Of a stretch of DNA of 64,000 bases, positions 1 through 64,000 are shown one piece after another. The position numbers and the translations under genes are program-made. Each line of letters starts with the position of its first letter. Position 1 is the stretch's first letter. Below the pieces are notes generated by a model. The model was not told the DNA's origin and searched no databases. It was given only the letters and a program-made list of their open reading frames with translations. The stretch is from an uncultured Gemmatimonadales bacterium (lineage in GTDB: Bacteria; Gemmatimonadota; Gemmatimonadetes; Gemmatimonadales; GWC2-71-9), in the NCBI GenBank assembly GCA_963842945.1, contig CAWJIM010000023.1, positions 448,001 through 512,000 on the forward strand, written 5' to 3'.

Positions 1-60
1 TACGTGCTGAACTGTCCCACGTACGCCATCAGCGTGCGTCCGGAAGACTCAGCGGCCTGA
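1..60 (+). CDS. Possible C-terminal end of a gene entering from the left (ferredoxin-like CP..AI tail)
   Basis: Frame +1 reads YVLNCPTYAISVRPEDSAA* and converges on the GT4 stop. Only 19 codons are visible. Confidence 0.3.
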   Translation, partial: YVLNCPTYAISVRPEDSAA

Positions 61-1227
61 CCGGCCACATTCCTGTCCGATAGCACCGACATCGGCAGCC
101 ACCCGATCCCAATTGTAGTAACTCTCCACCGCCTGCCGGCCCGCGGCCCCCAAGGCCGAAGCCTTCTGGGGGTTGTCCAGAAGCTGCCGCACGGCTGCCG
201 CGATGCCCGCCGGTTGTTCGGGATCGACCAAGATTCCCGTCTCTCCATGGCGCACGGCATCGGAAACACCACCGCTGTTCCCGGCGATCACTGGTATCCC
301 GGAGGCCGAGGCCTCGACCAGTGAAATTCCGAACCCTTCTACTCGCTCATCCAGCAGGCGGGACAAGCCCAGATAGACTTCCGCGCAATTATATAGCGCC
401 GGCAGATCGGCATCGGGCACTGGGGTGAGAAACCGGGTCCGATCGGCGACTCCGAGTGACCGACTGAGCCTCTCCAGAGTCGCCAGATAGTCTCCCGAAC
501 CGATCACCGCGTAGCCGAGGTCGGGGTATTGGGGCGCGAGCTGTGCCAGAACTTGTAGGCCGGTATCGATTCCCTTATGCCGGGTGAGCCGCGCCACCGA
601 GATCAGCCAGCGGCGCTGCTCCAGCCCGTAGCGCCGGCGGACGTCGGACGAATCGATGCCGGGATGAAAGACCACCGGGTCCGCACCGAGAGGGACGGTA
701 CGAACCCGATCATTTCCTGCAACCCCGAGTTGCTCCAGCACAGCCCGACAAAGCGCTGCGGTCCAGGAGCTATTCGCCACAAGAACCGAAGCCGACTGAA
801 CCAGGCCACGCGCCGTCCGGCGCTTGACCATCGAACGCTCGATTTGCCGGCGCAGGATGAGCAGATCGCCGCCGTGGAGGAAGACTCCATATGGAATTCC
901 GGTGCGCATCCTGGTCCAACGGGCGGGATACGCCGCCGGCTTGAGATTTCCGCACCAGATGAACTCGGGAGAGAGTCGTCGAGCAAGCGTCTCGACTCTC
1001 CGAGACCAGCGCCAGGTACCCTGCAGTGTCCGGAGGCGAGCCGCGGGAATGGGCAGCCGGTCAATCGGGCTCCGGAGCAGCCGGTCGGTCTCCTCGCTGC
1101 CGGGATACTGACCGGTCGAGACGACGAGCGAGCCCGGTGGACTGCGCCGGGCCAGCTCGCCCATCCAGCGGGCGATGCCTCCTCCCATCGGAGGGAAGTC
1201 ATGAACGAGAAGGAGCTGCTCGGACAT
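49..1227 (-). CDS. Glycosyltransferase family 4 (PimB-like)
   Basis: N-terminal HDFPPMGGGIARW, central RLTRHKGID, C-terminal EGFGISLVEASASGIPV motif. Start placed at MSEQLL. Confidence 0.92.
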   Translation of the reverse strand: MSEQLLLVHDFPPMGGGIARWMGELARRSPPGSLVVSTGQYPGSEETDRLLRSPIDRLPIPAARLRTLQGTWRWSRRVETLARRLSPEFIWCGNLKPAAYPARWTRMRTGIPYGVFLHGGDLLILRRQIERSMVKRRTARGLVQSASVLVANSSWTAALCRAVLEQLGVAGNDRVRTVPLGADPVVFHPGIDSSDVRRRYGLEQRRWLISVARLTRHKGIDTGLQVLAQLAPQYPDLGYAVIGSGDYLATLERLSRSLGVADRTRFLTPVPDADLPALYNCAEVYLGLSRLLDERVEGFGISLVEASASGIPVIAGNSGGVSDAVRHGETGILVDPEQPAGIAAAVRQLLDNPQKASALGAAGRQAVESYYNWDRVAADVGAIGQECGRSGR

Positions 1228-2308
1228 GGCCTGAGGCCTGCTCAATCGCCTCGGCATAAGATTGCTGCATCTGGCGCAGCGAGAATTTCCGGGCTCGCTC
1301 CTGAGCGGCCTGGCCGAGGGTTCGTCGCCGAGAAGGATTGGACATGAGACTCCGGAGGGCGGCCGCATAACCGTCGGGATCGTTCGTCGGAATCAGCACC
1401 CCCGCATCACCCAGTACCTCAGGCACTGCACCGCCGCCGACGGCAATTACTGGGCACCCGCACGACATCGCCTCGAGCACGCTCAAACCGAAGGTTTCGA
1501 TCTCGCAGGCGTGAACGAAGAGGGTTGCGGCGGAATAGGCACCGGGCAAAAGATCGGTTTCCACCAGCCCCAGGAACCGCGCATTGACGTGGAGCGCGGT
1601 CGCCTGAGCGCGCAGCCTATCTTCCAGAGGACCCCCGCCGCAGATGACGAGCAACGGAGCCTCGGGCCCGAGGCGGCGCATCACCTCGAAAAGAAACTCG
1701 TAGCGCTTGTCGGCGGTGAGCGATCCGACCGCGAGCACGAAACCCTGAGGCGCCAGATCGTAGCGGCGGCAAAACTCCCGAGCCCTCACCTGGTCCGGCT
1801 GAAACGCGCGATCCACCCCTTCGGGGATGACTTGGTAGGGTCGCCTCCGCAGATACGCTGCCCGGCTCAGAGCTTGTTGCGCGTTGCTCTCACTGACGAA
1901 GACGGTGAGCTGAACGGCAAAGTAGGCCAAACGGCTCAGCAGATCTCTCGGCGGGCTTTCGCGACTGAGGTTGTATCGGTTGATCAGAGCCAGCGGGTGA
2001 ATCAGCTGTGCCAACGCTCCCAGCCGCAAATCCCTGGGTCGGTCCACAACCAGGCAGTTGGCTTGCAGCGCGCGGAGAGCCCGGGCCAGTGCTCGCGCGG
2101 CCTGAAGTCCCGTGTTCCTGGTGGGGACCCGGCTGGCTGGCAGTCCACGGCGCTCAAATTCCTGCAGAACGGGTGACTCCCCAGCGAGCATGTGAACTCG
2201 ATGCCCTCGCCCGATCAAGCCCTGGGCTATATGACAGAGACTTACTCCTGAACCGCGCCAGGCTCGCGCGGAGGTCAGAAACGCCACACTAAGGGGAGGA
2301 GGGGCCAT
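1199..2308 (-). CDS. Glycosyltransferase family 4
   Basis: ETFGLSVLEAMSCGCPV GT-B donor-binding motif; overlaps neighbours in an operon. Confidence 0.92.
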   Translation of the reverse strand: MAPPPLSVAFLTSARAWRGSGVSLCHIAQGLIGRGHRVHMLAGESPVLQEFERRGLPASRVPTRNTGLQAARALARALRALQANCLVVDRPRDLRLGALAQLIHPLALINRYNLSRESPPRDLLSRLAYFAVQLTVFVSESNAQQALSRAAYLRRRPYQVIPEGVDRAFQPDQVRAREFCRRYDLAPQGFVLAVGSLTADKRYEFLFEVMRRLGPEAPLLVICGGGPLEDRLRAQATALHVNARFLGLVETDLLPGAYSAATLFVHACEIETFGLSVLEAMSCGCPVIAVGGGAVPEVLGDAGVLIPTNDPDGYAAALRSLMSNPSRRRTLGQAAQERARKFSLRQMQQSYAEAIEQASGHVRAAPSRS

Positions 2309-3065
2309 TCATCCTTGGTCGATCCAGAGCCCAGAGGTGGGCGTATTTGAGGAATGCCGTATACGCTCCCAGCGACGACGCTACCACACCCGACAACCCA
2401 TCCCGGCAGCTGCCCTGGAGGAAGTACGACCGCAGAAAACGTCCCATCGGTCGGCCGGTCAGATCCCAAACTCCGGCTCTGCGGCCGGCTTGGTAGAGAT
2501 CTTCGGCCCCCCAGCGGGCATACCGGTTCATCTTTTCCAGCTGATGCGAGAGATCTCGATAGGGAATGTGGTCCAGACATCCCGTCAAATAGCCGGTTTC
2601 CGGTACGGACTCGAGCCGCTCGTGGACCCGCTGCTCGATGTATCGCCGGTCGCGGGTAAAGAGCCGGACCACCCAGTCCTTCCCCCAATGGCCCCGGGTA
2701 ACCTCCTTACCCAGGAAAAAATTGCGGCGCCGGATCCGGTAAGCCCCATGAGACGGAGTCCCGATTACCCGGGGGATCTCCTCTCGCAGCTCCGGAGTGA
2801 TTCGCTCGTCGGCATCGACAGCCAATATCCACTTGTTTCTCGAGCGGGAGATCGCGGCGTTGCGCTGGGCGGCAATAGTCGGACCCCGCTGTACCAAGAC
2901 AACGGCACCCTGTCTTTCCGCTATGGAAACAGTAGCATCCGTCGACCCAGCATCGGCCACGATGATTTCGTCCGCCCATGCCGCGGTCCCGATGCACTCC
3001 GCGATTTGCTCTGCTTCATTGAGCGTCGGGATGATCACGGTCACCGGGACCGCGGACTGGTCCAT
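2289..3065 (-). CDS. Glycosyltransferase family 2 (WaaE/KdtX-like LPS core beta-glucosyltransferase)
   Basis: IIPTLNE, DAGSTD, DADE motif, VHE, KMNRYA and FLKYA C-terminal pattern. Confidence 0.9.
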   Translation of the reverse strand: MDQSAVPVTVIIPTLNEAEQIAECIGTAAWADEIIVADAGSTDATVSIAERQGAVVLVQRGPTIAAQRNAAISRSRNKWILAVDADERITPELREEIPRVIGTPSHGAYRIRRRNFFLGKEVTRGHWGKDWVVRLFTRDRRYIEQRVHERLESVPETGYLTGCLDHIPYRDLSHQLEKMNRYARWGAEDLYQAGRRAGVWDLTGRPMGRFLRSYFLQGSCRDGLSGVVASSLGAYTAFLKYAHLWALDRPRMNGPSSP

Positions 3066-3068
3066 GGC

Positions 3069-3833
3069 TCAAGCCGGCCTTTGAGCCACCACCATGAGCG
3101 TGCGTCCAAAGAGCAGATCGGGTGACAGCATGTGCGCAGCAATCTCCGCATTCGACTGGACCTGGAGGGGATCGGACTCCCGGCTGAGAGCCTGACGGGT
3201 GGCAGCCCGAACCAAGGGGACGGCCCACCCATGCAGCAGACCATACTTGCGAATGCGGTCGGTGGTGACCTGAACGACACTGAACCCCGTGGTGCGGAGG
3301 ATGTAGCGCAGCTCGTAATAGGTGATGAGGTGGATGTGATCGTGAATCGGGGCCTTCCGGTGCTCGTTCATCGGCTTGGTTGCGAGCGGGAAGAATCCGG
3401 TCCAGAAGTACCGCCACCGGGAGGCCAGGCCAAGGATGTTGGGGGTAGAAAGGAGGAGGCGGCCTCCGGGCCGGAGCACCCGCCAGCACTCGCGGATGAA
3501 GGCGAACTGGTCCTCCAGGTGCTCGATACCCTCGAGACACGACAGCACGTCGAAGCTGCCGTCGTCGTAGGGAAGCCGTTCCGAGAGATCGGCGAATTTG
3601 ACGGGGATCTCCGGCACCCGGAACTGCTCGGGAAAGAGATCGCACGCCTCTACCCTAAACCCGAGCTCCCGAATCCGGCGGGCAAACGCGCCGCTTCCCG
3701 CCGCCATATCCAACACCCGGCCGGCTCGGGGCCAGGCGGCAAAGATTTTCTCTGCGCGATCGTGGGTCTTATGACAGGCGTAGACCGGAAGTCGCTCGGG
3801 CGCGGTGGCCGCGGCGGGAGAAGAGATTCCCAC
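3069..3833 (-). CDS. Class I SAM-dependent methyltransferase
   Basis: VLDMAAGSG motif I, FDVLSCLEGIEH, RVLRPGG. Confidence 0.9.
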   Translation of the reverse strand: MGISSPAAATAPERLPVYACHKTHDRAEKIFAAWPRAGRVLDMAAGSGAFARRIRELGFRVEACDLFPEQFRVPEIPVKFADLSERLPYDDGSFDVLSCLEGIEHLEDQFAFIRECWRVLRPGGRLLLSTPNILGLASRWRYFWTGFFPLATKPMNEHRKAPIHDHIHLITYYELRYILRTTGFSVVQVTTDRIRKYGLLHGWAVPLVRAATRQALSRESDPLQVQSNAEIAAHMLSPDLLFGRTLMVVAQRPA

Positions 3834-3835
3834 GG

Positions 3836-4717
3836 TCAGACGAGTTTGTAATTGCGGAACTCGAAGACCCGCGCGCCCGTCAGACGCTCGATGGCGTCTG
3901 ATGCATAGAAACGCAGATGTTCGGCCCGGAAGTGGGGCGGCTCAACCCGGCGCTCGGGATCGTGACGCCGGGCATCGACCCACCGCCGCGCCACTGCAGG
4001 GTGGGTCCCGCGAAACGATCGAAGGCCGGGAAACCAGGGCAATAATGGCCGTCCGGCCTCACGATCCTTGGACCAAGGGTAGAGAACCTGGCTGGCTTCC
4101 CGCTTTGATCTGAGCGCCTGGGCCGGTCGGGCCCAGCCGTAGTGGAACATCTCCGCATTGGTAAGGCGGGCCCGGATCTTTCGATGGTTGGGCCCTACCC
4201 GAAAACCCTGCGCGCCCTGATAGGGCCGAATATCCAGCGCTGGGTCGAGCCGTACCGCCCGGACCTCACGCCGGTACCACCGGCGGTTGAGCGCGATGGT
4301 ATCCAGATCTCCGTAGAAGTGCAGGTACCTCACCAGGAGCCCTTCCACTCTGCCGTCCCGATCGTGTTCCTCTATTGCACGAGCCAGGCGCTCGGCACCC
4401 GATTCGTGGAGAACTTCGTCAGCCTGGATGTAGATGCCCCATGGGTGCCGGCACGCGCGCATGGCGCGCAGGGTCTCATCGCCGAGCACCTTGTTCTTGA
4501 TTGTCATGTCCCACTCGGTTTCCAAAATCCGGATCCGGGGATCGCCGATCGATTGGACCAGGGCAAGGGTGTCGTCATCCGAGCGGCCGACGTTGACCAC
4601 CACCTCATCACAAATCGGCAGCAGCGATCGAATGCTCGCCTCCAGAGGAAAGTCGAGCCTGATAGCGTTCCTGACGATGGTAAATCCTGACAGCTTGGCC
4701 ACGCGGCGCCTCGTCAC
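3836..4717 (-). CDS. Glycosyltransferase family 2-like protein
   Basis: LSGFTIVRNA, SDDDT, IQADE, FHYGWAR motifs. Start uncertain (GTG 4717 or 4702). Confidence 0.85.
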   Translation of the reverse strand: MTRRRVAKLSGFTIVRNAIRLDFPLEASIRSLLPICDEVVVNVGRSDDDTLALVQSIGDPRIRILETEWDMTIKNKVLGDETLRAMRACRHPWGIYIQADEVLHESGAERLARAIEEHDRDGRVEGLLVRYLHFYGDLDTIALNRRWYRREVRAVRLDPALDIRPYQGAQGFRVGPNHRKIRARLTNAEMFHYGWARPAQALRSKREASQVLYPWSKDREAGRPLLPWFPGLRSFRGTHPAVARRWVDARRHDPERRVEPPHFRAEHLRFYASDAIERLTGARVFEFRNYKLV

Positions 4718-4778
4718 TGCGGGTTCTGTCGCACGGTGCACCAATTTCGCCGCAGAGCTGTGCCGGAGCAACGGCTCT

Positions 4779-5861
4779 TCAGTGGTCGAGAACGGCTCTG
4801 TACAATGCGGCGGTTCGCTGGATGGTTCGGGATAGGGAGTACTTCTCGCGGGCTGTCGTCCGGGCTGCCTCGGCCATCTGCCTGACCTCGCGCGGGGTGG
4901 CCAGGAGCAGCTCGATGGCGCGGGCCCATTCAGCGGGATCCTCCGCCGGTACCAGTCTGCCGTCGGCCCCGTCGGTTATCACGTCGAGATTGCCCGTGGC
5001 CGCGGACGCGATCACGGGCTTCCCTAGCGCCATCGCCTCGAGCAGCGCCTGGGATAGGCCTTCGGAGCGGGAGGGCAGCAGCACCAGCTCGAGCAAGTCG
5101 TAGAGCGGCCGGACCTCAGGGGTAAAGGGCACACAGACGACCGCGTGGGGCCCCGGGACTGTCCGGGCTTCGCGGCCGATCTCGCTCGCCGGGTCCACCC
5201 CGGCAAGCACCAGCCGCACCGGCGTTGCAACCCGCTCGAGAGCCCGGAGCACAACCATCTGGTCCTTGGGCCGCGCCACTATCCCGATCGTTCGGCGGGA
5301 AGGCTCCCAAGCAATGCGTTCACGCCACCAGGCCAGGGCCTCCTCCGAGACCTGAACATCGATCCGCTCGGTGATCACACCGTTGGGAATGACCACCAGC
5401 TTGCGACGAGGGGTTCCTCGCCGCACCAGCGCCTCCCCCACGGCTCGGCTTACGGCGACCATGCGAGCAGCCGCTTTGCTGGTGACCCAGTTGGCGACAA
5501 ACAGCGTCTGCGGCATCTGCCTGCGGGTGGCGACAAACGGGGTGCGAAGGCGGCCGGTCAGCGCCAGCAGGGTAAGGGCCTGACGGTCTCTGGCACTCTG
5601 CGAGTTGATCAGGTCTACCGGGTGGGCCTTCAACAGCTCAGCGAGCTTGTCGGCGTTGCTCCAGGCCCGCCTGGGCTCGAGCAACAGTGGATGCACTTCC
5701 AATCCACCGGCCCGGGCCAGACGCTCGACCTCGGAATGGGGCGGGCAGACGAAGCGGATACCGAAGCCCGCCTGCGCGAGACCCAGACTCAGATGCAGCG
5801 TCGAGGCAACCGAGCCGGCCCCACCCCCCTGATGCAGCACCTGCATGATCGTGGTCGTCAC
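4779..5861 (-). CDS. Glycosyltransferase family 4
   Basis: PSRSEGLSQALLEAMALGKPV motif. Start trimmed to avoid overlap with the divergent gene. Confidence 0.9.
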   Translation of the reverse strand: MTTTIMQVLHQGGGAGSVASTLHLSLGLAQAGFGIRFVCPPHSEVERLARAGGLEVHPLLLEPRRAWSNADKLAELLKAHPVDLINSQSARDRQALTLLALTGRLRTPFVATRRQMPQTLFVANWVTSKAAARMVAVSRAVGEALVRRGTPRRKLVVIPNGVITERIDVQVSEEALAWWRERIAWEPSRRTIGIVARPKDQMVVLRALERVATPVRLVLAGVDPASEIGREARTVPGPHAVVCVPFTPEVRPLYDLLELVLLPSRSEGLSQALLEAMALGKPVIASAATGNLDVITDGADGRLVPAEDPAEWARAIELLLATPREVRQMAEAARTTAREKYSLSRTIQRTAALYRAVLDH

Positions 5862-5908
5862 ACCGGTCGAATGGCGAGGGCTGAGGGCCACCAGTACATT
5901 GCCGCCGC

Positions 5909-6848
5909 ATGCACGTCGCCCTGTACGTTCATAGTCTACTGCCAGCTCGGGGATACGGCGGTACACAGCGAGTCGTGGTCTGGCTGGCGCGCGGCCTGGC
6001 CGAGCTGGGCCATCGGGTCACCCTGTTGGCGCTCGGTGGCTCGCGAGTGCCCGAGGCTCAACTGGTTCCGCTGGATCCGAAGCAGCTGAGGAGCCGCGAC
6101 TACGATATCTCTCCTCAGGTTCCTGAGTCGGCCGACATCCTGCACGCCCACACTCCCCTGATCAGGCCATCGACGCAGCCCTACGTCTTCACCCTTCATG
6201 GCAACCTCCGCGAGGGAGTGACGCCACCTCACAATTCGATCTTTCTCAGCGCGAGCCACGCCCGGCGTCATGGAAGAACTGCTTTCGTATACAACGGAGT
6301 GGATCCGGCCGATTACCTCGTCCAGTCAAGCAAGGAGTCCTACGATCTGTTTCTCGGCCGGCTGCACAGCGTGAAAGGTTACCGCTGGGCCATCGAGGGC
6401 GCCAAGCGATCCGGCAAGCGGCTGGTCATCGCCGGTGGGTGGAGACCCAGTCTCCGGCCATCCCTCCGATTTGCGGGATCGGTCGATGGCCAGCGCAAGG
6501 CGGCCCTGCTCGCCCGCGCCGAGTGCCTGTGGATGCCGGCGCTTTGGGACGAACCGTTCGGCCTCACGCTGGTGGAGGCACTGGCAAGTGGCACCCCCGT
6601 GCTGGGAACGAGGCGCGGCGCGCTCCCGGAAGTGATATCGCCCGAGGTGGGAGCCTTGGGAGACACACTGGAGGACCTGGTTCGGCTCAGATCAACGATC
6701 GGAGAATGCCGGCCTGATGCGTGCCGCGCGAGGGTGGAACGCTGGTTTACCCAACCGGAGAATGGCTGAGGAATACGTCCGCATGTACCAGCATTACCTC
6801 AAGACCGGCAGCCTTCCTCCGGGGAGGGGCACAGAGGAGCCGGGCTAA
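5909..6848 (+). CDS. Glycosyltransferase family 4, +1 indel near 6753
   Basis: GYGGTQRVV and EPFGLTLVEALASGTP motifs. Removing one base after WFT gives the typical C-terminal helix HRRMAEEYVRMYQHY, ending at TAA 6848. Confidence 0.85.
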
Positions 6849-8677
6849 AGCTCCGCGGCGACGGCGGGCTCTTCGTCGCGGAACTGAAGGTCATAGAGCC
6901 GGCGATAGAGTCCGCCGGTTTGCAGCAGCTTTTCGTGAGTCCCTCGTTCCATCAGCCGCCCCGCATCCAGCACCACGATCTCATCGGCATCACGGACAGT
7001 GGCCAGCCGGTGGGCGATCACCAGGACCGTGCGATGGTGCATCAGCCGTTCAATGGCCTGCTGTACCAATCGCTCCGATTCGGTGTCCAGTGCGCTGGTA
7101 GCTTCATCCAGAATCAGAATTGGAGGATCGCGCAGGAGCGCGCGGGCGATAGCAATCCGCTGCCGTTGGCCGCCCGATAGTCGGGTTCCTCGTTCCCCCA
7201 GCAGGGTGTCATAGCCATTGGGCAGCGCTGCAATGAACCCGGCAGCGTTTGCCGCCTTTGCCGCCGCCTCAACCTGCTCGCGGGTAGCGCCGGGGGAGCC
7301 GAATGCGATGTTCGCCAGAACGGTGTCGTTGAGCAGTACCGCCTCTTGACTCACCACTCCCATAAGAGCCCGCAGTGAGCGCCGGGTCAGCTTGGTAAGC
7401 GGCACACCATCCATCAGAATCTGACCCGAGGTGGGGTCGTGAAACCGGGGAAGCAGATCGGCGGCTGTGGTCTTGCCTGCCCCGGACGGGCCGACCAGAG
7501 CCACGATTTTGCCTCGCGGCATTCGGAAGGAGACCTCGTTCAGTACCAGGTCTCCGCTGCCATACCTGAATGACACGTTGTCGAACACAATCTCACGCTC
7601 GAATTTGGCCGTTTCCTCCCCGGGCACCTCCAGCTCGGCTGGGGGTTGATCCAGCAGGTCGAATACCCGCTCGGCGCTGGCCAGGGTCACCGCCATGGCG
7701 GCCGGGAAAGAGGCGATCGTCTTAAGCGGAGAGGAGAGCTTCAGCGCGGCCATCAGGAATACGATGATCGCCTCAGGCGCGAGTGCGGACTGCAATCCCA
7801 CCAGGCCGGGCTTGGTTCCTGCCCAGATAATCAGAATGACCAGAAACCCGGAGAAGATCTCGGTCAGCGGGCTGGTGAGAGAAGAGAAGCGTTGGGTCCG
7901 GATGACCCGCTTGCGGTACCGCTCGGCCTGGGCGCGGAACCGGGAGCTCTCCCGTTGCTCTTCACCGTACGCCCGGATCAGCCGGATAGCACCCAGCCGC
8001 TCGGTGATCGTGGCGGTAATCTCCCCCCTTTCCCGCGCCCGAGCCTGGGCGTGGCCCCTGAGCCGCCGAAGCAGTATCTGCAGCCCGAGCACTAACAGCG
8101 GAACGAAGGCGAGTGTCAGGATGGTGAGCCGGATCGAAATCTGGCTCAGGATGAAAAGCGTGGTCGCCACCACCACGAGATTCTGAAACAGCGACAGCAG
8201 CGAAGCCGTGATGACGGTCTTGGTCTGGTCCACCTCAGTGATCATCGAGGAAATGAGCTGACCCGCCCGGGTCCGCTGGAAGAAATCCATCTCCAGGGTC
8301 AGCAGATGGGAGAACAGGCGCGACCTCACGTCGCGCACCAGCCCTTCCTGCGCTCGCACCGAGATTTGAGACGAGGCATAGCTCAGGACGTTTTTCAGCA
8401 GAAGTCCCAAAGCCAGGAGCACCACCAACCGGCCTGCTGCCTGGCCCGGGCCGACTCCGGCCACCATCGGCTCGACCAGCTTGTCCATCAGCTCTTCCAA
8501 CCGGGTGGAGCCGGGACGGAGCTGACCGGCGGTGCCGAACAGGTGTTTGAGGAGAGGGATCAGGACAACGAGCGTGAATCCATCGAGCAGCGAGGCCAAC
8601 GAGGTAGTGACCAGCCCCAGGGCGAGGAGAGTTCGGTAGGGTCGGACCAGCCGGAGGAGCCGGAGCTCGGTGCGCAC
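6845..8677 (-). CDS. msbA: MsbA-like ABC exporter (TMD+NBD), lipid A/lipid-linked glycan flippase family
   Basis: N-terminal TM segments, GPSGAGKT, LSGGQRQ, ILDEATSALD; located in an LPS cluster. Confidence 0.85.
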   Translation of the reverse strand: MRTELRLLRLVRPYRTLLALGLVTTSLASLLDGFTLVVLIPLLKHLFGTAGQLRPGSTRLEELMDKLVEPMVAGVGPGQAAGRLVVLLALGLLLKNVLSYASSQISVRAQEGLVRDVRSRLFSHLLTLEMDFFQRTRAGQLISSMITEVDQTKTVITASLLSLFQNLVVVATTLFILSQISIRLTILTLAFVPLLVLGLQILLRRLRGHAQARARERGEITATITERLGAIRLIRAYGEEQRESSRFRAQAERYRKRVIRTQRFSSLTSPLTEIFSGFLVILIIWAGTKPGLVGLQSALAPEAIIVFLMAALKLSSPLKTIASFPAAMAVTLASAERVFDLLDQPPAELEVPGEETAKFEREIVFDNVSFRYGSGDLVLNEVSFRMPRGKIVALVGPSGAGKTTAADLLPRFHDPTSGQILMDGVPLTKLTRRSLRALMGVVSQEAVLLNDTVLANIAFGSPGATREQVEAAAKAANAAGFIAALPNGYDTLLGERGTRLSGGQRQRIAIARALLRDPPILILDEATSALDTESERLVQQAIERLMHHRTVLVIAHRLATVRDADEIVVLDAGRLMERGTHEKLLQTGGLYRRLYDLQFRDEEPAVAAEL

Positions 8678-8679
8678 GC

Positions 8680-10245
8680 CTAGCCCTGTCGCGGAGTCAG
8701 CAGGGCGATCGGTAGGACAACTTCTTCCGGCGAAACGCCGCCATGGAGAAATGCGCCCCGGTATCGCGCCTGATACTCGCGGAGCTTGGTCGGGTACACG
8801 AAGAAACGATCGCCGGTGGCTAGCAGGAGCCGCGTGCCAGGCGACCTCGTCGGCAGCCCAAAGCTGGACAGATCCTCCACCACGACTGCCGACTCTGGAT
8901 CCTGAGCCCGGAGATCTTCACCGAACTTGTATCTCAAATTCGAGGTCGTGTCGCGCTTGGCAAACACCGTGGCCGGCGTATGGCAGTGAATCGACCCATG
9001 GTCGGTGGTCAGCAGAACGGGCACCGCTCGCCGCTCCGCTTCCCGGAGCGCGTCCCACAGCGGGGAGCGCTCGAACCAGGTGCGGGTCAGGTTGCGCAGC
9101 GCCGGCGTGTCCCGCGCCACCTCGAACAGGGTGGAATTCTCGGTCCGTCCATGGGTGAGCTGGTCGATGAAGTTGAACACCAGCGCGGTGACGCCCTCCT
9201 TCGCCAGGTGGGCCGGGAGGCGCTTGAGCAGGCCTTCGCCATCCGCTGCGGTGAAGACCTTCTCGTAGTGGATGGGGACCGAACGGCCGGTGAGCTCGCG
9301 CATGTGCTCGCTCAGCAGCTCGGCTTCATGGGCGTTGAGACTGGCGTCCTCGCGGTCGTTCCACCAGTGGGGATAGCGGGCCTTGATCTCTGCCGGAAAG
9401 AGTCCGCTAAAGATGGCGTTGCGGGCAAAAGGCGTAGCGGTGGGCAGAATCGAAAAATAGTGCGCCGTCTCGATGTCAAACCGCGCGCTGATCAGCGGAC
9501 GTATCATTGCCCACTGGTCCAGCCGGAGGCAGTCCACTACTACCAGCATGGCCCGGCCGTGGAGGTCCAGTATCGGACGGAGAAACTCCGCTCCGATATC
9601 CACCGAGAGCGGAGGACGGTCGCTCCCCTCCTCGCGCAGCCAGTTGGCGTAGTTTCGCTGCAGGTACCGCGCGAAATCCTGGCGGAGACTCTCCTGCAGA
9701 GTCCGCAACGCGTCCTGCAGCCCAGGCTCGTCCGCCTGACCGAGCCGGACTTCCCACTCGGCCAGCTCCACCACCAGCTCCACCCACTCGCGCCAGGCCA
9801 GGGGCCCGCCGCGCCGTGCCTCCAATTCACGAAAACGGGTAGCGAAGTCGCGGGAGAGCCGCTGCTGCCGGATGCGATCGCCCTCCAGCAACCGGGTGAC
9901 CACTGAAAGAATCTGCCGGGGGTTCACCGGCTTGATCAGATAGTCGGAGATCTCCGCGCCAATGGCGTCCTTGAGGGTGTCGGGCTCTTCGCTCTTGGTC
10001 ACCATCACCACGGGCATGCCGTGGTCGATAGCCCGGATGGCCTGAAACAGATCGAGCCCACGCCGGCCCGGCATCTGCTCATCCAACAGCACCACGCCAT
10101 AGGGCTGCCGCTGGAGCAAAACCAGCGCGTCGTCACCATGCGTGCTGGTCTCGACCGCGAATCCCTGCTCTTCCAGAAACATGATGTGTGACGTGAGGCT
10201 TTCGACCTCGTCGTCCACCCAGAGAATACTTTTTGGACGGGGCAT
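8680..10245 (-). CDS. PorX-like response regulator (REC + PglZ/alkaline-phosphatase-fold domain)
   Basis: ILWVDDE, LLDEQMPG, MVTKSEE receiver; VVDCLRLDQW, LPTATPFARNAIFSG, IDQLTH, TTDHG, HGGVS metal-binding motifs. Confidence 0.9.
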   Translation of the reverse strand: MPRPKSILWVDDEVESLTSHIMFLEEQGFAVETSTHGDDALVLLQRQPYGVVLLDEQMPGRRGLDLFQAIRAIDHGMPVVMVTKSEEPDTLKDAIGAEISDYLIKPVNPRQILSVVTRLLEGDRIRQQRLSRDFATRFRELEARRGGPLAWREWVELVVELAEWEVRLGQADEPGLQDALRTLQESLRQDFARYLQRNYANWLREEGSDRPPLSVDIGAEFLRPILDLHGRAMLVVVDCLRLDQWAMIRPLISARFDIETAHYFSILPTATPFARNAIFSGLFPAEIKARYPHWWNDREDASLNAHEAELLSEHMRELTGRSVPIHYEKVFTAADGEGLLKRLPAHLAKEGVTALVFNFIDQLTHGRTENSTLFEVARDTPALRNLTRTWFERSPLWDALREAERRAVPVLLTTDHGSIHCHTPATVFAKRDTTSNLRYKFGEDLRAQDPESAVVVEDLSSFGLPTRSPGTRLLLATGDRFFVYPTKLREYQARYRGAFLHGGVSPEEVVLPIALLTPRQG

Positions 10246-10263
10246 GTCGTAAACTAAAGGCGG

Positions 10264-10332
10264 AAACGCTGAACGGTGAAGGGTGAACCGACCGGGAGCT
10301 TCAATTCACCGTTTACCGTTTACCGTTCACGC
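10264..10332. repeat. Tandem heptamer inverted-repeat element (GAACGGT-like x3-4 / TTTACCG-like x4)
   Basis: aaacgct gaacggt gaagggt gaac ... ttcaccg tttaccg tttaccg ttcacgc, between divergent genes. Confidence 0.8.
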
Positions 10333-10345
10333 AGTACCTTGACGC

Positions 10346-11368
10346 GTGCCCGACGCCGTTTCACCGCCCAATATTCTCGCCGTACGTTTCAGCTCCATCG
10401 GCGACGTGCTGCTTACCACGCCGCTGCTGCGCGCTTTGAAATCCCGCTACCCGTCGGCCCGGATCACCTTTCTTACCAAGGATCCATACGTTCCCCTCCT
10501 GAGTGCTAACCCGCATGTCAGCGAAGTGATCGGGATAACCCGCCAGCGTGGTCTGAGTGACCTGGCCGCAGAGCTCCGGCAACACCGCTTCACCCATCTG
10601 CTGGACCTCCACGACAGCTTGCGCTCCCGAGCGCTCCGGCTCCTGGTGCCGGGCAACTGGACGAGCTACCCGAAACACCGAATTGCACGTGCCATCCTGA
10701 TTCACACCAAGCGCAATGTGTACCGGGATTCTCGGCCGGTGGCCGAACGATACTTCTCGGCAGCCCGTGAGCTGGAGGTAAAGCCGGATGGCGGTCCACC
10801 TGATCTGTTCTGGGATTCGGCCGCGGAGCGGATGGTACTCGGATGGTTCCATCAGGCGGGTGTTCCCGAGATGACCCGTCCGGTTGCCCTCGCTCCGGGA
10901 GCAGCCCACGCCACCAAGCGCTGGCCCGTGGAGCACTGGCGAGATCTGACCCGCCACCTGGTCGAGCAGGGATGCCAGGTGATAGTGATTGGTGGACCCG
11001 ACGACGCGTCGCTGGGTTCCGATCTTGCTCGTGTGGCTCCGCACCAGGTGCTCAATGCAGTGGGGCAGTTCCAGCTCCAGGAGACTGGAGCTCTGCTCCA
11101 GCGAGCGTCCGTGGTGGTCTCCGGCGATACCGGGGTGATGCACATGGCCACTGCGGTAGGCACTCCCGTCGTGGCCCTCTTCGGGCCTACGGTCCAGCCA
11201 TTCGGATTCTTTCCCTACAGCAAGCGGGCACGCGTGCTGGAGCTGACCCTGGGTTGCCGACCGTGCACCAGCAAGGGTGGCTCCCGCTGTCCTCTGGGCC
11301 ATCATCGTTGTCTGCGGGATATCACTCCGGAATTGGTGCACGAGGCGCTATGCCGGACCGTGTTGTAA
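10346..11368 (+). CDS. waaF: LPS heptosyltransferase, GT9 (WaaF/WaaC-like)
   Basis: RFSSIGDVLLTTP, APGAAHATKRWP, GDTGVMHMATAVGTPVVALFGPT. Confidence 0.85.
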   Translation: MPDAVSPPNILAVRFSSIGDVLLTTPLLRALKSRYPSARITFLTKDPYVPLLSANPHVSEVIGITRQRGLSDLAAELRQHRFTHLLDLHDSLRSRALRLLVPGNWTSYPKHRIARAILIHTKRNVYRDSRPVAERYFSAARELEVKPDGGPPDLFWDSAAERMVLGWFHQAGVPEMTRPVALAPGAAHATKRWPVEHWRDLTRHLVEQGCQVIVIGGPDDASLGSDLARVAPHQVLNAVGQFQLQETGALLQRASVVVSGDTGVMHMATAVGTPVVALFGPTVQPFGFFPYSKRARVLELTLGCRPCTSKGGSRCPLGHHRCLRDITPELVHEALCRTVL

Positions 11369-11751
11369 ATGGATGGGACCCGGCAGCCGTCGCGTTGCTT
11401 TCGCTGCTGACCCAGACCGGACGCGGGCCCAAGCGCGGCGGGCTATTTGCGTTGTGGCTCACCCTCAGGGTGGCCCAGGATCTCCTGGTGGATGGGGCTT
11501 GGCAGGAACGGGCCCAACGCCGCCGGGTTCAGGCTCTGGAGCGACGGCTCTCGAGCCTGGCGATGCCCTCTCCGCTACGGCGCGCACTAGTGGCAGCGGT
11601 GGGCCAGCTGCGGGAGCTCCGGCCGGAGACTGTTCCCCAGATCCTGAGTCAGCTGGTTGCGCCGGCGCGGGAGACCGAAGGCTCCGAGGCCGCGGAGGCT
11701 CTTACTTTGGCAGTGCGCCGGGCCAAGCAGCAGATCAGAGGCGAGACTTAA
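11350..11751 (+). CDS. Hypothetical helical protein (133 aa)
   Basis: 3' part of ORF 10843..11751 from ATG 11350; fills the gap between waaF and the DnaB-like gene. Confidence 0.65.
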   Translation: MPDRVVNGWDPAAVALLSLLTQTGRGPKRGGLFALWLTLRVAQDLLVDGAWQERAQRRRVQALERRLSSLAMPSPLRRALVAAVGQLRELRPETVPQILSQLVAPARETEGSEAAEALTLAVRRAKQQIRGET

Positions 11752-11753
11752 CC

Positions 11754-12630
11754 ATGCGGCGTCCCTCAAAACACTCCGCCCGCGGATCGGATTCGATGCT
11801 GGAAGAGCTGGTGACCCAGATCGATCAACGCTCGGGCCAAAGCCTCCCAGCCGACACTGTCCCCACCGGCTTTCCTTCACTCGATAAGGTGCTGGCCGGG
11901 GGTCTTCGGCAAAAAGACCTCATCGTGCTGGCCGGCGATGTCGGCAGCGGGAAGTCGGCGCTGGCTCTGGAAATCGGGATCCGCGCCGCAGCCGCGCAGG
12001 TACCGACGTTGTACCTGTCGGGCGAAATGAGTCCCGATCGCGTGCTCGAGCGGGCTCTGGCAATCGAAGGCCGCAGCAGCATCGATGACTTACGGCAGGG
12101 GCGCCTGGATGATTCGGGCCGGGCCGCGGTCGGGGCGGCAGCGCTGCGACTGCGGAATGCCCCGCTCCTGGTGCGGCCGCTGCTGGGCTCCAGCTTCGAT
12201 GAAGTCGCGGTTGGCCATTGATATCGTGCCGCGGCGTCGTCTACTGATCGTAGACTCGCTTCAGCTCACTACGCCGCCCCGCTCGGCCGCCAGGCTTCAG
12301 GAACGGGTGGCGCTAGCGGTTCGAGCCTTGAAGGCGCTCGCAGTGGAATGGGATCTGGCGGTAGTGGTTACAGCCCAGCTTCCGGGACACCGGGCCAGCC
12401 GTCCCGATCCCCGCCCTACCCTCGACGACCTCGGCGGATTCGGTGCGGTCAAGCAGAATGCTGATGTAGTCCTGATGATCTATCGGGAGGAGATGTACCG
12501 CCCGGGTCAGGGAGTTGAGGGTGCAGCGGAGCTCATTGTCGCCAAAAATCGCAACGGGTCGCCCGGGTTTGTTGACCTCTACTTCTATCCGCGGTGGCTC
12601 CGGTTCGTGGACATGCTCGACCCCGATTGA
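11754..12630 (+). CDS. DnaB-like helicase C-terminal domain protein, indel near 12210
   Basis: VPTGFPSLD, GDVGSGKS, GEMS in one frame; IVDSLQL, TAQL, ADVVLMIYREEMY, AELIVAKNRNG in the next frame. Confidence 0.85.
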
Positions 12631-12646
12631 TTCTCGAGGAGCGCCC

Positions 12647-13097
12647 CTAGCTTCGCGGCTTCTTGCTGCTGGAGCTATCCGCTTTTGGGTGCGCCGCCGT
12701 CGAGTCCTTCTCCAGAGCGGCACCGGTCAGCTGAACCATGGTGCCCGAACGGTCGCTAGCCCGCCAGATCCTCACCCACAGCGGTGGGCCATCGTGCTCC
12801 GCGTACAGCGCGGTAACCCCATCCTTCCCCTTGATGTCACTGACCAGCCGCCACTCTCCCTTACTGAGCAGGTTGCGATAGTAGTGAGTGACCTGGCTGT
12901 CGTCGGCCGGCGTGTGGATGGTCAGCTGAATGGCCCCCGCTCCGCCAACCTGCGAGACCAGCTCCGGATTGGGCGGAAGAGGAAGAGAGGAGAAAGCGTC
13001 TTGGAAGGCAGGAGGCTTTGGCTTGCGCGATTCGGACTCGCAGGCGAGCAACAACACTACGCAATGCGACCGAAAACAGGAGTCGTGTTTTGGGCAT
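12647..13097 (-). CDS. Hypothetical lipoprotein, indel near 13062
   Basis: MPKTRLLFSVA joins VVLLLAC (lipobox) after a one-base correction; mature part ends in a Lys/Ser-rich tail. Confidence 0.65.
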
Positions 13098-13126
13098 AGA
13101 GGGGTGAGACTAGTGGAGTGAATTCG

Positions 13127-13155
13127 TTGCCGCAAGCGGGTGCGCCGCTTATGTT
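13127..13155 (+). promoter_or_regulatory. Putative sigma70-type promoter of the yebC-ruv operon
   Basis: TTGCCG-N17-TATGTT upstream of the AAGGAG RBS of yebC. Confidence 0.5.
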
Positions 13156-13213
13156 TCCCTAGCCGCACCGCTTTCCGCAACCTCCCATCCGCTGTTTCGA
13201 AGGAGTTCGGCTC

Positions 13214-13963
13214 ATGGCCGGCCATAGCAAGTGGAAGCAGATCAAACGGAAGAAGGCGATCACCGACGCCAAGCGGGCCTCGTCCTGGACTAAGGTGATC
13301 CGGGAGATCACCGTGGCGGCCCGAAGTGGCGGGGGCGATCCGGGAGGGAACCCTCGGCTGCGGACGGCAATCGATGCGGCCAAGGCGGTCAACATGCCGG
13401 GGGAGAACATCGACCGCGCCATCAAGAAAGGCACCGGCGAGCTGGAGGGAAGCGTCTACGAGGAGCTGACCTACGAAGGTTATGGCCCGGGAGGCGCGGC
13501 CATTTTCATCGAGGCCACTACCGACAATCCCAACCGGACAGTGGCGGAAATCCGTCACGCCTTCAGCCGGAACGGTGGAAATCTGGGGGCCACGAATTCC
13601 GTGGCTTGGATGTTCGACCGCAAGGGCCAGATCTATCTCGACGCTGCTCGGCACGATGAAGACGGTGCCCTTGAGGCGGCGCTGGAGAGCGGCGCTGAAG
13701 ATTTCGTCCGCGAAGGCGATCAGTACATCGTTACCACCACTCCATCACAGCTCCACGCCGTCCAGGACGCCCTGCGCAGCCGTGGGTTCACCTTTGATTC
13801 GGCCGAGCTGGCGATGGTTCCCCGCAACACGGTTCGCGTGGAAGGAGCCGACGCCGAGCGTATGGTACGGCTCATGGACGTGCTCGAAGAGCTGGATGAC
13901 GTTTCCAAGGTTTTCTCCAACTTCGATATCGACGCAGCCCAGCTGGCCGAGGCGGAAGCCTGA
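13214..13963 (+). CDS. yebC: YebC/PmpR family protein
   Basis: MAGHSKWKQIKRKK, YEGYGPGG, TDNPNRT. Confidence 0.97.
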   Translation: MAGHSKWKQIKRKKAITDAKRASSWTKVIREITVAARSGGGDPGGNPRLRTAIDAAKAVNMPGENIDRAIKKGTGELEGSVYEELTYEGYGPGGAAIFIEATTDNPNRTVAEIRHAFSRNGGNLGATNSVAWMFDRKGQIYLDAARHDEDGALEAALESGAEDFVREGDQYIVTTTPSQLHAVQDALRSRGFTFDSAELAMVPRNTVRVEGADAERMVRLMDVLEELDDVSKVFSNFDIDAAQLAEAEA

Positions 13964-13973
13964 GGGCACCCCG

Positions 13974-14486
13974 GTGAGGGTGCTCGGCATCGATCCGGGA
14001 ACTGCGGTGCTGGGGTATGGGGTGGTCGATGGCGGATCGGGCCGACATCCCGTGCTGGTCGAGTGCGGCACCCTGACGGCCCCCTCCCGAGCGCCGCTAC
14101 CGGTCCGCCTTCGCGTGCTCTATGAGGGCGTCAGTGAGCTGCTCAGCCGCCACACTCCTGGAGCATTGGCGGTCGAAAGCGCCTTTTACGGGCGCAACGT
14201 TCGCACCGCTGTGGTATTGAGTCATGCGCGCGGAGTGATCCTGCTGGCCGGCGAGCTCGCCAGGGTGGATCTCGCGGAGTACTCTCCGGCCTCGGTCAAG
14301 AAAGCCATTGTCGGACGAGGCGCCGCCCTGAAGCCCCAAGTGGGCTACATGGTGGCGCAGCTCCTTCGACTGAGCGCCCCCCCGTCCCCGGAAGACGCAG
14401 CCGACGCCGTCGCCGTGGCTCTTACCCACCTCATGATCGGCACCCGCCGTGCTCTGTTCGCGCCGCAGGTGGCGAGCCGCCTGTGA
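13974..14486 (+). CDS. ruvC: Holliday junction resolvase RuvC
   Basis: VLGIDPG, AVESAF, EDAADAVAVA; GTG start at 13974. Confidence 0.95.
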   Translation: MRVLGIDPGTAVLGYGVVDGGSGRHPVLVECGTLTAPSRAPLPVRLRVLYEGVSELLSRHTPGALAVESAFYGRNVRTAVVLSHARGVILLAGELARVDLAEYSPASVKKAIVGRGAALKPQVGYMVAQLLRLSAPPSPEDAADAVAVALTHLMIGTRRALFAPQVASRL

Positions 14487-15082
14487 TCGCCACGTTGACC
14501 GGGGTCGTGGCTGAGCGCGATGGCGAATCGCTCGTGGTTCAAACCGATGGAGGTGTAGGCTACGCCGTGAGCGTGCCGGTCGGCGTGGCGCAACGCCTGC
14601 CGTCCCGAGGCGCGCGTGTGAGTCTCTTCACCGAGCTGGTGGTGAAAGAAGACGGCTGGTCGTTGTACGGTTTCGATAGCTCAGTGGAACGGCTGGTGTT
14701 CCGCCATCTTTTGAGCGCCAGTGGATTCGGGCCCAAGCTCGCCCTTGCCCTCCTTTCAGCGCTCGGTCCCGAACGCACGGTTCGCAGCATCCAGGCCCGG
14801 GACCTGTCCACGCTCAGCTCGGTGAGTGGCATCGGGCGCAAAAAGGCGGAACGGTTGGTGCTCGAGCTGCAGGATCGATTCAGCGATGTGGTGGTCGAAA
14901 CGAAGCTCCCCCGAGTTGAAGGTTCGGAGGATGCAGTGCGGGCACTGGTGGGGCTCGGCTACGGCATGGCGGCGGCCGACGATGCAGTGCGTACCGCGTT
15001 GGCCGAAGGAGTGCCCCGGGAAACGCCTCAGCTCATTCGTCGGGCACTGCAGCAACTGACTCCTTCTCGGGGAGGCGTATAA
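14483..15082 (+). CDS. ruvA: Holliday junction DNA-binding protein RuvA
   Basis: GGVGY, LYGF, GFGPKLAL, GIGRKKAERLVLEL. Confidence 0.96.
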   Translation: MIATLTGVVAERDGESLVVQTDGGVGYAVSVPVGVAQRLPSRGARVSLFTELVVKEDGWSLYGFDSSVERLVFRHLLSASGFGPKLALALLSALGPERTVRSIQARDLSTLSSVSGIGRKKAERLVLELQDRFSDVVVETKLPRVEGSEDAVRALVGLGYGMAAADDAVRTALAEGVPRETPQLIRRALQQLTPSRGGV

Positions 15083-15084
15083 GC

Positions 15085-15261
15085 ATGGTGACTCCGGCCA
15101 CGACGGCCGAATGGATCTGCACCCGTTGCGGTGCGACCAATCGGAAGCTGGTCCCGCTCCGGACAACGCAGACCGCGGACCGATGCGTCACGTGTCACGC
15201 CGAACACGTGGTGGAGCTCGACAGCCGTCCGGTTCGGTGGCGGGCGCGTTTAGAAGAGTGA
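15085..15261 (+). CDS. 58-aa CxxC-x18-CxxC zinc-ribbon miniprotein (not in ORF track)
   Basis: Hand translation: [63 protein letters not shown] at 15071-15075; fills the ruvA-ruvB gap. Confidence 0.8.
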
Positions 15262-15280
15262 GCGCTTACGTTTCTCTGCT

Positions 15281-16306
15281 ATGACCCGACTTCAGATCAC
15301 CACTCCCGAAGCAATACCCGAGGAAAGCAGCGCCGACGCGGCCCTCAGGCCCTCGCGGCTGGATGAGTTCGTGGGTCAGAGCCAGGTCAAGGCCTCGCTC
15401 CAGATCGCCATCGATGCCGCGAAGAAGCGCCGGGAAACCCTCGACCATACCCTGTTCTTCGGGCCGCCTGGCCTGGGCAAGACCACGCTGGCGATGTTGA
15501 TGGCCCGGGAAATGGGGGTACAACTTCGGACCACCTCCGGTCCCGTACTGGAGAAGCCAGGCGATCTGGTTGGCTTGCTCACCTCGCTCACTGCCGGTGA
15601 CATGCTGTTCATCGACGAGATTCACCGTCTGCGGCCGGCGCTCGAAGAGTTTCTCTACGCCGCCATGGAGGACTTCCGGATCGACGTACGGATCGCCGAG
15701 GGCCCCAACGCCCAGACGATTCCGATGACACTGGAGAAGTTCACCCTCATCGGCGCGACTACCCGCTTCGGCTTGCTGACGCCGCCCATGCGAGCCCGAT
15801 TTGGGATCGTCGAACGGTTGAGCTTCTACCCCGCCGATGAGCTCCGCCAGATCGTCACCCGCTCGGCCGCGATTCTGGGCGTGCCGATGGAGCCGGCTGG
15901 GGCCGATGAGATCGCCCGCAGGAGTCGGGGAACACCGCGCGTCGCCAACCGCCTCCTGCGCCGAGTCAGGGACTACGCGGAGGTCAAGGCAGACGGCACC
16001 ATCACCTCTGACGTTGCCGTTTCGGCCCTCGCGCGGCTCAACGTGGATGAATTCGGGTTGGACGACATGGACGCCCGGATTCTCAGCACCATCATCGAGA
16101 AGTTCAGCGGCGGACCGGTAGGGCTAGGCACCGTGGCTGTGGCCGTGGGCGAAGATGCCGGGACGCTGCAGGATGTCTACGAGCCCTATCTGATTCAGCA
16201 GGGCTTCCTCGAGCGCACCCCTCGCGGACGGTGCGCCACCGCGCTGGCCTACCGCCGGTTCGGACTCAAGCCGCCCGCAGTCCAAGCGACCATCTTTGAC
16301 GGCTGA
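15281..16306 (+). CDS. ruvB: Holliday junction branch migration helicase RuvB
   Basis: [40 protein letters not shown]. Confidence 0.98.
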
Positions 16307-17342
16307 GCAGCTCCAGACCTCCGATTTCGATTACCACCTTCCGACCGAGCTGATCGCCCAGAAACCATCGTCCGACCGGGGGGGAAGTCGGCTTCTGGTC
16401 GTCCGACGTGCGGCCGGCAACCAGGCTGCGCTCGAGGACGCCCGGTTTGCCGACCTTCCCCGTCTTCTCTCCCCCGGCGATCTGCTGGTGCTCAATACCA
16501 CCCGGGTGCGGCATGCTCGGCTGCTGGGCACGCGTCGGTCCGGCGCGCCCGCGGAAATTCTGCTGATTCATCCGGGACCGGCAGATACCTGGATCGCGAT
16601 GGGAAAACCGGGGGCTGCGCTGCGGCCAGGCAAACGGGTGCAACTCGGAGAGGACGCAGCGGTGGAGACGGTGGAGGTACTCGGCGATGGAAACCGGCTG
16701 GTGCGGTTCGTGGGGCTGTCTGCGGATGAAGCCATGGCGCGTTACGGCCGGTTGCCGCTCCCGCCATATATCCAGCGCGCTCCAGATCAGGAAGATGAAG
16801 TCCGCTATCAGACGGTCTACGCCCAGGCGGAAGGAAGTGTTGCCGCTCCCACGGCCGGACTCCATTTCACACCCTCTCTGCTTCAGAGTCTCCGCTCGGC
16901 CGGCGTTCTGATCGAAGGCCTGGACCTGCAGGTTGGGCCCGGCACCTTCAAGCCGGTGGAGGTGGAAGACCCCGAGCAGCACGAGATGCACCCGGAGCGC
17001 TACGAGATCGGCGCCAGGCTCGCCGATTGTGTCGCGCGGGTGCGCGCGCAGGGTGGCCGAGTCTGGGCGGTCGGTACCACCGTCGTTCGTGCCCTCGAGA
17101 GCGCGGCGCTGTCCGACGATACGCTGCGGGCCGGCAGCGCCGAAACGAGGCTCATGATCCTGCCGGGCTATACCTTTCGCGTGGTCGACCGGCTGCTCAC
17201 CAACTTTCATCTGCCTCGATCAACCTTGCTGATGTTGGTGTCCGCGTTTGCCGGTCGCGAGCGCACCCTTGCGGCATATCGCCATGCTGTGGCGCAGCGG
17301 TACCGCTTCTATTCGTATGGCGACGCGATGGTGATCATCTGA
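16296..17342 (+). CDS. queA: SAM:tRNA ribosyltransferase-isomerase QueA
   Basis: [40 protein letters not shown]. Confidence 0.97.
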
Positions 17343-17355
17343 TGCGGAGCCCTCG

Positions 17356-19108
<1,753 letters not shown>

Positions 19109-19109
<1 letters not shown>

Positions 19110-19435
19110 TGTTACAGACCGGGTCCGGCAGCGGACTTTCCGTCCTCGTCCTTCAGATGGCAGCTATCGGTCTGGTGTTCTACTTCCTGATCCTGCGTCC
19201 GTCGGGACAGGCCCGAAAGCGCCACGCCGAGCTGCTGACCAAGCTCAAGAAGGGCGACGAGGTAATGACCAGCGGAGGGATCATTGGCCGGGTTCGGGAG
19301 ATCAAGGAGATCGAGGCGGACGGCCTCAAGGAAGTGCGGGTGACGGTCGAGAGCGGCACCGCAACCGTTGTGGTGGAGCGGTCGCGCATCGTCCGGGTGG
19401 GCAACAGCGCGGCTGCCGCAGGGCCGGCCGCGTGA
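19109..19435 (+). CDS. yajC: Preprotein translocase subunit YajC
   Basis: One TM helix then FYFLILRP, LKKGDEVMTSGGIIG; follows tgt. Confidence 0.93.
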
Positions 19436-19968
19436 GTCTGCGGCAACTGCACCTCCTCGGCTCACCGGTGCTGCGGCAGCATAGCGAGATCGTGCCGTCG
19501 ATAGATGAGGACGTACGCCGCCTTATTGCCGATATGTTCGAGACCATGGATGCCGCCAAGGGCATCGGACTGGCGGCCAATCAGGTCGGTGTCGCCCGCC
19601 GAGTGGCGGTGGTGGACGTAGACGATGATCGGTTCGTCATGGTGAATCCCCGCATTGTGGAGACCGAGGGGCGGGCATCCGCCGAGGAGGGCTGCCTCTC
19701 GATTCCGGAGATTTATGGCGATGTCACCCGGCCGGACCGGGTGGTGGTCGAGGCGCTGGACGACGAGGGACGGCCCTACCGGAAGGAAGCCACCGGGCTG
19801 AAGGCCCGAGCCATTCAGCATGAGATCGACCATCTGGATGGGATCCTCTTTCTCGACCACCTGAGTTTGGTGAGGCGGCAAATGCTGCTCGCCAAGTGGC
19901 GACGCGAGCACAAGGACGACGCGGGATTCACGAAGGAGGTCACCGGAGCGTCTCTCCGGTCGGAGTGA
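19432..19968 (+). CDS. def: Peptide deformylase
   Basis: GIGLAANQ, EGCLS, QHEIDHLDG. Confidence 0.97.
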   Translation: MSLRQLHLLGSPVLRQHSEIVPSIDEDVRRLIADMFETMDAAKGIGLAANQVGVARRVAVVDVDDDRFVMVNPRIVETEGRASAEEGCLSIPEIYGDVTRPDRVVVEALDDEGRPYRKEATGLKARAIQHEIDHLDGILFLDHLSLVRRQMLLAKWRREHKDDAGFTKEVTGASLRSE

Positions 19969-20891
19969 TGCGGATCGTCTTCTTTGGGACGCCGGAGTTT
20001 GCCCTGGCATCCCTCCGGGCGCTGCTCCAGAGCCGCTTCGAGGTCGCCGGTGTGGTCACCCAACCTGACAAGCCCCAGGGACGCTCCCGTTCTGAGCTCG
20101 TACCCCCTCCCGTGAAAGTTGTAGCACAATCCGAAGGCCTTCCCGTGCTGCAACCGGTTCGGCCGACGGGCGATGTTTTTACCGCCAGTCTTCGCCGGCT
20201 GGAGCCTGAGCTCGGCGTCGTGGTCGCGTATGGTCATATCCTCCGACCCGAGATCCTGGCCCTACCGCCGCGAGGGATGATCAACGTGCACGCCTCGCTG
20301 CTGCCTCGGTTCCGAGGAGCAGCTCCGGTGCAGCACGCCATCTTGAAAGGGGAGACCGAGACCGGGGTCAGTATCATGCAAATGGAGGCAGGCCTCGACA
20401 GTGGTCCCGTCCTGCACCACGTCGGCGCTGCGATTGAACCCGGTGAGACCGCGGGCTCGCTTTCCGTCCGCTTGGCCGACCTCGGAGCCACGGCGCTGAT
20501 CGAAGCCTTGTCCCTGATGTCCGCTGGCCTTGCCCGTCCACAGCCACAGGATCCCACCCGCGCGACGTTCGCGCCGAAAATTGACCGGGACATGGCCCGG
20601 CTCTCCTGGGCCATGGACGCGACGACGCTGGTGCGCCAGATTCGCGCCTTCGACCCGGCACCCGGAGCTTGGACATCGCTGAATGGGTGCTCCCTCAAGT
20701 TGTTTGGCGCGCGCGAGGGGCCAGGAACCGGAGAGCCTGGAACCGTTCTCGCAGCGGGAGAACGGCTCGTGGTTGCGGCCGGACGGGGAGCCGTGGCGGT
20801 GCAGGAGGTTCAGCCTGCTGGGCGGGGCCGGCTTGCAGTGGATGCCTGGGTCCGGGGCCGTGGAGTGTCACCGGGCCAGCGTCTCGAATGA
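19968..20891 (+). CDS. fmt: Methionyl-tRNA formyltransferase
   Basis: MRIVFFGTPEFA, INVHASLLPRFRGAAP, GLDSG. Confidence 0.97.
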   Translation: MRIVFFGTPEFALASLRALLQSRFEVAGVVTQPDKPQGRSRSELVPPPVKVVAQSEGLPVLQPVRPTGDVFTASLRRLEPELGVVVAYGHILRPEILALPPRGMINVHASLLPRFRGAAPVQHAILKGETETGVSIMQMEAGLDSGPVLHHVGAAIEPGETAGSLSVRLADLGATALIEALSLMSAGLARPQPQDPTRATFAPKIDRDMARLSWAMDATTLVRQIRAFDPAPGAWTSLNGCSLKLFGAREGPGTGEPGTVLAAGERLVVAAGRGAVAVQEVQPAGRGRLAVDAWVRGRGVSPGQRLE

Positions 20892-21512
20892 GACCATTGC
20901 CGCGGGTGCATGCCTACACTAACGCCGAGTTGCTGTCCCACCCCGATTTGGGCATCCGGGCGGCGGCCATCGCAGCCGGCGGATCGGCTGTGGCCTTGCA
21001 CGCCCGGGCCAGGGGTGAGAGTGCGGCCTTTCTCATTGCGGCTGCGCGCCGGCTGCTGGCGCTGTCGCGGCCCCCGAAGCGGCCGTGCTGATAAGCGGAA
21101 GACCCGATATCGCCGCCGGGGTGGGCGCCCAAGGCGTGCAGCTGGGGCGCGATGATATCAGCCCTGCCGATGCTCGCCGGGTACTGACGCAAGGCTGGAT
21201 CGGACGTTCGGTTCACAGCAGGGAGGAGGCCGCTATCGCGGTTGGGGAAGGCGCAGATTTCCTCGTGCTCGGGAGCATCTATCCCACTACCTCCCATCCT
21301 GGCGGAGCCGGGCGCGGGGCCGGATCTGGTGCGCCAGGTCATCGAGTCTGGAAGTGCCGGTCATCGCCATCGGAGGCATCACGCCCGAGCGGGCCTGGGA
21401 GGTGCATTCCGCCGGGGCCTATGGTGTCGCCGCCATCACTGCCCTGTGGAATGCTTCAGATCCAGCCGCGGCGACACTCGCTCTGCTGGAACCCTGGGTC
21501 AACCAGCCATGA
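20888..21512 (+). CDS. thiE: Thiamine phosphate synthase (ThiE/TenI family), about three indels
   Basis: Pieces in different frames: LISGRPDIA, GVQLG, GRSVHS, GSIYPTTSHP, PVIAIGGI, GVAAITALW; upstream of thiS-thiG. Confidence 0.8.
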
Positions 21513-21718
21513 ACGAAATGGACATCATCCTCAACGGTGAACCGCGCCGGGTGCCGAGGCCCTCCAGCTTGGCCGACCTGCTGCAGCACCTCGATCTGGA
21601 CCCTCGTACGGTGGTGGTCGAGCTCAACCGCTCCATCGTTCGTCGAGCCAATTTGACTGCCACGCCGCTTGCCCCGGGAGACAGCGTCGAGCTGGTGCAC
21701 TTCGTCGGCGGGGGGTGA
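21509..21718 (+). CDS. thiS: Sulfur carrier protein ThiS
   Basis: ILNGE, VVELN, C-terminal ELVHFVGGG. Confidence 0.95.
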
Positions 21719-21770
21719 CGCGCCCCCCGGTTATCTTTCGGGTATCGCCGCGCAACCAAGGACGCCTCAG

Positions 21771-22574
21771 ATGACCAGTACGATCTCCGCCCCATCCGCC
21801 ACCGACCTTCCTCTCACCATTGGCGGACGCACCTTCCGATCTCGCTTGATGGTGGGCACCGGCAAGTACCGGGACAATCGGGTGATGGCCCGCGCCATCG
21901 AAGCCTCGGGCGCCGAAATCGTCACCGTGGCGGTGCGCCGGGTAGACCTCGACCGCACCAAAGAAGAAGGGATGCTCTACCACCTCTCCAGCGAGGAATA
22001 CTTCCTCCTGGCCAACACTGCCGGCTGCTACTCGGCCGACGAGGCAGTGCGTTACGCCCGGCTGGCCCGGGAAGCCGGATTCAACGAGTTCATCAAGCTC
22101 GAGGTCATCGGCGACCGGGAGACCCTGCTTCCCGACACCGAGGGGTTGCTCAGCGCCGCCAGCACACTGGTCAAGGAAGGTTTTGCGGTGCTGGCCTACA
22201 CCAATGACGACCTGATTACGGCGCTGCGGCTGGAAGATGCCGGCTGTGCCGCGGTCATGCCGCTGGCCTCTCCCATCGGGAGTGGTCTCGGTCTGCTGAA
22301 TCCGTACGGCATCAGGACCATCAAGCGGCGGCTCTCAGTGCCGGTGATCGTCGATGCCGGCGTCGGGACCGCATCAGATGCGTGCCTGACCATGGAGCAA
22401 GGAGTGGACGGCATTCTGATGAACACGGCGTTGGCCGAGGCGGAGGACCCCGTCTCCATGGCCACCGCAATGCGTTATGCTGTCGAAGCCGGCCGTTTGG
22501 CCTTTCTCGCCGGGCGCATGCCTCGCCGGGAGATCGCGATGCCCTCGAGTCCCACTCGCGGAATGCTGGAGTAG
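21771..22574 (+). CDS. thiG: Thiazole synthase ThiG
   Basis: [41 protein letters not shown]. Confidence 0.97.
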
Positions 22575-22600
22575 CTCGGCTGTCTCCCGTGGTGAATGCA

Positions 22601-23905
22601 ATGGGTGAGTCGGCCGGCATCCGGCCGCGGCGGGCAGCACTGGAAATTCTGGAGCACGTCCGTGACGGGCTCACGTTCGAAGCCGCCTTGAGTGACGGGA
22701 TAGATACGCTGACCGAGCCCGATCGCCGGCTGGCCCACGAGCTGGCAGCGGGGGTACTCCGGCAGCGAAGCTCGCTCGACGCCCGGCTGGCCGCGTTGGT
22801 GAATCGGGACTGGAGTCATGTCACTGCCGAGCTGCAGGACATCCTCCGCCTGGGGGCCTATCAGATCACGTCCCTCGAGCGGGTGCCGGCCCACGCTGCG
22901 GTGGACACGAGTGTCGAGCTGGCCAAACAGAGTGGCGGAGCCCGCGCCGCCGGCTTTGTCAACGCGGTGCTGCGCCGGCTCACCCGCTCGGGCCCAGAGA
23001 TTCTCCCAGTGCCCCGGGACCCCGCCGAGCGGCTGGCGGGCGAATATTCCCACCCCCTTTGGCTGGTCCGGAAGTGGGTGAACGCCTTCGGAATGGAGCA
23101 GGCCGAAGCACTGCTCCGATGGAACAATTCTCGTCCGCGGCTGGTGGCCCAGCCTGGGCGACAATCTCTGGCAGAGCTGGCAGAAGCCTGGAACACCGCG
23201 GGACTGGAATTCGAGCCTGCTCCGTACGACGCGGGTCTCGTCGTCACCCGGAGCCGTCCAGCCGAGCTGCCGGGATATCGTGAGGGCAACTTCGTCATCC
23301 AGGATCCGGCTCAGGCTTTGCTGGTGCAATTCGTGGATCCACCACCGGGTGCCACCGTATACGATGCTTGCGCCGCTCCGGGCGGAAAGACCATTGCATT
23401 GGGCCGTCGGGCTGCCCGCGTAGTTTCGGGAGACATCAATCCCCTGCGGGTTCGCCGGCTCAGGGACAACGTGCGGCGAGCCGGCACCGGCCGTGAGCAC
23501 GTCATCGTCGCGGACGCTCGGCAACCGCCGGTACGACCCCTGGACATCGTTTTGCTTGACGCCCCTTGCCTGGGAACCGGCACCGTAGCCCGCCATCCCG
23601 ATGCGAGGTGGCGAATATCGCCGAAGGCGCTGAAACACGTCGTCGAGCTTCAAGCCGAGCTCCTCGACAGCGCGGCGGCCACAGTGAGTCCCGGCGGGTT
23701 GCTGATATACTCGACCTGCTCAGTCGAGCGGGAGGAGAATCTGGAGCAGGTGGAGCAGTTTCTGAGAGGGCATCGGGATTTTCGCCGGGAGGCAGCGCGG
23801 GACTTCCCACCCGAGCTGCTGTCGCCCGAGGGCGATCTGCTGATTCTGCCGCAGCTTCACGGCATGGACGGGGCGTATGCAGCCCGTCTTCGTCGATCAG
23901 GATGA
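22601..23905 (+). CDS. rsmB: 16S rRNA m5C967 methyltransferase RsmB (NusB-like + SAM domain)
   Basis: FVNAVLR, SHPLWL, DACAAPGGKT, DAPCLGTG, YSTCS. Start approximate. Confidence 0.93.
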   Translation: MGESAGIRPRRAALEILEHVRDGLTFEAALSDGIDTLTEPDRRLAHELAAGVLRQRSSLDARLAALVNRDWSHVTAELQDILRLGAYQITSLERVPAHAAVDTSVELAKQSGGARAAGFVNAVLRRLTRSGPEILPVPRDPAERLAGEYSHPLWLVRKWVNAFGMEQAEALLRWNNSRPRLVAQPGRQSLAELAEAWNTAGLEFEPAPYDAGLVVTRSRPAELPGYREGNFVIQDPAQALLVQFVDPPPGATVYDACAAPGGKTIALGRRAARVVSGDINPLRVRRLRDNVRRAGTGREHVIVADARQPPVRPLDIVLLDAPCLGTGTVARHPDARWRISPKALKHVVELQAELLDSAAATVSPGGLLIYSTCSVEREENLEQVEQFLRGHRDFRREAARDFPPELLSPEGDLLILPQLHGMDGAYAARLRRSG

Positions 23906-24477
23906 GAGCCCGCCGCCACGTTACGTCAGGGGTCCCGCTATTTAAGTCCGCTCCCTGGCGCGGGTTTCTCCGAGATATAGGGCTGATCCTGGCTACCTTC
24001 ATCGTTGGCTATGGCATTTCTGCCTTCTGGCTTACGCCCGGATCGGTGTTCAGCAAAAATCACTCATTGCCGCGGGTGCTGGAGATGCCGGAGACCAAGG
24101 CCCGTCAAAAGCTGACCGAGCTCGGCTTCCGGCCCCGGATCGAAGGAGAGCGTCCGAGCGATGCGTTTCCATCGGGCACCGTGATCTGGCAGGATCCTCC
24201 TCCCGCCACAGTGTTGGAGCCCAATACGGTGATCCAGCTAGTGGTGAGCACCGGCCCCACCCTGGTGGCCGTACCCGATGTGATTGGACTCAATGTGCCG
24301 CAAGCTAGCAAAATCCTGACGGCGGCTGGTGTGCGGGTGGGAGCCGTGGATTCGACGGCCGGTGGGCGGGAGGCGGGAGTGGTTCTCGCCACCCGGCCGG
24401 CTGCAGGGATCGGCCGGCCTCGGAATACTGCGGTTGCTCTGGTGGTCAGTCGCGGCGACGAAGCGGTCTCGCCATGA
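23902..24477 (+). CDS. PASTA domain membrane protein
   Basis: N-terminal TM helix, two PASTA repeats (GTVIWQDP...LVVSTG; VPDVIG...LVVSRG). Confidence 0.88.
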   Translation: MRARRHVTSGVPLFKSAPWRGFLRDIGLILATFIVGYGISAFWLTPGSVFSKNHSLPRVLEMPETKARQKLTELGFRPRIEGERPSDAFPSGTVIWQDPPPATVLEPNTVIQLVVSTGPTLVAVPDVIGLNVPQASKILTAAGVRVGAVDSTAGGREAGVVLATRPAAGIGRPRNTAVALVVSRGDEAVSP

Positions 24478-25139
24478 GCGTCATCATCGCCCCCAGCATC
24501 TTGACCGCCGACCTGGGTCGCCTTCGAGAGGAAGTGCAGCAAGTCGTGGCTGGCGGCGCCGAGTGGCTGCACATCGACGTCATGGATGGACACTTCGTTC
24601 CCAACCTGACCTTCGGCGCACCGATCGTGCGTGCCCTCCGCAAGATTACCGACCTGCCGCTCGATGTGCATCTCATGGTTGAGCGGCCGGAATATTATCT
24701 GGCTGAATTCGCCCAAGCCGGAGCCACGGTGTTCACCATTCACCCGGAAGCCACGGTCCACGTGCAACGGCATCTGGCCGCCGCCCGGGAGCGCGGGATG
24801 ATGGCAGGGCTGGCTCTCAACCCATCGACGCCGGTGAGCATCGTGGAAGAACTGCAGGACGACATCGATCTGGTTCTGGTCATGTCGGTAAACCCCGGGT
24901 ACGGGGGACAGAGCTACCTGCCGCACTCCACCGAGAAAATCCGGCGGGTGCGCGGTCTGCTGGATCAACGCGGCAGCCGTGCCTTGCTGGAAGTGGACGG
25001 CGGGATCACGTCCGAGACGATTGCGGAGGCGTGGAGCGCTGGAGCCGATACGTTCGTCGCGGGTACGGCCGTGTTCGGGAGCTCCGATCCGGCCCAGGCC
25101 GTACGCGAGCTGAAGCGGCAATGTGCGGTTCGGGTTTAG
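24474..25139 (+). CDS. rpe: Ribulose-phosphate 3-epimerase
   Basis: IAPSIL, HIDVMDGHFVPNLTFG, MSVNPGYGGQ, VDGG. Confidence 0.97.
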   Translation: MSVIIAPSILTADLGRLREEVQQVVAGGAEWLHIDVMDGHFVPNLTFGAPIVRALRKITDLPLDVHLMVERPEYYLAEFAQAGATVFTIHPEATVHVQRHLAAARERGMMAGLALNPSTPVSIVEELQDDIDLVLVMSVNPGYGGQSYLPHSTEKIRRVRGLLDQRGSRALLEVDGGITSETIAEAWSAGADTFVAGTAVFGSSDPAQAVRELKRQCAVRV

Positions 25140-25143
25140 CTCC

Positions 25144-25683
25144 ATGACTCGCCCCTGGCTGCTGGTGGGTCTGGTCGTGAGTAGTCTGGCCATCGGCGCG
25201 ACCATCCTGACGAGATACGGTCCTAACATGGAGCAGGTTGCGGTGGGGGCCAGGGCGCCAGACTTTCGCGCCGTAGACCTCGCCACCGGCGATTCGGTCA
25301 GTCTCCGAAGCCGTTACCGGGGAGCAGTCACCCTGGTCAACGTGTGGGCCACCTGGTGTGAGCCCTGCAGGATCGAGATGCCCGCCATGGAGCGGCTGTA
25401 CAGTTCACTCGCTCCTCATGGATTCAGGATTGCCGCCGTGAGCGTCGACGAGGGGCCACCCGAGGATGTCCGGGCCTTTGGCCAGGACCTTGGCCTAACC
25501 TTCGACCTGCTCCAGGATCGGAGCACCAAGGTGCAGCAGATCTATCAGACCACGGGGGTTCCGGAGAGCTTTCTGCTCAATCGGGACGGCGTGATTGTGA
25601 AGCGCGTGATCGGCGCCCACGATTGGAACTCGCCGGTGAATCGCACGCTGATCACGCGACTCCTCGACGAGACTGGGCAATAG
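25144..25683 (+). CDS. TlpA/ResA-family thiol-disulfide oxidoreductase
   Basis: Membrane anchor, NVWATWCEPCRIEMP, GVPESF. Confidence 0.92.
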   Translation: MTRPWLLVGLVVSSLAIGATILTRYGPNMEQVAVGARAPDFRAVDLATGDSVSLRSRYRGAVTLVNVWATWCEPCRIEMPAMERLYSSLAPHGFRIAAVSVDEGPPEDVRAFGQDLGLTFDLLQDRSTKVQQIYQTTGVPESFLLNRDGVIVKRVIGAHDWNSPVNRTLITRLLDETGQ

Positions 25684-25684
25684 A

Positions 25685-26758
25685 ATGGCCCAGCTGGTAC
25701 TCGGCATCGAGACCTCCTGCGACGAGACCTCCGCTTCGGTGGTCCGTTGGGAGAACGGTGTTTCCTCCCTGGCTTCCCTGATCATCCTCTCTCAAGATGT
25801 CCATCGCATCTTCGGCGGGGTCGTTCCCGAGCTGGCCAGCCGCGCGCACGTGCAGGCCATCGGATCCGTGGTCGAGCAGGCGCTGAGAGAAGCCGGTCTT
25901 GGCTTTCCGGACCTGGATGGCATCGCCGTAACCGCCGGTCCCGGATTGGTGGGGGCTCTCCTGGTCGGAGTGATGTACGGCAAGACGCTGGCATTCAGTG
26001 TCGATCGCCCGCTGATCGGGGTCAATCACCTGGAGGGACACCTCTTCGCGCCCACCCTGGAAGATCCGGAGTTCGAGCCTCCATTTATCGGACTGTTGGT
26101 GAGTGGCGGCCATACCATGCTGCTCGACGTTCCCCAGTGGGGAGAATACCGCCTGCTGGGACAGACTCTCGACGATGCCGCGGGTGAGGCATTCGACAAA
26201 GTGGCCAACCTCTTGGGGCTGGGCTATCCGGGAGGAGCAGCGATCGAACGCCTGGCCCGGGAAGGGCAGCCCGGCCGCTTCCGCTTTCCCAGTCCCATGC
26301 TGCAGGAGCTCGATCGCGAGGGCGCTAACCGCTACGCCTTCTCCTTCAGCGGCCTGAAGACGGCAGTGCTCCGGACCGTTCGGGGCGACGCCAGCGGCAA
26401 TCACTCCACTTCCCCACCCAATCCGGCCGATGTCGCACGAGGATTTCAGGATGCTGCCATCCAGGTACTCGTCGCCAAGACGGCGCATGCGGTCGAGGCG
26501 AGTGGGTACGGCCGAGCTATGGTCGGAGGCGGCGTCGCCTGCAATCGCGCTCTGGTAGCCCAACTGCGAGCGCGACTGGCGGGACAAGCCCGGGTCAGCG
26601 TAGCTTCACCGCGGCTCAACACCGACAATGCCGCCATGATCGCCGCTGCGGGAGCCTGGAGGCTTGCCCGGGGCGAGCGGAGCGGCCTCGATCTCGAGCC
26701 TCGGGACGATCTGCCACTCCCTGGCTTGGCCTTCCACTTACCTGGATCCGTCACATGA
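25685..26758 (+). CDS. tsaD: tRNA t6A threonylcarbamoyltransferase TsaD
   Basis: GIETSCDET, GGVVPELASRAH, NHLEGH, SGGHT, DDAAGEAFDK, TDNAAMI. Confidence 0.97.
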   Translation: MAQLVLGIETSCDETSASVVRWENGVSSLASLIILSQDVHRIFGGVVPELASRAHVQAIGSVVEQALREAGLGFPDLDGIAVTAGPGLVGALLVGVMYGKTLAFSVDRPLIGVNHLEGHLFAPTLEDPEFEPPFIGLLVSGGHTMLLDVPQWGEYRLLGQTLDDAAGEAFDKVANLLGLGYPGGAAIERLAREGQPGRFRFPSPMLQELDREGANRYAFSFSGLKTAVLRTVRGDASGNHSTSPPNPADVARGFQDAAIQVLVAKTAHAVEASGYGRAMVGGGVACNRALVAQLRARLAGQARVSVASPRLNTDNAAMIAAAGAWRLARGERSGLDLEPRDDLPLPGLAFHLPGSVT

Positions 26759-27606
26759 CCATCCACCCGTTCATCATCCACCTGGGCCCGCTCGAGGTCA
26801 CGGGGTACGGGCTGATGCTGATGGTGGCCTTTCTGATGGGGGGCTGGCTGATCGCCCGCCAGCTTCGAGAGCGTCAACTCCGGGAGGAGTATGCCGCTGA
26901 CATTGTGGCCGCCGCCGTCATCGGGGGAATCATCGGTGCGAAACTCTGGTATGTCGCGCTCACCCGAGACCCCGGCGCCCTGTTCTCCCGGGGTGGACTC
27001 GTATGGTATGGCGGGTTCATCGGCGGAGCTCTCGCGGTGATGCTGAATGGCTGGCGCTTGAAGGTGCCCCTGCGATGGACCATGCAGGTCGCAGCTCCAG
27101 CATTGGCGGCGGCGTACGCGCTCGGCCGGGTAGGGTGTTTTCTGGTGAACGACGACTACGGAAGACCTAGCAATCTCCCCTGGGCGGTGCGCTTCCCCGA
27201 GGGGCTGCCGCCGTCGACTGCCGGAAATCTGCACCAGCTCTTTGGAGTGCCGATTCCGGCGGGCACCGACCCCTCCACGGTCCTGGCCGTCCATCCGACT
27301 CAGCTGTACGAAGTGGCGGCCATGCTGCTGGCCTTTGGCGTCTTGTGGGTCCTGCGGAAGCAGGGCAAGCCGGTCGGCTGGCTTTTCGGCTTATACCTGG
27401 TCTTTGCGGGAGTGGAGCGCTTCCTGGTCGAGATCGTGCGGGCCAAGGACGATCGTTTTCTGGGACCCTTCACCCTGGCTCAGCTGACCAGCGTGATTCT
27501 GGTGGCTATCGGAGGAAGCCTGCTAACGCTTTGGAGAACACGAGAGGGCCCGCTGCCCGGCTTCTATCTGGAAACTGGCAGGAAGCCCCCGCCGTCAAAG
27601 ATCTAG
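26755..27606 (+). CDS. lgt: Prolipoprotein diacylglyceryl transferase
   Basis: GGLVWYGG, GRVGCF, HPTQLYE, RFLVE. Confidence 0.95.
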   Translation: MTIHPFIIHLGPLEVTGYGLMLMVAFLMGGWLIARQLRERQLREEYAADIVAAAVIGGIIGAKLWYVALTRDPGALFSRGGLVWYGGFIGGALAVMLNGWRLKVPLRWTMQVAAPALAAAYALGRVGCFLVNDDYGRPSNLPWAVRFPEGLPPSTAGNLHQLFGVPIPAGTDPSTVLAVHPTQLYEVAAMLLAFGVLWVLRKQGKPVGWLFGLYLVFAGVERFLVEIVRAKDDRFLGPFTLAQLTSVILVAIGGSLLTLWRTREGPLPGFYLETGRKPPPSKI

Positions 27607-27752
27607 TCGCCTGCACAAGCACGTAAGCACAGACAGCTTAGTCCATTCCTCGAATTTCCGTACAGCATCTTTACGACTTTTTGCACTCCAGCACCTTCCC
27701 ATCTTCCCCGCTAAGTAACTCAGGCGTCGTTGCTTAGCCCAGATGAGCCAAA

Positions 27753-27768
27753 TGGCACTAGCCTTGCT
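27753..27768 (+). promoter_or_regulatory. Sigma54 (-24/-12) promoter
   Basis: TGGCAC-TAGCC-TTGCT matches the TGGCAC-N5-TTGCW consensus in an intergenic, comparatively AT-rich context. Confidence 0.8.
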
Positions 27769-27778
27769 TTACTAATGC

Positions 27779-27916
27779 CCGGGAAGCCCAAGGGCTTCAC
27801 ACGAAAGTGGTAGGTCGAAGAAGGGTGGAGCGGGCACTTCGGCCCGTCTCCGTAAACTCAGGGGGCGATCTACCACTCACTTACGCAAACGGCCCGTCAT
27901 CTGACGGGCCGTTTGC
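27779..27916 (+). ncRNA. Candidate sigma54-dependent structured small RNA (~135 nt)
   Basis: Hairpin GAAGCCC-AA-GGGCTTC (27783-27798). 12-bp stem AGTGGTAGGTCG/CGATCTACCACT (27806-27817/27866-27877) enclosing a GGAG-CGGGC/GCCCG-T-CTCC hairpin. Ends in a terminator. No translatable ORF downstream of the predicted TSS. Confidence 0.7.
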
Positions 27917-27920
27917 ATTT
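27885..27920. terminator. Intrinsic terminator, probably bidirectional
   Basis: Perfect inverted repeat GCAAACGGCCCGTCA-TC-TGACGGGCCGTTTGC followed by ATTT, between convergent units. Confidence 0.85.
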
Positions 27921-27933
27921 GCTCCGCGAGGCG

Positions 27934-28416
27934 TCAGGCTAGCAGATCTCGCTGGGCTACAATAATCCCGTCGCCGTCTGCATAAAGAAACGAGCCAGGG
28001 AGAAATGCCACTCCAGCAAAGGTAAGCGGGGTTCCTCGGGTGCCGGTTCCCTGTTTGCCGCTCCGGAGCGGTACGCTGTTGAGGGCCCGTATTCCGACCG
28101 GGATTTGACTCAGCTCCGCCGAGTCCCGTACGCTGCCATTGATGACCAGTCCCGCCCAGCCGTTCGCGTAAGCCACGCCGGCAAGCCGTCCCCCCACGAG
28201 CGCGCAACGACGCGAGCCGCCACCGTCGATTACGAGGACTCGCCCCCCTCCAGCGGTCTCCAGGATCTGCCGAACGAGCGCATTGTCCTCAAATACGCTC
28301 AGGGTCTCGATCGGGCCGCTGAACTTCGCCAGGCCGCCATACTCCCGAAACTCCGGCTGGGCAACCTGCACCAGCTCAGGGTAGCCATCGCACAGATCAG
28401 CGGTGGTGAACTCCAC
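27934..28416 (-). CDS. rraA: RraA family protein (HMG aldolase / RNase E regulator family)
   Basis: TADLCD, FEDNALV, VLVIDGGGS, GSVRD, ADGDG. Confidence 0.93.
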   Translation of the reverse strand: MEFTTADLCDGYPELVQVAQPEFREYGGLAKFSGPIETLSVFEDNALVRQILETAGGGRVLVIDGGGSRRCALVGGRLAGVAYANGWAGLVINGSVRDSAELSQIPVGIRALNSVPLRSGKQGTGTRGTPLTFAGVAFLPGSFLYADGDGIIVAQRDLLA

Positions 28417-30546
28417 TCAGCTCTTGCGAGAGCGCGACTCAGGCGCGTCGGTGAGGTTTCCCTTCATCCGCTCGACTTCGGAGCGCATCTCGCTCAAGTC
28501 CGCCTCCATCCGCTCGAGAGAGCGGAGCAGCTCCCGGCTTGCCTCCGGGGGAACAGGGGCAGGGATCGCTAGCGGCGGTTCCCGGCGGAGCGGCTCGGGT
28601 GGCGGTGATCCAGCCCGATGGCGACGACGGGGCTCTATGAGAAAGGTCCAGGCAAGGGCCAGGATGAGAAGAGCGACCAGGACCCCCTGCGCCAGCAGCG
28701 ACTCGACGGTGGGGTAGATACCCAGCGCAGGGAGCTCGGGGCGCACCAACGACGATGGTGGTCGAGATCAGCCCCCCTCCTGTAGCTCGGCCACAGCTTT
28801 CCCGGCAAAAACAAATGCCATGTAGTACAGGAATGCGCTGGTCACCCCGAAGAAGGGCTTCAACGGAAGCCGCAGGCCGAACCGGTTGATGGCCAGGTAA
28901 ACCACCGACCATGACCAGTGACCCGAGCAGGATGCCGGCCAGGATCGGCATGGTGGCGGCAGGTGAGCCGCCAGTCACGAACAGAGCCTTGTAGAAGAGC
29001 ACGGTCTCGAAGCCCTCGCGGTACACCGCCAGAAACGCCGCCGACGCGAGCGCCAGACCGGAGCCGCTCGTGAGCGCGTCCTGCACCTTGCTCTTCACGA
29101 AGTGGTTCCACTTGGCCACCTCCATTTTCGAGAGCAGCCAGTAGCTCACATAGAAGAGCACCACGGTAGCGAGGGCCATGGTCAGGCCCTCCAGCGCCTC
29201 TCGTTTGGCGGAGGTCAGGTGAAAGATGGTCTCCAGCGCAAACGCGGTGAGCAGGCTGGCCGCGGCCGCGGCACCGACTCCGATGTGAATGTCGCGCTTG
29301 CGATGGGCCGCTCCCATCTTGGCCAGAAAGGTCATCAGGGCGCCCACCAGCAGAATTGCCTCGAAGCCTTCCCGCAGCAGAATGACAAACGATTGTACGA
29401 ACAGGTTTACGTGCGGACGGCTGGTCGGCCAGTGTCCGCTCGGCGTTCTCCAGATCGGCGTCGAGCTGCCGGCGAATTCGGTCCAGCTCCGCGCCGGTGG
29501 CTCCTCCGGCCACTCGGGTACGCAGCGACGCAAATCCGGCCTCCAGGTCTGCGGCCAGCCCGGGATTCTTGGCTCGGACCGACCGCTCCACCTGCTCGAA
29601 CGTCATGTACGCGTCGAAGGCCCGTGTGCTCGCCGAGGTGTCACCGGTCCGAGCCAGGGCATAAACCGATTCAATCTGGGCTCGCACCTCGGTGAAAACC
29701 CGGGCATCGGCAGCGGCGGTGCGCATCCGCCCGAAATCGACGGACGGCTGCAACCCTGGCGAGACCGGTTGCTCCGTCATTCCGCTGCCCCAGAGCGGCG
29801 AGCAACTGGGTATCGGACATGCGGCCGGTACTTCCAAAGGACTGAAGCGCGGGGGGAACGCTCCCCGAGTCGTTGGGGCAGGCGAAGTACACTGGCATAG
29901 AGTGCAACGGCCCAGCGGTCCTCTGCCGACAACCGGGTCTCGAAGGCCGGCATGGCCGTCCCGACGACGCCGATGCTCACTCGGCGGTAATAATCCAGGG
30001 GCGATTGATCTCGGAGCGCGGCGCGCATCCGACGAGGTCGGCGGGTTTGGGATCCATCCCTTTTGCCAGTGGCCCATCGCCGCGGCCAAGGTCTCCGTGA
30101 CAGGAGGCGCAGTTGGTCCGGAAGACCTCGGCGCCCCGTGCCAGCGACGGCGCCTCAGGTGGAACCTGATCGAGTGGGACGCCGAGCGGGGCGAAGCGAG
30201 CTGTCAAGCCGGCTTACGCGGGCGTCCAGCGAATCCGGAGAGCCAGCAGACTCACGAGGGCTATCAGCGAATCGATACGGCTGATAGTGCGGGAGGCGGA
30301 ATTTGGCGGGCAAGCAGGGCCGCGGATCGCCGAGACTCCTGGAGGAACAGCCGAGCTTCGTCCACTTCGGCCTGAGACACGATCCGGCCGTTGACGATCC
30401 CAACTCGGTATTCCTGTGACGGCCAGTTGCGCCGTAGCCGCGACTCGGCGAACAGCAGGCGCCACGTCGGGCGTGGAATCGGGAGCTTGGAGTGGAGCGA
30501 CAAGGGTGGACGCAACCAAGGCGGCCGCGCTGAGAATCATTTTCAT
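28417..30546 (-). CDS. Cytochrome c-FTR1 family iron permease fusion, broken by many indels
   Basis: Fragments across frames: signal peptide MKMILSAAAL, CASCH heme motif, GTAMPAF, two REGFE motifs, TM helices. Confidence 0.85.
30531..30545. promoter_or_regulatory. Putative Fur box overlapping the start of the iron permease
   Basis: TGAGAAT-C-ATTTTCA matches 12 of 14 positions of the 7-1-7 Fur consensus TGATAAT-N-ATTATCA. Confidence 0.65.
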
Positions 30547-30606
30547 CCAGTTTGAAAACGCTGAATTAAACTAGAGTAAGAAGGTCGGAATTGAAAGTGA
30601 GCCGCC

Positions 30607-30994
30607 CTAGGGGGCCTCCACGATAGCAATGGCGCCGGCTGATAGGGCCGAATGGGTGAGCGAGATCTTGATCGCGAGTCCGCCGCTGCTCCTGAGAAAT
30701 GCGCGCGGCTAGCCCGTGAAGGCGAATGGCCGGACGTCCTTCAGCGTCCCGAGATACCTCGATCTCCCGCCAGCCGACGCCCCTCGCGCCGGGCAGGGAC
30801 TGCATGGCCTTGTACACGGCCTCCTTGGCCGCGATCCGAGCCGCCGCGTGTCCGGTCGCGTCGGGGCGACTCGCCAGATACTGGCGCTCATGCTCGGAGA
30901 AGAACCTGGCCATGGCCTGCTCGCCCTTGTCAGCGAAAAGGTCCCTGACCCGTTGAAGATCCACCAGGTCGATGCCGACTCCGACGAAGGTCAC
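30607..30994 (-). CDS. acpS: Holo-ACP synthase, indel near 30685
   Basis: GVGIDLV, AARIAAKEAVYKA, GRP; ISLTHS...AIAIVEAP* in the shifted frame. Confidence 0.9.
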
Positions 30995-31756
30995 AGGTAA
31001 TTCCACCACAGCTCGGCCAAACCCTGCAGCGGCCCGGGCACAGGCAGGTAGCCGCCCAACACCAATCCGAGATAGCCGAGCAGCAGCAGAAGCAGAGCCG
31101 TAGCCAGCCAGAGTGGCCAGGTCGGCCGCTTCCAGGTTCTCACTCGTTCGATGTCCTGCCTCCAGCGCTCCTGCTCTCTCCGGGCCGATTCGGACAGCGC
31201 CAGCCAGGCGGATTCGAGCCGACGCGCCGCCGTCGCGAGCGCGATTTGCCATTCCTCCTGTCCCAGACGCCCGCGAGCGCCCGACGCGGCGGCGGCCGGC
31301 ACGGTCTGCTCCAGTGCGTCGAGCGCGCTCACGAAGCCGGCGCCCCCACTGCCGAGGCGCGAGCCGATCGCCCGAATGTCCTCGGGGGTCAGCAACAATG
31401 GCTGCAGCCGCCGCTCGGGAAGCCGGGACTCGATGGCGGCCGCACGCATGCGAGCGTTCACCACGTCGGCCAGCCGCTGGGCGCAGGCGGCAACTGCGCG
31501 TCTCCCAGCGATCCAGCCAGCTAACCCGACTGAGCGAGGCTATGGCACCCTGGCGGTCGCCCGCCGCCATGAACGACCGGGCGGCCCCGGCCATGTCGAA
31601 AATTCCGCTGACCAGCCCCAGTCGAATGTCCTCGAGCACGACGCCGAGCGCCCCGGAGTAATCCGGGGTGGAAGGCGGGTCGCTCAGCCGGCCCAGCGAT
31701 GGGCCCAGCTCGGGCACGGTCCAGGTTTCAGTTGAGGCGGGAGGTTGGGTCACCAC
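30991..31756 (-). CDS. Hypothetical protein with C-terminal TM helix, indel near 31500
   Basis: N-part in ORF 30566..31756, C-part in ORF 30991..31464 (WPLWLATALLLLLLGYLGLVLGGY). Confidence 0.7.
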
Positions 31757-31768
31757 AGTGGCCTGGGC

Positions 31769-32482
31769 TCAGGCGAGGATGGAATGCAGCACGCTTTCGG
31801 TGTCGGCCAAATCCTCGAAAACCACGTGGGGTCCGCAGGCGTGCAGATCGGCTACGGAATAGTCTCCAGTGGCGACCGCAATGGCTCTGGCCTCGATGCA
31901 GTTGCCGCAAGCAATGTCGGCCGGGGTATCACCGATGATGACGACCGCCTCTCCTCGGGGCTCCCGCTCGAAGTAGCGCGCGGCCCGGCGGGCGGCAATG
32001 GGTGGCAAGTCGGGCCGATGTGCCGCGTCCGAGCCATAGGCTCCGACCTGAAATCTGCGAGGATCGATACCCGCGGCGCGGAGCTTCAGTTGGGCGCCCT
32101 GCAGAAGATTCCCGGTAAGAAGCCCAAGCACGACACCCTGCTCCGACTCGAGTCGGTCGAGTAACTGGTGAACGCCAGGCATGACGTGGGTCCGAGTGGT
32201 GGGCCGGTCCAGCTCATCGGCCAACAGCTCGACATAACGCCGGCAGATCCCGTCGACCCGGTCAGGCGTCGGCGGCTCGCGGTGTCCCGCAGCGGCGAGC
32301 AGCTCGGTCACGATCTGCGGATCGGTCTTGCCGCCGAACGGGATATTGCCCAGGGAACCGGTGTCGCCGATGTGTTCGGCAATCGCGCTCACGATGGCGC
32401 GGCGTCCAGCGCCTGAGCTCAACAGAATGGTGCCGTCGATGTCAAACAGGACCAGCTTCCTAGCCGGCATCAGCCCACTCAC
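31769..32482 (-). CDS. HAD-superfamily hydrolase
   Basis: LFDIDGT, LLTGN, IGDTPADI. Confidence 0.92.
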   Translation of the reverse strand: MSGLMPARKLVLFDIDGTILLSSGAGRRAIVSAIAEHIGDTGSLGNIPFGGKTDPQIVTELLAAAGHREPPTPDRVDGICRRYVELLADELDRPTTRTHVMPGVHQLLDRLESEQGVVLGLLTGNLLQGAQLKLRAAGIDPRRFQVGAYGSDAAHRPDLPPIAARRAARYFEREPRGEAVVIIGDTPADIACGNCIEARAIAVATGDYSVADLHACGPHVVFEDLADTESVLHSILA

Positions 32483-33265
32483 CTCTCCTCCAGGCGCCGC
32501 ACCGCGACGAGCCGTTCGCGGAGCGGCGCCGCCCGGCTCCCGGGAAGCCAGGGCTCTACCACCATACCACCGCAGGAAAGCGTGGAATGCACCAGAGTGT
32601 CAGCCTCGCCGGCAAAGGCCACGTGAGTAATGGAGGCAGTGGACTCGCCCCGGAAGAACAGCAAGTCACCCGGACGAACGGAGTCAAGTGAAACCGATGT
32701 TCCGCTAGTGACCTGCTGGGCCGAATCGCGCGGCAGGCTTACGCCTCGGGCGGCAAAGGTGGTCTGAACCAGGCCGGAGCAATCGACCCCCCAGGGCGTG
32801 ACTCCGCCCCACTGGTAGGGACTGCCCCAGAAATGCTCGAACGCCCATCGCTCCGGCGCCTTGGCCCGGGCGCCGGATATGCTCTCCTGCAGCTCTCGGA
32901 TGCAGCCAGCCACGACCCGTCCCTGTCTGCCATCGGGAAGGCGAACGACATCGCGATCCAGGGTGAGCCGGGCGCGCAATGGAATCGGCAGGGCGGCGCC
33001 GCCGACCCGAACCGTGGCGCCCTCACTCCAGGCGTTTACCTGGGAGCGCCACTCCTCGGCAGCCGGATCCTCCACTTCGGACAGATATCCCAGTATGGAT
33101 CCAGCCGTCGTAGGCGTCTGCGTCGGTCCGGACCCGTCTCCATTCGCCGGTCCGCTCCAGCAGAGTTGCAGTCTCACCCAGGACGAGCTGAGTGACCTGC
33201 TCGGCTCGCGCGGTCGGATTTGCCAACACGGGCGCCAGCGCGGCGCGAGCTATGACCGCGGGCAC
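32479..33265 (-). CDS. SH3 + NlpC/P60 (C40) peptidase, indel near 33090
   Basis: SH3-like TQLVLGE...W.RV...YDGWI; PYQWGG, GVDCSGLVQ, PRDSAQQ, PGDLLFF, ITHV; no signal peptide. Confidence 0.88.
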
Positions 33266-33275
33266 GGAAGCGTTC

Positions 33276-33455
33276 TCATGCGCGCTTTTCCGGGGGCGCC
33301 TGCTTGGCGCAATCCTGACACAGCGTAACTCCGCGAAAATTGCAGATCAGGCAGATGAAGGTGCCGCAGTTGGCGCAGGGATACCCCTCGGAGGCGCGCT
33401 CCTCCCGGCCGCAAGCGCGACAGGTCATCGCGTCGTGTTCGTTGAGCTCGGGCAT
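33276..33455 (-). CDS. 59-aa eight-cysteine (4x CxxC) zinc-finger miniprotein (not in ORF track)
   Basis: Hand translation: MPELNEHDAMTCRACGREERASEGYPCANCGTFICLICNFRGVTLCQDCAKQAPPEKRA*. Fills the gap between the regulator and NlpC/P60. Confidence 0.82.
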   Translation of the reverse strand: MPELNEHDAMTCRACGREERASEGYPCANCGTFICLICNFRGVTLCQDCAKQAPPEKRA

Positions 33456-33462
33456 GGGGACT

Positions 33463-34809
33463 CTAGGCGGTGATGTTGTAGCGTTTGATCTTGTTGATCA
33501 GCGTCGCCCGCGAGATGCCAAGCTCGACAGCCGCGCGCGTCCGGTTGCCTGCGTGGTGCTTGAGCGTGCGCTCGATGTGCTGGCGCTCGAGGTCTTCGAG
33601 ACTGAGCGGCGTGTGCCGCCGATCTCCCAGTCCTGGCCGGGCCCGGAACTCTCCCGGTAGGTGCTCCACGCTCACGGCCGGCTGCCCCCGCCCCAGGATA
33701 AGTGCCCGCTCCAGGACGTTGCGCATTTCCCGAACGTTTCCGGGCCAGGGATACGCCAGCAGCCGCTCCAGCACTTCACTCGACAGGGCGCCAGGGCCCT
33801 CGGGCAGCTCCGACTGCAAGTCCCCCATGATTCTGGTCAGCAGCGCGAGCCGGTCCTCCCGGGACCGATCCCGCACCGCCGGAAGCGTTAACGGCATGAC
33901 GCTGAGGCGATAGTAAAGGTCTTCGCGAAAAGCCGCGGTTTCGACTTCGGCTTGAAGATTCTTGTTGGTGGCTGCAACCAGGCGCACGTCCACCGTGATC
34001 TCGCGAGTGCCGCCGAGACGGCGAAAGGTCTTCGTTTCCAGGACCTTCAACAGCTTTGGCTGTAACTCGGGGGCCAAGTCACCGATCTCGTCCAGAAAAA
34101 TGGTTCCCCGGTCTGCAATCTCGAAGAGACCCTGCTTGCGGTCTTTGGCGTCGGTAAACGCGCCCTTTTCATGACCAAACAGCTCGGAATCGAGAAAGGT
34201 GGCGTTGAGTCCCGCGCAGTTCACCTCCACGAACGGGGCCTTGGAACGCGGGCTGAGGTCGTGGATCATCCGGGCCACCCAGCCCTTGCCGGTTCCACTC
34301 TCACCATTGAGGAGCACCGTTGTCCGCTCGCTCTGGGCCAGCAGAGCCACCTGATGGGCGAAGTCCTGCATGCCCGAGGAGGCACCCAGGGAATCGAGCC
34401 CATGGCCCGGGGCGCTCTGTACCAGCAAGGCTTCATTGATTCGGCGGAGCCGCGCCTTGTCGGCCACCCGGGCAGTGGCGGCGGCGAGGTGCTCCATATC
34501 CACCGGTTTGGTCAGGAAGTTTTCGGCACCCATCTGCATGGCGCGAACGGCGGTGGCCACGTCGGTCTGCCCGGTCAGGAGGATCACTGAGGCGTCCCGC
34601 TGGCGCAGGTGCTCCAGCACCTCCATTCCGTCCATTCCGGGCAACCCCAGATCCAGGATGACAACTTCTGGACGCAGACGATCGAAGGTGGCGAGTCCGG
34701 CCTCGCCGCTAAGCTCCCGCGTTACTTCATAGCCGAAGCGCTCGAAGTAGTTCCCTATGCTGCGTAGAACATCGACATCGTCATCGATCAGCAAGACCGA
34801 GCCGGCCAT
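33463..34809 (-). CDS. NtrC-family sigma54-dependent response regulator (REC-AAA+-Fis HTH)
   Basis: LLIDDD, LDLGLPGMDG, GESGTGK, SELFGHEKGAFTDA, WPGNVRE, GISRATL. Confidence 0.96.
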   Translation of the reverse strand: MAGSVLLIDDDVDVLRSIGNYFERFGYEVTRELSGEAGLATFDRLRPEVVILDLGLPGMDGMEVLEHLRQRDASVILLTGQTDVATAVRAMQMGAENFLTKPVDMEHLAAATARVADKARLRRINEALLVQSAPGHGLDSLGASSGMQDFAHQVALLAQSERTTVLLNGESGTGKGWVARMIHDLSPRSKAPFVEVNCAGLNATFLDSELFGHEKGAFTDAKDRKQGLFEIADRGTIFLDEIGDLAPELQPKLLKVLETKTFRRLGGTREITVDVRLVAATNKNLQAEVETAAFREDLYYRLSVMPLTLPAVRDRSREDRLALLTRIMGDLQSELPEGPGALSSEVLERLLAYPWPGNVREMRNVLERALILGRGQPAVSVEHLPGEFRARPGLGDRRHTPLSLEDLERQHIERTLKHHAGNRTRAAVELGISRATLINKIKRYNITA

Positions 34810-34865
34810 GATGAATTCCCGAGGCTGAGGGGTGGAGCCCCCCAAAAATTAGTCACTCGCGATGG

Positions 34866-35783
34866 CTACGCCATGGCCTTGCTGCGGGAGGGAACCAAGA
34901 TCCGGATGGCCCCCGGAACGACGCTCGCGGTAAAGGGTGTCTCACCCCCAGGCTCGCCATCCAGTTGAACCGGCTGGACTTCTTCCGCCTCTACCTGAAT
35001 TTCCCGGCCCCGGGCGTGGCCCAGGGAGGTGGCGTCTCCCAGCATCGCCGGGCCGATGCGAAGGAGGTCCCAGACCACCCGCAGGCTCTGCGGCAAACTG
35101 TCGGCTCGGACGACCACGACATCGAGCAGGCCGTCGGTGGGAGTAATGCCCGGTCCGAGCCGAACCACCCGGGGAATGACCTCGCCGCAGTTGGCCACCA
35201 ACACCATAGCGGCGTGCACTTCGTACCTTACGCCATCGATGGTGATCACGTGCAGGCTGCTCTGAATATTGGCAATGAGCCGGAGACTGGTGGCAACGTA
35301 GGCGCCCATTCCCCAGCGACGCTTATGCTGGGCCAGGGTTGCGGCCATGACCCGGGCGTCGTATCCGGCTCCGCAGGCGACAGCGAAGTACTGGTACCCG
35401 CCGGGGCGCTCCATGCGGCCCAGATCCAGCAGATGAGGCCGGGCGCTCAGGAGTGCCCGGGCCGCGCGGGCGGGGGACGGGGGGATGCGCAGGTTGCCGG
35501 CGAGAAGATTTCCTGTCCCACCAGGAATGACGCCCAGCGGCACATCAGTCCCCACCAGCGCGGCAGCCGCCTGCATGGTGGTGCCATCCCCCCCGAACAC
35601 CGCAACGACGTCCACCTTGTTGGCCACGCCATATTCGGCGAGCTCTCTCGCGTGGCCCGGACCGGTGGTGGCGAGCACCTCGACTTCCCAGCCGCCCCGC
35701 CTCAGCGTGTTTGCTACCAGGTCGGTGCTGACCCGCGCGGTGCGCGCCGCGGCCGGATTGGCGATGAGCAACGAACGGGTCAC
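34866..35783 (-). CDS. Diacylglycerol/lipid kinase family (YegS-like)
   Basis: IANPAA, GGDGT, PGGTGNLLA, QLDGE. Confidence 0.92.
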   Translation of the reverse strand: MTRSLLIANPAAARTARVSTDLVANTLRRGGWEVEVLATTGPGHARELAEYGVANKVDVVAVFGGDGTTMQAAAALVGTDVPLGVIPGGTGNLLAGNLRIPPSPARAARALLSARPHLLDLGRMERPGGYQYFAVACGAGYDARVMAATLAQHKRRWGMGAYVATSLRLIANIQSSLHVITIDGVRYEVHAAMVLVANCGEVIPRVVRLGPGITPTDGLLDVVVVRADSLPQSLRVVWDLLRIGPAMLGDATSLGHARGREIQVEAEEVQPVQLDGEPGGETPFTASVVPGAIRILVPSRSKAMA

Positions 35784-35784
35784 A

Positions 35785-38700
35785 TCAGAACTCCCGTTCC
35801 CATTTAACATCGGAGCCGATCTGATAGGTATTCGTGGAGAGGATCCCGAAGTCCTTGCGACAGGACGTCAGAGTGGGCTCCACACTGGTCTGTAGACTCC
35901 ATTCCCGGCTGAACCGGAATTCCAGGCTCGCGCCCAGATTGTTGTAGCTGAACTGGCCGAGATTCTCGGGACAGAAACCTGCGTTCAGGGTCAGGAAGGT
36001 CTTGCTGCCGAGCTGCCACCCCGCAGCCAGCTGGGTGAGCGACTGAACCCCGCGGCCATGCGCCACACCCGGCCGGATCTCGATCAGGTCGAGCGGCACG
36101 CCCAGATCCTGGATCAGCGCGCGCTCCAGCTCACTCGACAGGGCGCTGGAGAAATAGGACAACCCGGTCTGGAGGTAGTCGGTCTGCCCCAGGCGAGCAG
36201 CCTCGTTGGCGGGATATCCGGTGACCAGGTAGGAGACCAGGTCGGTTTCCGAGATCGGGGGACTGAAGGTGCTTTCCAGCGTCACCTTCGGGGCATACAG
36301 CGTCCCCGAGATGTTGGCAATCACCGGGACTTCCTCACCCCGGACGGCGCGGACGACGTGGGTTGCCCGAATGTCCAGGCCGGCATTGAGATCGCCGAAG
36401 TATCGAACCGATCCCCGGTCCACCGTGAAGTCTCGGGTGATGGGTCCGATGTGGAGGGTGTAGCTGCCCCGCAGCGCGTCCAGGGTGCCTGAAGGCGTGT
36501 AGGTCTTTTCTGTCTTGCTCAGCCGGACTTCACCGCCGAGCTGAATGTTCGCCTCGTTCGACCGAAGCCACACATCGGAGCCCAGCACCACCCGCAGGTT
36601 CTGAATCGTCGAGGAGTCCAGAAACCGGTTCTGGAACTTGGCGGCAATGCTCAGATTCTGGCTGCGCAGCAGTGTGGTATCGACCAGGTCGGCGATGGTC
36701 GGATCTTCCAGGTCGATGATGCGCTTGCTGACCAGATCGGCGAAGTAGAGGACTCCGCTGTTGGCGGCCAGGTCGCCACCCAGGGTGGCTTGAAACACGG
36801 GCCCGCGAAGCCCCAGACGGCCGGTGCCCGTGAAGGTGAGAAAGTTTCTGACGTCCAGTGCCCGGAAGGCTTCCGCCTGGAACGCCAGATCGAGCTCCGG
36901 GCGCGAGAAGTCTGCCAGCTGCACTGCGCCGGTTATGGTCAGGGTACCGCCACTCCTCAGCGAGAGCGTGTCAATTACCAGTGAGCCGCCCTCGAAGCGA
37001 GCTCGCCCTTGCAGGCCATCATAGCGGACGCCCAGCCCCGGGAGGGACATGGCCCCGTTTCTGATCTGGAGTCCACCGGCAAACTCGGGCTTCTCCCAGG
37101 TTCCACCGACATTCATATCCACCGCCAGCAGGCCCCTCACTCGATTCACCGCGGGCGTCAGCGCTTCGAGGATCCCGAGGTCCACGCTGTCGCCGCGGGC
37201 GTGGACGCTCAGTGGACCGGGCACCCGGCGCTGGCCCGCACCTTTCATCGCCAGGTCCAAGGGAAGCTTGGTCTCGATCTGGAGAACGTTTTCGCCGGTC
37301 CTCCAGAGCAGCAGGTTGGCTTCGACTTTCCGGTCGGCGTAATTCACCACGCCCTGCACGAAGGGCGCCTGGAAATCCCCGAACCTTCCCCCGTTCAGGG
37401 TAGTGGTCCCTCGGAGGGTGGGGGCCTGCGCGGTTCCCCCCAGACGCACATCCAGGCCAACCAGTCCGCCAATCGCGGCGGTGTCGCGCTGCAGTACTCC
37501 GTAGATGTCGTGCAGATCCAGCCCCAGAATGCTCAGCGCCAGCGAGCCCTCCGAGTTGCCGGGCACGCGCCCTCCCAGCTGAACGATGCCGGAGCCATCG
37601 GTGGCGCGTAGCGTTACCGGACTGATGGCCGGCGCCGAATCGCTCAGGGTGACCGCAAAACTTTCGTCCAGGCGATAGGTGTGCACCGGCAGGGTGAAGG
37701 CGAGGCTGTCGAACATCGCTACCTGGGTGGCCTCGTGCCGCCACCACCGGCCCGTGCCGTCGAGCCGGGAATCGCTTCCGATTCCTGAACCCGCTCTCCA
37801 CTCCAGCGAATCAGCCCAGCCGCTTACCTGAGTGCCGAGCCCGTGGAGCACCCACTTGTCGGCAGTGACCGAATCGGATCCCACCGATGCGGTAAGCTGC
37901 GGCCGTTGGCCGCCGATCCAGTTGAACGTTCCAGTGACGCGAGGTGAGGCGATTCGCTGCCACTCGAGCTTCTGCACCAGCAGATTTCCGCTCATCTCCA
38001 GGGTATCGAGGCTGCCGGCCAACTCCACCTGCGCTTGAGCGGTCCCGCCGAGTGGCCGACTGTCCGGGGAGCTGCCGCGGGTTTGGCCGGTAACGGCCAG
38101 GAGTAACGAATCGAAGGCGATCAGGCTATCAGCGGCCAGGCTGAATGCCATGCGGCCGTTATGAGGAGCGGTCCACCCGAGTGTACCGCTGCCCCCAACT
38201 CGGGCACCCTTCCAAAGGGCATACGCTGTGTCCAGGCGAATCACGCTGTCGTGGACGCCGACGGTGGCGTTGACGCTGTCGAGAGTCCACTCGCGCACCC
38301 TGCTGGAGGAGAGCGCGAGCCGGAGGTCTCCTTCCGGAGCGTGCAGCGTGTCGCTCCTCCCGGTGATCGTGAGCTCTCCGTTGAGCCGGGAAGGAATCCG
38401 CCGGCCTGTCAGCGATGCCAGATCCAGATTCGTGAAGCTCAGATGCAGCCCTTCGGCTCCCCAGGTTGGGGGGCGGACGGTGGCATAGCCCTGAGCCTCG
38501 ATGGTTCCGATCTGCCCGGAGAGCGCCGCATCCACGAGCAGGCGCTCGAGGTTGCCCTGACTGCGAAAACGTCCTCGCACCTCCCCTCGACTCTTCATCG
38601 AAGGGAAGGCCCGCCGGATTCCTTCAAAGGACAGAGGGTCCAGGCTCACGTCGGTGCCGAGTCCCAGAACCTCGAAGCGCGTGTCCAGATGGACCGTCCC

Positions 38701-40176
38701 TTCCAGGAGGCTGGCCGGACGGTCTTCGTCCTGATGCTGCGCCGTGCCGTTGAACACCACGTTATGCAACGGGCCGTTGAGAGTGCCCACCGCAATGACC
38801 CTGCCCGGCAGGATGACGGCCGGGGCCACCCGGCGGACGGTGCGCAGGTCGATGTCGGATTGCCTGACCTCGAAGTTGGTGAACGTCAGCCCGCTATCCG
38901 GCGAAGTGCCAACGCCGCCATCGCCGGAGATGGTCGTCAGTGGATGCCCCGGCACCGTCGCGTCCCGGAAGGCCCATTCCAGGCTCAGGTCCAGGGCGTT
39001 CAGGAAGCCGGATCCTGCCAGCTTCCCAGTTACTGTGCCGGCAAACGGAAGCGTGTCCAGAAAGGGCCGGGCGGCGTCCAGGTCGAGCTCGGTCAGCCGG
39101 AGATTCATGTCGCGCAGGCCGAGACCGCGGCGCTTGTCGGTGATGGTCACCAACTCGCCATCCACCTGCCCCAGCGGGCCGCGCAGATGCAGATCGCGGA
39201 GATCGTAGGCCGTCCTGGCTCCGGTCTCGGACCGCGCGGCCAGCACGCCGCGGCCCGTCATGGCCGGGAAGCCCGGCGAGACCCAGCGGAGGTCCACGAG
39301 ATTGACGTGGGGCGAGATCACCTGAAAGTCGAACAGAATGGTATCGCGGGGCCAGGTCACCGCGCCGCCGCCGGAAAACCTGGTGTCGGGCAGCGCGCCG
39401 GTACTGAAACTGAAGACGGCACTGTCGCCCCGGATCCGGATCCGGCCTACTGCGTCGCGCACGGTCACCCCCGGATCGTTCACCCGGGTGGCCAGTGAAT
39501 CCAGATCTATGGTGAATGGCTGGCGGTCCGGTGTGGCAATGCGAAGTCGGGAGATCCTGGTGGCCAGGTCGGAAAGCTGGATCACCCGCCTCCGACCTTC
39601 GGGCGTGTCTTCGATCAATCGCCCGGGCTTGGCTCGCTCGGCCCGCACGGCGGAATCCACGCTGATCTCGGTGATGGCGGTCCGGGGAGGGTTCCAGGGC
39701 AACGCGATCCGAAGGGTGCCCTCCGTCATCCGGACGTTGTGGAACTCGACCAGTGGCGACTTACCCCCCTTCGAACCCTTCCCGATGCCGAGCACCTCCT
39801 CATAGTTCATGCGGCCGTTGCGGTGCTTGATCAGCTGAATGGTCGGGCTCTCCAGCTGGATGCCGCTGAGGACCACCTGCCCGGCAATCAGATTGGGCAG
39901 CCGATAGCTCACGCGGGCCCGGGGCAGGTTGGCCAGCAGCACTCCGCTGGTATCGCGCACGATCAGGTTTTCCAGGGTGAGATCGTAGATAAAGGAGCCG
40001 GATATGGAGCCGACCTTCACCGAACCGATCACGATCCGGTCCAACAGGCGGGAGACCGTGCGGGCCAGGAGGTCCCGTCCCGGCGGCGTAAGCGTCATCG
40101 ACGTGACCACCCCGAGCACCATGGCCACGGAGCCAATGACGAACACGAAAAGGAAGCGCGCGAGCTGGCGCCGCAT
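35785..40176 (-). CDS. tamB: TamB/AsmA-like translocation and assembly module protein
   Basis: N-terminal TM anchor, 1463-aa beta-rich body, C-terminal TamB-like region; adjacent to an Omp85 gene. Confidence 0.85.
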   Translation of the reverse strand: MRRQLARFLFVFVIGSVAMVLGVVTSMTLTPPGRDLLARTVSRLLDRIVIGSVKVGSISGSFIYDLTLENLIVRDTSGVLLANLPRARVSYRLPNLIAGQVVLSGIQLESPTIQLIKHRNGRMNYEEVLGIGKGSKGGKSPLVEFHNVRMTEGTLRIALPWNPPRTAITEISVDSAVRAERAKPGRLIEDTPEGRRRVIQLSDLATRISRLRIATPDRQPFTIDLDSLATRVNDPGVTVRDAVGRIRIRGDSAVFSFSTGALPDTRFSGGGAVTWPRDTILFDFQVISPHVNLVDLRWVSPGFPAMTGRGVLAARSETGARTAYDLRDLHLRGPLGQVDGELVTITDKRRGLGLRDMNLRLTELDLDAARPFLDTLPFAGTVTGKLAGSGFLNALDLSLEWAFRDATVPGHPLTTISGDGGVGTSPDSGLTFTNFEVRQSDIDLRTVRRVAPAVILPGRVIAVGTLNGPLHNVVFNGTAQHQDEDRPASLLEGTVHLDTRFEVLGLGTDVSLDPLSFEGIRRAFPSMKSRGEVRGRFRSQGNLERLLVDAALSGQIGTIEAQGYATVRPPTWGAEGLHLSFTNLDLASLTGRRIPSRLNGELTITGRSDTLHAPEGDLRLALSSSRVREWTLDSVNATVGVHDSVIRLDTAYALWKGARVGGSGTLGWTAPHNGRMAFSLAADSLIAFDSLLLAVTGQTRGSSPDSRPLGGTAQAQVELAGSLDTLEMSGNLLVQKLEWQRIASPRVTGTFNWIGGQRPQLTASVGSDSVTADKWVLHGLGTQVSGWADSLEWRAGSGIGSDSRLDGTGRWWRHEATQVAMFDSLAFTLPVHTYRLDESFAVTLSDSAPAISPVTLRATDGSGIVQLGGRVPGNSEGSLALSILGLDLHDIYGVLQRDTAAIGGLVGLDVRLGGTAQAPTLRGTTTLNGGRFGDFQAPFVQGVVNYADRKVEANLLLWRTGENVLQIETKLPLDLAMKGAGQRRVPGPLSVHARGDSVDLGILEALTPAVNRVRGLLAVDMNVGGTWEKPEFAGGLQIRNGAMSLPGLGVRYDGLQGRARFEGGSLVIDTLSLRSGGTLTITGAVQLADFSRPELDLAFQAEAFRALDVRNFLTFTGTGRLGLRGPVFQATLGGDLAANSGVLYFADLVSKRIIDLEDPTIADLVDTTLLRSQNLSIAAKFQNRFLDSSTIQNLRVVLGSDVWLRSNEANIQLGGEVRLSKTEKTYTPSGTLDALRGSYTLHIGPITRDFTVDRGSVRYFGDLNAGLDIRATHVVRAVRGEEVPVIANISGTLYAPKVTLESTFSPPISETDLVSYLVTGYPANEAARLGQTDYLQTGLSYFSSALSSELERALIQDLGVPLDLIEIRPGVAHGRGVQSLTQLAAGWQLGSKTFLTLNAGFCPENLGQFSYNNLGASLEFRFSREWSLQTSVEPTLTSCRKDFGILSTNTYQIGSDVKWEREF

Positions 40177-42302
40177 CAGAAGGGTTGCCCCACCGCGATA
40201 TGAATCGTGTACTTGTGGTCGCGAGGCAGCACGTAGGCGCCTTGGCCAGGGACAGGGGTGAGATTGCCCGAGGAATCCGCCTGGAACAGCGTGCCCGGCT
40301 GGAGCTGATAGGGGTTGTACGCCACGTCGAGACGCGCGGGTCCCAGTGGGGTGGCAATGCGGATGCCGACTCCCGGTGTTAACCGGAGCTTCCGCTCGGA
40401 AGGCGGGCCCTCCCGCTGCCAGACCATTCCGGCATCGACAAAGCCCGCAAATCTCAGCCGCGAGCTGAAGATGGGTGAAGGCAGCCGAACCTCGACGTTA
40501 CCCAGGGCAAAGGTATTTCCCCCGGTGGCCGCCACGCTAACCGAGTCGGCGACAATGGTATCTCCGCGAATCCCCGCAACCGGCACCACATAGACCACCG
40601 GCCCCAGCTCATTACGCTGGTATCCCCGAACGTCGTTAGGCCCTCCGGCATAGAACCGCTGGTCCGGTGGAATGAACGCCCCGGAAACGTTGCCCACCTC
40701 GAGGGTGGGTGAGAAGATGAGCCCGCCTCTGACCCGCCAGCTCAGCACGGCATCACGAGAGAGGGGGCGGTACCAGGACATTCCGCCCGCAATCCGGGTG
40801 AACTGCTGTGAGCTGGACGAGCCGATGTACTTGGAGCTGTAGGTGACCTCCACCGATCCGATGCGTCCGCGAGAAGGATCGATCGGGCTGTTGATCCGCG
40901 GAAAGGTCGCCAGCGCGGTCAGCGTGGCGAGAGGCAGGCTCTTCCGCAGGGGTTCCACCACGTCGGCGGTGCAGGCGCCGAACACCCCGCAAAAGCTGAG
41001 CGCACTCGCCTCGGTTCTTCCGTAGGAGATGGTATAGGTAAGCGAGAGCGGATTCCGCCGCCGCGGGGTGGTGCGGGTGAGCGCCACACTGGCGCCGGTT
41101 TCCTGCCGCAGGTACACCTTGTACTCCGATCGGCGCTCGGCGAACAGCGAAACGGTGATGGCGTTGTTGGGCGAGAGAAATGCCGGCCGTCGGATCGAGG
41201 CCCCCAGGTAATAGTTCACCTTCGCCGACCCCACCTAATCCTCGCGCGATGTCCGGCAGATGTTCTGGTCGAGGCCCCAGTCCACGGGATCGCCCACTCC
41301 TACCTTCGAGACCCGGGTGGTCAGATCGAGAATGCGGCCGGCGCCCAGGAAATCACGAGTGGTCCATCCGAGCGAGCCGCGGAAGCAGTCATAGGTTGCA
41401 TAACCCATTCCACTCTGAACTCGGTGCGGTTTGCTCTCGTTCACCTGCACCACCAGAGGAACTGTAGAATCCCCCGGATGGTAGGATGCCGAGTCGATAT
41501 TCACCGTGGCAAAGCGGAACAGGTCGGATTCGTAGAGATTCCGCTGGCTTTCGAACAGCTCCTCCTGGGAGTAGCGCCGGCCGCTGCGGGCGACCAGGAG
41601 CTGCCGGACTACGGCGGTGTCGACTCGCTTCGTTCCGATGACCTCGACCCGTCCGATGACCGCTCGGGTACCCGGTTCCGCGTCCAGTGTTACCGACGCG
41701 GTCTTGGCCTGCCGGTTCGACTCAAAGGCGGTGAATACCGCGGCGGCCGGATAGCCACGGTCTCGGAGTCGCCGGATCACCGAATCGGCGCTGGCCTGCA
41801 TATCGAAACGGTTGAACGGATCGCCCACCTGGAGTGGGAGGTCGAGCAGCACGGAGCGACGCAGCCTGGGCGGCAGCGAATCCAGGCCGTTTGTGGTCAT
41901 GCTGGTGACCCGGATAGGATCGCCCTCGGTGACCCGGAAGGTGATGTGCACATCCTCCGGCGTCCGACGCACCAGCGTATCCACCACCACATCGGGGTAG
42001 CCGCTCCGCTTGTATAGCACGCCCAGCCGGACGACGTCCCGCCGGAACTCTTCCTCATCGAAGAACCGCTTGGTCCCCAGGAATCCGAACGAGCGGAAAA
42101 GGAAGGCGCGGGCAAACCAGCTGGAATTGGTCGTGACGATTGCGGCGGCCAGAATCTCATCACTGATCGCCTGATTCCCCTCGAAGCTGAGTTGTCGAAT
42201 TACCCGCTGCATCGGCTGCTGAGCCAGAACCGCAGAGGTCCAGCCGAGCGTCGCCACCAGGCCGAGCAGAAAACCCACCCGCCGAAACGGGACTTTGATC
42301 AC
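40176..42302 (-). CDS. Omp85 (BamA/TamA family) outer membrane protein, interrupted by in-frame TAG at 41235-41237
   Basis: Signal peptide and POTRA repeats (FEGNQAIS, Y...GY), FYAGGPNDVRGY, TPLGPARLD, C-terminal F. The two ORFs are in the same frame. Confidence 0.88.
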
Positions 42303-42561
42303 CGGCACTGAAGCGAACAGTGGGTGACGAGGCGCTGGTGATGCGATCGATGCGACGAGAGGGGAATGCCGCACTCCTGGACGAGGGTTCTCGACCTGTG
42401 GGCCCATCAAGACCAGATTGACGGCATGGCGTAAGCCCGGTAGTTTGACCACCTTACGTTGCAGTGTCAACGTTGGTGAATCGGCGGCGTCCCCTTGCTC
42501 CGCCGCTGAGTTGTTTGCGCTTGTCGCTCCCATCTGTCGCGAGGGGTCCGTCCGACTCACC

Positions 42562-44094
42562 ATGCGCCGATTCCTGCTCTCCACCCTTCTGGTCCTGCCG
42601 GCCTGTGCCGACCAGGGGGGCGGAAAAACCCTCGACTACTATTTCAGCTACGATCCCCGATCGCTGGATCCCGCCCTCTCCACCGACGTACCTACCGGAG
42701 AGGTCGTTTCGCTCCTCTTCGACAACCTGACACAGTTCGATGCCGATGCACGGTTGAAACCGGGACTGGCGCGTGACTGGGAAGCCAGTGCCGATGGACG
42801 GGTGTACACCTTTCATCTTCGGACCAACGCCAGCTTTCATGATGGCCGTCCCGTCCGTGCCGCCGATGTCAGGGCTTCGCTGCTCCGGGCGCTCGCGCCG
42901 GGCACCACCGGGGGGCGCAGCTGGCCGCTCTATCCCATTCGAGGGGCCCGGGCCTATGCCGCCGGCCAGGGCAAAGAGGTCAACGGAATCGCCACGCCCG
43001 ACGACTCTACCATCGTCCTGACACTGGAAGAGCCGCTCAACGTATTTCCCAAGCTGCTCGCCATGCCGGTAGCAGCAGTCGTGCCGAGCCCCACACCGAA
43101 GGACTTCGATCAGAAACCGACCGGAAGTGGTCCCTGGAAGTTCGTCTCCTGGTCCCATGATGACGCGATCGTGCTGGCCCGGAACGAGACCTACTGGGGA
43201 GGCGCGCCCCGGTCCGACAGCCTGCGCATTCGGATCATCCCTGAGCCTCTGACCCAGGCTGCCGAATACGAGTCGGGCCACCTGAGCGTCGTCGAGGTGC
43301 CCATCGGGGAGACCCGGCGCTGGGAGCAAGCCCACGACCAGGAGCTGCAGCGACGCCCCGTGATCCGGGAGTACTACGTCGCGATCAATACCACTCGAGG
43401 CCCCCTCCAGGATCCCCGGGTACGTCGCGCGCTCAATCACGCGGTCGATGTACCCACGCTGCTCAGCACCCTGTTCATGAATCGGGGTGTGCGGTCCGCC
43501 GGCTCGCTGCCTCCAGGCATTGCGGGCTACGACTCCACCCGTTCTCCCTACGCCTACGATCCCGCCGAAGCCAAGCGGCTCTTGAAGGAAGCGGGCTACC
43601 CCACCGGCTTTGCTCTGAAGCTCTGGCGCACCCAACGGGCGGAGCTCGCTCGGCTGGCTCAGTCGATTCAGCAGAACCTGGCGGAGGTCGGCATCCGGGC
43701 CGAGATCGTGGAGCGCGACGCCTCCAGCGCGAGAGAAGCCGTGCGCCATGGCGAAGCCGACCTTTTCCTCACCGACTGGTGGGCCGACTATCCCGACCCC
43801 GAAAACTTCAACTACCCGCTCTTCCACTCCCGTAACAAGGGACCGGGGGGAAACTACGCCTTTTTAACCGATCCGACCCTCGATTCCATGATCACCCGGG
43901 CGCGCGCCACGACCGATAGTGCGGAGAACGTCCGGCTGGCCCACGCCATCGACGCGCGAGTCTTCGATCTGGCGCCCTGGATTTTTCTTTGGTTTCCGGT
44001 CGATATCTGGGCCATGCAGCCGGACGTACGAGGCTGGCAGCTTCCCCTGGTCTTCACCGGGCAACGCTGGATGGAGGCAGAGCGAGCCCGGTGA
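42562..44094 (+). CDS. Peptide/nickel ABC transporter substrate-binding lipoprotein (family 5)
   Basis: LPAC lipobox, SLDP, GSGPWKF, DPRVRRALNHAVD, WWADYPDP. Confidence 0.92.
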   Translation: MRRFLLSTLLVLPACADQGGGKTLDYYFSYDPRSLDPALSTDVPTGEVVSLLFDNLTQFDADARLKPGLARDWEASADGRVYTFHLRTNASFHDGRPVRAADVRASLLRALAPGTTGGRSWPLYPIRGARAYAAGQGKEVNGIATPDDSTIVLTLEEPLNVFPKLLAMPVAAVVPSPTPKDFDQKPTGSGPWKFVSWSHDDAIVLARNETYWGGAPRSDSLRIRIIPEPLTQAAEYESGHLSVVEVPIGETRRWEQAHDQELQRRPVIREYYVAINTTRGPLQDPRVRRALNHAVDVPTLLSTLFMNRGVRSAGSLPPGIAGYDSTRSPYAYDPAEAKRLLKEAGYPTGFALKLWRTQRAELARLAQSIQQNLAEVGIRAEIVERDASSAREAVRHGEADLFLTDWWADYPDPENFNYPLFHSRNKGPGGNYAFLTDPTLDSMITRARATTDSAENVRLAHAIDARVFDLAPWIFLWFPVDIWAMQPDVRGWQLPLVFTGQRWMEAERAR

Positions 44095-45011
44095 GTCGCT
44101 TCCTGCTGCAGCGCCTGCTCTTCCTGATACCAACTCTGCTCGGCGTTCTGATCGTCACCTTCCTGCTGCTGTACGTGGCGCCGGGTGATCCGGTACAAGC
44201 CATGGTTGGCGAGCGCGCCGACCCGGAGACGCTCGCCCGCTTGCGAGCCGAGTTGCACCTCGATGATCCTCTGCCGGAGCAGTTCGCGCATTATCTGGGC
44301 GGCGTGCTCCGCGGGGACCTGGGCACCAGCTACATCACCCGCCGTCCCATCCTGCGCGATCTGCTCCAGCGCTTTCCGGCAACTCTTCGCCTAGCCGGAG
44401 CGGCCATGCTGTTTGCGGCTGTGACCGGAATCAGCATCGGTATATTCGGCGCCTGGAGACCGGGCACCCTGCTCGACCGGTTGGCTGCCCTCGGTGCGTA
44501 TCTGGGCATCTCCTTTCCGGTCTACTGGGTCGGACTGATTCTGATTCTGATCTTTGCGGTAAATCTCCGATGGTTGCCGCCGTCGGGCTCGGGGGGTCTG
44601 GTCTATCTGATACTGCCGGCGTTGACACTGGGGATGCGCTCGGTTGCATTTCTGTCGCGGATGACGCGCGCGGCCATGCAGGAGGTCCTCCAGAGCGATT
44701 TCGTGCGCACGGCACGTGCCAAGGGTCTGCAGGAGGCCCGGGTAGTGCTGTCCCACGGCTTCCGCAACGCGCTGCTTCCGGTGCTCACCGTTCTGGGACT
44801 CGACTTCGGCAGCTATCTCACCGGCTCCATTCTGACGGAGACCATCTTCTCCTGGCCCGGAGTGGGTCGCTACGTTCTGACGGCCATCGACAAGCGCGAC
44901 TTACCTGCGGTTCAGGGAAGCATTCTCTTCCTCAGCCTGGTCTTCGTTCTGGTAAACCTGATCACCGACCTGCTCTATGCTCGAGTGGATCCGCGGGTGG
45001 CGTATGATTAG
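44091..45011 (+). CDS. ABC transporter permease (DppB/OppB type)
   Basis: PGDP, GDLGTS, SDFVRTARAKG, ETIFSWPGVG, DPRV. Confidence 0.93.
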   Translation: MSRFLLQRLLFLIPTLLGVLIVTFLLLYVAPGDPVQAMVGERADPETLARLRAELHLDDPLPEQFAHYLGGVLRGDLGTSYITRRPILRDLLQRFPATLRLAGAAMLFAAVTGISIGIFGAWRPGTLLDRLAALGAYLGISFPVYWVGLILILIFAVNLRWLPPSGSGGLVYLILPALTLGMRSVAFLSRMTRAAMQEVLQSDFVRTARAKGLQEARVVLSHGFRNALLPVLTVLGLDFGSYLTGSILTETIFSWPGVGRYVLTAIDKRDLPAVQGSILFLSLVFVLVNLITDLLYARVDPRVAYD

Positions 45012-46500
45012 GCTGCTCTGTCTCCTGACCGCTTTCCTTGCCGTCTTTCCCCTCCATCCCGCCCTTGCGCAGGCCGACTTCGGCCGGCGCATTGACGCCC
45101 GCCTGAATACGCTGCCCTTCAACCGGCAGCTTTGGGGGATCGCTCTGGTCGATCAGAGTGGCCGGCTGGTCTACGGCCGCAACGAGAGCCGGCTGTTCAT
45201 TCCGGCGAGCAACACCAAGCTCATCGTGGGCGCGGTTGCCTCGGCCTTGCTTCCCCCGGATTGGCGGGTCAAGACCAGCGTGTACGGCGGCCCGGTGGTG
45301 GGCGGGGTGCTGCAGGGAGATTTGGTGCTCTACGGCCGGGGCGACCCTACTATGGACAAGCGCTGTTACGCCGCGGACAGCACCCTGGCCGGGGTGTGCG
45401 ACGTGGATCCCTTTGTCCGGGTGCGGCAGCTGGCGGAGGGACTTCGGGCCAAAGGCGTTCGTGTCGTGTCGGGCGACGTGGTGGGCGACGGCAGCTATTT
45501 CGAGCGCACTCTGGTGCATCCGAACTGGGAGGCTTTCGATCTCAACTGGTGGTATGCGGCCCCGGTATCGGGGTTGGGGTTCCATGACAACAGCATCGAT
45601 TTCGACTGGCAGCCGGGACCGGCGGTGGGAGCGCCGGCCGTCATTGCGATCACGCCGGATCTGGGCGATGTCGGATTCGAGAACCGAACGCTGACCGTAG
45701 CTCCGGGCGGCGAATCGGATATAGGCGATCGCTTCTTTCGGCAACCGGGAACGCTGCAGATCTGGGCCGAAGGCACTGTGGCGCTGGACAACCCCCGCCG
45801 CACCGAGTCTTTTGCCGTGCCTGATCCCAACCTCTATGCCGCGCGCGCGCTGCGACAGGCCCTGGCCGATGCCGGAATCGCGGTTACCGGCACCACTCGT
45901 TCCACGACCGATTCGCTGCTGTATGTGCGCCTCAGGGCTTCTGCTCCCCTCGCTGAGGTGCAGTCCCGCCCGCTTCGCGACTGGATCTTTCCGATCCTGA
46001 ACACCAGTCAGAACTGGTTTGCCGAGATGCTGTTGAAGCAGCTCGGCAGGCAATTCGGCAAGGCGGGATCGTGGCCGGAAGGGCTTGCGGTGGAACGCCG
46101 GTTTCTCATCGACTCGGTCCGGATTGATTCTACCCAGTTTTCGCTGAGTGACGGGTCAGGTCTCTCCAGCAGCAACCTGGTAAGCCCCCTGGCCTTCACT
46201 CAGCTACTTCGGTTCATCCGAGCTCATCCGCGGTCCGCAACCTTTGCCGCCGCTTTGCCCATAGCCGGTCTGCCCGGCTCACTCCGCACCCGTTTTCTGG
46301 GCACTCCGCTCAACGGCCGGGTGCGCGCGAAGACCGGCAGCATTGCCCGGGTCCAGTCGCTTTCCGGCTACATCGAGCTGGGTGGCGGGAAGGCCCTGAC
46401 TTTTTCGGTTGAGGCCAACCACCACGCGGAGAGCAGCAGGATCATGCTCAACGCGATCGACAGCGTGGTGGTCGAGCTGGGAAAGAGCGGAAACCGGTAA
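45004..46500 (+). CDS. dacB: D-Ala-D-Ala carboxypeptidase/endopeptidase PBP4 (peptidase S13)
   Basis: PASNTK (SxxK), SQN (SxN), DGSGLS, KTGS. Confidence 0.95.
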   Translation: MIRLLCLLTAFLAVFPLHPALAQADFGRRIDARLNTLPFNRQLWGIALVDQSGRLVYGRNESRLFIPASNTKLIVGAVASALLPPDWRVKTSVYGGPVVGGVLQGDLVLYGRGDPTMDKRCYAADSTLAGVCDVDPFVRVRQLAEGLRAKGVRVVSGDVVGDGSYFERTLVHPNWEAFDLNWWYAAPVSGLGFHDNSIDFDWQPGPAVGAPAVIAITPDLGDVGFENRTLTVAPGGESDIGDRFFRQPGTLQIWAEGTVALDNPRRTESFAVPDPNLYAARALRQALADAGIAVTGTTRSTTDSLLYVRLRASAPLAEVQSRPLRDWIFPILNTSQNWFAEMLLKQLGRQFGKAGSWPEGLAVERRFLIDSVRIDSTQFSLSDGSGLSSSNLVSPLAFTQLLRFIRAHPRSATFAAALPIAGLPGSLRTRFLGTPLNGRVRAKTGSIARVQSLSGYIELGGGKALTFSVEANHHAESSRIMLNAIDSVVVELGKSGNR

Positions 46501-46519
46501 GCGGTGCTGTGGTTGTCGA

Positions 46520-47552
46520 TTAATCGTCTTTCTGGCCGAAGATCGCCATGTTGGACGAGTGGCCCGGATTGACCTTGGTCTTGGGGTTGATCCGATGCAC
46601 CGCATTGTTCACCGCGACGCACGCCTCGGCCGCTCCAGTGGCTATCAGCTTGAGCTTCCCCCGATAGCTGGTAATGTCGCCGGCAGCGTAAATGCCGGGA
46701 ACGTTGGTCTCCATTACCTGATCCACCTTGATATCCGCCTTCTCGGTCTCGAGTCCCCATTCCTTGATTGCTCCGAGATCCGAGTGGAAGCCGAGCAGGG
46801 GAATGACGGCATCGAACTCAAGGGTTTCGTTCCTCTTTGGTTTTGTTATTGAAGATGGTGACCCGCTCGACCTTACCGTTTCCGTGAAGCGCCTTGACCT
46901 CCCAACAGGTCCGAAGATCGCACCTGCCCAGACCCTGCAGCTCCTGCACCTGATTGATGGTGGCCTGATGGGCCCTGAAGCCCTCACGGCGGTGAATCAG
47001 CGTGATTGACTTGGCTACCCCCTGAAGGTTGACCGCCCAGTCAAAAGCTGAATCGCCCCCGCCGACCAGGAGCACCCGTTTCCCGGTGAACTGCTTGGGA
47101 TCGAGCACCTTGAAGTACAGTCCCTTCTCCTCGTAGCGATCTTCTCCTTCGATGCCCAGCTTCCGGGCCTCGAAGGCACCGATCCCCGCGGCGATAATGA
47201 TGGTCCGCGACGGATAGTCGGCTTCGGAGGTCTCCAGCACGAAATGCCCGCCGCCATTGCCGTCTTCCCCTTTGCGCAGGCCGGTAACGATCTCGCCCAA
47301 ATGGGTGGTCGCACCGAACTGGAGCCCCTGCGCGGCCATGTCTCGCACCAGGTCCTTGGCCAGCACCTTGGGAAAGCCGGCGACATCGAAGATGTATTTC
47401 TCCGGGTAAAGCGCCATGAGCTGCCCGCCCAGCGCCGGCAAGGCGTCGATGATTCTGGCGGAGGCGCCCCGCATCCCGGCGTAAAAGGCCGCAAACAGAC
47501 CTGTGGGTCCTCCGCCGATGATGGAGATGTCTCTCAACTCATGCTCGACCAC
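46520..47552 (-). CDS. Ferredoxin-NADP(+) reductase (TrxR-like, YumC type), indel near 46830
   Basis: IGGGPTG, LYPEKYIFDVAGFP, GGGDSA, HRR, GIYAAGD, C-terminal PGHSS. Confidence 0.9.
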
Positions 47553-47665
47553 GATCGCTCCTCATGAGGTATTTGTCGTCGGTAGCCTTGAAGCTTAAGC
47601 CCTTTCGCGTTGCGATGGGACCCGGCACATTGGTCCGCCATGAGCATGCGCGTTGGCTGGCACCA

Positions 47666-48211
47666 GTGAAGATTTACACTCGCACCGGGGATGAGGGGGA
47701 CACCGGCCTGTTTGGGGGTGGCCGGGTACCGAAGGACCATCCCCGCGTATCGGCCTATGGCGATGTGGACGAGCTGAATTCCACGCTCGGCCTGGCGCGT
47801 GCGGCTGCGGATCAGAACTTCTTCGACGAGCTGCTCGAGTCGATTCAGCGTGATCTGTTCTCCATCGGCGGTCATCTTGCCACACCCGATCCGGAGCGGG
47901 TGAGGAAGGCACTGGAGAAGGCGTCGCTCTCGCCGGCCCGAATCAGCGAGTTCGAGCAGTTCATGGACCAGGCGGAGAAGACGCTCCCTCCTCTCCGGGC
48001 TTTCGTCCTGCCGGCCGGAACCGGAATTGCTGCAGCACTGCACCTCGCCCGCACCGTTTGCCGCCGAGCCGAGCGAAGCGTCGTCCACCTGGCGCACACC
48101 GAACCGGTGCCCGAGCTGTTCCTGATCTATCTCAACAGATTGTCGGACCTGCTGTTCACCCTGGCCCGGCTGGCAAACCGCCGGGACGGAGTGGCGGACT
48201 CCACCTGGTAG
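47666..48211 (+). CDS. PduO-type cob(I)alamin adenosyltransferase
   Basis: KIYTRTGDEGDT, YGDVDELNS, RTVCRRAER, YLNRLSDLLF. Confidence 0.94.
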   Translation: MKIYTRTGDEGDTGLFGGGRVPKDHPRVSAYGDVDELNSTLGLARAAADQNFFDELLESIQRDLFSIGGHLATPDPERVRKALEKASLSPARISEFEQFMDQAEKTLPPLRAFVLPAGTGIAAALHLARTVCRRAERSVVHLAHTEPVPELFLIYLNRLSDLLFTLARLANRRDGVADSTW

Positions 48212-48230
48212 ACCGTTCACCGGAGCTCAG

Positions 48231-49328
48231 GTGATATCACAGCCCGTCAGGGTAAGACACCAGCTGGGGAGCTATCCGGTTTACGTCGAGCCCGGCATCC
48301 TTGATCACCTCGCTGAGCTCCTTCAGCAACATCTTCCTGAACGACGGATTGCCCTGATCGCCGATGCCGCCGTGTACCAGTTATACCAGAGAGGAAGTCT
48401 GGGGGCCCCATCCTGGAGCGGGGCAACATTTCAGGTCCCACCTGGCGAAGCGTCCAAGACTCGGGAGAGCTGGGCCCGCTTGTCCGACGAGTTGCTGGAT
48501 AAGGGCTTTGGCCGGGACAGTGGGTTGATATCACTGGGCGGCGGCATGGTTGGCGATCTGACGGGATTTGTCGCCGCCACCTACATGCGGGGAATTCCTT
48601 ACGCCCTAGCTCCTACTACTCTGCTGGCTATGGTGGACGCTTCGGTCGGCGGAAAGACCGGGGTCAACACCACGCACGGCAAGAACCTGATTGGAGCCTT
48701 CCATCCGCCGGCCGCCGTTATCGCCGATCCCCAAACCCTGGCCACCCTTCCGGACCGGGAGTACAGGGGCGGACTGGCGGAGGCGGTGAAACACGGATTG
48801 ATCGCCGATCAGTCCTATTTCGAGTGGATCGAGTCTGCCACTGAAGACATTCTCCGCCGAGATCCCGCGGCGTTGGCGCACCTGGTCCGCCGCAGCGTGG
48901 AGATCAAGGCGGATGTGGTCAGCGAGGACGAACGCGAGTCCGGCCGCCGGGCTATTCTAAATGCGGGGCATACGGTAGCTCACGCGCTGGAGGCAGCCTC
49001 GCACTACCAGTTGTCGCATGGAGAGGCTGTGGCCCTGGGGCTGTTGGCGGAGTGCGTGCTGGCTGAGCGGATGGGTGTGGCCGAACCTGGCCTCTCCGTT
49101 CGAGTTGGGTCGCTACTCGAGCGGCTCGGCCTCCCGGTCCGATTACCGGAATCGGTCGATTATTCGACGGCCGTGCTCCGGATGTCAGTCGACAAGAAGA
49201 ACCGAAAGGCCCAAATCCATTGCGCCCTCGTATCCGGGCTGGGACGCATGCATTGCCTCGGTGGTTGGACCACTCCGATCGCTGTAGACGATATGGAAAC
49301 GGCGGTGAGGACGCTGGTCTCCCGGTAG
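48231..49328 (+). CDS. aroB: 3-dehydroquinate synthase
   Basis: GEASK, GGGMVGD, PTTLLAMVDASVGGKT, LNAGHT, HGEAV, DKK. Confidence 0.96.
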   Translation: MISQPVRVRHQLGSYPVYVEPGILDHLAELLQQHLPERRIALIADAAVYQLYQRGSLGAPSWSGATFQVPPGEASKTRESWARLSDELLDKGFGRDSGLISLGGGMVGDLTGFVAATYMRGIPYALAPTTLLAMVDASVGGKTGVNTTHGKNLIGAFHPPAAVIADPQTLATLPDREYRGGLAEAVKHGLIADQSYFEWIESATEDILRRDPAALAHLVRRSVEIKADVVSEDERESGRRAILNAGHTVAHALEAASHYQLSHGEAVALGLLAECVLAERMGVAEPGLSVRVGSLLERLGLPVRLPESVDYSTAVLRMSVDKKNRKAQIHCALVSGLGRMHCLGGWTTPIAVDDMETAVRTLVSR

Positions 49329-49375
49329 CTTTGCTTATCTCTGAAGTGTCGGTCCATGCAGCATCTTGCAGCAGG

Positions 49376-49462
49376 TTATTCACCGAGTTATCAACCCAAA
49401 CCATAACCCTGGTGGACAAAGCAACAAAGCAGTTGCTGACGAACGATTTGTGATGTGGAAAC
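49376..49462. promoter_or_regulatory. Cluster of DnaA-box-like 9-mers
   Basis: TTATTCACC (49376), TTATCAACC (49388), reverse TTGTCCACC (49411), reverse GTTTCCACA (49454); 1-2 mismatches each to TTWTNCACA. Confidence 0.4.
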
Positions 49463-49472
49463 AGAGGTTTGC

Positions 49473-49501
49473 TTGACCGCATGAGCGGAACTTCCTATAT
49501 T
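49473..49501 (+). promoter_or_regulatory. Sigma70-type promoter of the sigma factor gene
   Basis: TTGACC-N17-TATATT. Confidence 0.7.
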
Positions 49502-49574
49502 CGCTACTCAATCCTCTCCGATTGTCGGTCACCGCTCCACAAAATGTATCCCGCTCCCTCTGCCGGGGTTGTCT

Positions 49575-50468
49575 ATGACGCATGTCCGCACCGGGAAAGC
49601 CCGCCCGTTTGCCCGCTCTGCTCCTTCTGGCGCATTCGACCAATACCTTCTCGATATCCAAAAGCTCCCCATGATCTCGGATCCGGCCGAGGAAAAGCGG
49701 CTCGCTCGTAAGGCCGTGGCCGGAGACGAGGCGGCAGCAGAGCGGCTGGTCACCGCGAACCTCCGGTTCGTGATCTCCTACGTCAAGAAGTACCAGGGTC
49801 ACGGGCTCGACCTCTCCGAACTGGTGGCCATCGGCAACGAGGGACTGCTCAAGGCGGTCAAGAAGTTCGATCCCGATCACGGCGTGAAGTTCATCTCCTA
49901 CGCCGTCTGGTGGGTGCGTCAGGCCGTGCTCAAGGCACTGGCAGAACAGACCCGCAGCGTGCGCATTCCCCTGAACCAGAACTCGGCGCTGGTCCGAATG
50001 TCCCGCGCCAAGGGCTTCCTGGCTCAGGAGCTGGGGCGGGAACCCACCGACGAGGAGATCGCAATCGCGCTGAACGACTCGGTGGACAACATTCGCTCCG
50101 CCCACCGCATGAGCTCGACCGAGGTCTCGCTCGATGCTCCAGTGGAGCGTCAGGACCGGGGCGCGAGTACGTTCGGCGAGCGGGTGGCCGGCACTGGTGG
50201 GTTGGAGATCGAGGAGATGACGGATGTGCGTCTCCAGCGCGAGTTCATCGACCGCATCTTCCAGCGCCATCTCACCCCGCGGGAGCGGAAAATCCTGTCC
50301 CTGTACTACGGTTTGGAAGAGGGCTCCGAGGCCCTGACCCTGGAAAAAATCGGAGCGCTGCTCGGAGTCACCCGGGAACGCATTCGCCAGATCCGGGAGC
50401 GAGCCTTCGAGAAGCTGCGGGACTCGCCGGACGTCCGGTCTTTGCGAGGGTTCTGGGGAGCGGCTTAA
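49575..50468 (+). CDS. RpoD/SigA-family sigma factor lacking region 1.1
   Basis: ANLRFV, GNEGLLKAVKKFDP, KFISYAVWWVRQ, SLDAP, TLEKIG...TRERIRQI; about 297 aa. Confidence 0.93.
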   Translation: MTHVRTGKARPFARSAPSGAFDQYLLDIQKLPMISDPAEEKRLARKAVAGDEAAAERLVTANLRFVISYVKKYQGHGLDLSELVAIGNEGLLKAVKKFDPDHGVKFISYAVWWVRQAVLKALAEQTRSVRIPLNQNSALVRMSRAKGFLAQELGREPTDEEIAIALNDSVDNIRSAHRMSSTEVSLDAPVERQDRGASTFGERVAGTGGLEIEEMTDVRLQREFIDRIFQRHLTPRERKILSLYYGLEEGSEALTLEKIGALLGVTRERIRQIRERAFEKLRDSPDVRSLRGFWGAA

Positions 50469-50472
50469 GAAG

Positions 50473-50597
50473 AGGCAGGTAAGCGGAGAAGCAGGGAGGC
50501 GAGGAAGTAAGGGGCCGGCGAAATTCGTCGGCCTCTATTTTTCGTCCCCTCCACCCTTCCCGAACCTCCCGCATCCCCGCTTCCCTCCTTCCCCGCT
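50473..50597. repeat. Degenerate tandem-octamer inverted-repeat element (AAGCGGGG-like / CTTCCCCG-like)
   Basis: Five purine-rich octamers, a central GGCCGGCGAA-A-TTCGTCGGCC hairpin, then six pyrimidine-rich octamers. Confidence 0.7.
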
Positions 50598-50607
50598 AAA
50601 TTCCGCC

Positions 50608-51276
50608 ATGCCCTTCCGGCTGCCCCTGTTTCCACTCTCGGTTGTGCTGTTTCCCGGGAATCCATTGCCGCTCCACATATTCGAGCCCCGCTACCGGCGA
50701 ATGCTCGCCGACTGCCTGACGGCCGATCGCCGCTTCGGGATCACGCCGGCCAGTGAGAACGCCGGCCCGCCCGGTCCGGGAGCTATCGGCTGTGTAGCCG
50801 AAGTTCGGCTCAATCAGGAGCTGCCCGACGGGAGATCGAACATCGTGGTGGTGGGAGGAACCCGATTCGTGGTGGGCCGCATGCTCGAGGAGTCGCTTCC
50901 CTACCTGGTCGCCATGGTCCAGGAATTCGACGATGACCAAGGCACCGAGCCGACCGGCGACGAAGTGGCTGCGCTTCGGGAGCTCTCCACCATCTATCTC
51001 AGCGGCCTGCGCGAACTGAACGATGAGCCGCCGGAGGAGCCGACACTCCCGGAAGACGCCGCCGGTCTTTCCTTTCACATAGCGGGCAGCATCGAGTGCG
51101 ACCTGGGAGTGAAGCAGCGCCTCCTGGCCGAACGCTCCACTGCGGGCCGGGTGAAGGCACTGATGATGTTGCTCCCGGTCCTGAACAGTACGGTCGAGAA
51201 AGGGATCAAAGTACATCGTCGCTCCCACACCAACGGCAAAGGTGGCGCCATTCCGGACGTTTCCACCAGCTCATGA
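50608..51276 (+). CDS. LON peptidase N-terminal (substrate-binding) domain protein
   Basis: LPLFPLSVVLFPG..LPLHIFEPRY, LPDGRSNI. Confidence 0.92.
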   Translation: MPFRLPLFPLSVVLFPGNPLPLHIFEPRYRRMLADCLTADRRFGITPASENAGPPGPGAIGCVAEVRLNQELPDGRSNIVVVGGTRFVVGRMLEESLPYLVAMVQEFDDDQGTEPTGDEVAALRELSTIYLSGLRELNDEPPEEPTLPEDAAGLSFHIAGSIECDLGVKQRLLAERSTAGRVKALMMLLPVLNSTVEKGIKVHRRSHTNGKGGAIPDVSTSS

Positions 51277-52694
51277 ATCCATCGCTTCTCGCCGGTCTCA
51301 GTCGAATCGTCGGGCGCCAATGGGTCCGTCACCGGCGGGCGGAACTGGCGACCTACGCCATGGATGGTCTCCCCACGCATGAGTCCACCCCGGGTGTCGT
51401 GGTCATGCCCGCCAATCCGGAGCAGGTGCGAGAAATCGTCAGGCTGCTGCATCTGGTTGGCGTTCCATTCGTCGCCCGCGGTGCCGGGACCGGGCTGAGC
51501 GGCGGGGCTCTGGCGGATCCCGATACTGTCCTGATCGCGCTCACCCGGATGAACCGGATTCTGGATGTCGATCCCGTTCAGCGCCGAGCTGTCGTGCAGC
51601 CCGGTGTGGTCAATGCCCGGCTGTCGGATGCGGTGCTGCCCCTGGGCCTGTACTACGCGCCGGACCCCTCGAGCCAGGCGGCCTGTACCGTGGGCGGGAA
51701 CGTGGCGGAGAATGCCGGGGGGCCTCACTGTCTCAAGTATGGCGTGACCACTAATCACATCGTGGCTCTCGACGTGGTTTTGTCGGATGGCTCCACTGCC
51801 CGCCTGGGCTCGGACCAGGGTGAGCCCTGGGGCCCCGACCTGGTGGGGCTGTTCGTGGGCAGTGAGGGAATGTTCGGCATCGCCACCCAGATCACGGTCC
51901 GGCTCGAGCGCATTCCTGAGAGCGTGCGCACCATGCTGGCCGACTTCGCAACTGTGCGGGCCGCCAGCGAAGCCGTGTCGGCCATCATCGCCGCAGGCAT
52001 CGTTCCGGCCGCACTCGAGATGATGGACCGCGCGTGCGTCGCGGCGGTAGAAGCCTCCATATACGCCGCAGGTTATCCAACGGATGCGGCGGCGGTTCTC
52101 CTGGTGGAGCTGGACGGCCAAACCGATGCGGTAGAGTCGGAAGCGGGTGTAGTGTTGCAGATCCTGAGCGAATGCGGCGCCCGAGACGTGCGCAGCGCTT
52201 CGACTCCGGCCGACCGTGCCCGACTCTGGCAGGGACGGAAGAAAGCCTTCGGCGCCATGGGCCGGATCGCTCCAGACCTGGCCGTGCAGGATGCCGTCGT
52301 CCCTCGTTCGGTTCTGCCGGCAATCATGGACCAGATCGAAGGGATCCGCAGGCACTACGATCTCACTATCAGCAACGTCTTTCACGCAGGCGACGGGAAC
52401 CTGCACCCGAACATCAGCTTCGACCGGCGCGACCCGGCGGTCGCCGCCCGGGTTCGTGCCGCGTGCCGGGACATCATGGCGGCTTGTGTCGCGGTGGGCG
52501 GGAGCATTACGGGCGAGCACGGCGTGGGCAACGACAAGCTCGACTACATGCCCTGGATCTTCGATTCCGATACGCTCGCGGCAATGCAGGCCGTGCGTCG
52601 CGCTTTCGATCCGGCCGAGCTGGCCAATCCCGGTAAGGTGGTACCGGTACATGCCTGCCGGGAGTGGACCGCCGTGCGGAGCACCCGGCAATGA
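51273..52694 (+). CDS. glcD: Glycolate oxidase subunit GlcD-like FAD-linked oxidase
   Basis: RGAGTGLSGG, PDPSS, NAGGPHCLKYG, HAGDGNLHP, GEHGVG. Confidence 0.9.
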   Translation: MNPSLLAGLSRIVGRQWVRHRRAELATYAMDGLPTHESTPGVVVMPANPEQVREIVRLLHLVGVPFVARGAGTGLSGGALADPDTVLIALTRMNRILDVDPVQRRAVVQPGVVNARLSDAVLPLGLYYAPDPSSQAACTVGGNVAENAGGPHCLKYGVTTNHIVALDVVLSDGSTARLGSDQGEPWGPDLVGLFVGSEGMFGIATQITVRLERIPESVRTMLADFATVRAASEAVSAIIAAGIVPAALEMMDRACVAAVEASIYAAGYPTDAAAVLLVELDGQTDAVESEAGVVLQILSECGARDVRSASTPADRARLWQGRKKAFGAMGRIAPDLAVQDAVVPRSVLPAIMDQIEGIRRHYDLTISNVFHAGDGNLHPNISFDRRDPAVAARVRAACRDIMAACVAVGGSITGEHGVGNDKLDYMPWIFDSDTLAAMQAVRRAFDPAELANPGKVVPVHACREWTAVRSTRQ

Positions 52695-53908
52695 GTGACG
52701 TGATCTTCGGCCGGCTGCGAGCGCTACTGGGAACTACCGGAGTCGAGCGGGACCCCCAGGGAATGCCCCGGGCCACGCCCGACTCGCCTGACGCGCTTTC
52801 ACTGGTGTGTCGCCTGGCCCATGAAGAGGGCTGGAAGATCCGGGTGGAGGGCCGAGGGACCTGGCTTTCCTCGGATGCCCCTGCCGACCTGGTGGTGAGC
52901 ACCCGAGGAATGGAGGAGGTGGTCTCGGTCAGCCCCGCCGACCTGGTCGCGACGGTCCAGGCTGGAGCTCCTCTAGAAGTGTTGCGCCGGCGGCTGGGCG
53001 ACCACGGCATGTGGCTCGCGCTCGATCCGCCCGGCCGGCCGGAGCGGAGCATCGGGTCGGTCATCGCGACTGCAACGGCGGGTCCTCTGCGCCACGGCTT
53101 CGGTCCGGTCCGCGATCATGTGCTCGGCTGTAGCGTCGCCACCGGTGACGGTCGGCTGGTCAATGCCGGCGGGAGGGTGGTAAAGAACGTCGCCGGCTAT
53201 GATCTGACCAAGCTGCAGGTCGGGGGCTTCGGCGGGTTCGGCATCATCGCAGAGGTCCACCTGCGGCTCAGAGCGCTGCCCCGGGCCGATGTGACCCTGC
53301 TGGCTCGGGGCGCCCGTGACGCGTTGACCTCCGGCGCGCGGGACGTCGTGGCTGCCAATCTTCTGCCCGCGGCGCTCGAACTGCTGTCCCCGGCGCTCGC
53401 GGCCGAGCCTGACTGGGTTCTTGCGATCCGGTTCGTGGGGACCGACGCCGCGGTTCAGGCCGATGTGCGTCGGCTCGGCTCCTCAGCCGACCTCAGCTGG
53501 CAGCAGCTCCCGGCCGACCGAACGGCCGCCTTCTGGAGCACGGTGGCTCGAGGAACTCTGGGCGGCCCCGTTACCCTGAGACTGGGGGTCCTGAGCGACG
53601 GGCTGGACGAAGCCATCGATTTGCTGGCCCACGATCTGGACGAGGGGCTGGTATCTGCCGGCGCAGGTCAGGGAATGATCCGCTGGACCGGCGATGCACC
53701 GCTGGAGCGGCTGCGGGGGCTCCGGCGCGCGGCGGCCTCGCGAGAGATCCCGATGACGCTGGAGCGCGCACCCTGGGTCATTCGACGCGCCCTGGGCCAT
53801 TTCGGAGCGTACCGCGAAGGTGTCGGAAAGATCGTGGGGCGGCTGCGGGGCACCTTCGATCCGGGTCAGTGCCTGAATGTCGCACTGGAGGGGGTAGACA
53901 ATGCCTGA
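52691..53908 (+). CDS. glcE: GlcE-like FAD-binding subunit
   Basis: LDPP, GGRVVKNVAGYDLTKL, FDP. Confidence 0.85.
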   Translation: MSDVIFGRLRALLGTTGVERDPQGMPRATPDSPDALSLVCRLAHEEGWKIRVEGRGTWLSSDAPADLVVSTRGMEEVVSVSPADLVATVQAGAPLEVLRRRLGDHGMWLALDPPGRPERSIGSVIATATAGPLRHGFGPVRDHVLGCSVATGDGRLVNAGGRVVKNVAGYDLTKLQVGGFGGFGIIAEVHLRLRALPRADVTLLARGARDALTSGARDVVAANLLPAALELLSPALAAEPDWVLAIRFVGTDAAVQADVRRLGSSADLSWQQLPADRTAAFWSTVARGTLGGPVTLRLGVLSDGLDEAIDLLAHDLDEGLVSAGAGQGMIRWTGDAPLERLRGLRRAAASREIPMTLERAPWVIRRALGHFGAYREGVGKIVGRLRGTFDPGQCLNVALEGVDNA

Positions 53909-55178
53909 CTACTCCTCCTTGGATCCATGCGTCCACTGCGGGTTCTGCCTGCCGGCGTGCCCGACCTACCTGGTTACCGGCGACGAAGGGCACAGCCCGC
54001 GGGGGCGCATCGTCCTGATGCGAGCGCTCGAGCGGGGCGAGATCGGCGCCGACGATGCCGCCTTGGCCAACCACCTGGATGCGTGCCTGGGGTGCCGAGG
54101 CTGCGAGCCAGCCTGCCCTTCGGGGGTGGGCTATGGCCGCGGGCTCGAGGCAGCGCGTGAGCAGCTACATGCGCAACGCGGCCTCCCGGGCCTGGCCCGA
54201 ACGGTGCTTGGGGTCTTCCGCTATCGGGCGCTGTGGCGCCCGCTCTTCTCCGCGGCCCGCGTACTCCGGGCCACCCGCCTGCCCCAGCTTGTCGCCGGTA
54301 AGGGACGGCTGAGATTCGGCATGGGAATGCTGGCGTCGAGTGCGGAGATAAAGGAGCGGCCCGAGTGGGTAATGAGGTCGGAGATCCCCCCCACCGCTCA
54401 GCCTGCTGCTTCCACTTCGCCTTCCCGGTCCACGCCCCTCTACTCCACCGTCGCCCTCTTCCGGGGCTGCGTCATGGATGCTCTGTTCGGGCATGTCCAC
54501 GCGGCCACGAAGCGGACTCTTGAGGCCAACGGATATCGAGTGATCGAGCCTCCGGGCCAGGTTTGCTGCGGAGCACTTCACGAGCATGCGGGAGACCGGG
54601 ACGGGGCGCGGGCGCTCGCGGCGGCGAACCTCGAGGCCTTGGTTGATCAGGCCGACTTCGTGGTGGTGAACAGCGCCGGCTGCGGGGCGTTACTCAAGGA
54701 TTACGGCCATCTGCTCGGGACGGAAACAGCCGCCCGGCTGGGAGCCAGTGTTCGTGACGTGTCGGAGCTGCTGGCCGATCGGGGGCCCCGGCCGGGCGCC
54801 CCATTGAAGCTGGACGTGGCCTATGATGCGCCCTGTCATCTCCAACACGCCCAGCGAGTGCACGATGCTCCACTGGCCCTGCTGCGGGCAATACCTGGAT
54901 TGCGACTGCGGCTCCTACCCGGCGCCGACCGGTGCTGCGGTAGCGCGGGAATCTATTCTGTCCTCCGGCCGCACATGGCCCGCATGGTCCTCGATAACAA
55001 GATCGTGGAGGTTGAGACGGCGAGCCCGCGCCCGGAGCTGGTGGTGACGGGCAATCCCGGGTGCATCATGCAGATCGGTGCAGGACTTCGGGCCGCCGAC
55101 CTGCCGATTGGGGTAGCTCACCCGGTAGAGCTGCTTGATCTGTCGTACAGTACGGCTGGGTACTACGCTGCTCGGTGA
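53901..55178 (+). CDS. glcF: GlcF-like Fe-S subunit (2x[4Fe-4S] + CCG domains)
   Basis: CVHCGFCLPACP, CLGCRGCEPACP, CCG twice, PCHLQH, NPGC. Confidence 0.9.
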   Translation: MPDYSSLDPCVHCGFCLPACPTYLVTGDEGHSPRGRIVLMRALERGEIGADDAALANHLDACLGCRGCEPACPSGVGYGRGLEAAREQLHAQRGLPGLARTVLGVFRYRALWRPLFSAARVLRATRLPQLVAGKGRLRFGMGMLASSAEIKERPEWVMRSEIPPTAQPAASTSPSRSTPLYSTVALFRGCVMDALFGHVHAATKRTLEANGYRVIEPPGQVCCGALHEHAGDRDGARALAAANLEALVDQADFVVVNSAGCGALLKDYGHLLGTETAARLGASVRDVSELLADRGPRPGAPLKLDVAYDAPCHLQHAQRVHDAPLALLRAIPGLRLRLLPGADRCCGSAGIYSVLRPHMARMVLDNKIVEVETASPRPELVVTGNPGCIMQIGAGLRAADLPIGVAHPVELLDLSYSTAGYYAAR

Positions 55179-55263
55179 CTGGCCCATTAAGGTCGGATGA
55201 AAATTTGCAAGGGGTCACGCTGAGTTCTTACTTCTCACCTGTCACTCCGTTATACCTTACTCA

Positions 55264-55926
55264 ATGGCCTCCGGAATCCTCTTCGACTTCAATGGTGTCA
55301 TTGTTGACGACGAAGCCCAGCACTGCGACGCCCTGACCGCGACGCTGGCCGAGTACGGTTATACCCTGAATCGCGATATGTACTACAAGGAATATCTCGG
55401 CCTGGATGATCGGGAGTGCTTCCGGTTCACCTTCGAGCGGATGGGCCGTCCAGATGATGACGGCTCCGTTCGCGACGCCGTGGCGCGAAAGCATGCTCTC
55501 TACCAGCAAGCCATCAGCGGAGGGGTGCGCTTGGTGCCCGGCGTGGCCGATTTTATCGAGAACGCCGCACTGGAGGGTTTCCAGCTGGCTATCGTCTCCG
55601 GAGCGCTGCGCCGGGAGGTGGAAACGTTCCTGGAGGCTGTCGGGTTGAGGCCTCACTTTGCCGAGCTCGTCGCAGCAGAGGATGTTGCCGTCTGCAAGCC
55701 TGACCCGACGGGATACAATCGTGCCCGTGAAATGCTGGAGCTCGCGCCCGGCCGCTGCGTGGTGCTGGAAGACTCGCTTCCCGGACTGCGAGCCGCGCGG
55801 GCCGCCGGAATGCGGTGCGCGATGCTGACCACGTCTCACCCCGAACCTGTCTGTCGTGAGGCCGATCTCGTCTGGCGAGACTTCGTCGGCCATGAAGCGT
55901 CCCAGCTACCATGGGCTCATGTCTGA
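55264..55926 (+). CDS. HAD family phosphatase
   Basis: FDFNGVIVD, KPDP, LEDSLPG. Confidence 0.92.
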   Translation: MASGILFDFNGVIVDDEAQHCDALTATLAEYGYTLNRDMYYKEYLGLDDRECFRFTFERMGRPDDDGSVRDAVARKHALYQQAISGGVRLVPGVADFIENAALEGFQLAIVSGALRREVETFLEAVGLRPHFAELVAAEDVAVCKPDPTGYNRAREMLELAPGRCVVLEDSLPGLRAARAAGMRCAMLTTSHPEPVCREADLVWRDFVGHEASQLPWAHV

Positions 55927-56905
55927 GTTCGATCTAACCCTGGACCGTAACCGCCTGGCCGAGGTTCGCCACGGCGCAGTGGTGGTCACCACCGACTCCG
56001 CGGTCTTCCGGGTCCAGGGCCCGGGCGCCCTCAGCTGCCTTCAGGGCCTGCTCACCAACGATGTAGTAAAGCCGGGCGACAACAGTCTGGTTTACGGCGC
56101 GCTGTTGACGCCCAAGGGCGCTGTGGTGGTTGATTACTGGGTGCTGCGCCAGCCGGAAGCCATCACGCTGATCGCGCCGCGCTCTGGGCAGGAGGCTTCC
56201 CTTGACCTGTTCCGGCGCCAGCTGCCGCCCCGGCTCGCCAAGGTGAGCGACCAGACAGGCCAGGCGAGAGTGGCCTGGTTGATCGGGGCGCACGGATTTC
56301 AGACGCTGGCTTCCTCGGGGGTTCCGCTGCCGGAGTCCACCGGCCGAGTCGCCTCCGTCGGCGGCGAGGTGAGCCCGGTAGCGTTGGCCCTGGCGCCTGA
56401 GACGGCGCCGTTCGTCGCGCTCGCGGTCGGAGCCGAGCCGGCCATCGCTGCGCTGACCAGCAAACTGGTGGCTGCGGGGGCGCTCCAGGGTGACGAGCGC
56501 GACTTACATGCCGCCCGCATCCTCTGTGGCTGGCCGGCGCTGGGGGCGGAGATCGACGAACGCACCTTGCCGCAAGAGGTGCGCTACGATCAGATCGGCG
56601 GCGTCTCCTACACCAAGGGCTGCTACACCGGGCAGGAGACCGTCGCCCGGTTGCACTTTCGGGGACACACCAACCGGGAGCTGCGGGGACTCCGCTGGCG
56701 CAGGGCACAGCCGCTCCACAACCGGTCGATCCAAAAGGGAGAGCGTGAGGTAGGGAGCGTGCGATCGACCCTCAGGCTGGAAGACCGAGCCATCGGCCTA
56801 GGGTTGATTCGGCGCGAGGTGGGTGTGGGCGAGGAGCTGGTGGCTGGAGGTCAACCAGCCACCGTGGTAGCGCTTCCCTTCGGCCCCGAGGATCTGGACG
56901 GGTGA
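55919..56905 (+). CDS. ygfZ: YgfZ/GcvT-like folate-binding Fe-S maturation protein
   Basis: LQGLLTND, KGCYTGQETVAR signature. Confidence 0.9.
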   Translation: MSEFDLTLDRNRLAEVRHGAVVVTTDSAVFRVQGPGALSCLQGLLTNDVVKPGDNSLVYGALLTPKGAVVVDYWVLRQPEAITLIAPRSGQEASLDLFRRQLPPRLAKVSDQTGQARVAWLIGAHGFQTLASSGVPLPESTGRVASVGGEVSPVALALAPETAPFVALAVGAEPAIAALTSKLVAAGALQGDERDLHAARILCGWPALGAEIDERTLPQEVRYDQIGGVSYTKGCYTGQETVARLHFRGHTNRELRGLRWRRAQPLHNRSIQKGEREVGSVRSTLRLEDRAIGLGLIRREVGVGEELVAGGQPATVVALPFGPEDLDG

Positions 56906-56909
56906 TCCG

Positions 56910-57077
56910 CTACTTCTTGGCCGTATCCCGCGCCATGGTCGAGTCGGAATGAGTCATCCCCATGCCGGTGTCGGACATAGCCGGGGCGGCAGCCGACGTA
57001 TCGGACGCCGGGGTGGCAGCCTTCTTTTCGCAGCCCGCGAGCAGGAGAACCGCGGTTAGCGCCAGGATCGTCTTCAT
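56910..57077 (-). CDS. Small (55 aa) disordered lipoprotein
   Basis: MKTILALTAVLLLAGC lipobox, AGGGAG RBS, Ala/Ser/Thr/Asp/Met-rich mature part. Confidence 0.8.
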   Translation of the reverse strand: MKTILALTAVLLLAGCEKKAATPASDTSAAAPAMSDTGMGMTHSDSTMARDTAKK

Positions 57078-57154
57078 CGTCACTCCCTGTAAGGTCGGCG
57101 GTGAATGAACCGGGTCCACGGCCGTCGCTGTCGCCGGACAGAGACGCGACGGCC

Positions 57155-57182
57155 AAGCTATGTCCCAGCATCACTTTGTCAA
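57155..57182 (-). promoter_or_regulatory. Putative sigma70 promoter of the small lipoprotein
   Basis: Minus strand TTGACA-N16-TAGCTT. Confidence 0.5.
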
Positions 57183-57276
57183 GATCAATCATACTACCGG
57201 TACATCGAAATCAGTTCATGAAAGCTGATAATTTTCTTTTCTGCCAATTGTTTCCCGTTCGTGAGCGAATCCAATC

Positions 57277-58740
57277 ATGATCGAGCCACGCACCATAGGT
57301 GAACTCAAGAACAGCCGGTGGGCGGAGGCTCCGCTGCGGGGACGCACCGTCCGGGAAGAAATTCGGAGCAATCTCCTCAAGCGTCTCGAATCGGGAGGGC
57401 CTCTCTTCCCCGGAATCGTGGGCTATGAGGACACCATCGTTCCCCAGATCATCAACGCTTTGCTGGCCCGGCACCATTTCATCCTGCTGGGGCTCCGAGG
57501 CCAGGCCAAAAGCCGCATTCTCCGTGACCTCACCAGTCTGCTCGACGAGAGGATTCCCATCATCGCGGGGAGCGAAGTCAACGATGACCCCTTTGCTTCG
57601 ATTTCCAAGTACGCCCGCGATCTCCTGGAGGAGTGTGGCGAGGCCACCCCTATCGCCTGGCTCAAACGGGAGCAACGCTATGTCGAGAAGCTCGCCACGC
57701 CCGACGTGACCATCGCGGATCTGATTGGAGACGTGGACCCGATCAAGGCAGCCCGTGGCGGCCACCTGCTCTCGGATGAGCTGACCATGCACTTCGGCCT
57801 TCTGCCCCGAGCCAACCGCGGAATCTTCGCCATCAATGAATTGCCCGATCTGAGCGGCAAGGTGCAGGTGGGATTGTTCAACATCATGCAGGAAGGCGAT
57901 GTCCAGATCAAAGGCTACCCGGTGCGGCTGCCGCTGGACGTGTTGCTCGCCTTCACCGCCAATCCCGAGGACTATACCGCCCGGGGCAAGATCATCACTC
58001 CGCTCAAAGACCGGATCGGATCCGAGGTCATCACCCATTACCCGAGAACGGTACCGCTGGGCATGGAGATAACGGCTCAGGAAGCCTGGACCATTCGGGG
58101 GGGTAAGCCGCTCGAGATTCCGGACTTCGTTCTCGAAGTTATCGAGCGGGTAGCCTTCGAGGCCCGGGAAGACAAACGGGTGGACAAGCGCTCCGGCGTC
58201 AGCCAGCGGCTCCCGATCAGCACGCTGGAGAACGCCATCAGCAACGCCGAGCGAAGAACCGTCGCGCTGGGGGAGGAGAAGGTCGTTCCCCGAGTCAGCG
58301 ATATCTATGCTGCCGTCCCTTCCATCACCGGAAAGCTGGAGCTGGAGTACGAGGGCGAGCTTCAGGGGGGCGATATCATCGCCCGTGATCTGATTCGACG
58401 CGCCGCGGGCCGGGTGCTGGAGGAGCGAATGGGTGGGGCCGATCTGGGGAGAATCGTGGCCTGGTTCGACCAGGGAGGCGCCCTGAAGGTTTCCGGCGAC
58501 CAGCGGTCCGATGTTTGCCTCAAGGGATTCAGCGTGGTTCCAGGGCTGGTAGAGACCGTGACCGAATTCGGTCTGGCCGGCGCCAAGGACGCCGCCCACC
58601 AGGTAGCCGCGTGCGAGCTGGTACTGGAAGGTTTGGCCTCCCAGAAGCGGATCAGCCGAAGCGAGGAGCTGGGCTACACCCGGGCAAAGCCGGAACGGCG
58701 TGAGCCCGGATATGGCAAAGGCGGGATAAGCTTTGGATAG
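57277..58740 (+). CDS. Mg-chelatase ChlI-like AAA+ ATPase
   Basis: GLRGQAKS, DLIGDVDP, ANRGIFAINELPDL, TANPEDY, DRIGS. Confidence 0.88.
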   Translation: MIEPRTIGELKNSRWAEAPLRGRTVREEIRSNLLKRLESGGPLFPGIVGYEDTIVPQIINALLARHHFILLGLRGQAKSRILRDLTSLLDERIPIIAGSEVNDDPFASISKYARDLLEECGEATPIAWLKREQRYVEKLATPDVTIADLIGDVDPIKAARGGHLLSDELTMHFGLLPRANRGIFAINELPDLSGKVQVGLFNIMQEGDVQIKGYPVRLPLDVLLAFTANPEDYTARGKIITPLKDRIGSEVITHYPRTVPLGMEITAQEAWTIRGGKPLEIPDFVLEVIERVAFEAREDKRVDKRSGVSQRLPISTLENAISNAERRTVALGEEKVVPRVSDIYAAVPSITGKLELEYEGELQGGDIIARDLIRRAAGRVLEERMGGADLGRIVAWFDQGGALKVSGDQRSDVCLKGFSVVPGLVETVTEFGLAGAKDAAHQVAACELVLEGLASQKRISRSEELGYTRAKPERREPGYGKGGISFG

Positions 58741-58815
58741 GTAAACGGTAAAGGGTAAACGGTGAAGCGGATCACCGCTCACGAACCGTTTACCGTTTAC
58801 CATAGACCGTTCACG
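58741..58815. repeat. Tandem heptamer inverted-repeat element (GTAAACG x3-4 / ACCGTTT x4)
   Basis: gtaaacg gtaaagg gtaaacg gtgaa, central AGCGG-ATCA-CCGCT hairpin, accgttt accgttt accatag accgttc; same family as 10264-10332. Confidence 0.85.
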
Positions 58816-58836
58816 TTCTCCCTTCTCCAGAAACCG

Positions 58837-60126
58837 ATGCGCTTTACCACCTATTCCAAGTACCACCCCGAGCTGGCCGACACGGTCAACCTGCAGGGTT
58901 TGCTCGATCAACTGAGCGACTTCCTGCTGCAGTCTGGCTTTGCCGGTAACTCCCCCTCCTTCTGGCAGGACGACATGGGAGAGGGCGAGCGATCGCTCGA
59001 AGCCCTTCGCCAGGCAATCCTCCAGGCTCTGATGGAATCAGGCCAGCTCACGCCGGAGATGCTCAAGGTCCTTCGGGGGGAATCCACCGGCGACGAGGCC
59101 CGAGACAAAAAGATCGAGGCCCAGCTGAGCCAGTTGCTGGATCGCATCGTTCAACGGCTCATGGATGAAGGGTATCTCAACGTGAGTGAGGCCCCGCAGG
59201 TGCCCCAGGGTTATCAGTCGATGTTCGGGCCCGGAGGACAGGCTCATTCGGCCGCCCAACAGGTCCAGTTCAATCTCACCGAAAAAGGCATCGACTTTCT
59301 CGGGTACAAGACATTGAAGAACCTGCTGGGCAGCGTCGGCAAGTCCAGCTTTGGCGCGCACGACACGCCGTACCTCGCCACGGGGGTGGAGGCTGAAGGG
59401 GTCAGCAAGAAATACGAATTCGGAGATGTCTTGAATCTCGACGTGCCGGCCACGCTCACCAATGCGATCGCCCGCGAGGGTCTGGGCGTGCCGCTGAACA
59501 TCGAGTATGGCGATCTGATGGTGAGTCAGAGCGAGTATCGCTCCTCGGCGGCCACCGTGCTGATGCTCGACTGCTCCCACTCGATGATTCTGTACGGAGA
59601 AGATCGGTTCACCCCGGCCAAGAAGGTCGCCCTCGCGCTGACGCACCTGATTCGAACGCAATATCCGGGGGACAGTCTGCGCGTCGTGTTGTTCCACGAT
59701 TCAGCCGCAGAAATTCCTCTGAGCGCGCTGGCGACGGCTCAGGTTGGCCCCTATCACACCAATACCGCCGAAGGGCTCAAACTGGCTCGCCGGATTCTGC
59801 TGGGGCAAAAGAAGGACATGCGGCAGATCATCATGATCACCGATGGTAAACCATCGGCGCTTACCATGTCGGATGGCCGGATTTACGTGAACTCCATGGG
59901 ACTCGATCCCCAGATCCTGCAGGCCACCTACCGGGAGGTCGCCAACTGCCGCCGGTCAGGAATCATGATCAACACGTTCATGCTGGCGCGCGACCGCAGC
60001 CTGGTGGAGTTCGTGAAGCAGGTCGCCTCCATTTGCAAAGGCAAGGCCTACTTCACCAACACCATGACCCTCGGCCAATTCATCCTGATGGACTTCATGA
60101 AGCGTAAGACCCGGCGTGTCTCCTGA
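58837..60126 (+). CDS. VWA (MIDAS) domain protein, partner of the AAA+ ATPase
   Basis: MLDCSHSM (DxSxS), [12 protein letters not shown]. Confidence 0.9.
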
Positions 60127-60640
60127 GCCAACGCCCGGCCGGGGATTTTCTGGCAGCTTCGGTCGCGCTACCCTCCTCGCTTGGATCCTGCTGCCCTTCC
60201 ATCTCGCCGCCTGCGGCCCGCGGGGAGGAGGGGCCCAGAACCCTGGCAGTCCCGCACCGGTCTCCGACCCTGCTGCACAGCCGGGCACAGTCAACCCTGC
60301 TCCGGTCGACCCCGCGACCGAGGGCACCGGCGGATTACCCGAAGGCAACGCAGTGCCAGTGCGCCCGGATCAGGCGCCGCTGGTCCGGATCGACGAGGCA
60401 CTGACGGCCGATAGCCTGCTGGGACGACGGGTTCGGGTATTGGGCCGGTGCACGGCGGCCGGAGCTGGCCACCGGGCAGGCTCTTGGACTCTGGAAGAGG
60501 ATGGGTCAGCGATCGAGGTGCGCGGCCTGGTGCCCTATTCCTGCGGCCCAACCAGCACGGCAAGTCTTACAATCTTCGCTCAAATCGAACCAAAGACTGC
60601 CGGGAGCAAGGATCGATTGCTGTTGCGGCTCCCGGATTGA
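60116..60640 (+). CDS. Hypothetical lipoprotein (Pro-rich linker, small beta domain)
   Basis: Hydrophobic segment ending LAAC; Pro/Gly/Ala linker; OB-fold-like C-terminal pattern. Confidence 0.6.
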   Translation: MSPEPTPGRGFSGSFGRATLLAWILLPFHLAACGPRGGGAQNPGSPAPVSDPAAQPGTVNPAPVDPATEGTGGLPEGNAVPVRPDQAPLVRIDEALTADSLLGRRVRVLGRCTAAGAGHRAGSWTLEEDGSAIEVRGLVPYSCGPTSTASLTIFAQIEPKTAGSKDRLLLRLPD

Positions 60641-60655
60641 GTTTCTGCCGCTCGA

Positions 60656-62134
60656 TCAGGACGCCGGCTTGACTCCCCCTACTACCCGTTTCACCGTTCG
60701 CCCTGCCTGAAGCGCCGTCGATGGATCTTCTACCTCGTTGATGATCGCCAGCTCCTGAACCGGGATGGATGAAGGGTACTGGCTGTTGAATTGTTCCAGC
60801 GACATGGAGCGGTTGAGCTTGACCAGTTCAATCCGAGCCGGGCTGACGTTGAGCTTGGATTGATCCTTCAGCTCGCTGAAGCTGCGGATGGCCCCCTGAA
60901 AGACCTGATCGTAGGTGCCCATCTTCCCGGCGGGCGTATAGCCCATGAGTCCGAAGGTACTCCCACCGTAAGAGATGAACGAGACGATCCCCTGAATGGT
61001 CCCCTGCTCGGTTTGCGCCTGGAAGTAGCTCGAGGCAGCCGGGAGGCCATTGATGCTCGAGGTGGATGACTGCCCCGCCTGTACACCTTGCTGCGACAGG
61101 AACTGCTGGGCGGCCTGCTGCGGCGAGCCCTTCCCCGCGAGCGCGAGCTGAATGATGGCATCCTGGTTTGGACTCATCGATGCCACCGCCGATGGGGTGT
61201 TCTGTACCTGCCATCCATTGGGGAAGCTCATCTGGAACCGCATCTGCGGGTGATAGAAGTGCGTCCCCTCGAAGTAGCCCTGCCGGGGGTCCAGCCCGTA
61301 GGTCATGCCCTGCACGTGTTGGATATACCCCTCCCGGTTGACGATCCCTTTTGTGGGGTCTCGGTGAAGGGTATCGAGCATGTTCTCGATATGCTGGATC
61401 CGGTTTTCGGGCGCCGGGTGCGTGGACAGCCACTCGGGGAGCTTGCCGCTTCCACTGGTCTGGCTGATCCGATCAAGCGTCTCGAAGACCTTAGTCATCT
61501 CCCGCACATCGTAGTCTTCATTCAGTGCATACCGAAAGCCGGCCTGGTCGGCCTGGTTCTCCGCGTCCCGGCCGTACTTCAGGAACAGAACGCTGAGTCC
61601 GGCACTCGCCAGCTGACCGAAGCGGGCAATGTCGGAAGACAGAATGCTGCCGACGCCGAGACCCAACTGGGCCAGCTGCTGCTTGCTGATCTGCTGCACC
61701 GAATGCCGGTTGGTTACGTGGCCGATCTCGTGGCCGACGACCGTGGCCAGTTCGGCCTCGTCATTGATGGATGCCAGCAGCCCACGAGTAACGTAGATGA
61801 AGCCTCCGGGCAGGGCGAACGCGTTGACCGAAGCATCGTCCACCACATGAAACTCCCAGGGCAGGTTGGGCCGCTCGGACGCCGCAGCCATTCGTTTACC
61901 TATGCCCGCCACATAGGCTTCCACTTTGGGATCGTTGTAGAGGCCGATCGTTCGAGCGACGTCCTGAGAGGCCTGCTTGCCCATCTCGATTTCCTGGGAT
62001 TCAGAGATCAGCGCGAGCTCGCTCTTCCCGGTGACGGGATTGCGGGCACAGCTGAGGAGTCCGGCAGCCAGGCAGGAGCCGAGGAAGAGCGAGCGCCAGC
62101 GAGGCAGCGAGCCAAAAGCGAAGCGAGCAGTCAT
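60656..62134 (-). CDS. M48 family metalloprotease lipoprotein (BepA/YfgC-like)
   Basis: LLSC lipobox, NAFALPGG, HEIGH, ENQAD, WLSTHP. Confidence 0.92.
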   Translation of the reverse strand: MTARFAFGSLPRWRSLFLGSCLAAGLLSCARNPVTGKSELALISESQEIEMGKQASQDVARTIGLYNDPKVEAYVAGIGKRMAAASERPNLPWEFHVVDDASVNAFALPGGFIYVTRGLLASINDEAELATVVGHEIGHVTNRHSVQQISKQQLAQLGLGVGSILSSDIARFGQLASAGLSVLFLKYGRDAENQADQAGFRYALNEDYDVREMTKVFETLDRISQTSGSGKLPEWLSTHPAPENRIQHIENMLDTLHRDPTKGIVNREGYIQHVQGMTYGLDPRQGYFEGTHFYHPQMRFQMSFPNGWQVQNTPSAVASMSPNQDAIIQLALAGKGSPQQAAQQFLSQQGVQAGQSSTSSINGLPAASSYFQAQTEQGTIQGIVSFISYGGSTFGLMGYTPAGKMGTYDQVFQGAIRSFSELKDQSKLNVSPARIELVKLNRSMSLEQFNSQYPSSIPVQELAIINEVEDPSTALQAGRTVKRVVGGVKPAS

Positions 62135-62283
62135 AGGTCGTTCCTGGGTTCTCGTTGTATCGCCGGATCTCATGATGAGCACCCGGCTTACGCGCCGGGC
62201 CGGAGTTCACCATAAGCCGCTCCGCCGACCCGGGCTGTGATCCGCGTCCCCCTAATGCAAGACGCGGACCCGGCCCGTGGCAC

Positions 62284-62877
62284 TCAGGGGACCGTCATGC
62301 CAGCAGTAGGCACCGCCATAAACCGCCCCGCGATCAGCCCGATGACCATGAACAGCACGATCGCCGCGAGAATGACCACTGCCGTGTACGCCACGGCCTT
62401 CTCCCGGGGAGCCTTCATCACAATAGGAAGGCCCAAGTAGAGCAGGTACAGGCTGTACAAGCCGAGAATGGAGAGCAGACGGAGGCCCGGAATCAGATGG
62501 AATATTCCGGCGATCCAGCTAGCGGTAGCGGAGTAAGCGGCGACCTTCAGAGCCTGGATCTGACTGCGCTGCCCATTGAAGGTGGGAGCCAGGGCATCGA
62601 TGATGAGAGCCAGGACGTACGTGGCCCCCAGTGAGAGGACGTAGGAAACCAGCGCGCTGGTAATGGCCGTGCCGATAGGCACCCGATACGTGCCCACGAA
62701 GGGCACCGAAATGCCGAACACGGAATACCCGATGAGCTGCGCGATAGGCCCGATCGCGGCAAGCGGAACGATGTAGCCGGTGTACAATTGCGCCGGAGTG
62801 GTGGCCTCCGCGTCGATGACCTGCCACTCGGCTCGGGGGGACATCAGGATACGCTTGACGCGATCGATGAGGTTCAT
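62284..62877 (-). CDS. Yip1 family membrane protein
   Basis: P..EW..I, multiple TM helices, IDALAPTF, LKVAAYS, YLLYLGLP. Confidence 0.88.
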   Translation of the reverse strand: MNLIDRVKRILMSPRAEWQVIDAEATTPAQLYTGYIVPLAAIGPIAQLIGYSVFGISVPFVGTYRVPIGTAITSALVSYVLSLGATYVLALIIDALAPTFNGQRSQIQALKVAAYSATASWIAGIFHLIPGLRLLSILGLYSLYLLYLGLPIVMKAPREKAVAYTAVVILAAIVLFMVIGLIAGRFMAVPTAGMTVP

Positions 62878-63074
62878 CACGCTCTCCATGGTGGGTCAAT
62901 AAGGCGGAAGGAAAACGACGTGATATGATGTGGCGGGAATCGAGGCCCGTCCAGAGCGGCGACGTGATAGGGATCACACCCACAGGGCGGTGCCATGGTT
63001 CGCGCCCGGCCGCACCTCGTCGTACCTTGAGCCATCCAGCTGAAGCTCCGCTCAGTATCCAACCAGGAGCAACC

Positions 63075-63698
63075 ATGTACCCACGTACCGTATTCCTGTT
63101 CGTCTGGCTTGCGGCCGCATGCGGCGGCGGGAGGATGCGAGTAGCACAAGGGGAACCGGAAAACGACACTGCGGTCGCGCTCGCCCCGGAGCAGGAAGCC
63201 GCTCCCGATTCGAGTCTCAACTCGCCTCCTTCACCCTCGCCACAACCCCCCGTTCAGGACACCACCCCGGCCCAACAGGGCTACGCGCCCTATAACGCCA
63301 GCGGCAACTCCGCCAGTCTGGAGATTCGGCGCATTGGAGAGTGGAGTCACACGGGAATCAGGGAAGCAAGGCGGATGGTGATTCAGGACGCCAACGCTTG
63401 GGCAGAGTTCTGGTCCGAGCTGGGTGTGGGCGACCGCCCGGCCGTGGACTTCACCCGGGACATCGTAATTGCGGTAGCAGCCGGGGAGCGTCCCAGCGGG
63501 GGGCACGAGATCGCCGTGAGCCGGGTAACCCAGGCCAACGGCGAGCTCCGGGTGGAAGTCCGCGAAACCGCCCCCGGGCCCAATTGCCTCTCGACCTCGA
63601 ATCTGACGCAACCAGTGGACGTTATTGTGGTGCAAGGAGTTAAGCCCAAATCCTGGAGCTTCGTGGAGCAGAAGGACGTGCGCAGCTGCAGCCCCTGA
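63075..63698 (+). CDS. Lipoprotein with PrcB C-terminal domain
   Basis: AGGAG RBS, LAAAC lipobox, PAVDF, GERPSGGHEI, LTQP pattern. Confidence 0.8.
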   Translation: MYPRTVFLFVWLAAACGGGRMRVAQGEPENDTAVALAPEQEAAPDSSLNSPPSPSPQPPVQDTTPAQQGYAPYNASGNSASLEIRRIGEWSHTGIREARRMVIQDANAWAEFWSELGVGDRPAVDFTRDIVIAVAAGERPSGGHEIAVSRVTQANGELRVEVRETAPGPNCLSTSNLTQPVDVIVVQGVKPKSWSFVEQKDVRSCSP

Positions 63699-63797
63699 CA
63701 GGTAACCAGCCCTATCTGGCGGCAGGTCCTACACATGCGAGTTCGCATCTCTTCCCGGCAACGCCGGAGCCGATCCGTGGGCCCGGCTTAAGGCGGG

Positions 63798-63810
63798 TAA
63801 GCCATTGATT
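63798..63810. promoter_or_regulatory. IHF-like binding site
   Basis: TAAGCCATTGATT fits YAANNNNTTGATW exactly, in the final intergenic region. Confidence 0.45.
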
Positions 63811-64000
63811 GGACTAAACTTACGTTGGACTTGACTTGCCTATAAGGAGGGTCGTTATTCACCGACAGGACCCAACTCTGGTGGTCCACTGAACGCTTGT
63901 CCGGCTGCATCCAGCGGTCGGAGACTGACAGTATTGGATGTCGAACCCTCATCGTACTCTGGCACCAGCACTGGCTCCTGCCGGCCGTCCCCTGCACTAC

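Follow-up and report, generated by a model that had tools for sequence, protein, structure and literature searches.

The gap between lgt and rraA

Behind lgt in the genome of an uncultured Gemmatimonadales bacterium lies a gap with a promoter-like sequence that points towards a convergent gene, which raises the question of what such a promoter might serve. The window analyzed here is the 64,000-nt stretch of contig CAWJIM010000023.1 (positions 448,001 to 512,000; assembly GCA_963842945.1) that contains this gap. Pfam matches identify the flanking genes as lgt (26755-27606, forward strand) upstream and an RraA-like gene (27934-28416, reverse strand) downstream. An earlier note, made from the sequence, had proposed that the gap holds an unannotated small RNA gene with a sigma-54-type -24/-12 promoter, a 5' hairpin, a 72-nt rod and a strong intrinsic terminator, and that the next gene is convergent. 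The Pfam match bears out the last point, and the promoter, 5' hairpin and rod are all present in the sequence and its RNAfold structure. We have little doubt that the gap holds an uncatalogued, stand-alone structured RNA gene of ~140 nt, the likely product of which is a regulatory RNA; promoter conservation, covariation and the lack of an Rfam match all support the earlier proposal on this point.

The sigma-54-type promoter, TGGCAC-TAGCC-TTGCT, occupies 27753-27768 on the forward strand (TGGCAC 27753-27758, TAGCC 27759-27763, TTGCT 27764-27768). Its geometry predicts a transcription start at 27779-27781, 12-14 nt past the GC of the -12 element, where a conserved C-GGGAAG begins in relatives. 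On the same strand the MFE fold contains a 5' hairpin (27780-27803), variable in sequence with its structure kept, followed by the rod (27806-27877), a conserved core of 72 nt delineated by covariation and fixed loop letters. The rod consists of a basal stem of 12 bp (one of them G-U), an AAGAA/AGGGGG internal loop, a GGGU/ACUC helix, a GUAA bulge, and an upper stem closed by a hexaloop, with the apical part reading CGGGC-ACUUCG-GCCCG. A pyrimidine-rich single-stranded linker (27878-27884, forward strand), which is UCACUUA in the window and CUCUCUAC in most relatives and might act as an anti-Shine-Dalgarno-like seed, leads into the terminator hairpin and its short U-tail (27885-27922, forward strand, MFE fold). 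RNAfold gave -79.6 kcal/mol for 27779-27920 (z = -7.9; 0 of 200 shuffles were equally stable), and the predicted fold is composed of the parts described. The terminator proposed by the note is present as a 14-bp hairpin (27885-27916), and 12 nt separate its U-tail from the convergent gene's stop codon. Two reservations about a strong intrinsic terminator are that the U-tail is short (AUUUGC) and that a terminator-scan rule returned no site at this position in the window.

A 52-codon GTG ORF (27807-27965) was considered as a source of a small protein and rejected: the bulge and loops of relatives carry indels of 1-3 nt, and the pattern of conservation is not that of codons. Beyond the RraA-like gene, the ORF of an FTR1-family permease (28439-29533, reverse strand) overlaps a 409-codon ORF without a Pfam match (28860-30089, reverse strand). 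In relatives, tblastn matches to FTR1 are split over two frames, and a frameshift or a misjudged gene boundary may be responsible.

A search of the whole window against Rfam 15 at the gathering threshold gave no match, a scan of 27600-27960 with E-values up to 10 placed no family on the rod, and Rfam searches of four loci of divergent members likewise placed nothing on the rod. The only partial match, sX6, covers the terminator part alone and scores 26.6 bits against a 40-bit cut-off. In line with the earlier note, which had proposed this comparison and did not recognize the RNA as SRP RNA, 6S RNA or a riboswitch, no Rfam family matches the RNA gene. SRP RNA (RF00169) has no match at the locus and is found elsewhere in the genome (G000:C2:306633-306732, 45.5 bits), RF00013 (6S RNA) does not match the locus, and no Rfam riboswitch family matches. 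6S RNA resembles this RNA in being an irregular hairpin with a strong promoter (here the consensus sigma-70-type promoter found in one genus), but it is ~180 nt long, has a large central bubble and is near-universal, whereas the rod spans 72 nt, lacks a large bubble and occurs in seven genera only. Neither this genome nor any of 71 genomes of the family gave a match to RF00013; as such matches are lacking in genomes with and without the RNA alike, the two do not have a complementary distribution. A kink-turn reading of CGAAGAA was also set aside, since the opposite strand lacks the required G-A step. A literature search found no paper on such an RNA in Gemmatimonadota. Taken together, the comparison gives good support to treating the predicted RNA as a new family, although of a kind already known, that of stand-alone sRNAs driven by sigma-54.

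Covariation, invariant loop letters and distribution

The RNAalifold consensus of 113 sequences contains 36 pairs, 19 of them with compensatory changes. Within the rod itself, 99.5% of cells pair across 61 diverse rods and both sides change in 13 of the 24 pairs, values that were reached in 0 of 500 shuffles; slid controls gave at most 5 such pairs. Both arms of the terminator covary (e.g. CG/UA at 57/56), as do the arms of the 5' hairpin when the alignments are inspected by eye. More distant genera rewrite the whole basal stem, for example from GUGGUAGGUCG/CGAUCUACCAC to GUCCCAGGACG/CGUUCUGGGAC.

The internal-loop letters GAAGAAGRGU/CUCAGGGGGC are fixed throughout, including the loci with rewritten stems. 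Part of this invariance is by construction, because the loci in two of the alignments (A1 and A3) were selected with those letters. The letters are also unchanged in samples free of this bias, comprising 24 loci found by blastn and 23 found by the model. Rod identity to the window sequence ranges from 70 to 97% with a median of 91%, and Lgt protein identity drops to 53%. The linker is 0-10 nt long over 134 sequences, with a mean pyrimidine content of 84% and a variable sequence.

The RNA gene is single-copy in this genome. Within the genus, blastn located it in 20 of 24 genomes, each time with lgt on one side and rraA on the other. An exact scan for the core pattern in species genomes returned at least 119 stretches, with ~130 estimated. 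Among the 80 stretches listed, 77 carry titles of Gemmatimonadota, Gemmatimonadales or Gemmatimonadaceae MAGs, two have Actinomycetota or Actinomycetes titles and one has an incomplete title. One of the actinomycete-titled stretches (L102) has neither the promoter nor the neighbouring genes and looks like a chance match. The other (L104, CAWCDA010000035.1), titled 'uncultured Actinomycetes bacterium', contains the complete element with its promoter, and here either the bin is probably mislabelled or the contig misassigned.

Of 61 genomes sampled from the window's family, 23 gave scores of 84-161 bits with a model of the full RNA. Full-model matches of 24-32 bits in the order's other two families align to the terminator only and were discarded. 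With a model of the rod alone, 26 strong matches and one marginal match were obtained in 71 genomes of the family, the strong ones in seven genera, and none in 79 genomes from 11 other families of the phylum. These tallies include one unpublished genome (G101), which accounts for one genus-level match and was left out of the alignments and models. As judged by these searches, the RNA belongs to soil bacteria of seven genera only, all in one Gemmatimonadales family. In five genera of that family without the RNA, the gap after lgt holds neither the RNA nor a sigma-54 motif; all five keep tsaD and lgt, and four also have FTR1 within the 1.5-kb flank. In one RNA-lacking genus (L191, G046:C5, ~2330-2520) the lgt-FTR1 gap is filled by two inverted arrays of a 7-nt repeat (GAGAGGT/ACCTCTC) that flank a GC-rich hairpin, giving a long imperfect palindrome.

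Genomes carry at most three copies of the RNA. Two of the four genomes of one genus have tandem rods, in which a single sigma-54 promoter is followed by two rods and one terminator. Three copies are found in one genome (G113), where the third lies away from lgt, between a PD40-repeat gene and grpE; these surroundings gave no functional hint. In three draft genomes of the genus (G017 C224/C211, G022 C373/C88, G014 C475/C419) contigs end in or beside the RNA, probably because a near-identical core among co-occurring species breaks assembly graphs.

The promoter and the region upstream

GGCAY-N5-NTGC stands no more than 110 nt ahead of the core, most often at 62 nt, in 117 of the 118 related loci that have at least 75 nt of upstream sequence. 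The GG follows a T in 115 of these 117 loci, and C-T stands before TGC. The spacing within the promoter is exact across loci while the surrounding spacer diverges to the point that it is not alignable. The motif is present in 9 of 9 loci of five further genera and in 0 of 5 genomes of one genus, g20. Within this 4.3-Mb genome TGGCAY-N5-TTGC occurs at 14 sites against 14.6 expected from base composition, which is chance frequency, and the significance of the match therefore comes from cross-genome conservation alone. The genome encodes rpoN (G000:C1:64885-65361, 216 bits), and a promoter scan found no sigma-70 promoter in the window. The earlier note had suggested looking in relatives for conservation of both the stem and the -24/-12 site: blastn and RNAalifold show that the helices covary, and the site is kept in all genera but one. 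We think it probable that the predicted sigma-54 promoter operates in this genome. About ten of the 14 genomic sites, a list that includes G000:C21:65236 on the reverse strand, have no long ORF spanning them and are candidate sigma-54 promoters in their own right; one of them shares an upstream GCTTAGCC word with the RNA locus.

All five genomes of genus g20 have TTGACA-N17-TAnnnT in place of the sigma-54 motif, ~38 nt before the rod (spacing by eye) and followed by a 5' hairpin; its distance from the rod matches that in the sigma-54 loci. By its sequence, the predicted promoter of this genus is a consensus sigma-70-type promoter that replaces the sigma-54 one. It follows from the swap that the RNA forms a separate transcription unit whichever type of promoter it has, and that sigma-54 control is neither intrinsic to the function of the RNA nor a defining property of the family. 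In another genus, lgt ends in its own terminator ahead of the RNA's promoter.

Upstream of the promoter, a 6-N5-6 palindrome (TGTCAA-N5-TTGACA, with up to 2 mismatches allowed) has two fixed positions, counted from the GG to its centre: about -155 (47 of 117 loci) and about -85 (24 of 117), compared with about one in shuffles in each case. Sites of NtrC-type activators would be expected to have such a geometry, and the two positions are candidate activator-binding sites. The window itself has divergent versions of both. At palindrome A (27593-27609), which overlaps the lgt stop codon, CGTCAAAGATCTAGTCG has 4 mismatches and fails the threshold, and at palindrome B (27659-27675), centred at -87 from the GG, CGTACAGCATCTTTACG has 5 mismatches to the family consensus, a variant that is common to the nearest relatives. 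Each could be an activator-binding site. A regulon search of this genome returned 47 matches to TGTCAA-N5-TTGACA, none of them 40-220 nt from a sigma-54-like site.

Closer to the promoter, 28 of 83 loci have CAANNNNTTR somewhere in the searched region, and 25 of the 83 have it at one fixed place, -15 to -17 relative to the GG. The window retains TTGCTTAGCC (27730-27739), a remnant of the AACGACTTA motif, which lies ~16-17 nt upstream of the GG and resembles the right half of an IHF site. A complete IHF site upstream of the promoter was rejected, since the full IHF consensus occurs in only 3 of 83 loci.

A gene for an NtrC-type enhancer-binding protein with receiver, sigma-54 interaction and HTH_8 domains (33463-34845, reverse strand) lies 5.6 kb from the RNA gene. 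The gene is in synteny in all 8 RNA-bearing genomes examined, three of which have the sigma-70-type promoter, and is full-length in 2 of 5 RNA-lacking genomes too. We regard its product as a weak candidate for the activator of the RNA gene. The gene has no adjacent histidine kinase and sits between an NlpC/P60 gene and a gene for a YegS-like lipid kinase beside TamB.

A proposed mechanism and its alternatives

Searches for the proteins that accompany known regulatory RNAs were negative within the genomes covered: a Gemmatimonadales sample of 41 genomes, 26 of them of high quality, yielded no Hfq, nor did this genome, and CsrA (PF02599), ProQ and RapZ (PF03668) were not found in this genome, which is 86.9% complete. 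From the architecture of the rod we infer a protein-binding module, because the letters that are conserved occupy both sides of an internal loop within covarying helices, duplication involves the rod as a whole, the linear unpaired part is variable, and the chaperones for seed pairing were not found. We propose that an enhancer-binding protein on the upstream palindromes would activate sigma-54 polymerase, that transcription would start at ~27779-27781, and that the 5' hairpin and terminator would stabilize the RNA. The 72-nt covarying hairpin would then present its invariant purine-rich internal loop to a partner, most probably a protein, for which the rod could be a decoy, sponge or adaptor in the manner of GlmY, CsrB or 6S RNA, as opposed to Hfq-type seed pairing. 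To this explanation as a whole, a stand-alone ~140-nt RNA with a predicted sigma-54 promoter and an invariant loop presented to a partner, we assign a probability just short of even, roughly 0.45. A further suggestion, which we make with considerable doubt, is that the rod is the recognition module of an undescribed riboregulatory system, which either senses a small molecule or serves an RNA-binding regulator as decoy or adaptor, and whose output has been conserved while its input was rewired between sigma-54 and sigma-70 among genera.

The RNA could instead be a classical trans-acting base-pairing sRNA, in which the linker or the rod loop pairs with purine-rich ribosome-binding sites and the rod serves for stability. 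Sigma-54-driven RNAs of this type exist, Qrr being an example. The linker is suited to the part in its pyrimidine content and in often reading CUCUCUAC or CCUCCCA, both anti-Shine-Dalgarno-like, and it directly precedes the terminator, as in many seed-bearing sRNAs. Seeds, however, are usually the best-conserved part of an sRNA, whereas this linker is the least conserved part, and the invariant letters are instead found on both strands of an internal loop enclosed in a helix. Hfq and ProQ, moreover, were not found in the searches described above. The complements of the loop letters are not enriched genome-wide (4 and 8 other sites, against ~2 and 8 expected), and pairing with the two glmS leaders is not notable. 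On balance we consider base pairing in trans unlikely, but it deserves to be kept in mind. An aptamer that senses a ligand or ion, acting in trans like an orphan riboswitch, or some other undescribed structured RNA, would account for invariant internal-loop nucleotides within covarying helices, which are a hallmark of aptamers. The tandem rods in one transcript recall cooperative tandem aptamers, which are known. We nevertheless give this reading little weight: no gene in the same direction follows, the terminator comes at once, no alternative antiterminator pairing is evident by eye, and no Rfam riboswitch matches.

A structured 3'UTR of lgt, serving as an mRNA-stabilizing or processing element with the -24/-12 match incidental or otherwise used, would fit the placement of the RNA, which directly follows lgt in every case, and in the window no terminator can be seen to separate lgt from the element. 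RNA libraries bear on this reading as well. Twenty public runs hold part of the stretch, 11 of which are on record as RNA (soil and rhizosphere metatranscriptomes), and contigs from four RNA runs cover the RNA, either from 27763 to 27920 or over the core only. An insert from one RNA library starts at 27763, which is 16 nt ahead of the predicted start. Among the contigs, the ends of which do not mark transcript ends, one extends 187 nt upstream of the core, in keeping with a lgt 3'UTR, and another ends 78 nt past the terminator; the core that species have in common also breaks assembly graphs. Because contigs extend beyond the predicted RNA unit, read-through from lgt or carried-over DNA may be their source. 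Against the 3'UTR stand the promoter, whose exact spacing 117 of 118 loci retain despite a diverging spacer, and the consensus sigma-70-type promoter at the same distance in one genus, as well as the genus in which lgt has its own terminator ahead of the promoter. The third copy in G113 lies away from lgt, and RNA-lacking genera keep the lgt-FTR1 arrangement without the RNA. We therefore find it very improbable that the element is a part of the lgt message.

Among known sRNAs, the Qrr RNAs of Vibrio (LuxO/sigma-54) are similarly sigma-54-driven, end in a terminator and occur in one to several copies. They differ in needing Hfq and a conserved seed that is single-stranded; for this RNA, the 41 genomes gave no Hfq and the conserved letters lie in the internal loop. 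The sponges CsrB/RsmZ and CrcZ, of which CrcZ is sigma-54-dependent, share with this RNA a repeatable structured module, fixed loop letters and a lineage-variable copy number. This RNA differs from them in having no GGA hairpin loops or CA-rich repeats, and the CsrA and Hfq genes were not found. A CsrB/RsmZ-type sponge was rejected, as CsrA was not found in this genome and the loop letters GAAGAAG/CAGGGGG are placed inside an internal loop.

The closest likeness in layout is to GlmY and GlmZ of Enterobacteriaceae (RF00128, RF00083), which are likewise stand-alone RNAs of similar size with a sigma-54 promoter that some lineages have swapped for a sigma-70 one. GlmY/GlmZ have upstream activator sites and an IHF site, and this RNA has candidate palindromes and an IHF-like half motif. 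GlmY acts as a protein decoy, the same mode that we propose here. The differences are that neither this RNA nor its divergent members match the Rfam models, that RapZ was not found in this genome, that pairing with the glmS leaders is not notable, and that this RNA belongs to another phylum and has another fold, one long rod with a purine-rich internal loop. The promoter swap at GlmY/GlmZ is described in PMC3045617, according to which some lineages exchanged sigma-54 for sigma-70 promoters. Up to now, GlmY/GlmZ are the documented instance of an sRNA gene changing its type of promoter, and the family described here would add a case outside Proteobacteria. In soil, Gemmatimonadota are abundant, yet to our knowledge their RNA biology has hardly been studied, and the family offers a concrete entry point, with the rod leading toward the partner and the promoter toward the signal.

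A GlmZ-like role for this RNA was rejected, as RapZ was not found and pairing with glmS did not rise above background: duplex energies with the two glmS leaders fall within those of 47 other leaders. The two glmS genes are both full-length (G000:C21:239694-241517, 828 bits; G000:C19:594829-596652, 826 bits) and may be paralogues within the 4.3-Mb assembly or may reflect a second organism in the bin, for which 6% contamination is estimated.
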